Assembly: GCA_024571205.1 (NCBI GenBank)
Contig: GCA_024571205.1_4523.1
Strand: one strand, 5' to 3'
Source: a phage
DNA length: 64,000 nucleotides
A program made the translations under genes and the position numbers. The notes beneath the pieces are model-generated. The model saw only the letters and a program-made list of their open reading frames with translations, was not told the origin of the DNA and did no database searches. Below, in pieces: positions 1 to 64,000 of the stretch. Numbering within the stretch: the stretch's first letter is position 1; the number at the start of each line of letters is the position of its first letter.

Positions 1-227
1 AAATCGTGATTCAGGGCAAGACTCGTAAAGCTTTGACTGAAGAGCTAGCACAAATCGAAATGTACAAAGAACATGTCGATAAACTGGTGGGTCTTAACAT
101 CTTCCATATCACTTCCGACGAAGCACGTAAACTAGCAGAAGAAGCTAAAGCTAAGAAAGAAGAAAATGAGTATTGGAAGTCTACTGATGTTGTGACAGAG
201 TACACTAAAGACTTGGAGGCACTTTGA
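1..227 (+). CDS. 3' end of an early gene entering from upstream (partial); by synteny possibly topoisomerase II medium subunit, gene 52
   Basis: Open frame runs to the window edge, stop at 225-227, hairpin terminator follows at 304-324. Identity inferred only from T4 gene order upstream of motA. Confidence 0.35.
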   Translation, partial: IVIQGKTRKALTEELAQIEMYKEHVDKLVGLNIFHITSDEARKLAEEAKAKKEENEYWKSTDVVTEYTKDLEAL

Positions 228-303
228 GTGCCCTAGCCTTAGGATTTCTCGGTGCAATAGCTGCACTAGTGATTTGGCTGTATTGGTTGGACAAACATGA
301 TTA

Positions 304-324
304 GGGAGCTTCGGCTCCCTTTTG
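304..324 (+). terminator. rho-independent terminator (UUCG tetraloop hairpin)
   Basis: GGGAGC-TTCG-GCTCCC stem-loop (304-319) followed by TTTT. Confidence 0.6.
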
Positions 325-345
325 TGCATTTTTTCTCACAAAACA

Positions 346-375
346 GTTTACATGTGCTTCAAACATGATATTATA
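346..375 (+). promoter_or_regulatory. T4-type early promoter
   Basis: GTTTACA (-35 region 347-352), 16-nt spacer, TATTAT (369-374); 38 nt upstream of the ATG at 414. Confidence 0.5.
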
Positions 376-413
376 GACCTATCAAAACAAAACAGCCAAA
401 TTGGAGAAATAAA

Positions 414-629
414 ATGTCTAAAATGAAATTAACCCAAAACACAACTACTCGTTTCGGTAAAGTTAAACCTGGTATGAATGCTCTCCGTAAAGCACTTGTT
501 GAAGAATTAAATTTCTTAGAAGTTGAAATCAATTCTTTAGTGGTTCGCGGTTCAAATGGACATCATTTAGAAAAGCTTCGTTCTAAAAAGGCAAAACTTA
601 TTAGCCTTATTAAAGAAATGAGTTTGTAA
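414..629 (+). CDS. small early hypothetical protein upstream of motA
   Basis: 71 aa ORF with SD ggag 8 nt upstream and an early promoter at 346-375. The promoter-leader-start (MSK) segment is duplicated at motA. Confidence 0.5.
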   Translation: MSKMKLTQNTTTRFGKVKPGMNALRKALVEELNFLEVEINSLVVRGSNGHHLEKLRSKKAKLISLIKEMSL

Positions 630-666
630 ATTTTACCAGGGCTTTTGAAAAAGAGCCCAAAATAAA

Positions 667-696
667 GTTTACTTTTGCTTCAAACATGATATTATA
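667..696 (+). promoter_or_regulatory. T4-type early promoter for motA
   Basis: GTTTACT -35, 16-nt spacer, TATTAT -10 (690-695). Near-identical copy of the 346-375 promoter. Confidence 0.5.
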
Positions 697-731
697 GACC
701 TATCAAACAAATACTAATTTGGAGAAATAAA

Positions 732-1364
732 ATGTCTAAAGTTACTTACATCATCAAAGCTTCTGAAAACGCTCTGAATGAAAAAACTGCTGCAATAATG
801 GTTTATATCATTAAGAACAACTTCACCACTGCTGCCAATGTCCGTGAAGCTCTGAAAGCGGAATACAATGCATCGGTTGTTAACTCTAACATTGGTGTAT
901 TGATTAAGAAAGGTTTAGTCGAAAAATCCGGTGATGGACTTGTGGCAACCGGCGAAGCAATGGATATTATCCAAAAAGCTGCAGACCTCTTTGCCCAAGA
1001 AAATGCTCCAGAACTTCTTCAGAAACGTAACACCAGAAAAGCACGTGGAGTTACTCCTGAAATGCATGAATTAGCAAACTTTGTTTTTGAAAATATTAAA
1101 GATAAAGTTGAAGTTAAAGAAATCGGTGAAAACCGTAGTAACTTAGAAGTTCGATTCGCTAAACGAGTTCTAGGCATTCGCCAAATTGAAATTCGACGAG
1201 ATGGCGCTCTTAGAATCTTTGCATACAACATGTCAGAAACTGAATCAAAGCTGTTTACTTCTCTTGAAAATGATGTTAAGATTAAGATCGGTGGTAAATA
1301 TACTTACATTGACTTCCCTAATGTGTCTAAAGAAATCATTACCCTTGTAACTAACGTACTGTGA
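732..1364 (+). CDS. motA: MotA, activator of middle-mode transcription
   Basis: 210 aa, MSKVTYIIKAS...NSNIGVLIKKGLVEKSGDG, near-identical in length and sequence to T4 MotA as recalled. Confidence 0.9.
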   Translation: MSKVTYIIKASENALNEKTAAIMVYIIKNNFTTAANVREALKAEYNASVVNSNIGVLIKKGLVEKSGDGLVATGEAMDIIQKAADLFAQENAPELLQKRNTRKARGVTPEMHELANFVFENIKDKVEVKEIGENRSNLEVRFAKRVLGIRQIEIRRDGALRIFAYNMSETESKLFTSLENDVKIKIGGKYTYIDFPNVSKEIITLVTNVL

Positions 1365-1374
1365 GGAATACATA

Positions 1375-1704
1375 ATGAATAAGCTGAATATTATTAACGA
1401 ACTTCGTAAATGTGCAGAACCTACTCAGGAAGGATGGGATATTTGGTACCACGGGGCTTATTTAGGGACAATTGTAAAGATTAAAGCAGGCCAATATACG
1501 GTTATTCGTGAAAATAATGACGCGCCATTTGGCCTTCGTAAAAACTACATGGCAGCGATCAGTTCATTTGTTGATGCAGCTTACGAAATCTATAAAGAAG
1601 ATTATAAAGAATATCAGCAGTCACAACCGGTTATTCGTTCGATTGGTGTAAATAAACAAGCACAAAAATCTATTTGGCAACGTATTAAGGAATGGTTTAA
1701 ATGA
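1375..1704 (+). CDS. hypothetical early protein (motA-asiA block)
   Basis: 109 aa ORF, SD gagg upstream, position equivalent to the T4 arn.x small genes. Confidence 0.5.
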
Positions 1705-2162
1705 AAACTTTTAAAGAACGTTTAGCTCTGTTAGATAAAGCTTTGTCGCGTGAGACTCCGGAAAGTCTGGCTGCTAAATTAGCTTCTTACGGTGGTGAAT
1801 ATACAGAACAAAATGTTTTAGACGAAGTTCCTGAAATCTGTTGGCAGACTCTGTATTGGGATGAAAACCAAAAGTATCAACGACGAATTGTCTGCGCAGC
1901 CAACCGTTTTAAATTAAAAGATGGACGAACTCTTATTATTCCAGGTGCTCGTCATTATTCTAAAGATATGGCAGAAGTTTTAGATGTAGTTAAACCTCAA
2001 TTAGTTACTCAACAAGTTTGTGATGATGACCAAGGGTTTATTGACCAATATAGTAATTATTGGACACGTGAAGAAGCAATGATTATTGCAACTTACGCTG
2101 GACAAGTACGTATTGAACGTGGTGGTAATGAAAAAGAACTTTACTCTGAGGACCTTTACTAA
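1701..2162 (+). CDS. hypothetical early protein
   Basis: 153 aa ORF, ATGA start/stop overlap with the upstream ORF (translational coupling). Confidence 0.55.
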
Positions 2163-2443
2163 TGAATCTTAAACAACTCCAGATTGATGCTATTGAAGCC
2201 CACATTAATCATATCAAACGCCTGAATGTTATGATGGAAGAAAATTATGGTATGTATGCTAATCAGCCTGGTTGGGATGCTTTAGATCATCCTTATTTGG
2301 TTAATTTATGTAAAGGTGATACGTTAGCAATTATTCGTGATGGGTTAAAACCTTTCTTGCGCGACATGTATATTAAAATGAACGAAGAAATTATTAGCTC
2401 GTTGCAATATCAATTAAGGAAATTAGATGATGAGAATAATTGA
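2162..2443 (+). CDS. hypothetical early protein
   Basis: 93 aa ORF abutting the previous stop. Confidence 0.5.
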   Translation: MNLKQLQIDAIEAHINHIKRLNVMMEENYGMYANQPGWDALDHPYLVNLCKGDTLAIIRDGLKPFLRDMYIKMNEEIISSLQYQLRKLDDENN

Positions 2444-2654
2444 TTCTAAAGCAGATTATTTTAATTCTGTTAATGATAAGAATAAAGCTTTAATTCGCCA
2501 CTTTATTACTGAGATGGGTTATACTGACTCTAAAGATTTGAAAGAGCACATTATCGAATGTTCTGTGGCTAAAAAGTTTTCTTTCACAGACAAATGTTTA
2601 AATGAGGTTATAAATCATTATGAACAATCTTGTAGCAAAACACGATTTCAATAA
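2427..2654 (+). CDS. hypothetical early protein
   Basis: 75 aa ORF overlapping the previous ORF end by 17 nt. Confidence 0.45.
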   Translation: MMRIIDSKADYFNSVNDKNKALIRHFITEMGYTDSKDLKEHIIECSVAKKFSFTDKCLNEVINHYEQSCSKTRFQ

Positions 2655-2728
2655 GGCTTCTGTCCATAAGGACAAGAAGAAATCAGAACTTCAATCTAAA
2701 CGCAAACAAAAACATAAGGGTAAAGACT

Positions 2729-3028
2729 ATGCTTACTAAAATCAAAGAAAATCCTGCCACTGAACTTGTTATTCGATGTGAAGAACTTGCAGAGCTTTAT
2801 CAGGTTAACCGAGAAGTGTGTCGTAGTGTTATCGTAGATATGGAAGATGAAGTCTGTTCTCGTATTCCTTTTAGTGTCGATTTCAACCATATGAAGCCTG
2901 GTGAAATCACTATCGTCTTTGGTTCTGACTATACTGAAGAACGGGCTCTTAATGTCCTAGAATATGAAATGTCGTTCTTTGACATACAGGACTACATTGA
3001 TAGTTATAAGGAACAATATGAGTCATAA
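2729..3028 (+). CDS. acidic small protein; possible Arn-like anti-restriction protein by position and composition
   Basis: 99 aa, strongly acidic (DMEDEV, EYEMSFFDIQDYIDSYKEQYES), located just upstream of asiA where T4 carries arn. Assignment not verified. Confidence 0.4.
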   Translation: MLTKIKENPATELVIRCEELAELYQVNREVCRSVIVDMEDEVCSRIPFSVDFNHMKPGEITIVFGSDYTEERALNVLEYEMSFFDIQDYIDSYKEQYES

Positions 3029-3179
3029 TCTTCAGAACGTAGTAGAGGCCGAACGTGAGCGTGAGGCTTTAATCTATGATGAACTATTGGCCTCGTTCTT
3101 AGCCTTACACTCGTACGAACAGGAAGACTACATTGATTACGTTAAAAGCGTAGAAAAAGCCGTTTACAATCAACACTGA
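3018..3179 (+). CDS. small hypothetical protein (53 aa)
   Basis: ATG at 3018 after SD aagga; the longer track ORF (from 2964) overlaps the preceding gene, so the internal start is preferred. Confidence 0.35.
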   Translation: MSHNLQNVVEAEREREALIYDELLASFLALHSYEQEDYIDYVKSVEKAVYNQH

Positions 3180-3225
3180 TAATGGTACTATACTCCTAAC
3201 AATTAAGTGGAATGAATAAAACGTT

Positions 3226-3498
3226 ATGAATAAAGACATTGAAATCGTACGTGAAATTATTACTATTGCTTCTATTTTGATTAAATTCTCTAGGGAAGAT
3301 ATTGTTGAAGACCGAGCAAATTTCATCGGATTCTTGAATGAGATTGGAATTAAAAAAGATGGTCGGCAGCTAAATCAGAATTCGTTCAGAAAACTAATTA
3401 CAAATTTAACTGCCGAAGAAAAGAAAACACTGATTAGTGAATTCAATGAAGGTTTTGAAAATATTTATCGCCATTTGACGATGTATTCTAACAACTAA
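3226..3498 (+). CDS. asiA: AsiA anti-sigma70 factor
   Basis: 90 aa, MNKDIEIVREIITIASILIKFSREDIVEDRANFIGFLNEIG, matches T4 AsiA in length and sequence as recalled. Confidence 0.92.
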   Translation: MNKDIEIVREIITIASILIKFSREDIVEDRANFIGFLNEIGIKKDGRQLNQNSFRKLITNLTAEEKKTLISEFNEGFENIYRHLTMYSNN

Positions 3499-4158
3499 TT
3501 ATTTAGCCCGCCCTAATATCCTTGCTGCTTGGTTGCATATTGCAGCCAAGCGTTCTTCATTTAGCACATCCGATCCCTTATACCAATACATAGAAACAGT
3601 TCCCGCATATATGTTATCCAAATTGAAGTAAGGACAACTATACATATACGCCAGTTCCGGAGTTTTTGATTTGGTAGGTAAGAAAGCAAAATCTGTTTTA
3701 GAAGTAAAGTGAAGTCCACTTAAATGGACCGAATATTCTGCTGTCGTTTTATCAACAGGAAATCCTCCCATAGATTTTTCAGTTACTGTGCTAGGTAACT
3801 TACCTTCATACGCAATAAGGTCGACGAAATAATTTAGATTTTTAGGTCTGAAAGAATACACCGAACTAAAATCCGCCCTTGATGTGACGTGGACTATTTG
3901 TAGTTGTTCTAAAGCCGCAGATTCAAATCGTGTATTTCTTTCTTTTTGAATTACTTCTGTGTAAGTATCATATTTCGACCTCACGTAATAATCCATAAAA
4001 ATATTCCCTTTGTACCATATTAGTGCCATTAGGAACAAAAGAACTACAACAGCAACTCTTGAAATAAGAATATTTCCAGAGGCGTTATCTTTGAAAATGC
4101 GGTCTAGCAACCCAAATAAAATATCACTAGGCGAAAATGATACTTTTGGTGCTGCCAT
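3499..4158 (-). CDS. t: holin t
   Basis: MAAPKVSFSPSDILFGLLDRIFKDN...CPYFNLDNIYAG...ARILGRAK matches T4 holin. Start set at the second ATG (4158), 4 nt after SD GGGAGG; late promoter at 4178-4185. Confidence 0.9.
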   Translation of the reverse strand: MAAPKVSFSPSDILFGLLDRIFKDNASGNILISRVAVVVLLFLMALIWYKGNIFMDYYVRSKYDTYTEVIQKERNTRFESAALEQLQIVHVTSRADFSSVYSFRPKNLNYFVDLIAYEGKLPSTVTEKSMGGFPVDKTTAEYSVHLSGLHFTSKTDFAFLPTKSKTPELAYMYSCPYFNLDNIYAGTVSMYWYKGSDVLNEERLAAICNQAARILGRAK

Positions 4159-4177
4159 ATTACCTCCCATTTATCAA

Positions 4178-4185
4178 TATTTATA
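4178..4185 (-). promoter_or_regulatory. late promoter (TATAAATA) for holin t
   Basis: tatttata on the plus strand = TATAAATA on the minus strand, about 20 nt upstream of the t start. Confidence 0.5.
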
Positions 4186-4203
4186 ATTGAGAGGTATTAT
4201 CGT

Positions 4204-4983
4204 TTAAATCCAGGAGCCGTAGATTGTGCCTGTAGCACCCCATGACGGTGAACTTCCGAATACTGCTCTGCCAGGAGCACCACCGCCAGATCTAGATAAG
4301 TGATTACCCCATCCATCTCCGCCACGACCTCCAGCATCACCGCCATTGCCTCCGCCGAATTGGGAAGTGTAACCGGCCCCGCCCGGGGCGTCATAACTAG
4401 CATTACCACCCGGCCAATTAACGCCACCTCCGCCGATGCCAAATGGTCTACCACCACCGCCACCTGCTGTAGCATTTGGCGCCCAGCTATTCTGTAATGA
4501 CACTGCACCACCTCCGCCACCGCCTGATGCAATAACACCATAGTTCCAAATACGAAGTCTTCCGCCGATATCATTTTGGATTACATCGCCACCATTAGTG
4601 CCTGGGTTTCCGTTTACAGTACCGTTACCACCTCGTCCCCACATATGAACTCCACCATGAATATTCAAAGTAACATATTCATTTGGCGTATCGCCATACA
4701 TAAAGAATAATGGAACATCTTTACTATATGATACCAAATTTCCGGTGATATTAAACACTATAGGTGCACTACCTGCCTCAAAACATCTATCTCGGAACCA
4801 TTGACCGTTGAAGTTATGGTCTGCTCCAAGTGTGTGAATTATTTCTCTTGAACGGCCCGCGAATTGGGACATCCATGAAGGGTTTCCTAAACGAAGTTCC
4901 CTTGAAGCAGCCGTCATCCATCTTTGTCCCGTTTCAGCAACGGCTGAAGTCCCAATCCAACCAGGGATTCCTACTACTGCCAT
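4204..4983 (-). CDS. 38: gp38 tail-fiber adhesin, T2 type, with glycine-rich motifs
   Basis: 259 aa, [24 protein letters not shown]-terminus and C-terminal half with repeated GGGGG motifs, directly downstream of gene 37. T2-type adhesin rather than the T4 chaperone form. Confidence 0.85.
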
Positions 4984-5013
4984 ATAAACCTCCAGGGCCC
5001 GAAGGCCCTTTTA

Positions 5014-8000
5014 TTATTTTATCAATGATTTAATTAATGCTTTCAATTCGGTAATTTCAGATTTCAATTCCTTGATTTCATCTGTATGCTCGTTTATTGC
5101 AGCTGTATTTAAACCAATAATACCGTTATAGTTCAAACGAAGCAGTCCGGTCTCTTTATCTTCAGAAACAAGTTCAGGTAATACTTCTTGAACTTCCTGA
5201 GCAATTAAACCTGCGGACGGTTTAACTTCGTCTGTAACAGAGTTTTTAAGCAGATAAGTATAACCGCCCAATAGTTTAGATTTCTCTTGAGCGTTCTTAA
5301 TAAGCTTAATTTCCGACTTACAACGAATATCAGAACGAATATAAACGTCGTTAACATCAATGTTATCACGAACATACATACCTGCATTACAGTGGAAGTT
5401 AACATCACCGAATGTCTGAGCTAAACCAGGTCTAAAACTAAACACACCTTGGCCGTTTGCATATGCGTTGAAAATACCATCGTTTTCCCAAAGCAAACCG
5501 GTATCGTTATCTCCAAGTACAATACACGGCCCGCCCCATGCAGGGTCACCACCACCAGCTGATACTCTACTGCTCTTAAGTAAGCTTGGAGCATAAAAAG
5601 TACCGTTATGATGGAATTCATATACAGCTTGTGGGTCGTAACCGTTTTCCTGATTACCTACACGAATAATACCTTGTGCCCATGTATTAGTAATGCGTCG
5701 CATACCAAAATCTACACCAGATATGTATCCTTCATTAGTAATACCGGATTTTCCTTTAATAATAGGATAATAACTATCATTACCAACATTACCAAAATCT
5801 ACAAATACCGGTGCTTCTTGATTCCATTGATTTCCCCAACCACCGCCCTGGTGTGCGGCCCATTGTGTACCGTTTATATGGAGGCGGTCTCTATTAAAAT
5901 TAAATGTTCCTTGGCCTTGAGGAGAAAGTGATATTTCTCCGTTATTTGTTATATATACACCGCCTTGTGTAACATAACTGTAAAAACCTAGACCATTGTC
6001 GGCACCGCCTTTACCAATATACCAATTATTGGCCCCGGCCGTATCAGAACGAATAAATGATGAATCACTGGTCAAAGGAGGATTAAGAACTATTCCAGCG
6101 GCATCTTTATTAATCCAAAGAGTGCCGGTCATCGTGTCGCCTTCTTTCGAAACACGAGTCGCAATAGCATCGCGAATATTTGTAGTATCACCGGCAGAAG
6201 TAAACGTTTTCCAGATATCAGACCAGATATTACCATTGCGAGCAATAGTAGCTTCACCGCCGCCAACAGAAACGTTATCTGGGAAGTTAACAGTACCGTC
6301 TTGATTAAAACGAGACGTATGGCCTTGTGATCCATCTTCTTTCAGATGATGAATAACGAATGTACCCGAATTAATTTCAGTACCTAAAGACCAAACGGCT
6401 TTACCATTTAAAAACTTCTGTTTAACAATAGGATAATATTTGCTTACAGCATCATCATCAATTTCCTGGAAAATAGGAGCCGCTTGGGCATATTGAATAT
6501 CATATCCACCTGCGCCAGCGCCATGTCCAACAAATTTAATATATCCGTTTGCTGCGAACGTATTGTAACTTGATTGTAAATCTGGAATAGTAACTTTACC
6601 AGTATCTAAAGCCAAACTAAACGGGCGAAGTGGGCCGATATCACCATTTTTGCCTTCGCCATAAGCAGTTGGAATAATATGAAGACTTCCTTCTGAACGT
6701 CTAAAAATGGCTCCATAATCTGCGTTCCAAATACGAAGAGCATTCACTGCTCCAGATGAAATTTCACCTGTTGTGTGAACTCCTCTATCTCCAGCAGTAA
6801 CACCAGATGATTCAAATGAACCATTAACGTTCATTTCTACTTCGCCAGTAGTAAGTCTTTGAATATAGCTCATCCAGCTAGTTGCATCAGAAATTTCCAT
6901 AACGTTTTTACGGATACCTCCGCTTGGATCAACAAACGTATTACCCCAAACTTTAATATCCATATTATCAACCGAGCTGTATCCTGTTGTGTTGCCTCTA
7001 AACATTAGTGTAGAAGAATTATTTCTACCATCTATATTTACAGAACCGCCAATAACGTCAATATTACCAGGAGTAACTAACAAACCGCCGTGAGTATTAA
7101 TGTTTGTAGTACCCTTGCCGCGGAAATAATGATGATAGTTACCGCCTTGATAATATCCCAAAAGAGTCTGACCATCTCCAAACGCGTTATTATCGTGATA
7201 TGTCACAACAGTAGCAAGAGCATAGTTTTCAGTTGGAGGAGTAGTTAAATCGGTTCCATTAGTAGAATATCCAGCTACAAATTTTCTTAGGCTAGTTGTT
7301 TCGCTAGGATTAAATAAAAACGTTTTTGTTCCATTATTAACGCTGAAATAATATCCGTCTTGATGCCATTTAAATCCAGTATCATTATCTCCTAAAGCAA
7401 TGCTAGATGGTCCTAATATTGAATAATCTTTATTACCTGGTGTTAAACCGATAGAAATTGAGTGACTTGATTTAATTCCGCCGCTCCAGGTAAATGACCA
7501 AAGATAAGCATCTAATCCATCTCCACTATACCAAGTTATTCCATCATTATCTTTAACTTCATGGAAAATACCAGAACCAACGGCATTACGCATGACACGA
7601 AGATGATTAATAGCAGTAGTGCTTTCAGACAATGGAACATTGTCTGCCATCGAATAGATGTCATAATCACCCGTAGATTTATTATTAGTAATGACTTTGT
7701 TGGTTAGAATTTGTGGAGACGAAATAGATTTCCATGCTGATACTTCAGGTGAAGTAAATAGTCCACTGCCTGAAAATGCATAAGTGCTTTCGCTACCAGC
7801 GGCATAGTCTTGAACCCTGATATTAAGTACTTGTGTAGTTAAACCATCATTAGCCGGGGCATAAATGATTCCGCGTTCGCGACTATTGTTATCGAAAAAA
7901 CGAACATGTGCTGTGCCTGAACTTTTTGTAATAAGTTCACCGCCTTCAGTCATAATCTGCCCGGCGGCAATAATATCGCGAGTTACTCGAGCAATACCAG

Positions 8001-8265
8001 TTAAATTAAAATTACCCGTCTGTGTGAAGACGCCATTTAAAGTATAATCACCAGTTTGGTTGTAATTGCCAGTATGAATAACATTCCCGTCAATACTACC
8101 ACCTTTAGCAAAACCTAGATCAATAATATTTCCTTGGTCATCTTTAGTAAAAAGTACACGGTCTTTTAAGTTTATAGCCAATTCACCTTCGGCTAATACT
8201 GAAGCGGCAGGACGTGCTCCTGCAGTTTTGCTTCTTTTAAATTGTATTTGTTTTAAAGTAGCCAT
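5014..8265 (-). CDS. 37: gp37 long tail fiber distal subunit
   Basis: 1083 aa, MATLKQIQFKRSKTAGARPAASVLAEGELAINLKDR N-terminus as in T4 gp37. C-terminal ~120 aa resemble an intramolecular chaperone domain ending in a coiled coil (EIKELKSEITELKALIKSLIK). Confidence 0.9.
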   Translation of the reverse strand: MATLKQIQFKRSKTAGARPAASVLAEGELAINLKDRVLFTKDDQGNIIDLGFAKGGSIDGNVIHTGNYNQTGDYTLNGVFTQTGNFNLTGIARVTRDIIAAGQIMTEGGELITKSSGTAHVRFFDNNSRERGIIYAPANDGLTTQVLNIRVQDYAAGSESTYAFSGSGLFTSPEVSAWKSISSPQILTNKVITNNKSTGDYDIYSMADNVPLSESTTAINHLRVMRNAVGSGIFHEVKDNDGITWYSGDGLDAYLWSFTWSGGIKSSHSISIGLTPGNKDYSILGPSSIALGDNDTGFKWHQDGYYFSVNNGTKTFLFNPSETTSLRKFVAGYSTNGTDLTTPPTENYALATVVTYHDNNAFGDGQTLLGYYQGGNYHHYFRGKGTTNINTHGGLLVTPGNIDVIGGSVNIDGRNNSSTLMFRGNTTGYSSVDNMDIKVWGNTFVDPSGGIRKNVMEISDATSWMSYIQRLTTGEVEMNVNGSFESSGVTAGDRGVHTTGEISSGAVNALRIWNADYGAIFRRSEGSLHIIPTAYGEGKNGDIGPLRPFSLALDTGKVTIPDLQSSYNTFAANGYIKFVGHGAGAGGYDIQYAQAAPIFQEIDDDAVSKYYPIVKQKFLNGKAVWSLGTEINSGTFVIHHLKEDGSQGHTSRFNQDGTVNFPDNVSVGGGEATIARNGNIWSDIWKTFTSAGDTTNIRDAIATRVSKEGDTMTGTLWINKDAAGIVLNPPLTSDSSFIRSDTAGANNWYIGKGGADNGLGFYSYVTQGGVYITNNGEISLSPQGQGTFNFNRDRLHINGTQWAAHQGGGWGNQWNQEAPVFVDFGNVGNDSYYPIIKGKSGITNEGYISGVDFGMRRITNTWAQGIIRVGNQENGYDPQAVYEFHHNGTFYAPSLLKSSRVSAGGGDPAWGGPCIVLGDNDTGLLWENDGIFNAYANGQGVFSFRPGLAQTFGDVNFHCNAGMYVRDNIDVNDVYIRSDIRCKSEIKLIKNAQEKSKLLGGYTYLLKNSVTDEVKPSAGLIAQEVQEVLPELVSEDKETGLLRLNYNGIIGLNTAAINEHTDEIKELKSEITELKALIKSLIK

Positions 8266-8273
8266 AAGTCCTC

Positions 8274-8930
8274 TTAATAATAGCCGAAATCTTGAACAGA
8301 ATCCTTAATAACAATTTGGTCAAATCGTGGAACATGCGAGGGTTGAGATGCAGGATTCTGTGAGAAAAAGTTTGGGGCGGTTAGCGCGCCGGTCATCGTA
8401 TCTCCTGAACGGAGTACACGACTGTTTGCATTAGCATTAACTGTATTTATTTGACTATCAACATAATCTTTGCGAGTAAGGTCGTAATTATTTAAAGGTG
8501 CTAACGTTGTGGCTCTGAATTGAGATGCTTCAATAACGCCTTTAGAACTTATATTACCGGTGCGAGTATCAATTACAGCGGTTCTTTCACCTGTACCTTG
8601 AGATGATTTAAACCCAATACCATACCACGAAACAATATCCATGTTTGTTTGGTCGAATGTCGCGGCGTCACCACCACCAGAAAAAATACCATTCGTTTGG
8701 TCATCTGCTGTTTTGACTGCAACACCTTCATTAAAGATTACCTTTTTGAGATATGCCCCACCGTTTGCTTTAGATACGAAATCGTTATCAGCAGCCTGTG
8801 GTTTATTGTATTCAGTATATAATTTAAATGTTTTGTATAAGATGTCATCGCCAGCTGGCATTAAAGGAAAATTGCCTTGATGCCATATGACGGAACCACC
8901 AATTGTACTTCCGGCTTTTAAATCGGCCAT
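8274..8930 (-). CDS. 36: gp36 long tail fiber distal connector
   Basis: 218 aa, position between 35 and 37, late promoter at 8957-8964. Confidence 0.85.
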   Translation of the reverse strand: MADLKAGSTIGGSVIWHQGNFPLMPAGDDILYKTFKLYTEYNKPQAADNDFVSKANGGAYLKKVIFNEGVAVKTADDQTNGIFSGGGDAATFDQTNMDIVSWYGIGFKSSQGTGERTAVIDTRTGNISSKGVIEASQFRATTLAPLNNYDLTRKDYVDSQINTVNANANSRVLRSGDTMTGALTAPNFFSQNPASQPSHVPRFDQIVIKDSVQDFGYY

Positions 8931-8956
8931 TTCGTGTCTCCTTATTAATATTAAAG

Positions 8957-8964
8957 TATTTATA
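8957..8964 (-). promoter_or_regulatory. late promoter for gene 36
   Basis: TATAAATA on the minus strand, 27 nt upstream of the gp36 start. Confidence 0.5.
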
Positions 8965-8988
8965 CGCGAAAAGGAGACCGAAGTCTCC
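8965..8988 (-). terminator. rho-independent terminator after gene 35 (minus strand)
   Basis: GGAGAC-CGAA-GTCTCC hairpin (8973-8988) followed on the minus strand by UUUU, then the gene 36 late promoter. Confidence 0.55.
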
Positions 8989-8989
8989 T

Positions 8990-10114
8990 TTATTCTGTAT
9001 ACTCTTTAAACTCTTGTCCAAATACCTTACCTGTATCAACAGATAACTGAGTAGGCAAATCCATTATATCATTGTCGGTTAATGATTCATCAATGTAATT
9101 AACGCGAATACCGTTTAGGCCGAACTCTGCTGGTTTTGCTATACTTCCGTTGCATGATACTTCGGTGAAAATGACATTTCGTAAACCACCTTGACCGACT
9201 GGGGCCGTACGATAACAATATACTGTAAAGCCGTCAGCTTCGGCTGGTATTTCGACATACTCTTCATATAACTTCCATTCACCAGCAGTTCCATCAAAGT
9301 TTATATCTTTAGATGATATAGGAGAGCTAGATGGAGTCTTAAAGAAACGAATTGAAAGTCTTGTGGTTCCTTCCTCTAATAATTCTTCATCAGCCATTAA
9401 TTGAAATTTCAGATAAAGAAAATCTGTAGGCTTTAATCTATAGTTTGCTAGAGGAGTAACAAGGGATGACGTAGGCATCCTTTTTATTTCATTGTTAGTT
9501 CCTCCAACAGGAGATAAAAACGTTTCCAATGCTTCGTATGTACGACTAGGGTAGCCGGTAGCACCTATATCAGCAATAGAGTCATAAACTATATCCAATG
9601 GGGTCCCATAATCTGCAATTGTTTTCTTATTACTGTATTTTATATGTTCTAACGCAATAGAATTTTTACCAGACACATAAAACGCCGAATATGAAATATC
9701 AACAAGATTAGCAACTTCAATCGAAGGTATAACTGAACTCCCTGCGGCTTTAAACCATGCAATTATTTCGGGTGGTAAATTAAATTTGTTATTAGAAATA
9801 AATGCGAAAATGAAATTATTTGCATACGTATTAACAAACGAAATAAATGCAGCTGAAGTGGCATTATTTGTTGGTGCAAAATTGTATAATTTACTATCAA
9901 CTATAGTCCCATTTTCCGGATTTATCACCCTAACATTTAGCCCAATACCAAAAGACTGCAGTCCTAAAGGCTCGTTTTGGAACAAAATATATGGATTAGA
10001 TGTTGAAAGCGGGCATGAACCCGCTATACTTAACTTAAATCTAACCGAATTGCTTTCCGATAAAAATGGCGTTTGGACGTATCCTTGTCCAAACCTTGCC
10101 ATAAATTTTTCCAT
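8990..10114 (-). CDS. 35: gp35 long tail fiber hinge connector
   Basis: 374 aa, MEKFMARFGQGYVQTPFLSESNSVRFKLSIAGSCPLST as in T4 gp35. Confidence 0.9.
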   Translation of the reverse strand: MEKFMARFGQGYVQTPFLSESNSVRFKLSIAGSCPLSTSNPYILFQNEPLGLQSFGIGLNVRVINPENGTIVDSKLYNFAPTNNATSAAFISFVNTYANNFIFAFISNNKFNLPPEIIAWFKAAGSSVIPSIEVANLVDISYSAFYVSGKNSIALEHIKYSNKKTIADYGTPLDIVYDSIADIGATGYPSRTYEALETFLSPVGGTNNEIKRMPTSSLVTPLANYRLKPTDFLYLKFQLMADEELLEEGTTRLSIRFFKTPSSSPISSKDINFDGTAGEWKLYEEYVEIPAEADGFTVYCYRTAPVGQGGLRNVIFTEVSCNGSIAKPAEFGLNGIRVNYIDESLTDNDIMDLPTQLSVDTGKVFGQEFKEYTE

Positions 10115-10122
10115 ATAACCTC

Positions 10123-13100
10123 TTATTCAACCCATATAAATTTAACGGTTTTGTTGACCGGGTCCGGAACAATTCTCACATTTCCTAATTGTAAGAAGTC
10201 TCGAACAGTAAGGTTTCCGATTACCGCGTTATCAGATGGGATAGCACCGACATCGCTAGGTGAAGGTGGGTTGCCGCTATCAAACACCATTGCAAATGAC
10301 GTCCAAGCGTCTTTGTTTTTCTGCCAGGTACGAGTGTAGCGAATACTACCACCATTTGCACCTGTAGGATAACAAATCCAATCCTGATAAAGCGAATCTA
10401 AACTATTACCAAATTGGGTCAAAGTACCAGGATATTTAATCTCTTGGTCACGGTTACCTTGGTTATCACGAGTCCAATACCCCGGGAATTGACTATATGT
10501 TGCAGAATCATTGATATCAATAGACCAAAAACCTACAGTAGAAGCAGTTGGCTTATCAGTATAAACGGTTGTTGTTTTAACACCATTAGAAATAATTCTG
10601 TTGTTTACAGTTAATCCACCAGTAGTTATTGTTGCACCACTTGTGATTTGAACACCATTATCCAAACGAACAAGACCAGTGGCATTGTTAATCGTGATTG
10701 GACGTAAGTTATTAAATGTCCCGGTTTGGTCACCTGAGTTAGTTAATGCGATATAAGAACTGTTGCCAGCGTTATAAAGCATAACACCATAGTTACCATT
10801 AATAGCTCTGAATGCAATAGGAGAACGAGAAACAATTTCACCTGTAGCAGTAATAGACCCGGTAAATGTCGAAACACCTGTAACGTTTAAACCATTTGTA
10901 GAAACAACACCAGCAGAATAAAGCGTTCCATTAACATTGAATGATACTTTACTGTCTGCGGCACGCTGAGAATAGAAATGATAGCCGGTTGTATCGCCAG
11001 CTTCAAATACTGTATCACGTCCACCAGTGGTAACGCTATTACCCCATACTCTAACAACAAAATCCTCTTTATTACTAAGAGGTTGGGTTCCTTTGGTGAA
11101 AAAGATTTCAGAACCACTAGAGTCATTGAGAGTTAATCTACGAGTAATAGATGCCTCGGAACCAAAAGAAGCAGTGCTTGTAGATACTAAAGGGGCACTC
11201 AGGTTGGTCTGCTTAGTAAGACTTAAAGAACCATTAACAGTCTGGTCGATGTCTCGACGGATGAACTGAAGAGAATCTAGCCCATCTAACAAATTGCTAT
11301 CTACGGCTTTAGCTTTCAATGGGAGATAGTTAGCAAGCACACGGTTTAATTCATATGGTGAAATAGCATAACCGTTTTTAGCGTATATGTCCAGGTCCTG
11401 CGTATTACCTTGGGTATCGTCACCAACAAATGTAATAGAGCCAGATGAAGTTCTTACAAATCCACGTTGAGATGTTGTTGCTTCCCATGTTGCTTCAGAT
11501 TGGACGATCCATTTTAAATTCTTAGGTGATACAGCGGTATTAGCAGAAGTTCCTGTTACAGTTTCTGCCTGAGTAGCAACCTTAATTACACCTTCAGACG
11601 TTTCAGTGGACTTAGTCCCTAAAAGCTTTTTAGGAGTAATAAGAACATCATCTAAAGTTCCTGCATTAGATTCTGCCTGGGTCGCTACGCGAAGTGTACC
11701 ACGCTGTGTTTCATTTGCTTTAGAAATATCAAGAGTATAATGGTTCCATAAGGTTCCTTCTTCAATAAGTCCGGAATCAGAATTAACACTGGTACGGCCA
11801 GAAGAATCAAAATGAGTTTTAATTTTCAGTGGAGTCGAGATACGAATATCATCAGTTCCAGTATCAAATTCAACTTGCGTAGCAATTTCGGCTATGCCGG
11901 ATAATCCTTCCGTAGCTTTCCTATCATTTAACGTCTTAGGCGTTACTGCTCTAGTATAATCAGCCCCAGCGTCAGTTTCTGCTTGCGTAGCAATTTCAAT
12001 TAAACCAATACGTCCATCGGTAGAAGTTTTCTTATGCAGAGTTTCAGGAGTCACTACAGCATTAGCCCAGCCGGTTTGCGATTCACCAGCGATAACTTCA
12101 CTTTCAATAGCAAGAATTACTGCACCCTGTTGAGTAGGGGTAGCTTTATACTGGTCAAGAGCCTTTGGAGAAATAGTTAAATTATCTACGGCTTTGTTAT
12201 AAACGTTAGTCCCGGCATTACCACGAATAGTAGCAGCTGTAGTACCAGTCGTAGATGTGTATTTTACAATACCAGATAAAACTTCAGAACCTTGACGTGC
12301 ATCCAATTTCTTAGGAGTAATAATAGTAGTATCATCAGTCCCAGCGTTAGTTTCTGCTTGCGTAGCAATTTCAGCGACACCTCTACGTGTTTCTGTTGCA
12401 GTACGTTCATTTAATTTCTTAGGAGAAATAATTAAATCATCCTGGAAAGCAAAATCGGTGTTCTGATTAACTTGTGTAGTTGTTGCAATACGGGCAATAC
12501 CACGCCGAGTTTCGGTTGCCGTACGATTTGCTAATGTTTCAGGCGTAATAGCAAGTTCTTTACCCGGAGAATTTTCTAAATCAACATTAGCTTGAGCCTG
12601 AGATGCTAGAGCAATAACACCTACTCGAGCTCTAGTTACATCACTAGTTGCATCAACACGTTCTACTGTGACAACATTTTGTTGTACAACCCAATAACTA
12701 GTTAAAGTGGACGTATCTTCGATGTATGCCAATTCAAGAACTGGAACATAAGATGTATCCCCATTGAATTCCAATTCAGGTACAGAAACCCATTGTGTTT
12801 CAGGTGGATAAGAAGAACGTTTAGGAAACTGGAGCAAGTTAATATTTGTTGCTATAACATCACCGACAGCCGCTTTAATTTTTACAGTTTGCCCTTTTCT
12901 CATATAATTCAGAGAAATTTTAACTGTATCACCGTTTGAAATACTAGTAGGCAAATTAAGATTTACCGTAGAAGACGTAGCGTTGTCGGTACCAAAAATG
13001 AGAACTTCTTCATTAGGACGAAGATTTGTATCGTTTCTAATAATACGAAGTCTTGCTTTCTGGTCGCCTTCCCATACACGCCATAAACTATTGGCGGCAT

Positions 13101-13956
13101 CATATACAAAAAATGCATCTGCAGAAGTACGTCCTTCAGCACGATGGGTGCCTATTTCTTTAATTGATGTCGTATCATCAAAAGTTTCAACAATCGTATG
13201 GTACAATGGGTTTAATTTGTCCAAATCAACAAGATTAATAATATCTCCATTGTTAGCATTACGCGGAAGTTTAATGTTGATTGGTTCACCTGAAGTAAAG
13301 CGTCGTATAATAAAATCATTTGCTTGGGCCTGATAAGCTGCTGCCGGAGTTACGGTAACAGTATTACGTCCATAATCCGAAATATACATCTGCCACAAAC
13401 GATTACTAAAAACAAAAACAATCTGGGATTTAGGATGGGTCATTAAAACAGAACGAACTTGTTGACCTCTAAAATTGACAATACTTTGAACTGGAGCTAT
13501 GATTTGGACTTTAACATATCCTACACGTCCACCTATATCAGATAAAATTAACGTATCACCGTCTAATGGGTTAGGAGGAAGAGTGAAATTAATATCAGTG
13601 CCTGCCGAAGTATCAACAGATATAGAGTTACCTACAGATAATTGGAAATCACCACCTGAAACAGTAATCCATTGGGCATCAGTACGGACTGCTTTCCATT
13701 TAACAGAGTCAAAGGTGCCCGCTGGTGCCGGAATATCACTTAAAGCCTGATAAAAACGATTATCATAAAGAACAATAAAATCTTTAGTATACGCGCGCAA
13801 CGCGTCATAATTCTGTACGGTGTTTTCTTGCACTAAGAAGTCAACGTTCACGCCATCGGTGCCAACTGTGCGGTCAGCAAGCGCAACGTTAACTATCTTA
13901 TCACCGCCTGCGTCAAGACCATCTTCGGCCCTGAACTTACGTTTGATGTCAACCAT
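10123..13956 (-). CDS. 34: gp34 long tail fiber proximal subunit
   Basis: 1277 aa, MVDIKRKFRAEDGLDAGGDKIVNVALADRTVGTDG N-terminus and ...NKTVKFIWVE C-terminus as in T4 gp34; late promoter at 13991-13998. Confidence 0.92.
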   Translation of the reverse strand: MVDIKRKFRAEDGLDAGGDKIVNVALADRTVGTDGVNVDFLVQENTVQNYDALRAYTKDFIVLYDNRFYQALSDIPAPAGTFDSVKWKAVRTDAQWITVSGGDFQLSVGNSISVDTSAGTDINFTLPPNPLDGDTLILSDIGGRVGYVKVQIIAPVQSIVNFRGQQVRSVLMTHPKSQIVFVFSNRLWQMYISDYGRNTVTVTPAAAYQAQANDFIIRRFTSGEPINIKLPRNANNGDIINLVDLDKLNPLYHTIVETFDDTTSIKEIGTHRAEGRTSADAFFVYDAANSLWRVWEGDQKARLRIIRNDTNLRPNEEVLIFGTDNATSSTVNLNLPTSISNGDTVKISLNYMRKGQTVKIKAAVGDVIATNINLLQFPKRSSYPPETQWVSVPELEFNGDTSYVPVLELAYIEDTSTLTSYWVVQQNVVTVERVDATSDVTRARVGVIALASQAQANVDLENSPGKELAITPETLANRTATETRRGIARIATTTQVNQNTDFAFQDDLIISPKKLNERTATETRRGVAEIATQAETNAGTDDTTIITPKKLDARQGSEVLSGIVKYTSTTGTTAATIRGNAGTNVYNKAVDNLTISPKALDQYKATPTQQGAVILAIESEVIAGESQTGWANAVVTPETLHKKTSTDGRIGLIEIATQAETDAGADYTRAVTPKTLNDRKATEGLSGIAEIATQVEFDTGTDDIRISTPLKIKTHFDSSGRTSVNSDSGLIEEGTLWNHYTLDISKANETQRGTLRVATQAESNAGTLDDVLITPKKLLGTKSTETSEGVIKVATQAETVTGTSANTAVSPKNLKWIVQSEATWEATTSQRGFVRTSSGSITFVGDDTQGNTQDLDIYAKNGYAISPYELNRVLANYLPLKAKAVDSNLLDGLDSLQFIRRDIDQTVNGSLSLTKQTNLSAPLVSTSTASFGSEASITRRLTLNDSSGSEIFFTKGTQPLSNKEDFVVRVWGNSVTTGGRDTVFEAGDTTGYHFYSQRAADSKVSFNVNGTLYSAGVVSTNGLNVTGVSTFTGSITATGEIVSRSPIAFRAINGNYGVMLYNAGNSSYIALTNSGDQTGTFNNLRPITINNATGLVRLDNGVQITSGATITTGGLTVNNRIISNGVKTTTVYTDKPTASTVGFWSIDINDSATYSQFPGYWTRDNQGNRDQEIKYPGTLTQFGNSLDSLYQDWICYPTGANGGSIRYTRTWQKNKDAWTSFAMVFDSGNPPSPSDVGAIPSDNAVIGNLTVRDFLQLGNVRIVPDPVNKTVKFIWVE

Positions 13957-13990
13957 GGTAGTCCTCTTATCATTATGTGTTCTATTTTAC

Positions 13991-13998
13991 TATTTATA
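13991..13998 (-). promoter_or_regulatory. late promoter for gene 34
   Basis: TATAAATA on the minus strand, 35 nt upstream of the gp34 start. Confidence 0.5.
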
Positions 13999-14015
13999 AA
14001 TGAAGTAAAAGTCCT

Positions 14016-14045
14016 GTTTACGCTTTCAAGTGAGTGTGTTACTAT
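14016..14045 (+). promoter_or_regulatory. T4-type early promoter for rnh
   Basis: GTTTACG -35, 17-nt spacer, TACTAT -10 (14040-14045). Confidence 0.45.
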
Positions 14046-14077
14046 AGACACGTTGACTAACTGAACAAGAGGTTCAT

Positions 14078-14995
14078 ATGGATTTAGAAATGATGTTAGA
14101 TGAAGATTACAAAGAAGGTATTGCACTTGCCGACTTTAGTAACATTGCATTGGCTGCTGCATTAAACAACTTTGAAGATGGTGATAAAATTACTATTCCA
14201 ATGGTTCGCCATGTAATCTTGAATTCAATTCGTAAAAACGTAGTGATGTTTCGTAAACAAGGTTATACGAAATTTGTATTGTGTATGGATAATGCTACTT
14301 CTGGCTATTGGCGTCGTGACTTTGCTTACTACTACAAGAAAAATCGTAAAACCGATCGTGAAGCTTCGAAGTGGGATTGGGAAGGATATTTCACTGCACT
14401 TCGTCAAGTTGTTGATGAGCTCAAGAAATATATGCCTTATGTTGTAATGGACATTGATAAGTATGAAGCGGATGACCACATTGGTGTTCTCTCTAAACAT
14501 TTATCTCTGGCTGGATATAAGGTATGTATCGTTGCATCAGATGGTGACTTTACCCAATTACACAAATATCCAAATGTTAAACAGTGGTCACCGCCCCAGA
14601 AAAAGTGGGTCAAAACTAAGAATGGTTCTGCTGAAATTGATTGCATGACTAAAATTCTTAAAGGTGACCGTAAGGATGGTGTTGCATCTGTTCGAGTTCG
14701 TGGTGACTTCTGGTTTACTCGAGTTGAAGGTGAACGAACTCCAAGCATGAAAACTTCAATTATTGAAGCAATTGCTAATGACCGTTCTCAAGCTGAAGTA
14801 TTATTAAGCCCTGAAGAATATAAACGTTATCAAGAAAACCTGGTTCTCATTGATTTCGATTATATCCCTGATAATATTGCTTCAAATATTATAGAGTATT
14901 ATAACTCATACAAACCACAACCTAAAGGCAAGATTTATTCATATTTTGTGAAATCTGGTCTTTCCAAATTAACAAGTGTAATTAACGAATTCTGA
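14078..14995 (+). CDS. rnh: RNase H (5'-3' exonuclease / flap endonuclease)
   Basis: 305 aa, MDLEMMLDEDYKEG...KYEADDHIGVL...SDGDFTQLHKYPNVKQWSP, same length and near-identical to T4 RNase H. Confidence 0.93.
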   Translation: MDLEMMLDEDYKEGIALADFSNIALAAALNNFEDGDKITIPMVRHVILNSIRKNVVMFRKQGYTKFVLCMDNATSGYWRRDFAYYYKKNRKTDREASKWDWEGYFTALRQVVDELKKYMPYVVMDIDKYEADDHIGVLSKHLSLAGYKVCIVASDGDFTQLHKYPNVKQWSPPQKKWVKTKNGSAEIDCMTKILKGDRKDGVASVRVRGDFWFTRVEGERTPSMKTSIIEAIANDRSQAEVLLSPEEYKRYQENLVLIDFDYIPDNIASNIIEYYNSYKPQPKGKIYSYFVKSGLSKLTSVINEF

Positions 14996-15002
14996 GGTAA
15001 AC

Positions 15003-15272
15003 ATGGCTAAGAAAGAAGCAGTCGAATTTAATCAAGATGTACACGGTGACGAACTGGCTAAACTAGTCAAGGAAGCTTCCGATAACAAACTTAAAATCTC
15101 TGGCTACAACGAACTGATTAAAGACATTCGTACTCGTGCTAAAGAAGAGCTTGGCGTCGATGGAAAAATGTTTAATCGTCTGTTGGCTCTTTATCATAAA
15201 GATGCTCGTGACCAATTTGAAGCTGAAAACGAAGAGGTGGTAGAGCTTTATGACACTGTTTTCACTAAGTGA
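15003..15272 (+). CDS. dsbA: DsbA double-stranded DNA-binding protein (late transcription)
   Basis: 89 aa, MAKKEAVEFNQDVHGDELAKLVKEASDNKLKISGYNELIKDIR matches T4 DsbA. Confidence 0.88.
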   Translation: MAKKEAVEFNQDVHGDELAKLVKEASDNKLKISGYNELIKDIRTRAKEELGVDGKMFNRLLALYHKDARDQFEAENEEVVELYDTVFTK

Positions 15273-15588
15273 TATTAAACCGGCCGATGAGGCCGATCTC
15301 TCTGAAAAAGAGTTAGCTATTAAACATGATAAAGACGATATTGCTAAATTGCTTGATCGCCAAGAAAATGGGTTCATTATCGAATCTATGGTCGAACAAT
15401 TCGGTATGTCTTATTTAGAAGCAACAACTGCTTTCTTGGAAGAGAACTCCATCCCCGAAACTCAGTTCGCTAAATTTATTCCTACAGGAATTGTTGAAAA
15501 AATTACAAGCGAAGCAATTGACGAAAACATGCTTCGCCCATCAGTTGCTCGTGGCGAAAAAACTAATACGTTAGATTTCTTATTATGA
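15250..15588 (+). CDS. 33: gp33 late transcription co-activator
   Basis: 112 aa, T4 gp33 length and order (after dsbA, before 59). Confidence 0.88.
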   Translation: MTLFSLSDIKPADEADLSEKELAIKHDKDDIAKLLDRQENGFIIESMVEQFGMSYLEATTAFLEENSIPETQFAKFIPTGIVEKITSEAIDENMLRPSVARGEKTNTLDFLL

Positions 15589-16238
15589 TTAAAATACGCA
15601 TGCCTCCTGACGGAGAACGTTATATTAACGGAAAATCGGTATACAAACTATACTTGATGTGCAAACAACATTTTAATGGTCGGTATGACGTAATCAAATA
15701 TAACTGGTGCATGCGTGTTTCGGATAATGCGTATCAAAAACGCCGAGATAAATATTTCTTTGAGAAACTAGCAGAGAAATATAAGTTAAAGGAACTCACC
15801 TTGATATTCATCAGTAACTTAGTTGCTAACCAAGACGCGTGGATTGGTGAGATATCAGACGCTGATGCATTAGTTTTCTATAGGGAATATATTGGACGTC
15901 TCAAACAAGCCAAGGAGACGTTTGCTGAAGATGTACGTAACATCTACTATTTCAGTAAGAAAGTGGAAGTTAGTGCGCTTCAAGAGATATTTGATTATAA
16001 TAATAAAGTTCAGTCGAGCTACATATTTAAATTGCTACAAAGCAATATAATTTCATTTGAAACCTTCTTGTTGTTGGATTCATTCTTGAATATTATAGAT
16101 AAGCACGACGAACTCACCGACAATTTAGTCTGGCAAAATTATTCTACCAAATTAAAGGCATATCGAAAAATACTTCAAATCGATGGAAATGCTGCTAAGA
16201 AATTGTTCATAGAAACAATCAAATCATGTAAGTATTAA
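15585..16238 (+). CDS. 59: gp59 helicase loader
   Basis: 217 aa, MIKIRMPPDGERYINGKSVYKLYLMCKQHFNGRYDVIKYNWCMRVSD matches T4 gp59. Confidence 0.92.
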   Translation: MIKIRMPPDGERYINGKSVYKLYLMCKQHFNGRYDVIKYNWCMRVSDNAYQKRRDKYFFEKLAEKYKLKELTLIFISNLVANQDAWIGEISDADALVFYREYIGRLKQAKETFAEDVRNIYYFSKKVEVSALQEIFDYNNKVQSSYIFKLLQSNIISFETFLLLDSFLNIIDKHDELTDNLVWQNYSTKLKAYRKILQIDGNAAKKLFIETIKSCKY

Positions 16239-16267
16239 GCTTTATTTCTTGTGTGTTAAAATTACTT

Positions 16268-16275
16268 TATAAATA
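16268..16275 (+). promoter_or_regulatory. late promoter (TATAAATA) upstream of gene 32
   Basis: Exact TATAAATA at 16268-16275; T4 gene 32 is known to be transcribed in all modes including late. Confidence 0.45.
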
Positions 16276-16285
16276 AATCATACCA

Positions 16286-16354
16286 GCTACGAGGTATAAG
16301 TGTCGTAGCAACCAACTGTAAATAAATTAAATAATCTAAATAAAGGTAAATATA
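16286..16354 (+). promoter_or_regulatory. gene 32 mRNA leader: hairpin plus AU-rich unstructured region (autogenous translational operator)
   Basis: 7-bp stem GCTACGA/TCGTAGC (16286-16292 / 16303-16309) followed by taaataaattaaataatctaaataaaggtaaatataATG, as in the T4 gene 32 operator. Confidence 0.5.
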
Positions 16355-17257
16355 ATGTTTAAACGTAAATCTACTGCTGACCTCGCTGCTCAAATGGCTA
16401 AACTGAACGGTAACAAAGGTTTCTCTTCAGAAGATAAAGGCGAATGGAAGCTGAAGCTAGATGCATCAGGTAATGGTCAAGCGGTAATTCGTTTCTTGCC
16501 AGCAAAAACTGATGATGCACTACCATTTGCAATTCTTGTTAACCACGGTTTCAAGAAAAATGGTAAATGGTATATTGAAAATTGCTCTTCTACACATGGT
16601 GATTACGACTCTTGTCCTGTATGTCAGTACATTAGTAAAAATGACCTGTACAATACCAACAAAACTGAATATTCTCAACTGAAACGTAAAACTTCTTATT
16701 GGGCTAATATTCTGGTTGTTAAAGACCCTCAAGCTCCAGATAACGAAGGTAAAGTATTTAAATATCGTTTCGGTAAAAAGATTTGGGACAAAATCAATGC
16801 AATGATTGCAGTTGATACCGAAATGGGTGAAACTCCAGTTGATGTTACTTGTCCGTTTGAAGGTGCTAACTTCGTTCTGAAAGCTAAGCAGGTTTCTGGT
16901 TTTAGCAACTATGACGAATCTAAATTCTTGGGTCAATCTGAAATTCCTCGTATTAATGACGAAGCATTCCAGAAAGAACTATACGACCAGATGGTAGACC
17001 TTACTACTTTGACGGCTAAAGACCAGTTCAAATCTTTTGAAAAATTAAATGAATCTTTCGCTAAGGTTCTTGGTACTGCCGCTCTTGGTGGTGCAGCAGC
17101 CGCAGCAGCTTCTGTTGCAGATAAAGTTGCTTCTGACCTTGACGATTTTGATAAAGACATGGAAGCCTTTAGTTCTGCAAAAACTGAAGATGACTTCATG
17201 AGCTCTACCTCATCCTCTGATGATGGCGACCTCGATGACCTGTTAGCTGGTCTATAA
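16355..17257 (+). CDS. 32: gp32 single-stranded DNA-binding protein
   Basis: 300 aa, [36 protein letters not shown]..., acidic C-terminal tail, preceded by the AU-rich leader typical of gene 32. Confidence 0.93.
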
Positions 17258-17263
17258 TAAATC

Positions 17264-17285
17264 GGGAGACTTCGGTCTCCCTTTT
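17264..17285 (+). terminator. rho-independent terminator after gene 32
   Basis: GGGAGAC-TTCG-GTCTCCC hairpin (17264-17281) followed by TTTT. Confidence 0.65.
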
Positions 17286-17312
17286 GAGTATCTGTAAATT
17301 ACTGAAAAAGTT

Positions 17313-17341
17313 GTTTACTTCTTCCATGGATGTGTTAGTAT
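17313..17341 (+). promoter_or_regulatory. T4-type early promoter
   Basis: GTTTACT -35, 16-nt spacer, TAGTAT -10, directly after the gene 32 terminator. Confidence 0.5.
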
Positions 17342-17370
17342 AGACCTATCAACAACATGAGGAAATCAAA

Positions 17371-17763
17371 ATGGAAATCGGAAAATCTTATATCATTAAC
17401 CCTTTATTTAAAGACGACTTTGTTCAAGAAGCACCACATAATAACGCTAAGATGTTAAAATTGATTGAACTCCATGGGCCTAGTTTTGTTGTAAACGGAA
17501 TGGAACCTGATTATGATAGCGATACGCCAAACGTAGTAAGTGTAACTATGGAAGATGGTACTGTATGTTCTGCCGGTGGTGAAATTGGAACTTATTTTGA
17601 GATTTATCCTGACGAGTTCAAATACTTTACTGAGGTAGATTTAGTAAAGCCTCAAACTACTAACGAAGGTATAACTTTAGGTGTAACAAAAATCCATTGT
17701 ATCGTAGATGAAACCAACGTCGACGAAATCATCGAACTTTTGCAAAAAACTTTTAAAAAGTAG
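17371..17763 (+). CDS. hypothetical early protein (frd.x position)
   Basis: 130 aa ORF after early promoter 17313-17341 and SD gagg. Confidence 0.55.
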   Translation: MEIGKSYIINPLFKDDFVQEAPHNNAKMLKLIELHGPSFVVNGMEPDYDSDTPNVVSVTMEDGTVCSAGGEIGTYFEIYPDEFKYFTEVDLVKPQTTNEGITLGVTKIHCIVDETNVDEIIELLQKTFKK

Positions 17764-17764
17764 T

Positions 17765-17792
17765 GTACAATCAGATAGGGTTATGTTATAGT
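17765..17792 (+). promoter_or_regulatory. possible early promoter (variant -35)
   Basis: GTGTACA, 16-nt spacer, TATAGT; weaker match to the early consensus. Confidence 0.3.
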
Positions 17793-17825
17793 AGCCCTAT
17801 CAAATCAAAAGTGAAGGAGAATAAA

Positions 17826-18074
17826 ATGAGATTGCAACGTCAGAGCATCAAAGATTCTGAAGTTAGAGGTAAATGGTACTTCAACATCGTCGGTAAAGAC
17901 GCTGAACTCCTTGAACAAGCTGAAGAAGCTTTACGTGAAATGGGTTGGAACGAAGAATGTGATGGATGTCCACTCTATGAAGATGGTGAAAGTGCAGGAT
18001 TCTGGATTTGCCACTCTGACGTTGAAATGTTCAAAGCTGATTGGAAGGTTGTTAAGAAAAATCTGAGGAAATAA
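17826..18074 (+). CDS. hypothetical early protein
   Basis: ATG at 17826 after SD aaggag; the longer track ORF start (17763) lies inside promoter-like sequence. Confidence 0.5.
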   Translation: MRLQRQSIKDSEVRGKWYFNIVGKDAELLEQAEEALREMGWNEECDGCPLYEDGESAGFWICHSDVEMFKADWKVVKKNLRK

Positions 18075-18076
18075 AA

Positions 18077-18664
18077 ATGCTTAAATTAGTATTCGCATGC
18101 GCACCATCTAAAACAGTTGATGATAAACTGGAATATGCTTTTGGATTAGGTGATGGACTTCCATGGAAGCATATCAAACAAGATATGAGTAACTTTGTTG
18201 CTCGCACTAAAAACACTGTATTGGTTATGGGTGCTAAGACTTTTGCATCATTACCTCGTCTACTACCAGATCGTACTCATGTGGTTGTCACTGATATGGC
18301 CAGAAAACTGCCTAGGACTAAAACTGATGAACTTGCACGGTTCTATATCACCCAAGCAGAATTTATTACCCTGGTGACTGGTAGTGAAATTAACTTGTTC
18401 AGCCCTTCAACAGACGTACCGTTTAAACTTTCTACTGAACATGTTGATGTATCTGTTATCGGCGGTCCTGCCTTATTAAAACAAGCACTGCCTTATGCCG
18501 ATGAAATTGTGATGACTAAAATCATTAAGAAATGTCGTGTTAATTCCGATGTTCAACTTGATAAAGATTTCATCCAAGATATTATGCTTCAACGTTCTAT
18601 GGTAGAATCTCATTACTACAGAATCGATGAACTCACCGAAATTACTGAGAGCGTATATAAATGA
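18077..18664 (+). CDS. frd: dihydrofolate reductase
   Basis: 195 aa, ...AFGLGDGLPW...VMGAKTF...VIGGPALL motifs and T4 frd length, position before td. Confidence 0.9.
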   Translation: MLKLVFACAPSKTVDDKLEYAFGLGDGLPWKHIKQDMSNFVARTKNTVLVMGAKTFASLPRLLPDRTHVVVTDMARKLPRTKTDELARFYITQAEFITLVTGSEINLFSPSTDVPFKLSTEHVDVSVIGGPALLKQALPYADEIVMTKIIKKCRVNSDVQLDKDFIQDIMLQRSMVESHYYRIDELTEITESVYK

Positions 18665-19521
18665 AACAATACCAATACCTGATTAATGATATCCTAGAAA
18701 ATGGCTACGAAACAGACAACCGTACAGGCACAGGAACAATTGCCCTGTTCGGAACTAAATTACGTTGGGACCTGACTAAAGGATTCCCTGCAGTAACAAC
18801 TAAGAAATTAGCATGGAAAGCTTGTATTGCCGAGTTACTGTGGTTCATGTCCGGTTCTACTAATGTTAATGAATTACGTCTTCGTACTCATGGTAGTCTA
18901 ATTGAAGGTAAAACTATTTGGGACGATAATTACGAAAATCAGGCAAAAGACCTTGGTTATCATAGTGGTGAACTTGGTCCTATATATGGTAAACAATGGC
19001 GTGATTTCGGTGGTGTGGACCAATTAGTTGAAACAATCGACCGTATTAAAAAATTACCAACTGATCGTCGTCAAATTGTTTCTGCCTGGAACCCTGCCGA
19101 AATTGACCAAATGGCTCTTCCTCCTTGTCATATGTTCTATCAATTTAATGTGCGTAATGGTCATCTTGATTTACAATGGTATCAACGCAGTGTAGATGTT
19201 TTCTTGGGCCTGCCGTTCAACATTGCCTCGTACGCTGCCTTGACGCATATTGTGGCTAAGATGTGTAATCTTATCCCGGGTGATTTAGTATTCTCAGGCG
19301 GCAATACGCATATCTACAGCAACCATGTAGAGCAGTGCAAAGAAGTTCTTCGTCGTGAGCCTAAAGAACTGTGTGAACTTAAAATTGATTGGCCTGAAGG
19401 ATTCTCTGATTGGAGCACGACATTACAGCTTCATTGGGTAACAGAGCATATGAATCCGAGTGATTTCATTCTTAAAAATTACGAATCTCATCCAACTATC
19501 AAAGCTAAAATGGCGGTATAA
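18661..19521 (+). CDS. td: thymidylate synthase (intronless)
   Basis: 286 aa continuous ORF, MKQYQYLINDILENGYETDNRTGTGTIALFG...PPCHMFYQFNV...; no intron interrupts it, unlike T4 td. Confidence 0.93.
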   Translation: MKQYQYLINDILENGYETDNRTGTGTIALFGTKLRWDLTKGFPAVTTKKLAWKACIAELLWFMSGSTNVNELRLRTHGSLIEGKTIWDDNYENQAKDLGYHSGELGPIYGKQWRDFGGVDQLVETIDRIKKLPTDRRQIVSAWNPAEIDQMALPPCHMFYQFNVRNGHLDLQWYQRSVDVFLGLPFNIASYAALTHIVAKMCNLIPGDLVFSGGNTHIYSNHVEQCKEVLRREPKELCELKIDWPEGFSDWSTTLQLHWVTEHMNPSDFILKNYESHPTIKAKMAV

Positions 19522-19776
19522 ATGATTTTACGTTTTATTAATTCATATGGCACCACAATTTTTGAAATGAAAAATCCAAGTGAACTGGATATCCCTTCAC
19601 CAAATAGTGAAATCACGGTTAAAGGTGAACGATTCGTTTGTTATTCACATGAACGAATTTATGAATATCGTGAATTTTGTGGTGGTTACGGTATGGAAAA
19701 AGAACCATTGGTTTATTTCGATATCACGGTCTTGACTCCTAAAGAATACAAAGAAATTATTGCTAAGAATAATTAA
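19522..19776 (+). CDS. hypothetical protein between td and nrdA
   Basis: 84 aa ORF starting at the td stop. Confidence 0.5.
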   Translation: MILRFINSYGTTIFEMKNPSELDIPSPNSEITVKGERFVCYSHERIYEYREFCGGYGMEKEPLVYFDITVLTPKEYKEIIAKNN

Positions 19777-19865
19777 CGCTTCAGTTTAAAAGTGTATAAT
19801 AAATTAACGGGATAAATACTATCCCCCGTTTGGAGTAATGTCTATCAACCTATACCGAGGAATAT

Positions 19866-22121
19866 ATGCAAGTAACTAAGAGCAGTGGGGTATCCCAAAA
19901 TTTTGATGCACAGAAAATTATTCAAGTATTAACGTGGCAATGTGAAGGAACACAAATCGACCCATATGAATTGTACGAAGAAATTAAGACCCATCTTGTT
20001 GACGGGATGAGCACCAAAGATATTCAGAAGATTTGTATTAAAGTTGCAGCCAACTCGATTTCTGTCGAAGAACCTGATTATCAATATGTTGCCGCTAAAG
20101 GATTAATGTTTGCACTTCGTAAAGATGTGTACGGACAGTTTGAACCTCCTGCTTTTATCGACCATATCTCGTATTGTGTTAATGAAGGCAAATACGATCC
20201 TGAGTTGTTGTCTAGATATTCTGCAGAAGAAATCATTTATCTTGATTCTCGGATTAAACATGAGCGAGATTTTGATCTGACTTATGCTGGTGCTATGCAG
20301 CTTAAAGAAAAATACCTGGTTAAAGATAAAACAACTGGGAAGATTTATGAAACTCCACAGTTTGCTATCATGGCTATCGGTATGGCCTTACATCAAGACG
20401 AAACTCATGACCGTTTGAAACATATTATTCGTTTTTATGATGCCGTTTCTACTCATCAAGTTTCATTGCCTACTCCAATTATGGCAGGTGCTCGTACTCC
20501 AACTCGCCAGTTCTCTAGTTGTGTAGTTATTGAAGCCGGCGATTCGTTAAAATCTATTAACAAAACTTCAGCATCAATTATTGAATATATTTCTAAACGA
20601 GCTGGTATCGGTATCAACGTTGGTATGCTTCGTGCAGAAGGTTCTAAGATCGGTATGGGTGAAGTTCGACATACAGGTGTTATTCCATTCTGGAAACATT
20701 TCCAAACTGCAGTAAAATCTTGTTCTCAAGGTGGTATTCGTGGTGGTGCTGCTACAGCGTATTATCCAATGTGGCACTTAGAAGTAGAGAACCTATTAGT
20801 TCTGAAAAATAACAAAGGCGTGGATGAAAACCGTATTCGACATATGGACTACGGAATTCAGATTAATGACCTCATGATGGAACGCCTTGGTAAAAATGAT
20901 TATATTACTTTATTTAGCCCTCACGAAATGTCAGGCGAACTATATTACTCATTCTTTGAAGATCAAGATAAATTCCGTGAGCTTTATGAGAAAGCTGAAA
21001 AAGACCCAACAATCAGAAAGAAAAGAATCAAAGCACTAGAACTCTTTGAATTGTTCATGACTGAACGTTCTGGTACTGCTCGAATTTATCCACAGTTTGT
21101 TGATAACACGAATAACTACACTCCATTTATTCGTGAAAAAGCTCCAATTCGTCAGAGTAACTTATGTTGTGAAATCGCTATTCCAACTAATGATGTGAAT
21201 GGCCCTGATGCTGAAATTGGTTTATGCACGTTATCTGCTTTTGTATTAGATAAATTTGATTGGCAAGACCAAGATAAAATTAATGAACTTGCTGAAGTAC
21301 AAGTACGTGCACTTGATAACCTGTTAGACTATCAAGACTATCCGGTTCCAGAAGCTTTAAAAGCCAAAAAGCGTCGAAATCTCGGTGTTGGTGTGACGAA
21401 CTATGCTGCATGGTTAGCTTCTAACTTTGCTTCATATGAAGACGCTAACGATTTGACTCATGAATTGTTTGAGAGATTGCAATATGGCCTTATCAAAGCA
21501 TCAATCAAACTCGCCAAAGAAAAAGGATGTTGCGAGTATTATTCAGACACTAAATGGTCTAGAGGCGAATTACCTATCGACTGGTACAATAAAAAGATTG
21601 ACCAAATCGCAGCCCCGAACTACGTCTGTGACTGGGAAGAACTTCGAGCTGAACTCAAAGAACACGGAATTCGTAACTCAACGTTGTCTGCACTCATGCC
21701 ATGCGAATCAAGCAGCCAGGTCTCAAATAGCACAAACGGTATTGAACCACCTCGTGGCCCAGTAAGTATTAAAGAATCTAAAGAAGGTAATTTCCGTCAA
21801 GTAGTTCCTAATATTGAACACAACATGGGTCTTTATGACTATGCGTGGAAACTTGCTAAGAAAGGTAATAAACCTTATTTGACCCAAGTTGCTATCATGT
21901 TGAAATGGGTGTGCCAATCTGCTTCTGCTAATACTTACTATGATCCTGCAGTATTTGAGAAAGGTAAAGTGCCAATGTCAGTAATGCTTGACGATCTGCT
22001 TTACTTCTGGTACTTTGGCGGAAAAAACCTCTACTATCATAACACTCGTGATGGGTCAGGTACAGATGACTATGAATTAGAAACACCTAAAGCTGAAGAT
22101 TGTTCTGCTTGTAAGCTTTAA
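19866..22121 (+). CDS. nrdA: aerobic ribonucleoside-diphosphate reductase alpha subunit
   Basis: 751 aa, class Ia RNR large subunit features, T4 NrdA length. Confidence 0.93.
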   Translation: MQVTKSSGVSQNFDAQKIIQVLTWQCEGTQIDPYELYEEIKTHLVDGMSTKDIQKICIKVAANSISVEEPDYQYVAAKGLMFALRKDVYGQFEPPAFIDHISYCVNEGKYDPELLSRYSAEEIIYLDSRIKHERDFDLTYAGAMQLKEKYLVKDKTTGKIYETPQFAIMAIGMALHQDETHDRLKHIIRFYDAVSTHQVSLPTPIMAGARTPTRQFSSCVVIEAGDSLKSINKTSASIIEYISKRAGIGINVGMLRAEGSKIGMGEVRHTGVIPFWKHFQTAVKSCSQGGIRGGAATAYYPMWHLEVENLLVLKNNKGVDENRIRHMDYGIQINDLMMERLGKNDYITLFSPHEMSGELYYSFFEDQDKFRELYEKAEKDPTIRKKRIKALELFELFMTERSGTARIYPQFVDNTNNYTPFIREKAPIRQSNLCCEIAIPTNDVNGPDAEIGLCTLSAFVLDKFDWQDQDKINELAEVQVRALDNLLDYQDYPVPEALKAKKRRNLGVGVTNYAAWLASNFASYEDANDLTHELFERLQYGLIKASIKLAKEKGCCEYYSDTKWSRGELPIDWYNKKIDQIAAPNYVCDWEELRAELKEHGIRNSTLSALMPCESSSQVSNSTNGIEPPRGPVSIKESKEGNFRQVVPNIEHNMGLYDYAWKLAKKGNKPYLTQVAIMLKWVCQSASANTYYDPAVFEKGKVPMSVMLDDLLYFWYFGGKNLYYHNTRDGSGTDDYELETPKAEDCSACKL

Positions 22122-22176
22122 GACTTTTGATTATAATTTACTCATGGATGAGTTAATAACTAAGTGAGAAAATATA

Positions 22177-23355
22177 ATGAGTACAGTTTTTAACACGCAA
22201 CAAGTCGATGTTTTGAATGAACCGATGTTCTTTGGTTCTGGTCTTGGCCTCGCACGGTATGATATTCAGCGTCATAAAGTTTTCGAAGAACTTATAGAAA
22301 AATCCTTGTCATTTTTCTGGCGTCCAGAAGAGGTAAACTTGATGTTGGACTCTGCGCAGTTCAATAAGCTTCCTCAGTTCCAACAGGACATCTTTACAAA
22401 CAATCTTAAGTATCAATCATTATTAGATTCTATCCAAGGCAGGGCCCCATCTGCGGTACTTATGGCACTGATTTCTGACCCTTCATTAGATACATGGGTC
22501 GCAACATGGACATTCAGTGAAACTATTCACTCTCGTTCGTATACTCATATTATGCGAAATCTTTATACTGATCCATCGAAGGTATTTGATGAAATTGTAT
22601 TAGATGAAGCTATTATGAAACGCGCTGAATCCATTGGACGTTATTATGATGACGTTTTGATTAAAACCCGTGAATGGGAAAATGCTAAAGAAATTTTTAA
22701 GTGTTTTTCCGAAAATGAATATGATTTAGATGCATATTCAAATAGTCTTATGCACATTGAAGAATGTAAACATGACCTAATGAAGTCTCTTTATCTCTGT
22801 TTGCATGTTATCAACGCCTTAGAAGCTATTCGTTTTTACGTATCATTTGCATGTACTTTCAACTTCCATAAAAATATGGAAATTATGGAAGGCAATGCAA
22901 AGATTATGAAGTTCATTGCTCGTGACGAACAACTCCATCTCAAGGGTACTCAGTACATTATCCGTCAACTTCAATCTGGTACTGACGGTGATGAGTGGGT
23001 TCAAATTGCTAAAGAATGTGAACAAGAAGCAGTTGACATTTTTATGGAAGTAAATAGTCAAGAGAAGGAATGGGCTGCACACCTTTTTAAAGATGGTACA
23101 TGTCCAGGTATCAATACTCAGAGTATGTGTGCTTTTGTTGATTACTTGACTGTGTCTCGTATGAAACAGTGCGGTTTGCCATGCCCAATCACTGACGCTC
23201 CGACCAAGCATCCGTATCCTTGGATTCGTGAATATCTGAACTCTGATTTAGTTCAAGCAGCTCCTCAGGAAGTTGAAATCAGTTCTTATCTTGTTGCACA
23301 AATTGATAATGATGTAGACCAAAATGTAATCAATTCATACAAAAAATATTTCTAA
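22177..23355 (+). CDS. nrdB: aerobic ribonucleoside-diphosphate reductase beta subunit (intronless)
   Basis: 392 aa continuous ORF with di-iron/tyrosyl-radical type sequence; no intron, and only 55 bp separate it from nrdA. Confidence 0.93.
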   Translation: MSTVFNTQQVDVLNEPMFFGSGLGLARYDIQRHKVFEELIEKSLSFFWRPEEVNLMLDSAQFNKLPQFQQDIFTNNLKYQSLLDSIQGRAPSAVLMALISDPSLDTWVATWTFSETIHSRSYTHIMRNLYTDPSKVFDEIVLDEAIMKRAESIGRYYDDVLIKTREWENAKEIFKCFSENEYDLDAYSNSLMHIEECKHDLMKSLYLCLHVINALEAIRFYVSFACTFNFHKNMEIMEGNAKIMKFIARDEQLHLKGTQYIIRQLQSGTDGDEWVQIAKECEQEAVDIFMEVNSQEKEWAAHLFKDGTCPGINTQSMCAFVDYLTVSRMKQCGLPCPITDAPTKHPYPWIREYLNSDLVQAAPQEVEISSYLVAQIDNDVDQNVINSYKKYF

Positions 23356-23356
23356 G

Positions 23357-23380
23357 GACGGGACTTCGGTCCCACTTTAT
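23357..23380 (+). terminator. hairpin / probable terminator after nrdB
   Basis: GGGAC-TTCG-GTCCC hairpin followed by a T-rich tract (actttatt). Confidence 0.45.
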
Positions 23381-23381
23381 T

Positions 23382-23792
23382 ATGAAAGATATTGCCGCCG
23401 AATATTCCTTTATTAAATATATAGAATTGGAGCTATTAGAAGATGCAACAATTAAAACCATTGATGCCCCTAATAAGAAAAATGTCATATACGCTATTGC
23501 TATAGATGACGAACTTGTGTATATTGGTAAAACCAAGAATTTAAAGAAACGCATTAACTATTATCGAACAGCCATAAATCGAAAAGACCAGACTTCAGAT
23601 TCAAGAAAATCACTTATGATTTTGGATGCCTTAATGCAAGGCAAAAAGGTTGAATTCTGGGCCCGCCAATGTTTTGACCTTTCAGTCACTAACGAACTTG
23701 GTTCAATGACCATTGCAACAATGGACCTTGAAGAACCACTTTTTATCAAAAAGTTCAACCCGCCTTGGAATATCCAACATAAGAAAAAGTAG
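23382..23792 (+). CDS. denA: endonuclease II (GIY-YIG family)
   Basis: 136 aa, ...VIYAIAIDDELVYIGKTKNLKKRINYYRT... GIY-YIG motif; same length and near-identical to T4 EndoII. Confidence 0.88.
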   Translation: MKDIAAEYSFIKYIELELLEDATIKTIDAPNKKNVIYAIAIDDELVYIGKTKNLKKRINYYRTAINRKDQTSDSRKSLMILDALMQGKKVEFWARQCFDLSVTNELGSMTIATMDLEEPLFIKKFNPPWNIQHKKK

Positions 23793-23821
23793 TTTACATA
23801 CCACAAGGATTGTGGTACAAT
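23792..23821 (+). promoter_or_regulatory. T4-type early promoter for rnlA
   Basis: GTTTACA -35, 17-nt spacer, TACAAT -10. Confidence 0.5.
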
Positions 23822-23839
23822 TTAAAAAAAACTAACTGA

Positions 23840-24973
<1,134 letters not shown>

Positions 24974-24975
24974 TG

Positions 24976-25005
24976 GTTTACAAACACCAAGGATGGTGTT
25001 ACTAT
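24976..25005 (+). promoter_or_regulatory. T4-type early promoter for alc
   Basis: GTTTACA -35, 17-nt spacer, TACTAT -10. Confidence 0.5.
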
Positions 25006-25035
25006 GGTTTTTATCAACAACACGAGGAGAAAATT

Positions 25036-25536
25036 ATGAATATGCAATTGATTACTAACGATATGGTTGTGGCAGCATTTGGTGATTCTACAGATGGAAT
25101 CCGGGTCTTTAAGAAAGGACGTCCAGTTGGTTATCTTACTGACCTCCGTGTTACACTGGCCAAAAATCTTAAAAAGAAAGTAAAACAAAAAGAGTATTCC
25201 ACCCGATACGCTGAAGAGAAACGCGAAGCGATGCCAGAAGCAGTTAATGCCATGGTAGAATTTCTTCAAAACAATTTGACTAAATACGACGCTAATGTGT
25301 TCATTAATATTAGTCAACCAAACGTACATATCGCAGGTATAAAATTCTACATCATTTGCGACCCTCTTACCGACAAATTCAACCGTCTCGGAATTTCAAG
25401 CCCGTATCATACAGCAGAAGAGTTGTGTGTATTGTTTGAATCGTACAAAATCCAGTGTGATGGTTTGAAAACCGTTCTTATCAATGGATTATCCCGAGAT
25501 GAAATCATTGAGATTATTAAAACATGCTTAAAGTAA
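25036..25536 (+). CDS. alc: Alc (host transcription shutoff)
   Basis: 166 aa from ATG 25036 (SD gaggag); the track ORF start at 24973 lies inside an early promoter (24976-25005). Position after rnlA as in T4. Confidence 0.75.
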   Translation: MNMQLITNDMVVAAFGDSTDGIRVFKKGRPVGYLTDLRVTLAKNLKKKVKQKEYSTRYAEEKREAMPEAVNAMVEFLQNNLTKYDANVFINISQPNVHIAGIKFYIICDPLTDKFNRLGISSPYHTAEELCVLFESYKIQCDGLKTVLINGLSRDEIIEIIKTCLK

Positions 25537-25880
25537 ATCCGATTTATGCTATAGTAGCAGCTTTTGCTCTAGTTTCTACGGTAACAATAGTGGTCTTAAA
25601 CAACAAAGTTGATTCGTTGAATACTGAATTGGCCTCTGTTAAAGAGGCTGCTAAAAACAATGCTAAAGTATTAGACGACTTCAAAGTTCAATATCAGTCA
25701 ATCGAAGAAATGACTTATAAGAACCGTGTTTTAGTTGACCAACTTAAGGCTGAAAATGAAAAGCTCCGTAAGGATTCGAAGAAGAAGAACGTGGTGGCAA
25801 GTAAACCAGGATTGGTCGAAAAACAAATCAACAGGTCCTTCGATTCCTTTGCAGAAGACCTCAGGAAGCTCTCAGAATGA
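25524..25880 (+). CDS. pseT.3: i-spanin (inner-membrane spanin subunit)
   Basis: 118 aa, N-terminal transmembrane segment (IYAIVAAFALVSTVTIVVL) followed by a charged coiled-coil region; T4 pseT.3 position. Confidence 0.75.
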   Translation: MLKVNPIYAIVAAFALVSTVTIVVLNNKVDSLNTELASVKEAAKNNAKVLDDFKVQYQSIEEMTYKNRVLVDQLKAENEKLRKDSKKKNVVASKPGLVEKQINRSFDSFAEDLRKLSE

Positions 25881-26167
25881 TTAAATTAACCGCAGTTGTA
25901 TTATCTATTGGCATTTTGGCTGGATGTGCCCAGGATGTGCCCTTAAGCCCTAAAGAAACTTTACATCCGCAATGGCCTGAATCTATTGCTGAATATAACC
26001 AGAAATGGCAAGTAAAGGTTATTGATGGTAATCCATGGGTTGGAATGCCATTTGAAGACTCTCAAGAATTTCGTATCTGGTTAAACGACGTAAAAAGATA
26101 TGTACATGACCAGAAGACTATGTTATGTTATTATCGTAGTGGTTTAAAAGAGGAAAAATGCCAATGA
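25877..26167 (+). CDS. pseT.2: o-spanin (outer-membrane lipoprotein spanin subunit)
   Basis: 96 aa, lipobox LAGC at residues 14-17 after a signal peptide; overlaps the i-spanin stop. Confidence 0.75.
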   Translation: MIKLTAVVLSIGILAGCAQDVPLSPKETLHPQWPESIAEYNQKWQVKVIDGNPWVGMPFEDSQEFRIWLNDVKRYVHDQKTMLCYYRSGLKEEKCQ

Positions 26168-26382
26168 CTAAAGAACAGCATGAATACATTAAAGGGCTTA
26201 TCTATGAATCTGAAATGGCGGCTATGATTTATGGGCGCCAGATTCAACGATTAGAATCTTTGCCTCCGACTAATGACCGCTTGTTAGTTCAGTCTCGTGC
26301 TAATCTGAAAAATGAATACCAAAACAAGTGGGCAGTAGCGACTAAAGCTCTTCATGAGTATATCGAATCTTTAGTAAAATAG
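26158..26382 (+). CDS. hypothetical protein
   Basis: 74 aa ORF overlapping the o-spanin end. Confidence 0.5.
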   Translation: MPMTKEQHEYIKGLIYESEMAAMIYGRQIQRLESLPPTNDRLLVQSRANLKNEYQNKWAVATKALHEYIESLVK

Positions 26383-26411
26383 TTTACAAACTCTCAGGAG
26401 CAGAGTATAAT
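26382..26411 (+). promoter_or_regulatory. T4-type early promoter
   Basis: GTTTACA -35, 17-nt spacer, TATAAT -10. Confidence 0.55.
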
Positions 26412-26439
26412 GCTCCTATGGATAATTGAGGAAATCTAA

Positions 26440-26738
26440 ATGAAAATATTACTAGAGAATTACATCAAACGGTCTGATGAGTATATTGATATCTGCCGTG
26501 GAACGTCACTTGACAATTATGACAAAGATGCTGCAAAGGCACTAGATGAAGCAGGTAAAGCTCTTCGTAAAGCGGCTAAAGAAAAAGGGTTGGATTTGCA
26601 ACAACTCAAAAGTCATATGATTAAATTTATTTCTTCAAACGTTAGAAGTACGTCAATTAATAAAAACGTTGCTGAAATTAATAAAGACCGGCGCGAGCAT
26701 AACATTCGTATTCTTGAAACTTTCTTAGGAATAAAATA

Positions 26739-26739
<1 letters not shown>
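26440..26739 (+). CDS. hypothetical protein
   Basis: 99 aa ORF after early promoter 26382-26411 and SD gagg. Confidence 0.5.
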
Positions 26740-27825
<1,086 letters not shown>

Positions 27826-27826
<1 letters not shown>

Positions 27827-28017
27827 TGAAACGATTATATGAAGTGATTGAGGCCATCGAACAGCATAAAGAATATTTGTTTGTAGCCTGGCCTTTAGTA
27901 AATGGACAGTTCGGTATTGATGTGCTGGACTATGAGCATGAAGAACGTTTGGACGGTGGTATATTTGATAACGTCGACCAGGCAATTGAATGGTTAAATG
28001 AAAACTATGTACGATAA
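27826..28017 (+). CDS. hypothetical protein (cd.x block)
   Basis: 63 aa ORF. Confidence 0.45.
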
Positions 28018-28222
28018 ACATCATGAAATCGAAGATGAAGCATACAAAATGCTTCGTAAACTAGTGGGACTTAATATGAGTTCTACATTAATCAACAAGC
28101 TTACCGAAATTCGTAACGACCTGAATACTCGTTACAAAGGCGAATATCATGTAGAGTTTGTTCCTGTAGGCGAACCGACCGAGCAATTTGTTGTTCGAGT
28201 TAAAGTAAATACTGTACACTGA
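27998..28222 (+). CDS. hypothetical protein (cd.x block)
   Basis: 74 aa ORF. Confidence 0.45.
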   Translation: MKTMYDKHHEIEDEAYKMLRKLVGLNMSSTLINKLTEIRNDLNTRYKGEYHVEFVPVGEPTEQFVVRVKVNTVH

Positions 28223-28229
28223 GGTAATT

Positions 28230-28505
28230 ATGTTCCCTAAATATTCTGAAATTGTAAAGGTCGTTTTTAGTCAGATTATCGCAAATCATTTCTTTGATAA
28301 GCTGGATACTGCTACTGAGCTTAAGGTCCACTCTGAACTACTCTACGTTTTGAATACTCTGGTGCCTGACCAAGTGGATTCTGTGTCTGTTACATTGCTG
28401 CCCAGCTCGGCTCATTCGATTGTTGTGTTTGGTCTTGATGCTGAACTAGTAATTCAGTGTGAAGTTGATTTCGATTCACAAGAAATTAAATGTTTTGCAA
28501 TTTAA
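28230..28505 (+). CDS. hypothetical protein (cd.x block)
   Basis: 91 aa ORF. Confidence 0.5.
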   Translation: MFPKYSEIVKVVFSQIIANHFFDKLDTATELKVHSELLYVLNTLVPDQVDSVSVTLLPSSAHSIVVFGLDAELVIQCEVDFDSQEIKCFAI

Positions 28506-28535
28506 GTTTACAACATGGTGGAGTTGTGATACTAT
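28506..28535 (+). promoter_or_regulatory. T4-type early promoter
   Basis: GTTTACA -35, 17-nt spacer, TACTAT -10. Confidence 0.5.
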
Positions 28536-28563
28536 AACTCTACCAACAAATGAGGAAATTGAA

Positions 28564-28800
28564 ATGCTAAGTGAAAATCCAATTACAGTACACGAATTTC
28601 AGATTAAAGTAAAAGAATTTGCTCAAGCACTCATCAATAAAGTGTCTGAACGTTTCCAAGATGCAACATTACGAGTTATTCAAGAATCTCCACGTTCTTT
28701 TCTCATAATCGTTAATCCTAAAGATGGTGACCAAATTACTAATCTTAAATTAGGCAGTGATGGTCTTGTTGAAGCAACTCGAGTATATGGAACACTATAA
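28564..28800 (+). CDS. hypothetical protein (cd.x block)
   Basis: 78 aa from ATG 28564 after early promoter 28506-28535 and SD gagg; the track ORF start is inside the promoter. Confidence 0.45.
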   Translation: MLSENPITVHEFQIKVKEFAQALINKVSERFQDATLRVIQESPRSFLIIVNPKDGDQITNLKLGSDGLVEATRVYGTL

Positions 28801-28920
28801 TGAGAGCTATCTCATTACTATCGAGAATGGTCATAAATCTGAGCACTACCAACTTAGCCTGTCTAATCCGGTTAAAGGTATTGTTGAATCAGAATCTGTT
28901 TATATCTCCTAAGGATTGTT

Positions 28921-29913
28921 ATGTTACCTGTTGTCGGAAAACTTATTTCTCCAAAAGAACTGGCTGAGATTATTCCTTTGTCGGAAGCTTACGCATCACA
29001 AGTGGCTTCTCATCGCGAACAAGTTAATTCGATTATGAATGGTGAAGACCCACGCAAACTTATTGTTGTAGGTCCTTGTTCAATTCATGACCCTATTGCT
29101 GCTGTTGAATACGGCAAACGTCTGGCTGAACTTCAAACTCGTCTTCCTAATGTTCTGTTAGTGATGCGCGTTTATTTTGAAAAGCCTCGAACTACCGTAG
29201 GTTGGAAAGGTCTTGTAAATGATCCATATCTTGACGGAAGTTTTGATATGAACCACGGTCTTATAGTTGCACGAACATTGTGTCGTAAACTTCTACGTAT
29301 GGGACTTCCATTAGCAACTGAAGTATTAGACCCATTCACGATTAAGTATCTTTCTGGTATTTTCTCATGGGTTGCTATTGGCGCCCGTACGACTGAAAGT
29401 CAGACACATCGTGAAATTGCTTCAGGTCTACCGATGTGCGTAGGCTTCAAGAACGCAACCAATGGTTCTATTAAAGTAGCTACAGACGCGATGTATAGTG
29501 CCGCCTGGCCTCATCGGTATATTGGTATGGACGTCGATGGTACTGTAGGCATTGTTGAAGCTGAAGGTAATCAGAATACGCATATCGTATTGCGTGGCGG
29601 GACCAACGGCCCGAACTATCATTCTTCTGATATTCAAGAAGCTTCTAACAAAGCAAGGGCAGTAGGTCTGAATCATTATGTAATGGTTGACTGTAGCCAT
29701 GCAAACGCTGAAGGGCATTATAGCAATCAAATTGGTATTGGTAAAAATTTAGCAGCTAATGATTTGGTCAAAGGAATTATGATAGAATCGTTCCTACATG
29801 AAGGAAATCAAAAAATTTCTGATAATATGTCCTATGGCGTTTCCGTTACCGATGCGTGCATCAGTTGGGAACAAACTAAAGAGCTGTTAACTTATATTAA
29901 TAAGGTTCAATAA
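28921..29913 (+). CDS. 3-deoxy-D-arabino-heptulosonate-7-phosphate (DAHP) synthase, class I alpha (AroG/AroF/AroH-like)
   Basis: 330 aa with the hallmark motifs LIVVGPCSIHDP, FEKPRTTVGWKGLVNDP, IGARTTESQ, CVGFKNATNGS, VDCSHANAEG, ESFLHEGNQ, TDACISWEQT, colinear with E. coli AroG as recalled. Confidence 0.85.
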   Translation: MLPVVGKLISPKELAEIIPLSEAYASQVASHREQVNSIMNGEDPRKLIVVGPCSIHDPIAAVEYGKRLAELQTRLPNVLLVMRVYFEKPRTTVGWKGLVNDPYLDGSFDMNHGLIVARTLCRKLLRMGLPLATEVLDPFTIKYLSGIFSWVAIGARTTESQTHREIASGLPMCVGFKNATNGSIKVATDAMYSAAWPHRYIGMDVDGTVGIVEAEGNQNTHIVLRGGTNGPNYHSSDIQEASNKARAVGLNHYVMVDCSHANAEGHYSNQIGIGKNLAANDLVKGIMIESFLHEGNQKISDNMSYGVSVTDACISWEQTKELLTYINKVQ

Positions 29914-30494
29914 TGAAAGCTAGCACATACCTTCAGATTGCATATCTGATTTCTCAAGAATCAAAATGTTGTTCATGGAAAGTTGGTGCCGTCATTGAAA
30001 AAGATGGACGCATTATCTCTACTGGATATAACGGTTCACCTGCAGGTGGCGTTAACTGTTGCGAACATGCATCTGAAAATGGTTGGTTGAAGAATAAACC
30101 AATCCCAGTCATCGTTGCTGGACATAAAGAAGGCACTACAGCATTTGGACGGGTAGATAATTTTGTTTTAGCCAAAGAACATCGAGCTGCTCATAGTGCA
30201 TGGTCTGCTAATAATGAAATCCATGCAGAATTGAATGCAATTTTGTTTGCCGCTCGTAAAGGTAATTCTATTGAAGGTGCTACGTTATATACGACGCTTT
30301 CTCCATGTCCTGATTGTACTAAAGCTATTACGCAGTCAGGTATTAAAAAGGTCGTATACGCAGAATTATACGACCGATCTCCTGAAAATTGGGCAGATAT
30401 TCTAAAACAAGCTGGTATTGAAGTAATTCAGTACTCTCGTAATAATCTTCGTTCTCTGAATTGGGAACAAATCCGAAACTTTTGTGGTGAATAA
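29913..30494 (+). CDS. cd: dCMP deaminase
   Basis: 193 aa, ...YNGSPAGGVNCCEH...HAELNAILFAA...LSPCPDCTKAI zinc-binding deaminase motifs; T4 Cd length. Confidence 0.92.
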   Translation: MKASTYLQIAYLISQESKCCSWKVGAVIEKDGRIISTGYNGSPAGGVNCCEHASENGWLKNKPIPVIVAGHKEGTTAFGRVDNFVLAKEHRAAHSAWSANNEIHAELNAILFAARKGNSIEGATLYTTLSPCPDCTKAITQSGIKKVVYAELYDRSPENWADILKQAGIEVIQYSRNNLRSLNWEQIRNFCGE

Positions 30495-30495
30495 T

Positions 30496-30792
30496 ATGAT
30501 TTTAACTGAACAAAAAACTATGGTTCTTCGTGAACGTATTAAAACTATTCTGTCTGTAGGCGTTCATTGTGTTGTATTTGAAAAGGCTAACGGTGATGTA
30601 CGCACTATGTTTGCTTCGCGCGATGAACTTGAAGTCAAATATGAAAATAACAATCCGGCAACAGAAGTTCGTTATGAACCTCGTGAATCAGTTCGAGCAT
30701 TCGATACCAAGTTAGGTCAGTGGCGTTCTTTCCGCCTTGATAAAGTAATTTCGGTTGATGGTACTCCGGTCGAACGTTTGCTTCTTATGTAA
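30496..30792 (+). CDS. hypothetical protein
   Basis: 98 aa from ATG 30496, immediately after the cd stop. Confidence 0.5.
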   Translation: MILTEQKTMVLRERIKTILSVGVHCVVFEKANGDVRTMFASRDELEVKYENNNPATEVRYEPRESVRAFDTKLGQWRSFRLDKVISVDGTPVERLLLM

Positions 30793-30794
30793 TA

Positions 30795-30819
30795 TGCTTT
30801 ACGAATAGTATGGTATTAT
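30795..30819 (+). promoter_or_regulatory. candidate MotA-dependent middle promoter for gene 31
   Basis: MotA box TGCTTTA (30795-30801), 12-nt spacer, TATTAT -10 (30814-30819). Confidence 0.4.
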
Positions 30820-30849
30820 TAATCTATCGTCAAACAACAAGGAAATAAG

Positions 30850-31182
30850 ATGTCTGAAGTACAACTCCCAATTCGTGCTGTTGGTGAATATGTCATTCTG
30901 GTTTCTGAACCCGCTCAAGCAGGTGATGAAGAAGTTACCGAATCAGGACTTGTGATTGGTAAACGTGTTCAAGGTGAAGTTCCTGAACTATGTGTAGTTC
31001 ATTCTGTAGGTCCTGATGTTCCTGAAGGTTTTGTTGAAGTCGGTGATTTGACTCCACTACCAGTTGGACAAATTCGAAATGTTCCACATCCATTTGTGGC
31101 TTTAGGTCTTAAACAACCTAAAGAAATTAAACAGAAATTCGTAACATGCCACTATAAAGCTATTCCGTGTCTTTATAAGTGA
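30850..31182 (+). CDS. 31: gp31 co-chaperonin (GroES analogue for capsid folding)
   Basis: 110 aa, [44 protein letters not shown] matches T4 gp31. Confidence 0.92.
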
Positions 31183-31306
31183 TATAAATAACTATATGAA
31201 GAGAACACTCTTCTAAGCGGTAGCCTACAACTGAGAGACTTGTCGAAAGAAGGTGAAATTCAGACGAACGTGGCTACTAAATATTATCTCGAATTGAGAA
31301 TTTAAA

Positions 31307-31555
31307 ATGATTAAACAATTACAACACGCTCTTGAACTGCAACGCCATGCATGGAATAATGGTCACGAAAACTACGGCGCGTCAATTGATGTTGAAGCCG
31401 AAGCACTGGAAATCTTACAGTATTTCAAACATCTGAATCCAGCACAGGCCGATCTTCGTGATGTACTGGCTCAGAAAGATGAATTGAAATATGCTAAGCC
31501 TCTGGCTTCAGCAGCTCGTAAAGCAGTTCGTCATTTTGTTATTACCCTGAAGTAA
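31307..31555 (+). CDS. rIII: rIII lysis-inhibition accessory protein
   Basis: 82 aa, MIKQLQHALELQRHAWNNGHENYGASIDVEAEALEILQYFKHLNPAQ matches T4 rIII. Confidence 0.9.
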   Translation: MIKQLQHALELQRHAWNNGHENYGASIDVEAEALEILQYFKHLNPAQADLRDVLAQKDELKYAKPLASAARKAVRHFVITLK

Positions 31556-31577
31556 GTTAAATCGAGGAGCCGTCGAA

Positions 31578-31781
31578 TTGTCTGATTATCGATTTGCGAA
31601 TCGGTATGTTTTAGAAGTACCGCCCCGACAATTTTACGGTGTACCTCTTGAATGTTATTCTTATAGCGGCAAGTGCATGCTACCCCGAGGTGATGGCCAA
31701 TCGGGAGTACGCCTCAAGGCCTATATATCCATCAGTATATATCTTATCCTCGAGAAATCGAACCCGGAACCTTTAAGCTAA
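31578..31781 (+). CDS. possible small ORF (TTG start), doubtful
   Basis: 67 aa frame with TTG start 8 nt after SD gaggag; the C-terminal half is low-complexity, coding status uncertain. Confidence 0.2.
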   Translation: MSDYRFANRYVLEVPPRQFYGVPLECYSYSGKCMLPRGDGQSGVRLKAYISISIYLILEKSNPEPLS

Positions 31782-31925
31782 CGGTGTGCAACAGATAAGA
31801 GCTATAAGGTATGATGACGGGTTTATGGTTATCCTGTCGTTAAATATCCAAAACCTATGTTCCCCATGAGGGCTTGCGCAGGCAATGTCAATAAGTCCTG
31901 CATTTTCATTTAAAGAGAATTTATA

Positions 31926-32105
31926 ATGGCAAAACAAGCTAAAGCAAAGAAAGCAGTTGAAAAGAAAGTTGATGGTACCTCTAAACGCGCTGGATACAAG
32001 CGTGGGTCGAACTCTCGTATTAATCAAACAGTTGAGAAGATCATGCGCAGAGCACGTGCAGTTCTTCGAGATGATGCTTCTCGTTTTGGAAAGGTTGTTG
32101 CATAA
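31926..32105 (+). CDS. small lysine/arginine-rich protein (59 aa), below the ORF-track size cut-off
   Basis: Hand translation gives MAKQAKAKKAVEKKVDGTSKRAGYKRGSNSRINQTVEKIMRRARAVLRDDASRFGKVVA; a strong UUCG hairpin terminator follows at 32111-32133. Confidence 0.35.
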   Translation: MAKQAKAKKAVEKKVDGTSKRAGYKRGSNSRINQTVEKIMRRARAVLRDDASRFGKVVA

Positions 32106-32110
32106 TTTTA

Positions 32111-32133
32111 GGGAGACTTCGGTCTCCCTTTTG
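32111..32133 (+). terminator. rho-independent terminator
   Basis: GGGAGAC-TTCG-GTCTCCC hairpin (32111-32128) + TTTT; the hairpin is identical to the one after gene 32. Confidence 0.65.
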
Positions 32134-32164
32134 TGCGTTTAGGGCAGAAAAAGTTTAAAAAGAT

Positions 32165-32193
32165 GTTTACTCTCCTGTAGGATGTGTTACTAT
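32165..32193 (+). promoter_or_regulatory. T4-type early promoter
   Basis: GTTTACT -35, 16-nt spacer, TACTAT -10, just after terminator 32111-32133. Confidence 0.5.
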
Positions 32194-32235
32194 AGACTTG
32201 TACCACCTAATCAATAAAACAAACTGGAGAATAAA

Positions 32236-32604
32236 ATGAAAATCAATCTGAACTCATACATCAAATGTAAAGAACACGACGGTTATAAAGCTATCGAAAT
32301 TAAAGAATTCCAGTGGATGTTATACAAAGAGCAATTTGAGTTCGTAAGTTGTATGACCCCTGAAGGTCCTTCAAATGATTTCTCTTGGAAAATTGTGTTA
32401 GCAAACTTTTTCACAGGTGACACATACGAATTAAAAACTATTATTACCGGTAAAATTCGCTCAGAAACATATGTTGACGAAGAAACTGGTTACTCTGAAG
32501 ATGTTACATGGTATCAAAATGGACGCATTACAGCAGATAACCTGATCGAAAAAATGAAAGCCAAAGGTGTTTTAAATTTAGACAATTGGATTAAAGTTGC
32601 ATAA
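32236..32604 (+). CDS. hypothetical protein
   Basis: 122 aa ORF after early promoter 32165-32193 and leader ctggagaataaaATG. Confidence 0.55.
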   Translation: MKINLNSYIKCKEHDGYKAIEIKEFQWMLYKEQFEFVSCMTPEGPSNDFSWKIVLANFFTGDTYELKTIITGKIRSETYVDEETGYSEDVTWYQNGRITADNLIEKMKAKGVLNLDNWIKVA

Positions 32605-32608
32605 AACA

Positions 32609-32637
32609 GTTTACTTTGGTACAGGATATGTTATTAT
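32609..32637 (+). promoter_or_regulatory. T4-type early promoter
   Basis: GTTTACT -35, 16-nt spacer, TATTAT -10. Confidence 0.5.
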
Positions 32638-32678
32638 ATACCTGTACCAACAAACAACTTAAACATCTGGAGAATAAA

Positions 32679-33044
32679 ATGAACTACATCAACTTCGAAC
32701 GTAAATATGTTTCTAACGGTATCGCTGGTTCTTCTGAAGTTATTTGCTTATGGAAACACGAAAACGGTACAGTTTGTGAAATCGAACAGTGCATGACTCC
32801 TAATTATGTTTATATGCGATTTGAAAATGGCATCACGGTTTCAATCACGATGGAAGGTTCAAATTTTAAAATTGCATTAGATGATGATTTCCGTCAGCGC
32901 GATTTAGGTACTCATCCTTGCTGGAATGGTGTTAATCGTAAACTTCTGGTTAAAACCTGGATTCGTCATATCCTGAGTAACCGAGCTAAACCTGAACATC
33001 TCGAAGCAATCTTTGATGTAGTTCTTAATGAATTTGATATCTAA
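32679..33044 (+). CDS. hypothetical protein
   Basis: 121 aa from ATG 32679 after early promoter 32609-32637 and the same leader (ctggagaataaaATG) as the preceding ORF. Confidence 0.5.
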   Translation: MNYINFERKYVSNGIAGSSEVICLWKHENGTVCEIEQCMTPNYVYMRFENGITVSITMEGSNFKIALDDDFRQRDLGTHPCWNGVNRKLLVKTWIRHILSNRAKPEHLEAIFDVVLNEFDI

Positions 33045-33079
33045 ATTAATTGGGAGCTTCGGCTCCCAGTGAGGAAATT

Positions 33080-33694
33080 ATGTTTAAAGTTAATACTTTT
33101 TATAAAATGAATTTTAAAAATGGGGATATTACTCCACGCCTTAAAAACATGTTCTCATATGACCTTATCGAGCCTTTTGAAGTTTTAGAAGTTACTGATG
33201 CTGGCTCGGTTTGTGAAATTAGAACTTCTGAAGGTAAAATTTATCAGGCAGGTGTTGGTAAATTCAGTAATTGTTTTACTTTAATATTCTCGACCGATTT
33301 AGATGAGCATTTTATTGAATGTCCTAACCCTAAGGTCTATGAAGTTCCACATCAAGAAATTAAGAAAAATGGCCCGCACGAATATACGAAGGTTGAAACT
33401 CCTCACGGCGTGATGTGGCGTCATAACTCTCCTTTTGGAAGTAAAGGAACATTTGCTCAACCGTCTAAACCGTATGACGATGAAAAATACATCGTCGTCT
33501 TTTTATCTGAACAGGGTACTCAAGACCGTGGATGCCAACGTTCCGGATTATTGAGTGAACTCGAAGCTCATAACCAAGCACGTGAATTCGTTGAGAAAAA
33601 TCCTGGTTCTGAAGCTCTAGTCATGAAAGCAATTACTCAATATATCACTGCTCAACCTGTTGTTCATCCGGTGGAAATTAATTTCGTTAAGTAG
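33080..33694 (+). CDS. hypothetical protein
   Basis: 204 aa from ATG 33080 (SD gagg); the track start at 33050 lies inside a hairpin (33052-33067). Confidence 0.55.
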   Translation: MFKVNTFYKMNFKNGDITPRLKNMFSYDLIEPFEVLEVTDAGSVCEIRTSEGKIYQAGVGKFSNCFTLIFSTDLDEHFIECPNPKVYEVPHQEIKKNGPHEYTKVETPHGVMWRHNSPFGSKGTFAQPSKPYDDEKYIVVFLSEQGTQDRGCQRSGLLSELEAHNQAREFVEKNPGSEALVMKAITQYITAQPVVHPVEINFVK

Positions 33695-33724
33695 TTTACA
33701 TCCAAGGACGGATTAGAGTATAAT
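33694..33724 (+). promoter_or_regulatory. T4-type early promoter
   Basis: GTTTACA -35, 18-nt spacer, TATAAT -10. Confidence 0.45.
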
Positions 33725-33748
33725 GATTTCTTTAGCAAGTGGAAAAAT

Positions 33749-33946
33749 ATGAAATTTTTAATAGCACAAACAGTCCAATTAAAAGGTGTTGGAATCCCTG
33801 GGATGATTTTTAAAGTTCTCCATGAATTTAAAACCGCCGCCGTAATTATCAATGAAGCGTATGCTGTTCAATGGGTTGATGGGACTTCTGACATACGTAT
33901 GGGTAAAGAGTTATCTCCTATTAAAGGGTTGAAACATGTTGAATAA
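33749..33946 (+). CDS. hypothetical protein
   Basis: 65 aa ORF after early promoter 33694-33724. Confidence 0.4.
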   Translation: MKFLIAQTVQLKGVGIPGMIFKVLHEFKTAAVIINEAYAVQWVDGTSDIRMGKELSPIKGLKHVE

Positions 33947-34148
33947 ACTAATCCAGAAATTGTTTGGTACAGAAATGATCGAAGTTACTTATCGTGTAAC
34001 TGACTGCTCGCCTATTCATCCACAGGATGAACCGTTTATCAAGACAATTAAAATGCTTAAAAATGACGGTGGTTTATCTATTGAAGACCGTCTGCCTAGT
34101 TACGGCCATTGGGCTGATGTTGAAATTATAAGTGTTAAAGATGTCTGA
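33936..34148 (+). CDS. hypothetical protein
   Basis: 70 aa ORF. Confidence 0.45.
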   Translation: MLNKLIQKLFGTEMIEVTYRVTDCSPIHPQDEPFIKTIKMLKNDGGLSIEDRLPSYGHWADVEIISVKDV

Positions 34149-34599
34149 ATTAGAAATAAGAAGTAATTTCAAGTGGCCGTCATGTGCATTAAGTAACTTT
34201 GCTCAATGGCCTTTTGTTATGGATGGTATTCAATTCGGAGGTCTTGAAGGATTTCTCCAAGGATGTAAGGTGAAAAATGTTGAACAACAAAGACGTATAT
34301 TTGGGTTGTCTGGATTGGCTGCACAGCAAGCTGGAAGGTCTTATGCAAGAGCTCAGGACCGTGGAACTCTCTTCTGGTTAGGAGTTCCGTTTTCAAGATA
34401 CTCCGAAGCGTGGAAAGAATTATACACAAATGCATATTTTGAAGCCGCGATCCAAAATAAGGGGTTTCGTGATGCCTTACAAGCCTCTAAAGGAAAAATT
34501 TTGAAGCACAGCATGGCTAGCCACCTAACAAAAGATGATACAATACTAACTGAAGCTGAATTTATTGATGTGTTAAACCTATTAAGAGACTCTTTATGA
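34141..34599 (+). CDS. NADAR (YbiA-like) domain protein
   Basis: 152 aa from ATG 34141; ...SNFAQWPFVMDGIQFGGLEGFLQGCK... pattern resembles the NADAR/DUF1768 family; T4 30.3-like position. Confidence 0.6.
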   Translation: MSELEIRSNFKWPSCALSNFAQWPFVMDGIQFGGLEGFLQGCKVKNVEQQRRIFGLSGLAAQQAGRSYARAQDRGTLFWLGVPFSRYSEAWKELYTNAYFEAAIQNKGFRDALQASKGKILKHSMASHLTKDDTILTEAEFIDVLNLLRDSL

Positions 34600-35420
34600 A
34601 GCCTACTATTTTGACTGATATTGATGGTGTATGTTTAAGTTGGCAATCCGGACTTCCTTATTTTGCCCAAAAATATAATCTTCCATTAGAACATATTTTA
34701 AAAATGATTCAGGACGAAAAATTTATTTCTCCTGGTAAACTATTCAATACCGACGATAACCTTGGTAAACAATTAATAGAAAAATATAATAGCTCTGATT
34801 TTATTCGTTACTTAGCGCCTTATTCAGATGCTCTTCGAGTTATCAATAAACTAAAAGAAGACTATAATTTTGTAGCCGTGACGGCGCTAGGTGATTCAAT
34901 TGATGCTCGATTGAATAGACAATTTAATTTGAATGCTTTGTTCCCAGGCGCTTTCTCTGAAGTAATGATGTGTGGTCATGATTCTTCAAAGGAACAATTA
35001 TTCGAACTAGCTAAAACAAAATATAACGTGATTTGTTACGTTGACGATTTAGCTCATCACTGTGACCATGCGGCAGAAATTCTTAATGTACCGATTTATT
35101 GGTTGGCTCGTGGTGAACGTGATGATATTCCTCGCACTGCACAACGTGTACACACGTGGGATGATATTGAATCTCGATTGGTTCCGCCAGAGCATAATTC
35201 AAATTCAGATCGTGAAGACCTTTTAAAACGATTGGCCGATTTGCTTAAAGAATCTGGTGCAACAAGTCCAGGTGCACGGCCTAATCAAATTGGTGGCCCC
35301 TCGACAACACGTACTCCATATACCTGGCGAACCCCAGGACCAACCGATATGCAGCCATGGTGGACGATTCAAAACTTTCCTTTAGATTCGTCTAAATGGA
35401 CTTGGTCTATAAATTGTTAA
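34596..35420 (+). CDS. HAD-superfamily hydrolase-like protein
   Basis: 274 aa, N-terminal ILTDIDGVCLSW (HAD motif I, DxDG) and a later ...VDDL... motif; T4 30.2-like position. Confidence 0.6.
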   Translation: MKPTILTDIDGVCLSWQSGLPYFAQKYNLPLEHILKMIQDEKFISPGKLFNTDDNLGKQLIEKYNSSDFIRYLAPYSDALRVINKLKEDYNFVAVTALGDSIDARLNRQFNLNALFPGAFSEVMMCGHDSSKEQLFELAKTKYNVICYVDDLAHHCDHAAEILNVPIYWLARGERDDIPRTAQRVHTWDDIESRLVPPEHNSNSDREDLLKRLADLLKESGATSPGARPNQIGGPSTTRTPYTWRTPGPTDMQPWWTIQNFPLDSSKWTWSINC

Positions 35421-35429
35421 GGGCTAATT

Positions 35430-35699
35430 ATGTTTGTAGTTCATGATATTACAGATGGCAAAAACACCACACGTGACTACGGCCATGTTAACATGTTCTT
35501 TCGAGACTGGCCGGTGTTTCGTTCAGTAAAAGACGCAGAAATATTTAAAGAGTGTGTTGAACAAGGGTTCATCTACATTTCAGAATATTATGTTGAAGGA
35601 CTCGGTAAATGGATTACCACTTATCAGAAAACGCTGAAATCGCTTCTAGATGAAGTGGCTTATAATAGAACCATAACCAAAATCGAGGATATCAAATGA
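35430..35699 (+). CDS. hypothetical protein
   Basis: 89 aa ORF directly upstream of the ligase gene. Confidence 0.5.
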   Translation: MFVVHDITDGKNTTRDYGHVNMFFRDWPVFRSVKDAEIFKECVEQGFIYISEYYVEGLGKWITTYQKTLKSLLDEVAYNRTITKIEDIK

Positions 35700-37189
35700 T
35701 TTTAGATATTTTAAACCAAATAGCTGCGATCGGTTCTACTAAAACAAAACAGGAAATCCTTAAGAAAAATAAGGACAACAAATTACTTGAACGTGTGTAT
35801 CGTTTAACGTATGCACGTGGTATCCAGTATTATATTAAGAAATGGCCTGGGCCAGGTGAAAGGTCTCAAGCGTATGGTCTTCTTGAATTAGATGACATGT
35901 TGGATTTTATTGAGTTCACATTAGCCACTCGTAAACTCACTGGTAATGCTGCAATTAAAGAGCTCATGGGTTATATCGCTGACGGTAAACCTGATGATGT
36001 AGAAGTCCTTCGTCGTGTAATGATGCGCGACCTTGAAGTAGGTGCTTCAGTGTCTATCGCGAATAAGGTGTGGCCTGGACTTATTCAATTGCAACCACAG
36101 ATGTTAGCATCTGCATATGATGAGAAATTGATTACTAAAAATATTAAATGGCCGGCATTCGCCCAATTAAAAGCAGATGGTGCTCGTTGTTTCGCTGAAG
36201 TTCGTGATGATGGTGTTCAATTCTTTTCTCGTGCTGGTAACGAATACCATGGTCTTACTCTATTAGCGGATGAACTAATGGAAATGACTAAAGAAGCCCG
36301 TGAAAGACACCCTAATGGGGTTTTAATCGACGGCGAATTAGTTTATCATTCATTTGATATTAAAAAGGCTGTGAGCTCAGGAAATGACCTGTCGTTCTTA
36401 TTTGGCGATAATGAAGAATCCGAAGAAGTACAAGTTGCAGACCGTAGCACTTCAAACGGTTTAGCAAATAAATCTCTTCAAGGGACTATTTCTCCTAAAG
36501 AAGCGGAAGGTATGGTTCTTCAAGCCTGGGACTATGTTCCTTTAGATGAAGTCTATTCTGATGGCAAAATTAAAGGTCAGAAATACGATGTTCGTTTTGC
36601 TGCTCTTGAAAATATGGCTGAAGGCTTTAAGCGAATTGAGCCAATTGAAAATCAGTTAGTTCGTAATCTTGACGAAGCTAAAGTGGTTTATAAAAAATAT
36701 GTTGACCAAGGTCTTGAAGGTATTATCCTTAAAAACCGTGATTCATATTGGGAAAACAAACGCTCTAAGAACCTAATTAAATTTAAAGAAGTTATTGATA
36801 TCGCTTTAGAAGTTGTAGGATACTATGAACACTCTAAAGACCCTAACAAATTAGGTGGTGTCGAACTCGTATCACGTTGTCGTCGTATTACAACCGATTG
36901 TGGTTCAGGGTTTAAAGATACAACTCATAAAACAGTTGATGGTGTAAAGATTCTTATTCCTTTAGATGAGCGTCATGATTTAGACCGTGAACGATTAATG
37001 GCTGAAGCTCGTGAAGGTAAATTGATTGGACGTATTGCTGATTGCGAATGTAATGGTTGGGTTCATTCTAAAGGCCGTGAAGGTACTGTAGGTATTTTCC
37101 TTCCAATTATTAAAGGGTTCCGTTTTGATAAAACAGAAGCGGATTCATTTGAAGACGTATTTGGACCGTGGTCCCAGACAGGTTTATAA
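35696..37189 (+). CDS. 30: ATP-dependent DNA ligase
   Basis: 497 aa, MILDILNQIAAIGSTKTKQEILKKNKDNKLLERVYRLTYARGIQYYIKKWPG and active-site region FAQLKADGARCFAEV (lysine motif KxDG), matches T4 ligase. Confidence 0.93.
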   Translation: MILDILNQIAAIGSTKTKQEILKKNKDNKLLERVYRLTYARGIQYYIKKWPGPGERSQAYGLLELDDMLDFIEFTLATRKLTGNAAIKELMGYIADGKPDDVEVLRRVMMRDLEVGASVSIANKVWPGLIQLQPQMLASAYDEKLITKNIKWPAFAQLKADGARCFAEVRDDGVQFFSRAGNEYHGLTLLADELMEMTKEARERHPNGVLIDGELVYHSFDIKKAVSSGNDLSFLFGDNEESEEVQVADRSTSNGLANKSLQGTISPKEAEGMVLQAWDYVPLDEVYSDGKIKGQKYDVRFAALENMAEGFKRIEPIENQLVRNLDEAKVVYKKYVDQGLEGIILKNRDSYWENKRSKNLIKFKEVIDIALEVVGYYEHSKDPNKLGGVELVSRCRRITTDCGSGFKDTTHKTVDGVKILIPLDERHDLDRERLMAEAREGKLIGRIADCECNGWVHSKGREGTVGIFLPIIKGFRFDKTEADSFEDVFGPWSQTGL

Positions 37190-37377
37190 TGAAAGCTTAT
37201 TTAGAAACAGTAGTTGTCGCTAATAAAGATGGCGGTGATGTTTCCACCTCTTGTTCCCAAATTGTATTAGATTTTCCTAATAACGATTCCTATAATATTT
37301 TTATGGACAATTTTGATAAGTACGAAAAAGGCCCTAATTTTGAAGTTTATCGTACTTTGCTCCCGATTGTGGATTAA
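37189..37377 (+). CDS. hypothetical protein
   Basis: 62 aa from ATG 37189 overlapping the ligase stop (TAATG); terminator follows at 37378-37397. Confidence 0.4.
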   Translation: MKAYLETVVVANKDGGDVSTSCSQIVLDFPNNDSYNIFMDNFDKYEKGPNFEVYRTLLPIVD

Positions 37378-37397
37378 GAGCCTTCGGGCTCTTTTTG
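37378..37397 (+). terminator. rho-independent terminator after the ligase block
   Basis: GAGCC-TTCG-GGCTC hairpin followed by TTTTT. Confidence 0.6.
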
Positions 37398-37432
37398 GCA
37401 TAAATATAAATTATTACTAAAAGGAAAACACT

Positions 37433-39520
37433 ATGTCTGAACAATTAAATGAAGTGTTTGAATCTGAAGGCAGTCTTCCTGTCGTCAATTTGAACCCTAA
37501 AGCTAAAGTTCCACAAGTCTGGAAAATTGGTGATATCGATACAAACATCGTAGTCCGTTTATTCTCTTACCTTTCCGAAGGCGATGCTGTAAAACAAGTT
37601 AAACTTGGTGACAAATACGCTCATGTCGTTATTATGAGTCTGTCTGAAAAGGGTAATCTCGCTGAATTGAAAAATGGCCTTGGTCCTGCTCCTATTGATG
37701 CAATCAACACCATTTTCAATACAGTGTATGAACAGGTTAAAGCTCTTCGTATGGATGCAGTTCTGTTCCGATTTCCTACCAAGAAATTGAAAGGACGTGG
37801 ACAACAACTTCAAACTCTTCTTGCTCGTTTAGTTTCTACTAAAACTGGTGGTCGTTTTAAAGTATTGTCTGCAATGTATCAATTCACAGGTAAACACACA
37901 TATGTGATGATGGTTCGTAAAAATGCCAACATTGAAGATATTAAAGGCATCCCTAACATTAACACAGAGTTGTACACGAAAGTAGATTCTGATGTTGGTG
38001 AAGTTTATGTGAGTAAAAAGACTGGCGAAAAGGTCACCAAAGAAACGGCTATCGCTGGTTCTATTGCTGCTGTAGAAGAAAAACGTAAAGATAAGCCTGT
38101 TATTGCTCGTACTAAAATTTCTCGTCGCGCTATTGCCGCAAGTCAATCTTTAGAAGCTGACCGCCAAGAAGGTGAGCTATTCCAGAAATACGAAAATTCT
38201 GCTAAAGAAGTTAGTGGCCCAGCTACAGCTGAATTACTTCCTGAAGCATATGAAATCGTACTAGCCCAAGCATCGTCTACAGCAAAAGGCACCCTAGTTG
38301 CTGATATCGAAAATAAGATTTATAATCGTATTGATGAATCCTTTAGATTTGCTGATGAAGTTTCTTATGGTAGTGTTATTAAGCCGACTTTAGAAAAGTT
38401 TGCTAAGAAAATTAAAACTGAAAAAACAACATCTGTTAAAGCATTAGCTGCTTTTGTTGAAGCTGCAAACGAAATTGCAGACTCTATTAGAGACGAATGG
38501 TTTGAAGATTTTAGACGAGATAATTTCCAACTGGCTGATGACGTTTTAGCTGAAGTATCTGAAAAAACTTGGAAACAACGTAAATCAGCGTTCTTGTCTA
38601 ATGTGATGTATACTTATGCACGAGAATCGGCCAGAGGCACCTTTAATATAACAATGAATCGGGACCCTAAACAATACTCTGTTGCTGAAAAACGAGCTAT
38701 TCGTGAATATGCCTCTTCTGCATATACCGATATCAATAATATGTTGTTAGGTCGTTATAAACCGGATTTTTATGATGTTGCAGATGAAGATGAAGTTAAA
38801 CGCGCTATTGATGGTCTTGATTCGGCGTTTTTAAATGGAGACCGTTTACCTGAAGGACTAACGTTGTATAGAGCTCAGTCTATCAGAATGCCTATTTACG
38901 AAGCAATGGTTAAAAATAAGGTATTCTACTTCAGAAACTATGTTTCTACTTCACTAGCTCCTATTATTTTCGGCGGGTTTAAAGAGAACGTTGCCCTTGG
39001 ACTTGCTCCTGAAGAAGTTCGCAAAGAGCTTAACATTGACAATAATGACGAAGGTGTTACTATTTCTCCTAGTCAAGTAAGAACAGCTATGCATGCACCA
39101 GAACAAATCCGTGTTAACGTTGGATGGGCTATTGATGGCGCCCATAAAGTTAACGTGATTTATCCAGGACAGTTGAGTAATCACCCTAATGAGCAAGAAA
39201 TTATTTTGCCTAGAGGCATTCTCTTGCAGATAAATAAAATTACAGATGCGTCATCTGACACTGGTGCAGGTTTAGAATCCAACCTTAAATTTATTCAAGC
39301 TGAAGTCATGTCCTCAGACCAGTTGGATGAAGCGGTCATTTACGATGGTGATGTTCTCATGGAAACAGGCGAGGTGGTTGCTATGACGGGTGAAATCGAA
39401 TCGGATGAGCCGGTATCATTCTCTTCATTTGTAGAAAAAACTAGTGCACCTAAAGGTTTGAAATTGTTAGCATCTTTAATGGATTTAGAATCGATTCCGT
39501 TTAAATTTGTTCAAGGATAG
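37433..39520 (+). CDS. alt: Alt ADP-ribosyltransferase (virion-packaged)
   Basis: 695 aa; C-terminal region ...VFYFRNYVSTSL...EVMSSDQLDEAVIYDGDVLMETGEVVAMTGEIE... matches T4 Alt as recalled; location before gene 54. Confidence 0.88.
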   Translation: MSEQLNEVFESEGSLPVVNLNPKAKVPQVWKIGDIDTNIVVRLFSYLSEGDAVKQVKLGDKYAHVVIMSLSEKGNLAELKNGLGPAPIDAINTIFNTVYEQVKALRMDAVLFRFPTKKLKGRGQQLQTLLARLVSTKTGGRFKVLSAMYQFTGKHTYVMMVRKNANIEDIKGIPNINTELYTKVDSDVGEVYVSKKTGEKVTKETAIAGSIAAVEEKRKDKPVIARTKISRRAIAASQSLEADRQEGELFQKYENSAKEVSGPATAELLPEAYEIVLAQASSTAKGTLVADIENKIYNRIDESFRFADEVSYGSVIKPTLEKFAKKIKTEKTTSVKALAAFVEAANEIADSIRDEWFEDFRRDNFQLADDVLAEVSEKTWKQRKSAFLSNVMYTYARESARGTFNITMNRDPKQYSVAEKRAIREYASSAYTDINNMLLGRYKPDFYDVADEDEVKRAIDGLDSAFLNGDRLPEGLTLYRAQSIRMPIYEAMVKNKVFYFRNYVSTSLAPIIFGGFKENVALGLAPEEVRKELNIDNNDEGVTISPSQVRTAMHAPEQIRVNVGWAIDGAHKVNVIYPGQLSNHPNEQEIILPRGILLQINKITDASSDTGAGLESNLKFIQAEVMSSDQLDEAVIYDGDVLMETGEVVAMTGEIESDEPVSFSSFVEKTSAPKGLKLLASLMDLESIPFKFVQG

Positions 39521-39549
39521 TTTACAAGCACATGGATGTGTGATACTAT
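39520..39549 (+). promoter_or_regulatory. T4-type early promoter
   Basis: GTTTACA -35, 17-nt spacer, TACTAT -10. Confidence 0.5.
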
Positions 39550-39578
39550 CATCCTATCAACAACATGAGGAAAACGTT

Positions 39579-39872
39579 ATGAAATCTATGCTTCGCTTTA
39601 ATGGTCAAGAACTAGTAGTTGAAGATGCTATCCCAGCGGATGATGTTTTTAACGAAGCTGTGATTGACGAATTGAATCGAGTATTCCCAGGTGCATTCCA
39701 TATTGCTATGGAACCTCTTAAAAACTTTCGTGACCCTGAACACACTGATCAAATTTTTATCGGTGTACTGACAGGTCATTTAGAAACAGAGGTACCAATG
39801 GTCGTATTAGTTAAATACTCTAAAGATGATACTCCATTCCGAGCACCAGCATTTCTTTCATTCCGTAAATAA
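39579..39872 (+). CDS. hypothetical protein
   Basis: 97 aa from ATG 39579 after early promoter 39520-39549 and SD gagg; terminator at 39882-39904. Confidence 0.5.
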   Translation: MKSMLRFNGQELVVEDAIPADDVFNEAVIDELNRVFPGAFHIAMEPLKNFRDPEHTDQIFIGVLTGHLETEVPMVVLVKYSKDDTPFRAPAFLSFRK

Positions 39873-39881
39873 ACCCCTAAA

Positions 39882-39904
39882 GGGAGACAACGTCTCCCTT
39901 TTTC
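39882..39904 (+). terminator. rho-independent terminator between the alt block and gene 54
   Basis: GGGAGAC-AAC-GTCTCCC hairpin followed by TTTTTC; sits between convergent transcription units. Confidence 0.6.
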
Positions 39905-40867
39905 TTATAGACCTAAAACTCTTGATGTAGAATTCACCATACCTGTCATTGTGTTTATATTAGACACACCTCCAGCAGTCCCACCTAATCTAGAAAGTCT
40001 TGATACTGCACTTCCTAGCCCAGAATCATTTTGATTATTCCCAAACATTCCTGAAACACTACTAATAAGTCCTGATTCCAGCCATTCTAAAGCGGCCTGT
40101 CTATTTACAGCACCTGATTGCATAACGCGATAAGCAAATGTTACGTCAAAAACTGTTATCTGATTATCACCATCATACGTTAACTCAGGAGAAGAGACAC
40201 TAACAGGAATACATCCAGTGAACATGACGGCGGTATGTGGTAAACCATTTCGTGCATGTAAATTAACCTGAATATCTGCTTCGACGTCTTGTGGTAAAGC
40301 ACGAAGACCTGTTACAGGGTCTTGGACTGAGTTTACCCAGTCTTGCATTGCTCTAAAGTTAGATGCTTCGGAATCCATTCTAAAGCTTATTACTAACGGG
40401 TCCATTTCACGGCCGGTAATTCGGATGTTCGGGGAGTTATAGTTGAAATCTGTTTCATACGATAATCGGTTCTCAGGCATTTTTACAGAATAAATCATTA
40501 AACCTGTATTATTATATGCCATATTGAAGAAGTCTATCAGATAAGCTCCTACCGTGAACTCACCTAACAAGCTTTGTACCGTACGTTGGCTCATTGCTCC
40601 AATCAGATATTTACTTATACCCGATTTTCGAATTAATTTCTGTGTTCCTGCTGTAATCAGGGTTGTTACGCCCTGATTGATATCACCTTGAGTCAATCCT
40701 AACCAATCAGAATCCAACCCTAAGTTATTATAAGCAAAACTACCAATTGTCGAAATTAGTGAAGACGATTTGGTCGACGGTGTGGTAGCAAATACACAAC
40801 TAAACATATTGTTTCGTTGGAAATCTGCATTTATAGCTTGGTTATTAAATTCTTCTAAAGAGTACAT
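39905..40867 (-). CDS. 54: gp54 baseplate tail tube initiator
   Basis: 320 aa, T4 gp54 length and order (54-48-29). Confidence 0.88.
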   Translation of the reverse strand: MYSLEEFNNQAINADFQRNNMFSCVFATTPSTKSSSLISTIGSFAYNNLGLDSDWLGLTQGDINQGVTTLITAGTQKLIRKSGISKYLIGAMSQRTVQSLLGEFTVGAYLIDFFNMAYNNTGLMIYSVKMPENRLSYETDFNYNSPNIRITGREMDPLVISFRMDSEASNFRAMQDWVNSVQDPVTGLRALPQDVEADIQVNLHARNGLPHTAVMFTGCIPVSVSSPELTYDGDNQITVFDVTFAYRVMQSGAVNRQAALEWLESGLISSVSGMFGNNQNDSGLGSAVSRLSRLGGTAGGVSNINTMTGMVNSTSRVLGL

Positions 40868-41976
40868 TAGAAAGTCCCCGCATAAAGTGAAGAACGGTTT
40901 AATGTAATAATTTCTCGCATTGTTATCTCTAACGTAAATGTTGACGGTAAGTTAGGAGCAACAGCAAGACCATTAAATTGCCCATTTGGAGTTTTATCAA
41001 AACGTACGCTTTGAATTTGGCATGGACCAAATACGTCAGTTAATCCGTCAAATTTAGATGTATAACCAAAGTTTTTAACCATCCAAATCGTAGGGTTGCT
41101 TACAACTAATACATTTGTTAATGACGCAGTAATCTTTTCAAATAATGTCTTATTTTTTACAGCATCGTCTGGTGTCATAGGCTCAATAAACGTTGAACGA
41201 TACCATTCGTCTAAATAACTTTTAATCTCTTGGGCATATTGTGATTTACCGGTCTCACCATAAGAGAAATAGTTAAAATACTGGTAAATGTTTATAATAG
41301 CCATAAGGTCTTCAGTCGAACGTGGAGTTAAATCCCATGTAAAGACTTTAGTACGGTTCTCAGCACCGCCATACATACTACGAGAAGTCGTATAAATCTG
41401 TTCGTTATTATCAGCCATAAGCCCTTGAGTAATAGAATCTAATGCACCAAAGACTGCAGTAGAAGCAATGTTACTTAAAACACCCGTAGCAGTACCTCCA
41501 CCTTTAGTAATAAGGCTATCACCGATATCATTAAAACGATGTGAAGTTGTATCAACGTCAGATTTGGAACGTGGCAAAAGTATATTAGCAACAGGAGTTT
41601 TATTTATAGTAGATTTATTAGCTCCGGCAGGAAGCAATCCGCTTGAGAATTTAGTCACTGCATCTTTCACGTTATCAGTTAAATCTGATAAGATACCATT
41701 AGATGAAGTCCTGGCATACGCCGGACGTAAATTTCTTAGGGATCCTGAATCGCGTGCAGACATATTGTACGCGGTAAATAATAATCCGTTCTTATAAAGG
41801 TCTGTTACCTGGAAGTCTCCTGTGGAGTCATTTCCGGCTGCTCTTCCTGTAGGAAATTGAGCAACATAAGTTTTAGTAGTTGTTTCGGTTTTGGTGCTTT
41901 GCCCAGCACTTTCTGAGACTGGGATTGCTTTATTTAAATCCTTTGCATCTACTACTATTTCTTTTACACTAATCAT
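40867..41976 (-). CDS. 48: gp48 baseplate tail tube cap
   Basis: 369 aa, order and length as T4 gp48. Confidence 0.88.
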   Translation of the reverse strand: MISVKEIVVDAKDLNKAIPVSESAGQSTKTETTTKTYVAQFPTGRAAGNDSTGDFQVTDLYKNGLLFTAYNMSARDSGSLRNLRPAYARTSSNGILSDLTDNVKDAVTKFSSGLLPAGANKSTINKTPVANILLPRSKSDVDTTSHRFNDIGDSLITKGGGTATGVLSNIASTAVFGALDSITQGLMADNNEQIYTTSRSMYGGAENRTKVFTWDLTPRSTEDLMAIINIYQYFNYFSYGETGKSQYAQEIKSYLDEWYRSTFIEPMTPDDAVKNKTLFEKITASLTNVLVVSNPTIWMVKNFGYTSKFDGLTDVFGPCQIQSVRFDKTPNGQFNGLAVAPNLPSTFTLEITMREIITLNRSSLYAGTF

Positions 41977-41984
41977 AATAATCC

Positions 41985-43757
41985 TTAATTAACACCGGTG
42001 GCATGGAAAATTCCAGGAGCCGTTGTACTTGTTACAGGGGTCATATTCTGGACTACGGTATTCTTTTTGACGACATTATTTGTGTTACTAATCGCCGCTA
42101 CCGGTTGCTGTTGTTTAGATTCAGAAGCACGTCCTTTCTCTATTGACTGAACTTGTTTTGCTTCCGGAGATTTAGTCGAAGATTCAGGCTTAACTGTTGT
42201 CTGAGCCTTTTTGGCTTCAGCCATTTTATTATTTAGCTTTTCAAATCTAGCATCTATTTCCTTTTTAACAACAGGAGTTTTATTAAGTTCAGGGTCTTTA
42301 ATAAGTTTACTTAAATCAGCATAAGACTTCTCGACGTTTTTAGCATTTTCCGGATTAGTCATATCGATTTTATCGATATAATCCTCAAATCTAACCAGTG
42401 CAGCACGAGTTTCATTCGCTTTTATGTACGCCTCTTTACGTTCCTCTTCAGGTAACTCTTTTAATTTTGCTGATTCCGCAGCGCGCTCATCACTTGTACT
42501 AAACTCTTCTTTATTGTCATTACCACGAACCCAGTTAGTAACGAATGTTTTGCCGCGTTGTAACATATCAAGACCTTTAGAAACGGTTCCTAATTCCCCA
42601 TCGTCACGCTTCATTTGATATTTAGCGACTTTCTCTTGGTCTTCTTTCTTTAATTTGTTCCCAGTAGTTTCTTGGAATCCTTCCAAAGCACGTCCTTCTA
42701 TTTCGTCCGCGGTATCACCAAAACCTATAGCACGCAATATAGACGCGGAGAGTTTAGCCATTCCTAATTGAATTAGTTCACCTAAGTTCATTAATGCTGT
42801 TCCTACACCTTTGACAATAGCAACGGTTAAACCGCCCCAGTCTCCAGCTTCCCACAATTGTTTTATCGAGTCAATAGAAGTGAATATATCACTTAAGAAT
42901 TTACCCCACTCTTTAGCTTCGTCGGAGAATTTAGTAAAGTTTTCATCAAATAAATCCCAGGCAGAAGTGAACTTGTCTGTCCAATATTTGAAATGGACTA
43001 TCAATAAATCAATACCGATAACAATACCAAGAATAAGTGCGGCCATTTTTGCTGCTTCAATAGCAGCCGTTATAGTGTATTTGAAAAGCATTCCAGCAAT
43101 TCTGTCTGAAATTGATATTGATTTATTAAACCCGGTTTGAACTGTTTTAGTGAGCATTGCAATTTTATCGCTCAATTTAAAGCTAATACCGCCTTTAGAA
43201 TCGGAAGTAGAATTAGCACTTTCTTGAACCGGGACCGGGAAGAAATCTTCGTCTGGCTTATTATCAATCTTTTCAGGTGTAGGTAATGCTTTAAACAACT
43301 CATCAGAAGTTTCATTCTCAACCACTTTAACAGGTATCGCGTTCTCAATTACTTCAAGAGAGGTGCCTCCTGTATTTTGAATAGCGGTAGATGCTTGTAA
43401 TTTTTGCTCTAACAATGTAGCTAATCGGTCTAACTTAGAGCTTATTGCACTAGAAACTTCGTTTATACTTTTAGAGACTTCAGTTTGTTTTTCAATAACT
43501 TCTGCGATAAGCTCTGTGCCTTCAGCAGTATTATCTGTCGAATTCTTTAAGTCTCCAATTGATTCAATAATTCCATTGCCTTTATCTTCTACACTTTGTG
43601 ATGTGAGTTCAGACGCGGCTTGGACATCGTCTAGTTTTGATGAAATGTCATTCAATGCTTCTAATGAATCGGTAGCTGCTGTTGCAGCTACTTTTTGTGG
43701 TTTATTATCGGCAATGACCTTATTTCTACGCATGGATTTCATTTCTTCAGGTTTCAT
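41985..43757 (-). CDS. 29: gp29 baseplate hub subunit / tail length tape measure
   Basis: 590 aa, same length as T4 gp29, extended alpha-helical composition. Confidence 0.88.
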   Translation of the reverse strand: MKPEEMKSMRRNKVIADNKPQKVAATAATDSLEALNDISSKLDDVQAASELTSQSVEDKGNGIIESIGDLKNSTDNTAEGTELIAEVIEKQTEVSKSINEVSSAISSKLDRLATLLEQKLQASTAIQNTGGTSLEVIENAIPVKVVENETSDELFKALPTPEKIDNKPDEDFFPVPVQESANSTSDSKGGISFKLSDKIAMLTKTVQTGFNKSISISDRIAGMLFKYTITAAIEAAKMAALILGIVIGIDLLIVHFKYWTDKFTSAWDLFDENFTKFSDEAKEWGKFLSDIFTSIDSIKQLWEAGDWGGLTVAIVKGVGTALMNLGELIQLGMAKLSASILRAIGFGDTADEIEGRALEGFQETTGNKLKKEDQEKVAKYQMKRDDGELGTVSKGLDMLQRGKTFVTNWVRGNDNKEEFSTSDERAAESAKLKELPEEERKEAYIKANETRAALVRFEDYIDKIDMTNPENAKNVEKSYADLSKLIKDPELNKTPVVKKEIDARFEKLNNKMAEAKKAQTTVKPESSTKSPEAKQVQSIEKGRASESKQQQPVAAISNTNNVVKKNTVVQNMTPVTSTTAPGIFHATGVN

Positions 43758-44287
43758 TCAAGCAATCCAATAATTTCTGCTATACCCTTAATAGGGCCAT
43801 TAGGGCCTGGAATAGCAATGGTTGTCGAAAGGTCTTCTGCCCATTTGATTACAAAAGCAGGCATCTCAAGGAAAGAAATTTCTTTCTCTTCGTCATTAAC
43901 TTTTATTAAGCAATTTGATAACATTTCACTGATTGTAGCGAATTGTTCAAATTTGCCTGGAGGTCTAAAATAAAAAGTATTGCCTTGGAATTGGAATTCT
44001 GTTCGTTGGCATACATAGACGTCATCTAGTTTATATGTGAATCCGTCTTTTTCAACTTCAGACTTAAGTTTGTTATTAAATTCCAATATATGTAGACATG
44101 CAAAATCAAAATCAGCAGGACTCATATTTTTACAAATAGAATCAGCTAAGATTTTCATGTTTTCATCAGGACCTTTAACATCCTTTAAAAGATTATAATG
44201 TTTGAGCCCTAATTTGGGAATCATTACCTTTTTATTAGACTGTGGTAGAATTATTTTCTTTAGAGGTAGAATCAGATTTAAGTTCAT
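43754..44287 (-). CDS. 28: gp28 baseplate distal hub subunit
   Basis: 177 aa, T4 gp28 length, between 27 and 29. Confidence 0.82.
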
Positions 44288-45407
44288 TTTTAACCTTAAC
44301 TGGGTTAACAGGTTCTAACACCATTGAGTTGGTAAACATGTACAGATGAGTTTGTGAGTTGTTATTTGATAACTCATGAATAACTTCATCCACGTAAAAT
44401 TCGGATTTGAATTGGTTCTTTTGGTCAACAAATATAATTTTAGTAGCAGGCGTTATGTTAAAATTACCTGTAGTAGTGCATTTAGCATAACCGTCGTATT
44501 GAGCCATTGTCTGAAGACGACTTGCTTCTTCAAATCCGTTACGATAGGTCATTTCGGAATATCCGCCGGATCTTGACACAAGAATAGCATTATCGCCGTC
44601 GCCAGTAACAATAACTGGAATAGATGTATCTAAAAATGAATGGGCGAATATTGTGGCGTTTTTAATAGGGTCTCTTGTAAATTGGTTGGCTTTAGTCATC
44701 CAGGTAAAATCCCATACTAATGGATACTCAAGCTCTTGAATATACTGACCTACAGTATTTGGCTCACCTACAATCATCTTAATGCCTTCTTGACCAATAA
44801 GAGTATCGTAGTCAATCATGTTTACGCCTAAAATATCTTGCCATACGAATACGAACTTATCACTCGCTGTAGCAAGTCCTAATTCTCTGACATATGCCAA
44901 ATAATCATCAAATGTGCTTGTCCAAGGAATATCAGGAACATAAGCATTAATAGTGTTTATTGGCGGAGTAATTAACGTACGGTCTTTATATATGACACCT
45001 AACATTTCACGTATAGATTCGCCTGCGTCCGGGAAGAACGGACGCCCAAATTTAAGGTTCTCTATAGAATGTATTGTTCCAAGCTCAATTGCAATAATAT
45101 TGTCACCTTTTGAGTCCACAGACACAGAATAATGTCTACATCCGTAAATTCGAGTTCTAACTTGGAGAGGTGTGTTTGAATTTGAAACAGAGATTTGGAC
45201 TATCTGCCTACCATCCATTTTAGTGTGGATGTTTTTAGTGTCATAAAATTGAAGAATCCCTTCATTTCTTCCATATAGCGAATCTCGCATGGTTAAAGTT
45301 GTTATTGTTGCAGCGAGTTCAACGTATCTATTTTCTTGCCAAGCCGAATAATCTTGATATAATTTAACGCTTAAGTTAGGATATCCTGGACGTTGGAATA
45401 CTGTCAT
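44235..45407 (-). CDS. 27: gp27 baseplate hub subunit
   Basis: 390 aa, [50 protein letters not shown] matches T4 gp27. Confidence 0.9.
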
Positions 45408-46156
45408 TTTTTATGGTCCTTTTCTACTAATGTTAAAGCAATACCACGTTCAACAGGAATCATTTGCATAATAGAATCCAATGTGTATTGACTCTTTACT
45501 AGTGAATGGTTTATCTGATAGAATGTAAAAATCTCATCAGGGTTAACTAACAATTTAAAAACCTCTAAGATATCAGTATATGTTTTAACATGGCGTTCAC
45601 AACAACCTAATCTAAGGGTCAAATTAATAGGGTTCATAGAAGCAATAACCTTCTCGAGAGAGTCAATGTCTATTGCTTCTATTACTTGGATTTGGTTCTC
45701 TTCAGTCAAATCATTCCATGGGTACCATTCATCATTATAATATATTTCTTTTATGTTTTCACTTATCATTAATGCTTTATTGTCATAAAACTTTTCAGGG
45801 AAAGAAAAACGTATTTTTATACCAGCAACATCAAGTTCAGGTTCGACTAGTTCTTTTTGATATATCTCAAATGGTGCAGTTTTTTCTTTAGAGCATTTAG
45901 GGCAAGTGAAAATAACGGGAACTTTTGTTTTGCCTATAGAGCCTGCAAAAACTTGCAGGAATATAAATGGTTGCCATGTTTTAGGGTACTCGCCAAAATA
46001 ATCATCAATCAGATCGGCAATTATTTCTTTTTGTTCTTGTGGCGAACGATGTTCGATATCATTTCTAACTAGTAAAAAGTCTCTATAATCCGCCACGGTG
46101 AACGGCTTGAAACGATGAACACCATCCGGTAATTTACAACGAATTATATTAGCCAT
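45404..46156 (-). CDS. 51: gp51 baseplate hub assembly catalyst
   Basis: 250 aa, T4 gp51 length and position; divergent from gene 26. Confidence 0.85.
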
Positions 46157-46173
46157 AATTACTCCTTTTCTAT

Positions 46174-46181
46174 TATTTATA
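46174..46181 (-). promoter_or_regulatory. late promoter for gene 51
   Basis: TATAAATA on the minus strand; overlaps the plus-strand late promoter for gene 26. Confidence 0.45.
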
Positions 46182-46185
46182 AATA
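46178..46185 (+). promoter_or_regulatory. late promoter for gene 26
   Basis: TATAAATA on the plus strand, 19 nt upstream of the gp26 ATG. Confidence 0.45.
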
Positions 46186-46203
46186 CACAATAAAGGAGTT
46201 AAC

Positions 46204-46830
46204 ATGTACAAATATACGTTTACCGTACGTTTAGGCGATAAAGAAGTGAATTGTAGAGCCTTTACTTTAAAAGAATATTTAGGACTCATAGGTGCGCGGG
46301 CTACCGGTACTATTGAATCAGCAGTGAACAATATTATCACTAATTGCTCTAATGCTAAAAACTTGACTAAACAAGAAGCCGAGCTATTGTTGGTAAATCT
46401 GTGGGCACATTCATTAGGTGAAGTGAATCAAGAACACACCTGGAATTGTTCCTGTGGGCATTCATTTCAAGTCTATATGAATTTATTGCACACTCAATTA
46501 GATGAACAGGCGGATCCCTGGTATTCGTTCAGTGGTATTAAAATTAAGTTCCGTCAACCTAAATTATTTGATGATAAAAATATCGCATTAATGATTGCTT
46601 CATGTATTGAGGCTGTTTTTGTCAATGGAGAGTCCATCCCTGTTGAAGATTTAACTGAAGCAGAAATAAACGACCTTTACGGCCTTATAACAGAAGATGA
46701 CATGATTAATATTAAAAATCTTTTGGTATCATCGTCAATTTATCTGGCAACCCCTATTAAATGTCCCAAATGTGGGGCGTCACACGTTCACACAATACGA
46801 GGCCTCAAAGAATTCTTTGAGTTACTATAA
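46204..46830 (+). CDS. 26: gp26 baseplate hub subunit
   Basis: 208 aa, T4 gp26 length and position. Confidence 0.85.
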   Translation: MYKYTFTVRLGDKEVNCRAFTLKEYLGLIGARATGTIESAVNNIITNCSNAKNLTKQEAELLLVNLWAHSLGEVNQEHTWNCSCGHSFQVYMNLLHTQLDEQADPWYSFSGIKIKFRQPKLFDDKNIALMIASCIEAVFVNGESIPVEDLTEAEINDLYGLITEDDMINIKNLLVSSSIYLATPIKCPKCGASHVHTIRGLKEFFELL

Positions 46831-47228
46831 TGTCTAATATCAATAAACTTTATTCAGATATCGACCCAGAAATGCGTATGGATTGGAACAAGGACGTTGC
46901 TCGTTCTGTAGGACTTCGTTCTATTAAAAATAGTCTTCTTGGTATAGTGACAACTAGAAAAGGCTCACGCCCCTTCGACCCTGAATTTGGATGCGATTTG
47001 GTTGATGAACTTTTCGAGAACATGACACCACTTACAGCCGATACGATTGAGCGTAATATCCAGGCAGCTGTTCGTAACTATGAGCCACGCATCGACAAAC
47101 TTTCTGTAAGTGTAACGCCAGTATATGATGACTATACAGTTATAGTAGAGATTAGATTTTCGGTCGTAGACAACCCTGATGATATCGAACAAATCAAACT
47201 TCAGTTAGCGTCAAGCAATAGAGTGTAA
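46830..47228 (+). CDS. 25: gp25 baseplate wedge subunit
   Basis: 132 aa, MSNINKLYSDIDPEMRMDWNKDVARSVGLRSIKNSLLGIVTTRKGSRPFDPEFG matches T4 gp25. Confidence 0.9.
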   Translation: MSNINKLYSDIDPEMRMDWNKDVARSVGLRSIKNSLLGIVTTRKGSRPFDPEFGCDLVDELFENMTPLTADTIERNIQAAVRNYEPRIDKLSVSVTPVYDDYTVIVEIRFSVVDNPDDIEQIKLQLASSNRV

Positions 47229-47253
47229 TGCTTCAAGGCAACCTATGTATAAT
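47229..47253 (+). promoter_or_regulatory. MotA-dependent middle promoter for uvsY
   Basis: MotA box TGCTTCA (47229-47235), 12-nt spacer, TATAAT (47248-47253); uvsY is a classic MotA-dependent middle gene in T4. Confidence 0.55.
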
Positions 47254-47308
47254 GGTTTTAGGTCCTTCCGATACAGCCGGGAGATTATTAGTTAAAAGAG
47301 AGAACATT

Positions 47309-47722
47309 ATGAAGCTGGAAGATTTACAGGAAGAGTTAGACGCAGACTTAGCTATTGATACGACAAAGTTGCAATATGAGACGGCGAATAATGTTAAGTT
47401 ATACAGCAAATGGCTACGTAAGCACTCATTTATTCGTAAAGAAATGTTGCGTATAGAGACTCAGAAGAAAACTGCTCTAAAAGCAAGATTAGACTACTAC
47501 TCGGGACGAGGTGATGGTGATGAATTCAGTATGGACCGATATGAGAAATCTGAAATGAAAACTGTCCTGGCTGCAGATAAAGATGTGCTTAAAATAGAGA
47601 CTACTTTACAATACTGGGGAATTTTACTTGAGTTCTGTAGTGGTGCACTTGATGCAGTCAAGTCTCGTAGTTTTGCACTTAAACATATTCAAGATATGCG
47701 AGAATTTGAAGCGGGGCAATAA
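47309..47722 (+). CDS. uvsY: UvsY recombination mediator
   Basis: 137 aa from ATG 47309 (MKLEDLQEELDADLAIDTTKLQYE...). The track ORF start at 47228 overlaps a MotA-box middle promoter (47229-47253). Confidence 0.88.
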   Translation: MKLEDLQEELDADLAIDTTKLQYETANNVKLYSKWLRKHSFIRKEMLRIETQKKTALKARLDYYSGRGDGDEFSMDRYEKSEMKTVLAADKDVLKIETTLQYWGILLEFCSGALDAVKSRSFALKHIQDMREFEAGQ

Positions 47723-47946
47723 TGCGTTATTCAATTGAAGATGCCTTTAATAATGATGAAGAATTTGAAACTGAAATTAAATTCTTAATGGAAAAGTATC
47801 GTCTACGACGTCAGGATATTCGTATCCTGGCAGACCATCCTTGTGGCGAAGACGTCCTTTATATTAAAGGGAAGTTTGCTGGGTATATCGACGAGTATTT
47901 TTATACAAAAGATATGGGTATCGATATGTGCATGCGAGTGGTATAA
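47722..47946 (+). CDS. hypothetical protein (uvsY.-1 position)
   Basis: 74 aa ORF coupled to uvsY. Confidence 0.5.
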   Translation: MRYSIEDAFNNDEEFETEIKFLMEKYRLRRQDIRILADHPCGEDVLYIKGKFAGYIDEYFYTKDMGIDMCMRVV

Positions 47947-47978
47947 ATAGATATGTAATTTCAACTTAGGAGGCAATC

Positions 47979-48146
47979 ATGTCAGATAAGATTTGTGTTG
48001 TCTGTAAAACTCCAATCGATTCTGCATTGGTTGTTGAAACAGACAAAGGTCCAGCACATCCTGGTCCTTGTTATAATTATGTACAACAATTGCCGGTTTC
48101 AGAAAGTTCAGAAGAGCAATTGAACGAAACCCAACTTTTACTATAG
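47979..48146 (+). CDS. small hypothetical protein (55 aa), below the ORF-track cut-off
   Basis: Hand translation MSDKICVVCKTPIDSALVVETDKGPAHPGPCYNYVQQLPVSESSEEQLNETQLLL with strong SD aggagg; terminator at 48173-48202. Confidence 0.4.
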   Translation: MSDKICVVCKTPIDSALVVETDKGPAHPGPCYNYVQQLPVSESSEEQLNETQLLL

Positions 48147-48172
48147 TGTTACCTTTTTTGCCTATGGTTTTT

Positions 48173-48202
48173 GGCCCTTCCAAAAAGGTCGGGCCTTTTT
48201 TT
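48173..48202 (+). terminator. rho-independent terminator after the uvsY block
   Basis: GGCCC...GGGCC hairpin followed by a run of 7 T; convergent with uvsW.1. Confidence 0.55.
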
Positions 48203-48204
48203 AA

Positions 48205-48438
48205 TTAGAAGTCTTCTTCCACATCCTCATCATCGTCGCCTTCAAGTTCGGCACGCTTACCTGCTAAGGCATCCCTGACAGAAATATCATCTGTATCTTT
48301 TAATTCCGTTTCTTTTATACGTTTCTTATAATAAGCTTCCAATTCTTCAAGCCCTTCTAGGGTATGACAACTAGCAATTTTACCCATGAATTCGTCAATA
48401 GATGCTTCGTATAAAAATTGTTTAAATTCAAGTACCAT
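48205..48438 (-). CDS. UvsW.1-like small acidic protein
   Basis: 77 aa with acidic C-terminus (DDDEDVEEDF), immediately downstream of uvsW on the same strand. Confidence 0.7.
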   Translation of the reverse strand: MVLEFKQFLYEASIDEFMGKIASCHTLEGLEELEAYYKKRIKETELKDTDDISVRDALAGKRAELEGDDDEDVEEDF

Positions 48439-48463
48439 TTTTATCTCCTAAGGGCCGAAGCCC

Positions 48464-49978
48464 TTATAAATTAATTGTTTTCATTACATAGTTAAATTTC
48501 TCATCAGCGTAACGCTGGATACGATCAATACCGTGTTTTAACAAGTAATTAAGATGAGTATACTTCTTTTTAGTATTTAATGATTTAGGTTTTACACCTG
48601 CGTCATCGATGAGATCCCAAACTGTAGCAACAGCTTTAGAACCATGCTTACGAAGCACACGACCTACTGTTTGAAGTACGATAATTTTTGATTTAACACC
48701 ATGGGCAAAAATAACATGATGAAGATTCTTGACTGAAATACCGGTAGAGAATACTCCATATGATGCGACAATAATAATGCCTTTACCATTTTCTGCCATG
48801 ACTTTAAGCGCGTTACGTGTTTCAGTATCAACTTCACCTGATACGTAATAAACTTTTTCGTATCCAAGCTCTTTAATAGCTTCAAATATTTCTTTACCGT
48901 GTGTAACATGTTTAAACATTACAAAGGCGTTCTCGTCTTTCTTGGCTAATTTGACTGAAAGTTGAGCAATCCACTTTGTACGACGTTTTAGTCCGGTAAT
49001 AATTTTAACTTCTTCTTGGTATGTTTTACCTTTTAATTTGGTGGCGAATTCGTCTGGATAACGAAGGAAAATACTATTAATCTTAAGCTCAGTTACCTGT
49101 CCGTCTTCCATTAATTTAGACGTGCTAACAGGACGGAAGATTTCGCCGAACATACCTACGTACTGCATTACATTGGCTTTTCCGTCTCTTAATGAGCCAG
49201 ATAAACCGAATTTAAACATGCAATTATTTAATCCTGAGATGATTGAAGAAATACTTTTGCCTGTTGCTAAGTGGCATTCATCGTTCATCATCATACCGAA
49301 CTGAGAGAACCATTCTTTAGGCTGCTTAACTACCGTTTGCCATGTGCCAACAATAATTGGAGCGTCGTTTTTAGCTCTGTCTGCTTTATCAGCACCACCG
49401 CCAATTTTCTTAATCATCGAATGACTAAACAAGCGATAATCAACAAAATCATTAGCCATCTGGGTTGTCAATGCTGTTGTAGGGACGATAATGAGAATTT
49501 TACCTTCATAGTTCTCTAGATAATACCGAGATAAAAGTGCTTGGATTAGTGATTTACCTGCTGATGTCGGAAGGTTTAAAATTCGACGACGATTAACTAG
49601 TCCTTCATATACTGCATCTTTTTGATACCAATGTGGTTCGATTTTGGCGTTGCCCGAATAAATTTCTTGTTTAGAAAGCCACGCGTCAAAATCTTCCCTG
49701 GTAAGGTCTTCAGTCTCAAAGATTTTAGGGTCAATCCATATAGAATAACTCATATTGTTACAGAACTTTTTTATTTGTCCTACAAGACCATATGGTAACA
49801 AACGATTGTAATCTAAAAGTCGAATTCTACCATCCCATTGCCCATAGCGATATTTTGGGTTAAATTTATACCCGTCGGCTTCAAAGCTAAAAAAGTCACG
49901 AAGTTCGTAAAACGTACTTTCGTCGCATTCAATGCGAACGTGACTAAAATCATAAAAATGTACTTTAATGTCAGTCAT
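48464..49978 (-). CDS. uvsW: UvsW DNA/RNA helicase
   Basis: 504 aa, MTDIKVHFYDFSHVRIECDESTFYELRDFFSFEADGYKFNP..., Walker A region PTSAGKS and DECH box MMMNDECH; matches T4 UvsW. Confidence 0.93.
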   Translation of the reverse strand: MTDIKVHFYDFSHVRIECDESTFYELRDFFSFEADGYKFNPKYRYGQWDGRIRLLDYNRLLPYGLVGQIKKFCNNMSYSIWIDPKIFETEDLTREDFDAWLSKQEIYSGNAKIEPHWYQKDAVYEGLVNRRRILNLPTSAGKSLIQALLSRYYLENYEGKILIIVPTTALTTQMANDFVDYRLFSHSMIKKIGGGADKADRAKNDAPIIVGTWQTVVKQPKEWFSQFGMMMNDECHLATGKSISSIISGLNNCMFKFGLSGSLRDGKANVMQYVGMFGEIFRPVSTSKLMEDGQVTELKINSIFLRYPDEFATKLKGKTYQEEVKIITGLKRRTKWIAQLSVKLAKKDENAFVMFKHVTHGKEIFEAIKELGYEKVYYVSGEVDTETRNALKVMAENGKGIIIVASYGVFSTGISVKNLHHVIFAHGVKSKIIVLQTVGRVLRKHGSKAVATVWDLIDDAGVKPKSLNTKKKYTHLNYLLKHGIDRIQRYADEKFNYVMKTINL

Positions 49979-50007
49979 GTCAAATTACCATGTAATAAAT
50001 ATAGTTA

Positions 50008-50015
50008 TATTTATA
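50008..50015 (-). promoter_or_regulatory. late promoter for uvsW
   Basis: TATAAATA on the minus strand, 30 nt upstream of the uvsW start. Confidence 0.45.
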
Positions 50016-50028
50016 ATGAGGAAATACT

Positions 50029-50697
50029 ATGATCGATAAAGACTATATTGAAGAGTTACGTGCTCTTTCCGATAAAAAGGAAGCCAAAGCTAAACTGTTC
50101 GAATATGCGAAACAATTTGGCATTAGTGTTAAGAAAACAAAATCATTCGATAATATTGTTGTTGATATCGAAGAAGCTCTTAACGCACTGGCTGATGAAC
50201 CATTACCTGAAACTGATGGATTATCTATCACCGATTTAATTACTGCCGCAGATGATGTGGACGGTGTTAATTTCACCAACGAAGAAGTTAAAGAAGAAGC
50301 TATTCTGTTGTTTGATTCTCCAACAGAACAAGTTGAAGTATTAGAAGTTGTCGAACAAGAAAAAGAATTCGACCATGATAAATTTGAAGAAGCAATTACT
50401 AAGGTTGTTGAATCTGAAAAAGAGCCTGAGACAGAGGTAAATAAAGAAGTAAAATTTGTTCTGCCTGAAAATTTTAGTCCTACACTCATTAAATTAGGCA
50501 AAGGTCCAGGATATGTTACTGTTCCTTGGTGGATTTATCAATGGATAGCCGAAACACCTGATTGGAAATCTCACCCAACGAGTTTTGTGCATGCTTCTGC
50601 TCACCAAACATTATTTAGCTTAATTTATTATATTAATCGCGATGGATCAGTTCTAATTCGTGAAACTCGTAATTCTTCTTTCGTAACATTAAAATAA
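50029..50697 (+). CDS. hypothetical protein; possibly Inh (prohead protease inhibitor) by position
   Basis: 222 aa with an acidic central region, located between uvsW and hoc where T4 carries inh. Identity not verified. Confidence 0.4.
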   Translation: MIDKDYIEELRALSDKKEAKAKLFEYAKQFGISVKKTKSFDNIVVDIEEALNALADEPLPETDGLSITDLITAADDVDGVNFTNEEVKEEAILLFDSPTEQVEVLEVVEQEKEFDHDKFEEAITKVVESEKEPETEVNKEVKFVLPENFSPTLIKLGKGPGYVTVPWWIYQWIAETPDWKSHPTSFVHASAHQTLFSLIYYINRDGSVLIRETRNSSFVTLK

Positions 50698-50706
50698 GGA
50701 TAACTT

Positions 50707-52122
50707 ATGGCATTCACTGTCACGTTATCTCCTTTAACTCCTACAGGGGTTATTGGAGGTTCACAAACATTCACTGCTACACCTGCAGGTGAAAGTCCAG
50801 ATGGTACTATTACATACGTCTGGACTGTAGATGATATAGCACAGGAGTCTACGGCTGCTACAATGGATTATACTCTTGCTTCTCCAGCAGGAACAAAAAA
50901 AATTAAAGTGGTTGCAACTAATACACTTTCCGCAGGAGATCCGGAAATAGCTGAAGCGTCAACAACTATCACTGTTAATAAGAAAGAAAATAATTCTACC
51001 GTCGCTGTTACTCCGGCTTCTCCGGCTGCAGTAGAAATTGGAACAGCAACAACATTCACTGCTAATGTAAGTAATCAACCTAGTGGTGCTGCTATTGCTT
51101 ATACATGGAAAGTTGACGGGGTCGCTGCTGATGGTCAAAAGCAATCAACCTTTGAATATACACCAACATCTGAAGGAACTAAGTCTATAACTTGCTCCGT
51201 CACAGTAACTGCAACTGATTACGTTGATAAAACAGTAGAATCATCAGCGGTTTCTTTGACTGTAAATAAAAAGGCTAATTCTTCAACACTAAAAATTACG
51301 CCTGAGTCTCCGACTACGGTCTTTGGTGTTCCTATTACTTTAACTGCAAATGTCTCTAGTGCACCCTCAGGTGCTACTACATCATTCCAGTGGTCAATGG
51401 ATGACAGTAATATTCCGGATGCAACTTCTGCTACATATAAATTCACTCCAACCGAGGTCGGAAGTAAAACTCTTAAATGCACTGTATCTGTTTCTGCAAC
51501 AAATTATGTTACAAAAGAAATTTCAGCAGAAGCAACAGTAGTAACTAATAATGCGTCATTTAATAGTGCCACCATTTCTTTATCTCCGCCATCAGTTAAT
51601 ACTACTGTTGGTGGAACTGCAACTTTAACAGCATCTGTTACTGGTGCTCCAGGTGATACTAATATTGTGTATTCTTGGAAGAAAGACAACGTAGCAGAAA
51701 GTAATTCTACCAATACTTACAGTATTGATACCTCCTCAGCTGGTACTCATACAATTAAAGTTGAAGCAGTATTAACTAAAGATAATTATACTCCAAAGAC
51801 AATTAGTTCAACCGCTGAAGTTGTTATTGCTGAACGGACTCCAATTGAACCAGAAGGTGAATTACCTTATGTTCATCCTCTTCCACACCGTACTTCAGCT
51901 TACATTTGGTGTGGTTGGTGGGTTATGGATGAAATCCAAAAAATGACTGAAGAAGGTAAAGATTGGAAAATCGACGATCCGGGTAGTAAGTACTACTTGC
52001 ATCGTTATACGCTTCAGAAGATGATGAAAGACTATCCAGAAGTTGATGTTCAAGAATCACGTAATGGATACATCATTCATAAAACTGCGCTAGAAACTGG
52101 TATCATTTATACATATCCATAA
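50707..52122 (+). CDS. hoc: Hoc, highly immunogenic outer capsid protein (four Ig-like repeats)
   Basis: 471 aa with four ~95-aa repeats (e.g. TVNKKENNSTVAVTPASP..., TVNKKANSSTLKITPESP...) and a C-terminal region (YIWCGWWVMDE...); T4 hoc position. Confidence 0.82.
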   Translation: MAFTVTLSPLTPTGVIGGSQTFTATPAGESPDGTITYVWTVDDIAQESTAATMDYTLASPAGTKKIKVVATNTLSAGDPEIAEASTTITVNKKENNSTVAVTPASPAAVEIGTATTFTANVSNQPSGAAIAYTWKVDGVAADGQKQSTFEYTPTSEGTKSITCSVTVTATDYVDKTVESSAVSLTVNKKANSSTLKITPESPTTVFGVPITLTANVSSAPSGATTSFQWSMDDSNIPDATSATYKFTPTEVGSKTLKCTVSVSATNYVTKEISAEATVVTNNASFNSATISLSPPSVNTTVGGTATLTASVTGAPGDTNIVYSWKKDNVAESNSTNTYSIDTSSAGTHTIKVEAVLTKDNYTPKTISSTAEVVIAERTPIEPEGELPYVHPLPHRTSAYIWCGWWVMDEIQKMTEEGKDWKIDDPGSKYYLHRYTLQKMMKDYPEVDVQESRNGYIIHKTALETGIIYTYP

Positions 52123-52126
52123 TCGT

Positions 52127-52148
52127 AAGGGGCTTCGGCCCCTTTCTT
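52127..52148 (+). terminator. rho-independent terminator after hoc
   Basis: GGGGC-TTCG-GCCCC hairpin followed by a T-rich tract. Confidence 0.55.
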
Positions 52149-52222
52149 CGTTTTAAAGCATATAAACCACAACTTGAGATTGATGTATATAATGGCACAA
52201 ACCAAATAATACTGGATTGATT

Positions 52223-52417
52223 ATGAGAGCTGAAGTTGAAGTTTATACATTACATGAGGCGGGATTTTCATTCGTAGAAATTGCTCAAAAAATCGGTTTA
52301 CAACCTAAAGAAGTTGGATTACTATGGACTAAAGCCGAGACAGCTCGGTCAAAGTTTAAAGCAAAAGAAAAAGTTGTATACCGTAAACGTCTGATTAATA
52401 AAAAGGTGAAGAAATGA
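52223..52417 (+). CDS. small helix-turn-helix-like protein
   Basis: 64 aa from ATG 52223; ...LHEAGFSFVEIAQKIGLQPKEV... resembles an HTH, followed by a basic tail. Confidence 0.45.
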   Translation: MRAEVEVYTLHEAGFSFVEIAQKIGLQPKEVGLLWTKAETARSKFKAKEKVVYRKRLINKKVKK

Positions 52418-52665
52418 GTTTTGCACAGGAATTAAGAGAAAGGGCTCTGGCCATTAAAGCCAATTTGTTGAGTGATTTTATTACTAACTTCTCTGTGATG
52501 GCAGAGAAAGCCGCTGACAAAGGCCAGACACAATTCACGTACTATCCATCAAAGAATGATTTAACTATCACCGAGCAAGTCGGGCAGTGGTTACGTGATA
52601 ATGGCTTTCAGTACAAAATTAATCACGACCAACGTGATGGTCATTGGATAGAAATCAAGTTCTAA
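52414..52665 (+). CDS. hypothetical protein
   Basis: 83 aa ORF overlapping the previous stop. Confidence 0.5.
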   Translation: MSFAQELRERALAIKANLLSDFITNFSVMAEKAADKGQTQFTYYPSKNDLTITEQVGQWLRDNGFQYKINHDQRDGHWIEIKF

Positions 52666-52667
52666 TA

Positions 52668-52693
52668 TGCTTTACATTTTTTGATGGTATAAT
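52668..52693 (+). promoter_or_regulatory. candidate MotA-dependent middle promoter upstream of rnlB
   Basis: MotA box TGCTTTA (52668-52674), 13-nt spacer, TATAAT (52688-52693). Confidence 0.4.
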
Positions 52694-52784
52694 GAATCTA
52701 GGTTCTATCCATTCAAATTAAACATCGGGTCGGAGATAGAGTCTCTGCTAATTATTTTGATATTATTATTTATAATGGTGATTT

Positions 52785-53792
52785 ATGTTTAAGAAATACA
52801 GCAGTCTTGAAAACCACTACAACTCTAAGTTTATTGAAAAACTCTACACTAATGGTTTGACTACTGGTGTTTGGGTAGCACGTGAGAAAATCCATGGGAC
52901 CAACTTCTCGTTAATAATTGAACGTGACAACGTCACATGCGCCAAGCGCACAGGCCCTATTCTTCCAGCAGAAGATTTTTATGGTTATGAAATCGTACTC
53001 AAGAAGTATGATAAGGCTATTAAAGGTGTTCAAGAAGTCATGGACAGTATTTCAACTTCAGTGCCGGTGACATATCAAGTCTTTGGTGAATTCGCTGGTG
53101 GTGGAATTCAGAAAGGTGTTGACTACGGTGAAAAAGATTTCTATGTATTCGATATCATCATAAACACGGAAAGCGGTGATACTTATTACATGAGTGATTA
53201 CGAAATGCAAGATTTCTGTAATACGTTTGGTTTTAAAATGGCACCAATGCTTGGACGTGGAACATTTGATGCTCTTATCACGATTCAAAACGACCTTGAT
53301 TCCGTCTTAGCCGCTTATAACGCTACGGCATCGGAAGACCTTGTAGAAGCAAATAATTGCGTATTTGATGCTAATGTTATTGGTGATAATACCGCAGAAG
53401 GTTATGTTCTGAAGCCTTGTTTCCCTAAATGGCTGCCAAACGGTACTCGTGTAGCGATTAAGTGCAAGAACTCTAAATTCAGTGAAAAGAAAAAGTCTGA
53501 TAAGCCTATTAAAACTCAGGTTCCATTAACCGAAATTGACAAAAACTTGCTTGATGTTCTAGCTTGTTATGTTACATTAAATCGTGTTAACAATGTGATT
53601 TCTAAGATTGGGACAGTAACTCCGAAAGATTTTGGCAAAGTGATGGGATTGACTGTTCAAGATATTCTGGAAGAAACTTCTCGTGAAGGCATTGTATTAA
53701 CATCATCTGATAATCCGAATCTTGTTAAGAAAGAATTAGTCCGAATGGTGCAAGATGTTCTGCGTCCTGCATGGATTGAATTAGTATCATAA
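52785..53792 (+). CDS. rnlB: RNA ligase 2
   Basis: 335 aa, [48 protein letters not shown] (lysine motif KIHG), matches T4 Rnl2. Confidence 0.92.
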
Positions 53793-53794
53793 CG

Positions 53795-53825
53795 AAAAAA
53801 GGGGACCTTTACGGTCCCCTTTTTT
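53795..53825. terminator. bidirectional terminator between rnlB (+) and gene 24 (-)
   Basis: GGGGACC-TTTAC-GGTCCCC hairpin flanked by AAAAAA upstream and TTTTTT downstream. Confidence 0.65.
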
Positions 53826-55108
53826 CATTCATCTATAATAATTTTAGGCAATTTAACACCAAGTAAAACAGACAAGTCTGAACGTCCTGCCATTTTATCC
53901 ATGTCCCCGCCATCAATTATTCTCGCTTCTTTTTCGTCTTTTGCTACTGTGTAAGGATTTGCTGATAAAGCGTATCTAACCAATAAACCAATAGACGGTT
54001 GCAAGCTTTCTGGATCAACTACAACTTTAAATGCACCAACATGTTCAGGGTCATCTAAGTCGAGACCTTCTGTATACGGGGCATAGAAAATTGATCCAAC
54101 AATTTCTTTTTCACCGATATTTTCTACTACGCCAACGATCACATAATCTAATGGACTGTTAGTATCGCAATAAAGCGGTAAACCATTAGCTAAGAACCCG
54201 TAAGCATTTTGTGAAAGATACTTATCATCTTCTGGTTTATGTTTTAACCAACCTGAAGCAGCAAGAATAGCAGCTGCACGAGCTGAAGCTACACAAAACG
54301 TCGCAGTATAAGTTGACTCTTTTTGAATGTGTGATACCATTTCACACACCATTCGATATAACGAACGACCTGCTTCTGGAGCGGATGCATAGCTCAAGTC
54401 AATAAATCCGGTGTCAGTAATTCCAGTAACTTTATAACGTTTCGATACCGTAATTAAAGACTGAAGAATATCTTTATTAATTTCATCAGCCATTTCAGTA
54501 GCAAGCAAATCTTCTAAGAAGTTAGGGGCATCAAATCCATTCGCTTCCAAATCTTGCGCTAATTCAACCGTGAGACCGGTTTTAAGTTTACGAGATTTGA
54601 CTGAAGTTTGCCATTTATTAATTTGGAATCTTGCATCGGAAATTTCGCTACCGGAGCTTTCAAATTTGCTTGTCACCGCTGCATCTGAAAATAACCGTAC
54701 CTTTAAATGAACAACTGCAATCTGAAGAGCTAATTCTAGATCACTTTCTTGAATATCTGCAAATGGTGTATCTTCTAGCACTTTATAGACGATATTATTA
54801 TATTTGAAAAAATCGCCTTTATTTAGTGTGACTTTTGATTCTTCTGTGAGCTCGGTAATTTTTTCTCGGTCTACATATCCAGCTTCACCTGCATAAGTAG
54901 CACCAGTTTTAAACGTTAATTCGTTGTCTGGGTTAAGATATTTAATACCATAAAAAGCAGCAACAGGTTGATTAGTTCTTTGTGTTGCTACAATGTCAGA
55001 ATATATTAATTTAGTCGTAGCGCGAGTCAAAGCAACGAGATTTGGGCGACCGATTGAGTTGCTAGTAGACGTTGTAGATTCACGCAATAATTTTTGGATT
55101 TTACTCAT
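53825..55108 (-). CDS. 24: gp24 capsid vertex protein
   Basis: 427 aa, same length as T4 gp24; late promoter at 55136-55143. Confidence 0.9.
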   Translation of the reverse strand: MSKIQKLLRESTTSTSNSIGRPNLVALTRATTKLIYSDIVATQRTNQPVAAFYGIKYLNPDNELTFKTGATYAGEAGYVDREKITELTEESKVTLNKGDFFKYNNIVYKVLEDTPFADIQESDLELALQIAVVHLKVRLFSDAAVTSKFESSGSEISDARFQINKWQTSVKSRKLKTGLTVELAQDLEANGFDAPNFLEDLLATEMADEINKDILQSLITVSKRYKVTGITDTGFIDLSYASAPEAGRSLYRMVCEMVSHIQKESTYTATFCVASARAAAILAASGWLKHKPEDDKYLSQNAYGFLANGLPLYCDTNSPLDYVIVGVVENIGEKEIVGSIFYAPYTEGLDLDDPEHVGAFKVVVDPESLQPSIGLLVRYALSANPYTVAKDEKEARIIDGGDMDKMAGRSDLSVLLGVKLPKIIIDE

Positions 55109-55135
55109 TGCATTTTTTCCTTATGTGATATAGAT

Positions 55136-55143
55136 TATTTATA
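55136..55143 (-). promoter_or_regulatory. late promoter for gene 24
   Basis: TATAAATA on the minus strand, 28 nt upstream of the gp24 start. Confidence 0.5.
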
Positions 55144-55149
55144 AAGATT

Positions 55150-55179
55150 GTTTACAACGTATTTGGTATGTGATACTAT
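55150..55179 (+). promoter_or_regulatory. T4-type early promoter driving the antisense ORF between genes 24 and 23
   Basis: GTTTACA -35, 17-nt spacer, TACTAT -10. Confidence 0.5.
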
Positions 55180-55209
55180 AGACTTATCAACTACAGAGGA
55201 GTAAACAAA

Positions 55210-55479
55210 ATGACTAAAGCACGTTTCTTACGAGATACTTTAAAAGTTCTGGAAGCTGAAGCAGTTAAGTTAGTAGAAAAATACGGTGCAAAAGTTAATG
55301 GTAATGCCTTCAACAAAGTATGGATGAAAGTTGATTCTGAAGCTCGAGCTAAAGGCTATTGGGCCACTGATAAACTTGCATCATTCAAAAACAAAGATGG
55401 TTCTCCAGCATATGTCCAAGAAGGTATGCCTAATTGGCAAAATATTTTGAAAACTTACATCGAAATTGCACAGAAATAA
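55210..55479 (+). CDS. hypothetical protein encoded antisense between head genes 24 and 23
   Basis: 89 aa ORF with its own early promoter (55150-55179), SD gagg and a hairpin immediately downstream (55490-55507). Confidence 0.55.
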   Translation: MTKARFLRDTLKVLEAEAVKLVEKYGAKVNGNAFNKVWMKVDSEARAKGYWATDKLASFKNKDGSPAYVQEGMPNWQNILKTYIEIAQK

Positions 55480-55481
55480 AA

Positions 55482-55507
55482 CCAAAAATGGGAGACCGAA
55501 GTCTCCC
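55482..55507 (-). terminator. rho-independent terminator after gene 23 (minus strand)
   Basis: GGGAGAC-CGAA-GTCTCCC hairpin (55490-55507); on the minus strand it is followed by a U-run (complement of 55484-55488). Confidence 0.6.
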
Positions 55508-55531
55508 AAAATAAGATTTAATCAATTAAGA

Positions 55532-57100
55532 TTAGATGCCTTTTACATATACACGGCGGAAGTAAGCGTTCTTACCAAGGCTGTTCAGGATAGACGGCAT
55601 ACCGGACTGGATGCGAGCACCTGGAGCCTGCAGGGAACTTTCAGCAAACGGGTTAACACCGATACCGTAACGAGTTTTAAAGCCCATTACCGGCTGGAAG
55701 TTCTTAGGATCGGAACCACGCAGTGGGGTAAGTGCAACGTAAGGAGCATAGTAGATACCTGCATCCATTTCGTTAGCGCCTTTGTAACCAACGGTGAAGT
55801 AATCCTGTTTAGCATACTGGTCGATGTATACGCGGTATTTACCACCAAGTACACCGGCAAATACAGACTTAGTAGTGTCGGTATTAAAACCGGAAGCCAG
55901 ACCCTGTGCAGCGTAAGAAATACCAGTATCAACTGAAGCCAGTACGTTAACTACGTTACGGGAAGCGATAATGAAGTTACCTTCACCACGACCGGTTTGA
56001 CGAGCAATTTCAACTGCTTCTTTATCAATCTGGAACAACAGAGATTTAAAGCTTTCACCGGCCCAACGAGCACCACGGATATCAATCGGGTCCTGGAAGT
56101 CAAATACACCAGCTTTAGAACCAGGAGTCAGGGTCATACCAGATTTACCGACCTGTGCTGAGTAGTTAATCCAATCAACAACTTCACGGTTGATTTCTAG
56201 CATAATTTCTGTAGCCAGAATACCGCTCAGTTCAGCATCAGCATCCATACCGTGTACTGCACGGAGGTCTTGTGCTAATTCGATAGAGTAAGCAGCTTTC
56301 AGCTGGCGAGATTTAGCTTCGATAACTTGTTTATCGATACGGAAGCCCATTTCATTCCATGGGTTATCGGTAGAACCGTTGAAACCTTCCTGGAGTTCAG
56401 CGATAGAAGTAGCCATACCTTCAGCGATTTCTACCAGTGCACCAGCTTCCATTTGTTTCTTAACTTCTGCATCTAATTTAGCTGCATCAGTTGCACCAGA
56501 ATCAAGTGTTACGACAGCAGAAGCTTGCAGATATACAGTACCAGTTTCTTGGAAGAAGTGAGTATAGATATCACCTACAACAGTAGTAGTGTCAGCAGCC
56601 AGAGCTGGGAATTTCTTAGCAGCACCCTGACCAGAGAACATCGCGTCTGGGGCATACATCGGATGGAAAGCTTCTTTAGCGCCAGCAGCGATAGGGTCTT
56701 TACCATATACTGCACGGAGAGCAAATACCTGACCGGTCGGGCTGTTCATAGGCTGAACACCACAAATATCAAAAGCGATCAGATTAGGAATAGCACGACG
56801 AACCATACCCATAACGGCCGGCCCAATTTGGGTTACTGCACCAGAGGTTTGACCTGCTGCGATGTTCTGAGCATTATAACCATGGTCACCACCAATTTCA
56901 GCTTCGGTCAAGAAAGAACCAAATGCCTGAGCGATTTTCTCGTCTTTATATTCAGGGGATACTTCGAAATCTTTTTCCTGGTTTTCGAAGATTTTAGCGA
57001 TAATAGCCTGCTTGCTATTAGCGATTTCCGGCAGGCCTTCACCTTCCAGCAGTTCTTTCCATTTGTCTACGAGCTGAGCTTTAGTTTTGATAGTAGTCAT
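55532..57100 (-). CDS. 23: gp23 major capsid protein
   Basis: 522 aa, MTTIKTKAQLVDKWKELLEGEGLPEIANSKQAIIAKIFENQEKDFEVSPEYKDEKIAQAFGSFLTEAEIGGDHGYNA matches T4 gp23. Confidence 0.95.
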   Translation of the reverse strand: MTTIKTKAQLVDKWKELLEGEGLPEIANSKQAIIAKIFENQEKDFEVSPEYKDEKIAQAFGSFLTEAEIGGDHGYNAQNIAAGQTSGAVTQIGPAVMGMVRRAIPNLIAFDICGVQPMNSPTGQVFALRAVYGKDPIAAGAKEAFHPMYAPDAMFSGQGAAKKFPALAADTTTVVGDIYTHFFQETGTVYLQASAVVTLDSGATDAAKLDAEVKKQMEAGALVEIAEGMATSIAELQEGFNGSTDNPWNEMGFRIDKQVIEAKSRQLKAAYSIELAQDLRAVHGMDADAELSGILATEIMLEINREVVDWINYSAQVGKSGMTLTPGSKAGVFDFQDPIDIRGARWAGESFKSLLFQIDKEAVEIARQTGRGEGNFIIASRNVVNVLASVDTGISYAAQGLASGFNTDTTKSVFAGVLGGKYRVYIDQYAKQDYFTVGYKGANEMDAGIYYAPYVALTPLRGSDPKNFQPVMGFKTRYGIGVNPFAESSLQAPGARIQSGMPSILNSLGKNAYFRRVYVKGI

Positions 57101-57117
57101 TTGTGTTAACCTTTAAA

Positions 57118-57930
57118 TTAGAAACGAGATGCGACTTTCGCATATAAACTTACATTAGAATTCTGTTCTACCTGAGTTGTGGTAGTGTCAACTGCTTCGG
57201 CAACAAAATTAAGACCGGCAGCGTCATTGTCAACTGTATTTATACTTTCGGTAATAGCGGCTTCTTCTTTAGTAGAACCTTTAACCATTTCTACAATAGC
57301 AGTTAACTTAGTACCAAATGCGTCAGAATAATCCATACCTTCAACCAGGCCAATAACTTTTTCTTTCTGAGATTCAGTCAGGTCTTTTACGCTTTCATTA
57401 ATAGCGGTTTCACGCTGAACGTAATTGATATATGCATCACGTTTGGTAACTTCTTCGAACAAACGAGCGGTTTCTTCTTTATGTTCGGCCAGCTCTTCTT
57501 CCATTTCTGCTACAACATCTACAGATTCTTCTGGAACAACAACGTTATGTTCAACAAACAGTTCTTTCAGACCACCAAGCATGGATTCGAACAAATCAGC
57601 TTTAATGCCTTTATCAACTGCGATTTGGTTTTCTGCGAGCCATTCTTTTGCAAGATGGTCCAGGAATTTAGAAGCTTGTTCAGCCAATTTTTTATCAGCT
57701 TTCTCTTCAGCATCTTCTTTAGCCTTTTCAACTTCTTCTTCGGCTTTTTCGGCGATAGCTTTGATATGAGATTCAGCTAGTTTGACTGCTTCCTGCTTAA
57801 CGGTGGCTTCGAATACAGTGCTGAAATTAGCTTTAACGTCCGGAGACAGTTCTACTGATTCGAAAACACTATTAAGAGCAACTGAAGTCTCGATATTCTG
57901 AGCTTCTTTCAAAAGTTGTTCTTTGATCAT
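57118..57930 (-). CDS. 22: gp22 prohead core scaffold protein
   Basis: 270 aa, highly charged helical scaffold sequence, T4 gp22 length. Confidence 0.9.
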   Translation of the reverse strand: MIKEQLLKEAQNIETSVALNSVFESVELSPDVKANFSTVFEATVKQEAVKLAESHIKAIAEKAEEEVEKAKEDAEEKADKKLAEQASKFLDHLAKEWLAENQIAVDKGIKADLFESMLGGLKELFVEHNVVVPEESVDVVAEMEEELAEHKEETARLFEEVTKRDAYINYVQRETAINESVKDLTESQKEKVIGLVEGMDYSDAFGTKLTAIVEMVKGSTKEEAAITESINTVDNDAAGLNFVAEAVDTTTTQVEQNSNVSLYAKVASRF

Positions 57931-57960
57931 TTTAGTGTCCTGTGGTTTAGATTACATTAT

Positions 57961-57968
57961 TATTTATA
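57961..57968 (-). promoter_or_regulatory. late promoter for gene 22
   Basis: TATAAATA on the minus strand, 31 nt upstream of the gp22 start, overlapping the gene 21 stop. Confidence 0.5.
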
Positions 57969-58605
57969 ATGCTTTTAAACTCTCTGCGAGAGCTTTAAAT
58001 GCTTCATCAGCACTGTTTTTGGTGATTTCCACCGAATTTTCTGATTCTGATATTTGTTTAGGAGTAACCCAAGCATCTGGAGCAGAAGGACCCCATACGG
58101 CATCTACACCGACGGTTAATTTAAATCCTTCGTTCACGATATGGTACCCTTTATTGGTGTCGGTTAAAGAACCAAGACCACGAGAGGAAACACCTGGAAT
58201 CCAACCAGCTCGTATATTAGCAGCTAATTTATCGCCGGGACCATGGTCACCTTCAATAATTCTAGCACGTCCATATACATCGTTTCCTTTCCACCACATA
58301 TCTTCAATAATGATAGCGGCTTGCATAGGGTCAACATTTGCACGAGGTGGATGATTTAATTCTCCAAGGGCTTGTTTGGTTGCGACTTGTTCTTTAATAT
58401 AGTCGCTTACGGCTTTTTCCAAAACACGTTTAGGATATAAACGTTTATTTCGGTTAACAACCTCTGCCTGAAGAAAAATACCTTCTATATAAAGCCCTGG
58501 TTTTAAGCCGGAATCTTTTCCATCATGAGATTCCAACATTGGAACGCCATCAATAATCTCACCGGGTTGACCCCAAGTTTCAATAAGTAACTCGGGTTTA
58601 TTCAT
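57964..58605 (-). CDS. 21: gp21 prohead protease
   Basis: 213 aa, T4 gp21 length and position. Confidence 0.9.
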   Translation of the reverse strand: MNKPELLIETWGQPGEIIDGVPMLESHDGKDSGLKPGLYIEGIFLQAEVVNRNKRLYPKRVLEKAVSDYIKEQVATKQALGELNHPPRANVDPMQAAIIIEDMWWKGNDVYGRARIIEGDHGPGDKLAANIRAGWIPGVSSRGLGSLTDTNKGYHIVNEGFKLTVGVDAVWGPSAPDAWVTPKQISESENSVEITKNSADEAFKALAESLKAL

Positions 58606-59030
58606 TAGCTTAATCCTAATGCTTTACGACGTTTAAGAGCTTTTTTACGCTTACGCATGCCTTTAACTTGGCCTGAAGGGTTAGCTTTTTTAGCTTTAAC
58701 GACCTTACGAGCGATTTGTCTACGTTTTGCTTTAGAAAGACCGGTTGTTTGGAACGCGTTACGTTCGCGAGTTTTACGGTCTTTAGTGCGGGTGACTTCA
58801 CCACGAGAAGAAACATGTTTAACGATAAACTCATTTAACTGCTCTTCATTAATAATGGAAGCCATTGCAACAGCTAAATCCGTTTCAGTTTCAAGCATGT
58901 TCTCGATAATAGTATTTATATCGTCAATATCGAGAGCAGAAGACAATGCATCGATTCGGCCCTGTGCTTCAGGAATAAGTGCTTCGACATTTTCGAGTAC
59001 CAATTCATAAGATTCAGGGATAAGATACAT
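58605..59030 (-). CDS. 68: gp68 prohead core protein
   Basis: 141 aa, position between 67 and 21. Confidence 0.8.
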
Positions 59031-59269
59031 TATTCATCGTCCTCATCATCTTCGTCTTCGTCGTCATCGCCTTCATCAGCGTCGTCTTCCGAAGCTTTAG
59101 CTTTCTTTCTTTCTTCTTCAGGTTCTTCGCCTTCAATCAAAAATTGAGAAGCGATTTCTGCTTTGCGTGCTTCAATCAAACGAACCGTTTTTTCTGCCAT
59201 TGCACTTTCAAAAAACTTTCGAGTAGCAACGAGGTCGTTTGATTTAATAGCTTGAATTAAATCGTCCAT
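59030..59269 (-). CDS. 67: gp67 prohead core protein
   Basis: 79 aa with polyacidic C-terminus ([18 protein letters not shown]). Confidence 0.8.
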
Positions 59270-60840
59270 TAAAAATCCTCTTGTTCTTGGTCGGGGTCTT
59301 GGAAACGAGCCTCTTTCGACTCTTCTTCAATTTGCTTAGCCTCTTGTTCAATTTCCTCGTCAGACATCTGAAGAATATCTTTCATAGCTGTTCTGTGAGA
59401 AATATATTTACCAATAAATGGTTCGGCCATCTGAAGCATATTAATGCGACGCTCCAGAATCTCAGCATCCTTTAATTCCGAGAAATAACTATCCCGATGA
59501 AATTTTATCTTAATATTATTTATTTCATCATTCCACTCATCTTCTGTAATAATTCCTTTAAGAATTAAATTAGTTTTAAGCGGGTCTAGGAATATCTCTT
59601 CAAATTTATGTTGCAGCTCACGAATAAATTTACCAAATGTCAATTCATCTCGTGTAATAGAAGTACCAGCATCAAACTGTATACCACCTTGGTCGCTTGG
59701 AATACGGGTAATAGGAATACGTAAAGCCATATAAAGCGCATTACGGAACCAACGTACATCTTCCATATTTCCGGTATTATCTGCACCCGGTAATGTATCA
59801 ACTTCTGTTACTGCTTTACCATCACGTCGTTGTAACCAATAATCTTCGGTCATCGACATAATATGCTGCTGGTTTTTAATCTTGCCTGTAGTAGCATCAT
59901 ATGCAATACGGTTTTTCATCGTATTCATAACATGTTGCATATGTTCTGCTGCTTTTCTTGAAGGCATATTACCTGTATCAACGTACCATACACGACGATC
60001 GGGAGCACGAGTAATACGATAAATTACAACAGCATCTTCAAGAAGTTTTAATTGGTTCGCCGGCTTAATAGCCCGATGCAAATAACCAATGATATTTTTA
60101 CCACAGCAATCAACTAAACCAGAATGGGCATAAACAATCGCGGCTTTAGGGATTTTTATTTTTGTGCCAGCTTCATATATGCGACCATCACAAGCATAAG
60201 ATTCGTGTGATGTGTCATAAATGAAATATTCTTTATAACCCTTGACTATTTTAACACCGGCTTCAGTGGTTGTAATAACTTCACGGACATATTGAACTTG
60301 ACGTGGGTCTAAACGACGAAGCTCTTTAATACCTTCTTTAGGGCGTTTAGGGTCAATAATTTTATGGAAGAAAATTCGAGAATCCACATACCAACGTCTA
60401 AAATGATCTGAACCTTTACGTTGGAAAGATAAATGATTTAACACTTCGTTAAATTCATCCAACATCATTGATTTGATATTTGGACTAAATTTTGTGTTGT
60501 CTAAATTTATAGAAACGACTTCTGTATCATCTTCATATACGATAGCATCGGAAACTATTTCGGAGACTGCATTATCCACTTCATAGTTCGTCATCAAATT
60601 TCGATACGTATCGATTAATTCACGGGTTGATTTGAGCCCTGGTTCTTGACTACCGAACATTCTCTGAAACATAGCATTATATGTTTGCTGTGCTTCATTT
60701 TCAGATACTTCGTATTCTTTCGCACCGTCGTCCAATTTTGGTGTGGTGATCGATTCTAAATTTTCTTTTTCTTGGTCTTTGTAATCACGTTCGTCCATTT
60801 TTGCCCATGGAGCAAACAAACTTAAGATATTAAATTTCAT
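59269..60840 (-). CDS. 20: gp20 portal vertex protein
   Basis: 523 aa, T4 gp20 length; late promoter at 60869-60876. Confidence 0.92.
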
Positions 60841-60868
60841 TGTATTCTCCGAATGGGAATTATAGTTA

Positions 60869-60876
60869 TATTTATA
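60869..60876 (-). promoter_or_regulatory. late promoter for gene 20
   Basis: TATAAATA on the minus strand, 29 nt upstream of the gp20 start. Confidence 0.5.
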
Positions 60877-60924
60877 TGGACTTCTCCGTCATCACGGGAA
60901 GCTGGGGATTTCTCCCCAACCAGA

Positions 60925-61416
60925 TTATTCCCACCAATCAAGAGCAAGAGTTACTTCGAACGTTTCAATCTCGTTATTCGAATCCCAGTCAAGAGATACT
61001 TCACCAACGTTAGTAGGCCACAAGCCAACAATTTCAACTTCTTTAGTGACCGTTTTAGCATCACGAGCAAATTGACGAACGATAGCAGTCTTTTTATATT
61101 CAGCAGGTTTACCACCGGTAATTTCATTACCTTGGCCTGCTGCAATACCTTGCCAATCAACAAATTTCTGACGAATACTATGAGCATCGTCGTTCATTAC
61201 TGTAATAGTCCAATCATCGAATGTACGATCACCGGCCACGTTAATTTTACGGTTCATATAAGAAACAGGAACCTTTTCAACAATTGCAGCAGGAAGAGCC
61301 GTAGCACGACACTGGAAGCTAAAGTTTTGCCCAAGATAAGAGATTTCTACTTCGAACAGGTTAGGGCGAGCGAAATCACCAGATTCGAAGGCGCGAGTTA
61401 CATCATCTACAAACAT
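60925..61416 (-). CDS. 19: gp19 tail tube protein
   Basis: 163 aa, same length as T4 gp19. Confidence 0.9.
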   Translation of the reverse strand: MFVDDVTRAFESGDFARPNLFEVEISYLGQNFSFQCRATALPAAIVEKVPVSYMNRKINVAGDRTFDDWTITVMNDDAHSIRQKFVDWQGIAAGQGNEITGGKPAEYKKTAIVRQFARDAKTVTKEVEIVGLWPTNVGEVSLDWDSNNEIETFEVTLALDWWE

Positions 61417-61488
61417 ATTAGCCTCTGTAGTAATATGGGCTTAGGATTAACCAGATGCCCATAGAATTAATTTTTAAACGATATAGTA

Positions 61489-61496
61489 TATTTATA
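61489..61496 (-). promoter_or_regulatory. late promoter for gene 19
   Basis: TATAAATA on the minus strand in the 18-19 intergenic region. Confidence 0.45.
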
Positions 61497-61528
61497 TGGG
61501 CTACCGAAATAGCCCATCAGGCGTCTTA

Positions 61529-63511
61529 TTAACCACCTACAGCACCAATCAGTTCGTCGAAATCGGCACCAGTTGCTGTTGCTACAAAGTTCAACGTAAT
61601 ATAATTTATCGAGCGGGCAGGTTGTAAGTAGAAAGTAGCTACAAATTCATTACGGTCGATAACTGCTGGGGTGTTATTGGTAGTATCACAAACAACTTTA
61701 AAGTTATATACACCACCGAGAGCTTTAATACCCTGTAGATATTGAGAAGTCTCTGTACGGAAAGAAGAACGGGTAAATGCGTTGTTCAATTCAAACAGGC
61801 GATATTTAGATGCTGAACCAATGTTCGTTTTAACCATATTGAACAAACGACGAACGTTAATACGGTCAAATGGTGAAGGAACGGAAGTGGCAGTTTTATC
61901 GCCGTACAGAACATATCCGTCACCACCGGTACCAGTAACAGGGTTAATAGCTTCCTGATACAAACGATCACGTTGTGGTTGACGAGTTTCAATTGCAAGC
62001 TTAATAACGTTAAGAATTTGTCCACGGTTATAACCGGCCGGAGACATCCAAGGCTGAGAAATATTGTCTGTGCGAGCACAAAGACCGGCAATATCAGCAG
62101 CTAACGGAACCCAACGATTCACATCGTTATATTTGTCGTATTGATATTTATAGTTACCGTCAATAGCAGCATAAGTAGAACTTACATTAAAGTTATTATC
62201 AGTGTAAGATCCTGATGCAGTACGCCAATCAACCAGATTATCAACTGCACGATTAACAGGAATACCGACTATAGTTGCACGTGGTGGTGAGCAAAGAACC
62301 AAGCAATCTTGACGAGAATCACCAATTGCTACAACATGTTTCTGAACTGTAGAAGCAACTTCTAAAGATTCACCTGCACAAGAACCGGCAATAAACAACT
62401 GCGCATTAACAGATTCGCGGTCCGCAAACAAATCCCAAGCTTCCATTAAATCACCAGCGTCAACCGTTTCATTAGATGATAAGCCACCACTCAGTTTGAT
62501 TACACCAGAGAAACCTTTTGGCCAACCTTGTGCAGTAGCGAAAATATAATTGCTTGCGCCTTTAGCAAAGAAATCATCAATAAAGATATTACTACCATAA
62601 ATATCGCGTTCACCGCGTTTAGTAGAAAGAACTACACTCTGGACTACAGCATCGTTACGACGAACGATAATCGCATATTGGTCATCAGTTTGTGGGCCAT
62701 ACCCAAAGATTGCTTTAGCAGTAGATGCGCGAGTACCACCATCAGGATAAATTTTTAACTGGGCTGAAGCACCTTTGTCATAGTCTGCTTTAGATACGAT
62801 TTCAATTTCGAGCCGGTCGCCAAGTTCACCAGGATAAAGAGCAACTACGCCTGGGACACCATATTTTTTAATAGATTCTTGGAAAGTTAGAGAAGTAATA
62901 GCTTCTTCTGAAGTTTCAACTTCAGTCAACAGAATACCTGAATCGGTTACGATAGAACCAATTGTAATAACGCCAGAGAGTCCAGAAGAAGAACCGGCAA
63001 CTTCGGCGGTCCAGTTAGAACCTAATGCCGGATATTCATTAATTTCTTTTGCACGAGCAATAATTTTACCGGTTGGGATATAAATGTTAAGGATTTTACC
63101 ATCGACATCAACTGAAGTGACATAACCATCTGCTTCAACAGTTTCGGACAAATACTTAACGATAATTTTATCACCAACCGCATAGTTACTACCTGCAGCT
63201 GAGATTGTGAATTCGATATTGCCTGCTACAGGAGATGAGTTCTTAGCAGTATCACGATCAACTGCGCGTACAACACGAAGGTCATTACCGTATTGAAGGA
63301 AGTTCATAGCAGACATGAAATAATCTGCTGTATCCGTATTAGGAGTACCAAACATATCAACCAATGCAACTTCATCGGTGATTTGTTTAATCTGGAATGC
63401 AGGGCCCCATTGGAATTTTCCAGCCAGAGCAGCAGTACCAGTGGAGTTATTAACTACAGTACTCTGTACGGTAGTTTCTTTGAGCTCAACGCCCGGAGAG
63501 AGAAGTGACAT
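61529..63511 (-). CDS. 18: gp18 contractile tail sheath protein
   Basis: 660 aa, T4 gp18 length; late promoter at 63539-63546. Confidence 0.92.
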   Translation of the reverse strand: MSLLSPGVELKETTVQSTVVNNSTGTAALAGKFQWGPAFQIKQITDEVALVDMFGTPNTDTADYFMSAMNFLQYGNDLRVVRAVDRDTAKNSSPVAGNIEFTISAAGSNYAVGDKIIVKYLSETVEADGYVTSVDVDGKILNIYIPTGKIIARAKEINEYPALGSNWTAEVAGSSSGLSGVITIGSIVTDSGILLTEVETSEEAITSLTFQESIKKYGVPGVVALYPGELGDRLEIEIVSKADYDKGASAQLKIYPDGGTRASTAKAIFGYGPQTDDQYAIIVRRNDAVVQSVVLSTKRGERDIYGSNIFIDDFFAKGASNYIFATAQGWPKGFSGVIKLSGGLSSNETVDAGDLMEAWDLFADRESVNAQLFIAGSCAGESLEVASTVQKHVVAIGDSRQDCLVLCSPPRATIVGIPVNRAVDNLVDWRTASGSYTDNNFNVSSTYAAIDGNYKYQYDKYNDVNRWVPLAADIAGLCARTDNISQPWMSPAGYNRGQILNVIKLAIETRQPQRDRLYQEAINPVTGTGGDGYVLYGDKTATSVPSPFDRINVRRLFNMVKTNIGSASKYRLFELNNAFTRSSFRTETSQYLQGIKALGGVYNFKVVCDTTNNTPAVIDRNEFVATFYLQPARSINYITLNFVATATGADFDELIGAVGG

Positions 63512-63538
63512 TTTAATTCCTCTTAATTTGCTTTATTT

Positions 63539-64000
<462 letters not shown>

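Follow-up and report, generated by a model that had tools for sequence, protein, structure and literature searches.

Small early proteins of T-even phages that are directed at the host include AsiA, Alc, Ndd, MotB, Arn, Dmd, TifA and the internal proteins (Ip), the last of which carry an N-terminal leader for capsid targeting that ends in a gp21 (L/I)xE site. In lambdoid phages, autonomous promoter-gene-terminator units known as morons lie between late genes (Juhala/Hendrix 2000). In T4-type phages, accessory ORFs are shuffled by PeSL (promoter-early / stem-loop) cassettes (Arbiol et al. 2010, PMC2839356; Comeau et al. 2014, PMC4122927). The 2014 paper links these cassettes to adaptive genes that are plastic and non-essential, and their T4/PST promoter consensus is TTTACW-N17-TAYWAT (PMC4122927). 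A terminator of gene 23 has been predicted in all T4-like genomes examined (Nolan et al., PMC1524935).

Here, we analyzed a 64,000-nucleotide stretch of phage DNA (the window), in which a plus-strand ORF of 89 amino acids is located between the minus-strand head genes 24 and 23. The original prediction, made from the letters of the window, described this ORF as a self-contained early cassette. Our results indicate that it is very probably a real early accessory gene in a recombination hotspot, and that it resembles each of the systems above in part.

The promoter of the ORF (TTTACA-17-TACTAT) fits the PeSL consensus, the promoter and leader are repeated in the genome, the unit marks a replacement/indel between close relatives within the conserved core, and the hairpin of the locus is the same GGGAGAC-UUCG-GTCTCCC stem-loop as that of the canonical PeSLs of the window. 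However, no same-orientation stem-loop was found upstream of the ORF promoter, where the start and late promoter of gene 24 lie, and the only stem-loop of the locus is downstream, inverted, and serves gene 23. Because the upstream stem-loop is missing, the locus is PeSL-like and not a textbook PeSL. With T4 segD, the ORF shares the slot, the antisense (early) strand and an early promoter of its own beside the late promoter of gene 24, but its protein is unrelated to SegD and lacks GIY-YIG, and it is thus a cargo-type gene and not an endonuclease. As in morons, a single small gene with its own promoter lies between structural genes, is variable among relatives and is dispensable; unlike morons, it has no terminator of its own, belongs to a virulent phage with no prophage expression, and has a genome-like GC content. 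Size class, early signals, dispensability, patchy distribution and fast divergence are shared with the small early T-even proteins, whereas the product shows no sequence or fold likeness to any solved structure, is basic and not an acidic DNA mimic, and shows by eye no capsid-targeting leader.

Layout and regulatory signals of the gene 24/23 locus

By nucleotide comparison, the window phage is a Mosigvirus, an RB69-like T-even coliphage. The 436 bases around the cassette were 100% identical to Escherichia phage PECP20 and 95-99.5% identical to ~120 other Mosigvirus records. Besides genes 24 and 23, the minus strand carries genes 22 and 21 (names from the NBG1 annotation), and rnlB and other early-strand genes are on the plus strand. 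The 89-aa ORF was present exactly where the original prediction had placed it (Table 1). Its GC content was 35.6% versus 38.1% for the genome, a genome-like value that gives no compositional sign of foreign origin. The position at which the cassette had been thought to start, 55136, is in fact that of the minus-strand late promoter of gene 24, which is kept in all loci compared, the empty site of RB6 included. Two side observations concern the neighborhood. A 471-aa plus-strand ORF, at what we take to be the position of T4 hoc, contains several tandem ~90-aa repeat units and a conserved C-terminal part. Two tandem gp24 paralogues adjoin the ORF in Gaprivervirus, Dhakavirus and related metagenomic contigs, and Mosigvirus and T4 have one.

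Table 1 Coordinates of features in the window and in compared loci (positions are those of the window unless a handle beginning with L, for a compared locus, is given)
Feature	Position	Strand	Remarks
Gene 24 (gp24, head vertex protein)	53825..55108	-	Left conserved flank, outside the cassette; recombination anchor
Late promoter of gene 24, T4-type	55143-55136	-	TATAAATA, read from the sequence; back-to-back with the early promoter
Early (sigma-70) promoter, T4-type	55150..55179	+	GTTTACA 55150-55156, 17-nt spacer, TACTAT 55174-55179, TG extended -10
Leader with Shine-Dalgarno (SD) GAGGAG	55180..55209	+	SD 55196-55201, 8 nt before ATG 55210
89-aa ORF, allele type A, PHROG 6003	55210..55479	+	Stop codon 55477-55479
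Predicted intrinsic terminator of gene 23	55479..55508	-	C(UUCG)G hairpin 55508-55489, then T-run 55488-55479
Gene 23 (gp23, major capsid protein)	55532..57100	-	Right conserved flank
Canonical PeSL units	17264-17353, 32111-32199	+	Hairpin with T-run, ~35 nt, GTTTAC early promoter, shared leader
471-aa ORF	50707-52122	+	
Tandem gp24 paralogues	L002 830-3394; L003 836-3399; L015 337-2901; L029 1338-3897		
SegD homologue behind allele B	L005 1380-2039; L017 881-1540; L018 1304-1963	L017: -	
Leader identical to window 55170-55216	L014 1501-1547		KAW3E185_00139
Broken ORF, RB69 reference (AY303349)	L012 411-651		
Frameshifted ORF, phage mogra	L013 410-678		
Homologue in 'Acinetobacter phage ABPH49' (MH533020)	L009 3495-3761		
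P0006, 90 aa	L015 3001-3273		

The early promoter and the SD proposed for the ORF were both recovered. A generic sigma-70 scan of the local AT-rich stretch returned 2 sites versus 2.4 expected, which is not above chance. In contrast, the phage-specific pattern GTTTAC-N16-18-TANNNT occurred 18 times in the window versus 2.9 times expected (0 of 100 shuffles reached 18), and 17 of these 18 sites were on the plus strand. This excess indicates that the ORF promoter is one of the phage's own early promoters. The same promoter was found at this position in eight diverged loci with otherwise different spacers. Transcription would start near 55186, and the early timing of ORF expression is predicted from the promoter sequence; a literature search returned no Mosigvirus transcriptome.

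The leader motif …CTATCAAC.ACA.GAGGA… recurs behind other such promoters of the window, at 17313, 32165 and 39520. Moreover, the 47 bases at 55170-55216 showed 100% identity with the leader of an unrelated small ORF located elsewhere in other Mosigviruses. By these matches, one regulatory module is common to different genes of Mosigviruses. In the copy of KAW3E185 listed in Table 1, the -10 box, leader, SD and first codons are identical, and the unrelated ORF behind them encodes 54 amino acids.

Downstream of the ORF, a hairpin with a perfect 8-bp stem was found at 55489-55508. Both its extra-stable C(UUCG)G loop and its T-run, TTTTTGGTTT, are read on the minus strand. Read on the plus strand, the hairpin has a CGAA loop and the tail AAAATAAG / AAAAUAAG, so that a stable hairpin with no U-tract is all that remains. 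In RB6, whose 83-bp spacer contains no ORF, a C(UUCG)G hairpin on the minus strand immediately follows gene 23, and the late promoter of gene 24 comes next. The orientation of loop and T-run and the equivalent hairpin in ORF-less RB6 indicate that the hairpin is, as judged from its structure and position, the terminator of gene 23, and that the ORF lacks its own. The UUCG hairpin of the original prediction is thus present, but it does not belong to the ORF, and the unit is not fully self-contained. No convincing plus-strand terminator was found behind the ORF for >2 kb, and an Rfam scan of the region gave sub-threshold noise only. In the whole window, 7 C(UUCG)G hairpins are read on the plus strand and 4 on the minus strand.

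The promoter is directed towards gene 23, the hairpin lacks a U-tract on the plus strand and no convincing plus-strand terminator follows for >2 kb, and allele A, allele B (see below) and segD all keep this orientation and an early promoter. Such an arrangement could yield an antisense ('anti-late') transcript that extends into gene 23 and damps premature capsid-gene expression, with the ORF being secondary. We consider this RNA-level function very improbable. The constraint on the ORF acts at the protein level, the orientation is simply explained by the plus strand being the early strand (17/18 promoters), the spacer of most Tequatroviruses is empty and has no such promoter, and in other phages the members of the family do not lie antisense to capsid genes. 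An early protein-coding gene is the reading that we follow below.

Five states of the spacer and exchange of alleles

The original prediction had placed a GIY-YIG seg gene of T4 at this locus and had suggested an insertion hotspot. T4 segD indeed occupies exactly this slot, on the same antisense strand, and comparison of the 24-23 region across T4-like genomes revealed at least five spacer states. In state 1, the spacer is empty (83 bp), as in RB6 and in most Tequatroviruses, which have no ORF ('most' being judged from a match span of ~1061 bases versus 1401 in the window). In state 2, it holds segD alone with its own TTTACA-N17-TATTAT promoter (T4). State 3 is allele A of the ORF, found in the window and ~120 Mosigvirus records; copies 60-70% identical to it were found in T4-like contigs from metagenomes, and one of these contigs carries two gp24 paralogues, as Dhakaviruses do. 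The Mosigviruses ChristianSchoenbein and AlbertHofmann of the BASEL collection also have allele A. State 4 is allele B, found in Dhakavirus, Gaprivervirus and Tequatrovirus KIT06, and its identity with allele A is 30-38% (about 32%). State 5 consists of allele B, 3 nt, and then a promoter-less SegD homologue, and was found in Mosigviruses LF82-9 and KAW3E185 and in phage F2. The LF82-9-type endonuclease is 57% identical to T4 SegD; T4 SegD passes the SegE_GIY-YIG cut-off (27.8 vs 25 bits), and the LF82-9 endonuclease matches the same profile below it (20 bits). From its position, the SegD homologue seems to be expressed from the early transcript of the allele-B ORF, on which it would be the second cistron. 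The synteny of the ORF with head genes holds in four genera.

Comparison of close relatives showed where these states are joined. Between the window and LF82-9, the adjacent 300 residues of gp24/gp23 are 99-100% identical and the ORF is 32% identical. The flanks of KIT06 are 99.3% identical to those of T4 and RB6, and the slot holds allele B, segD and 83 bp of empty spacer, respectively. Conversely, the ORFs of KIT06 and WG01 are 97% identical, but the N-terminal part of gp24 only 68%. Across these sequence comparisons, the two deeply diverged alleles swap between genera, and allele type is decoupled from flank relatedness. In KIT06, the entire spacer is of Dhakavirus type, from just beyond the gene 24 SD to the gene 23 stop and including a GGGAGAC-type hairpin, and such whole-spacer replacement points to recombination through the coding flanks. 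LF82-9 is identical to the window through GAGGAG and diverges from the very next base, which suggests that this exchange ended in the shared leader. Most exchanges compared swap the whole spacer via the coding flanks, and only the LF82-type swap ends in the leader. This comparative evidence identifies the 23/24 spacer as a hotspot of cassette exchange and homing.

We infer that the ORF unit moves by homologous recombination, for which two routes can be proposed. In the first, the conserved coding ends of gp24 (5') and gp23 (3') would serve as anchors, and the whole spacer would be replaced. In the second, the repeated early-promoter/leader module would be used, much as in PeSL elements. Co-conversion driven by SegD probably aids the spread of allele B.

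The last point also bears on whether the ORF benefits the phage at all. A promoter-less SegD homologue lies immediately behind allele B in LF82-9, KAW3E185 and F2, T4 segD occupies the same slot, allele B has entered both Mosigvirus and Tequatrovirus backgrounds, and the ORF is dispensable. All of this is compatible with the ORF being the passenger of a selfish element, of no benefit to the phage, linked to a SegD-family endonuclease at home in this spacer and spread by co-conversion. We regard this explanation as improbable, since no endonuclease is present in the examined ORF loci of the window, NBG1, VR20, WG01, 04086, KIT06, L015, L016 and L029, ~120 records carry allele A, a dN/dS of ~0.1 is maintained in lineages with no endonuclease, and the homologues in unrelated phage lineages have no endonuclease nearby. 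An accessory gene that is kept for its protein, and whose spread a neighboring endonuclease probably aids in some lineages, is the account that we prefer.

Conservation and dispensability of the 89-aa gene

A tblastn search with the 89-aa protein matched 240 phage records, of which 238 reached a coverage of at least 80%, and the exact protein sequence was present on 262 contigs of public assemblies, where it is always named 'hypothetical'. The protein matched PHROG 6003, a family with no assigned function, with E = 2.1e-45 (residues 1-89 vs profile positions 1-90 of 90), and all 20 of 20 diverse homologues matched the same family. In an HMM search of 1.8 billion representative proteins, only ~7 real family clusters at 50% identity were found, and an IMG/VR scan returned T4-like isolates only. 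ORF length is conserved down to 30% identity across phage lineages. Residues M1, K3, F6, G31, N32, N35 and Q70 are invariant, and L14, N30, A45, S57 and G64 are nearly so. In pairs with unsaturated dS, the Nei-Gojobori dN/dS was 0.07-0.14, and it was 0.12 between the window ORF and P0006 (62% identical). Judged by these substitution patterns, the 89-aa ORF is a genuine gene under purifying selection.

A chance ORF in an AT-rich spacer might have been suspected from the RB69 reference annotation, which shows two tiny ORFs (ORF189c and ORF188c) with no assigned function. These proved to be the fragments of the broken ORF. The comparative data refute this explanation: length is conserved with dN/dS 0.07-0.14 down to 30% identity across phage lineages, the promoter and SD are conserved, and AF2 reached a pLDDT of 94 from a 20-sequence alignment.

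Several natural copies are disrupted. In the RB69 reference, the ORF is broken by +1 and -1 indels plus a substitution cluster; in phage mogra, a 1-bp deletion in an A-run causes a frameshift; and the allele B copy P0015 is truncated. Some of these lesions may be sequencing errors or decay of laboratory stocks, and, taken at face value, they would mean that the ORF is dispensable for growth on laboratory hosts. The original prediction had named disruption of the ORF in otherwise near-identical genomes as an observation against a function. Such disruption was found in RB69 and mogra, but the function of the gene is not thereby refuted, because a dN/dS of ~0.1 indicates that the lesions reflect laboratory dispensability and not a lack of function. 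At least 95% flank identity was seen in ~138 records, versus 121 full allele A matches and 24 partial ones (mostly promoter-only). These numbers, which give an estimate and not a census, fit the presence of allele A or B in almost all Mosigvirus records.

The family extends beyond T4-like phages. In the Vequintavirinae-like phages (ABPH49, L011 and L028), the homologues lie within long arrays of small same-strand ORFs. Another homologue (L010) is on a ~42-kb siphovirus-like contig, distantly related to 42-kb Serratia siphoviruses, where it adjoins a GpJ-type tail-tip gene. No conserved partner or neighbor gene was found across the non-T4 lineages. From this distribution, the PHROG 6003 protein is a stand-alone module that works in phages with unrelated virions. 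This speaks against a part in assembling the T4 head and favors a target that the enterobacterial host provides. Within the non-T4 branch of the family, the closest relative in GenBank is the ABPH49 copy (61% identical); the record, named as an Acinetobacter phage, is classed in Vequintavirinae, and its nearest DNA relatives among the compared loci are Serratia rV5-like phages.

Predicted protein and candidate function

The window protein is basic (pI 9.6) and predicted to be soluble. The pI exceeds 9 in 19/20 family members, reaching 9.9 (8.0 in the exception, P0012), and the net charge ranges from ~+1 to +8. The family is hydrophilic, has no hydrophobic segment, and lacks cysteine in 18/20 members. 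The original prediction had suggested host takeover, superinfection exclusion or anti-defence as possible functions. The absence of a membrane segment argues against an Imm/Sp-type membrane exclusion protein, and the basic pI argues against a DNA mimic. Neither an acidic surface nor sequence or fold likeness to a characterized inhibitor (Ocr/Arn-type DNA mimics, known anti-defence proteins) was found.

AF2 modeling with the 20-sequence alignment gave a pLDDT of 94.2 and a pTM of 0.80 (an earlier run on 7 sequences, with a pLDDT of 64, was discarded). The product is confidently predicted to consist of three helices (3-25, 31-48, 76-88) plus a beta-hairpin (52-60/66-70). That the protein has no recognizable motif had already been noted, and homology scans and AF2/Foldseek fold searches likewise gave no family or structural neighbor. 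Scans of the protein and the 20 family members against Pfam, NCBIfam and PADLOC gave only sub-threshold, inconsistent matches, and Pfam returned no GIY-YIG domain match and no HTH signal for the 89-aa protein. A sequence-profile search of the PDB returned only de novo three-helix designs with E > 0.1. With the pLDDT-94 model, Foldseek found nothing below E = 0.9 in the PDB, and the BFVD search found a family member only. Nothing was found in the literature on RB69ORF188c, 189c or PHROG 6003, and the locus is not mentioned in the accessory-gene screens of Silas et al.

PHROG 8765 ('internal virion protein') was matched weakly, by the window protein with E = 0.09 and by 2/20 members with E = 0.0015. 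Together with the synteny with head genes in four genera, these matches could be read as a sign of a head morphogenesis protein or a packaged internal protein. Such a role is, in our view, hardly probable. The promoter is early and not late; most Tequatroviruses lack the gene, and it is frameshifted in RB69 and mogra, which are viable; and homologues occur in phages with unrelated heads. In addition, the PHROG 8765 match covers residues 52-83 and not an N-terminal capsid-targeting leader, no Ip-like example of which could be seen by eye, and the N-terminus forms helix 1 of the confident compact AF2 fold.

Taking these results together, we consider it somewhat probable that the ORF is an early accessory gene, housed in a hotspot, that encodes a host-directed binder and confers a conditional advantage. 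Host RNA polymerase would transcribe the ORF within the first minutes of infection, and the small basic soluble protein would then bind, in a stoichiometric manner, a host macromolecule that enterobacteria have in common. This macromolecule may be either an acidic protein or a nucleic acid, and is perhaps part of a defence system, and the outcome would be a conditional advantage on some hosts and not a contribution to head assembly. On the host-directed binder as such, our judgment is evenly divided; purifying selection fits any protein-level function and not specifically a host-directed one. A role in counter-defence specifically appears rather doubtful. The ORF is a fair candidate for a host-interaction factor. 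It is conceivable, though speculative, that PHROG 6003 represents a new class of early effectors with a new small fold (N-G-N..N and Q70 invariant) that neutralize an enterobacterial defence or host factor. Alleles A and B, which T-even genera exchange among themselves and share with Vequintavirinae-like and siphovirus-like phages, would then be matched to different target variants. PHROG 6003 is an already catalogued family with no assigned function, and the ORF is an ordinary early accessory cassette.

Within the gene block that they conserve most, T-even phages maintain a variable slot, of which the ORF locus is a well-delimited example. Its five spacer states with mapped breakpoints point to recombination via the coding flanks and the shared promoter/leader, and probably to homing-endonuclease co-conversion. 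The locus rises slightly above routine through this five-state organization, its association with a homing endonuclease, and a fold that is confidently predicted, has no structural neighbor and is common to three phage lineages. Its shortness and dispensability, together with the natural nulls (RB69, mogra) and allele swaps (LF82 series) in near-identical genomes, make the ORF an easy candidate for host-range and counter-defence screens. If a target is found, the phage effector repertoire would gain a new small fold; otherwise, the ORF would be one among thousands of phage genes with no assigned function.

Several matches met during the database searches were rejected. DUF4859 (PF16151) scored 17.9 bits against a cut-off of 22.6 and was matched by 3/20 members, and 'CurA', 'CBASS cyclase' and EcoRI were each matched by 1/20. 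The JGI name of P0006, 'NADPH-dependent curcumin reductase CurA', is spurious, the only NCBIfam match having E = 0.047. The family profile also matched the giant Big_2/filamin (Ig-repeat) proteins P0013 and P0016 with E = 5e-16 and 2e-9. These values sum 8-11 weak repeats, and hhalign of the family against the Big_2/filamin repeat proteins gave a probability of 0.6%. Such repeat-summing artefacts call for caution in reading profile-search tables of this kind.
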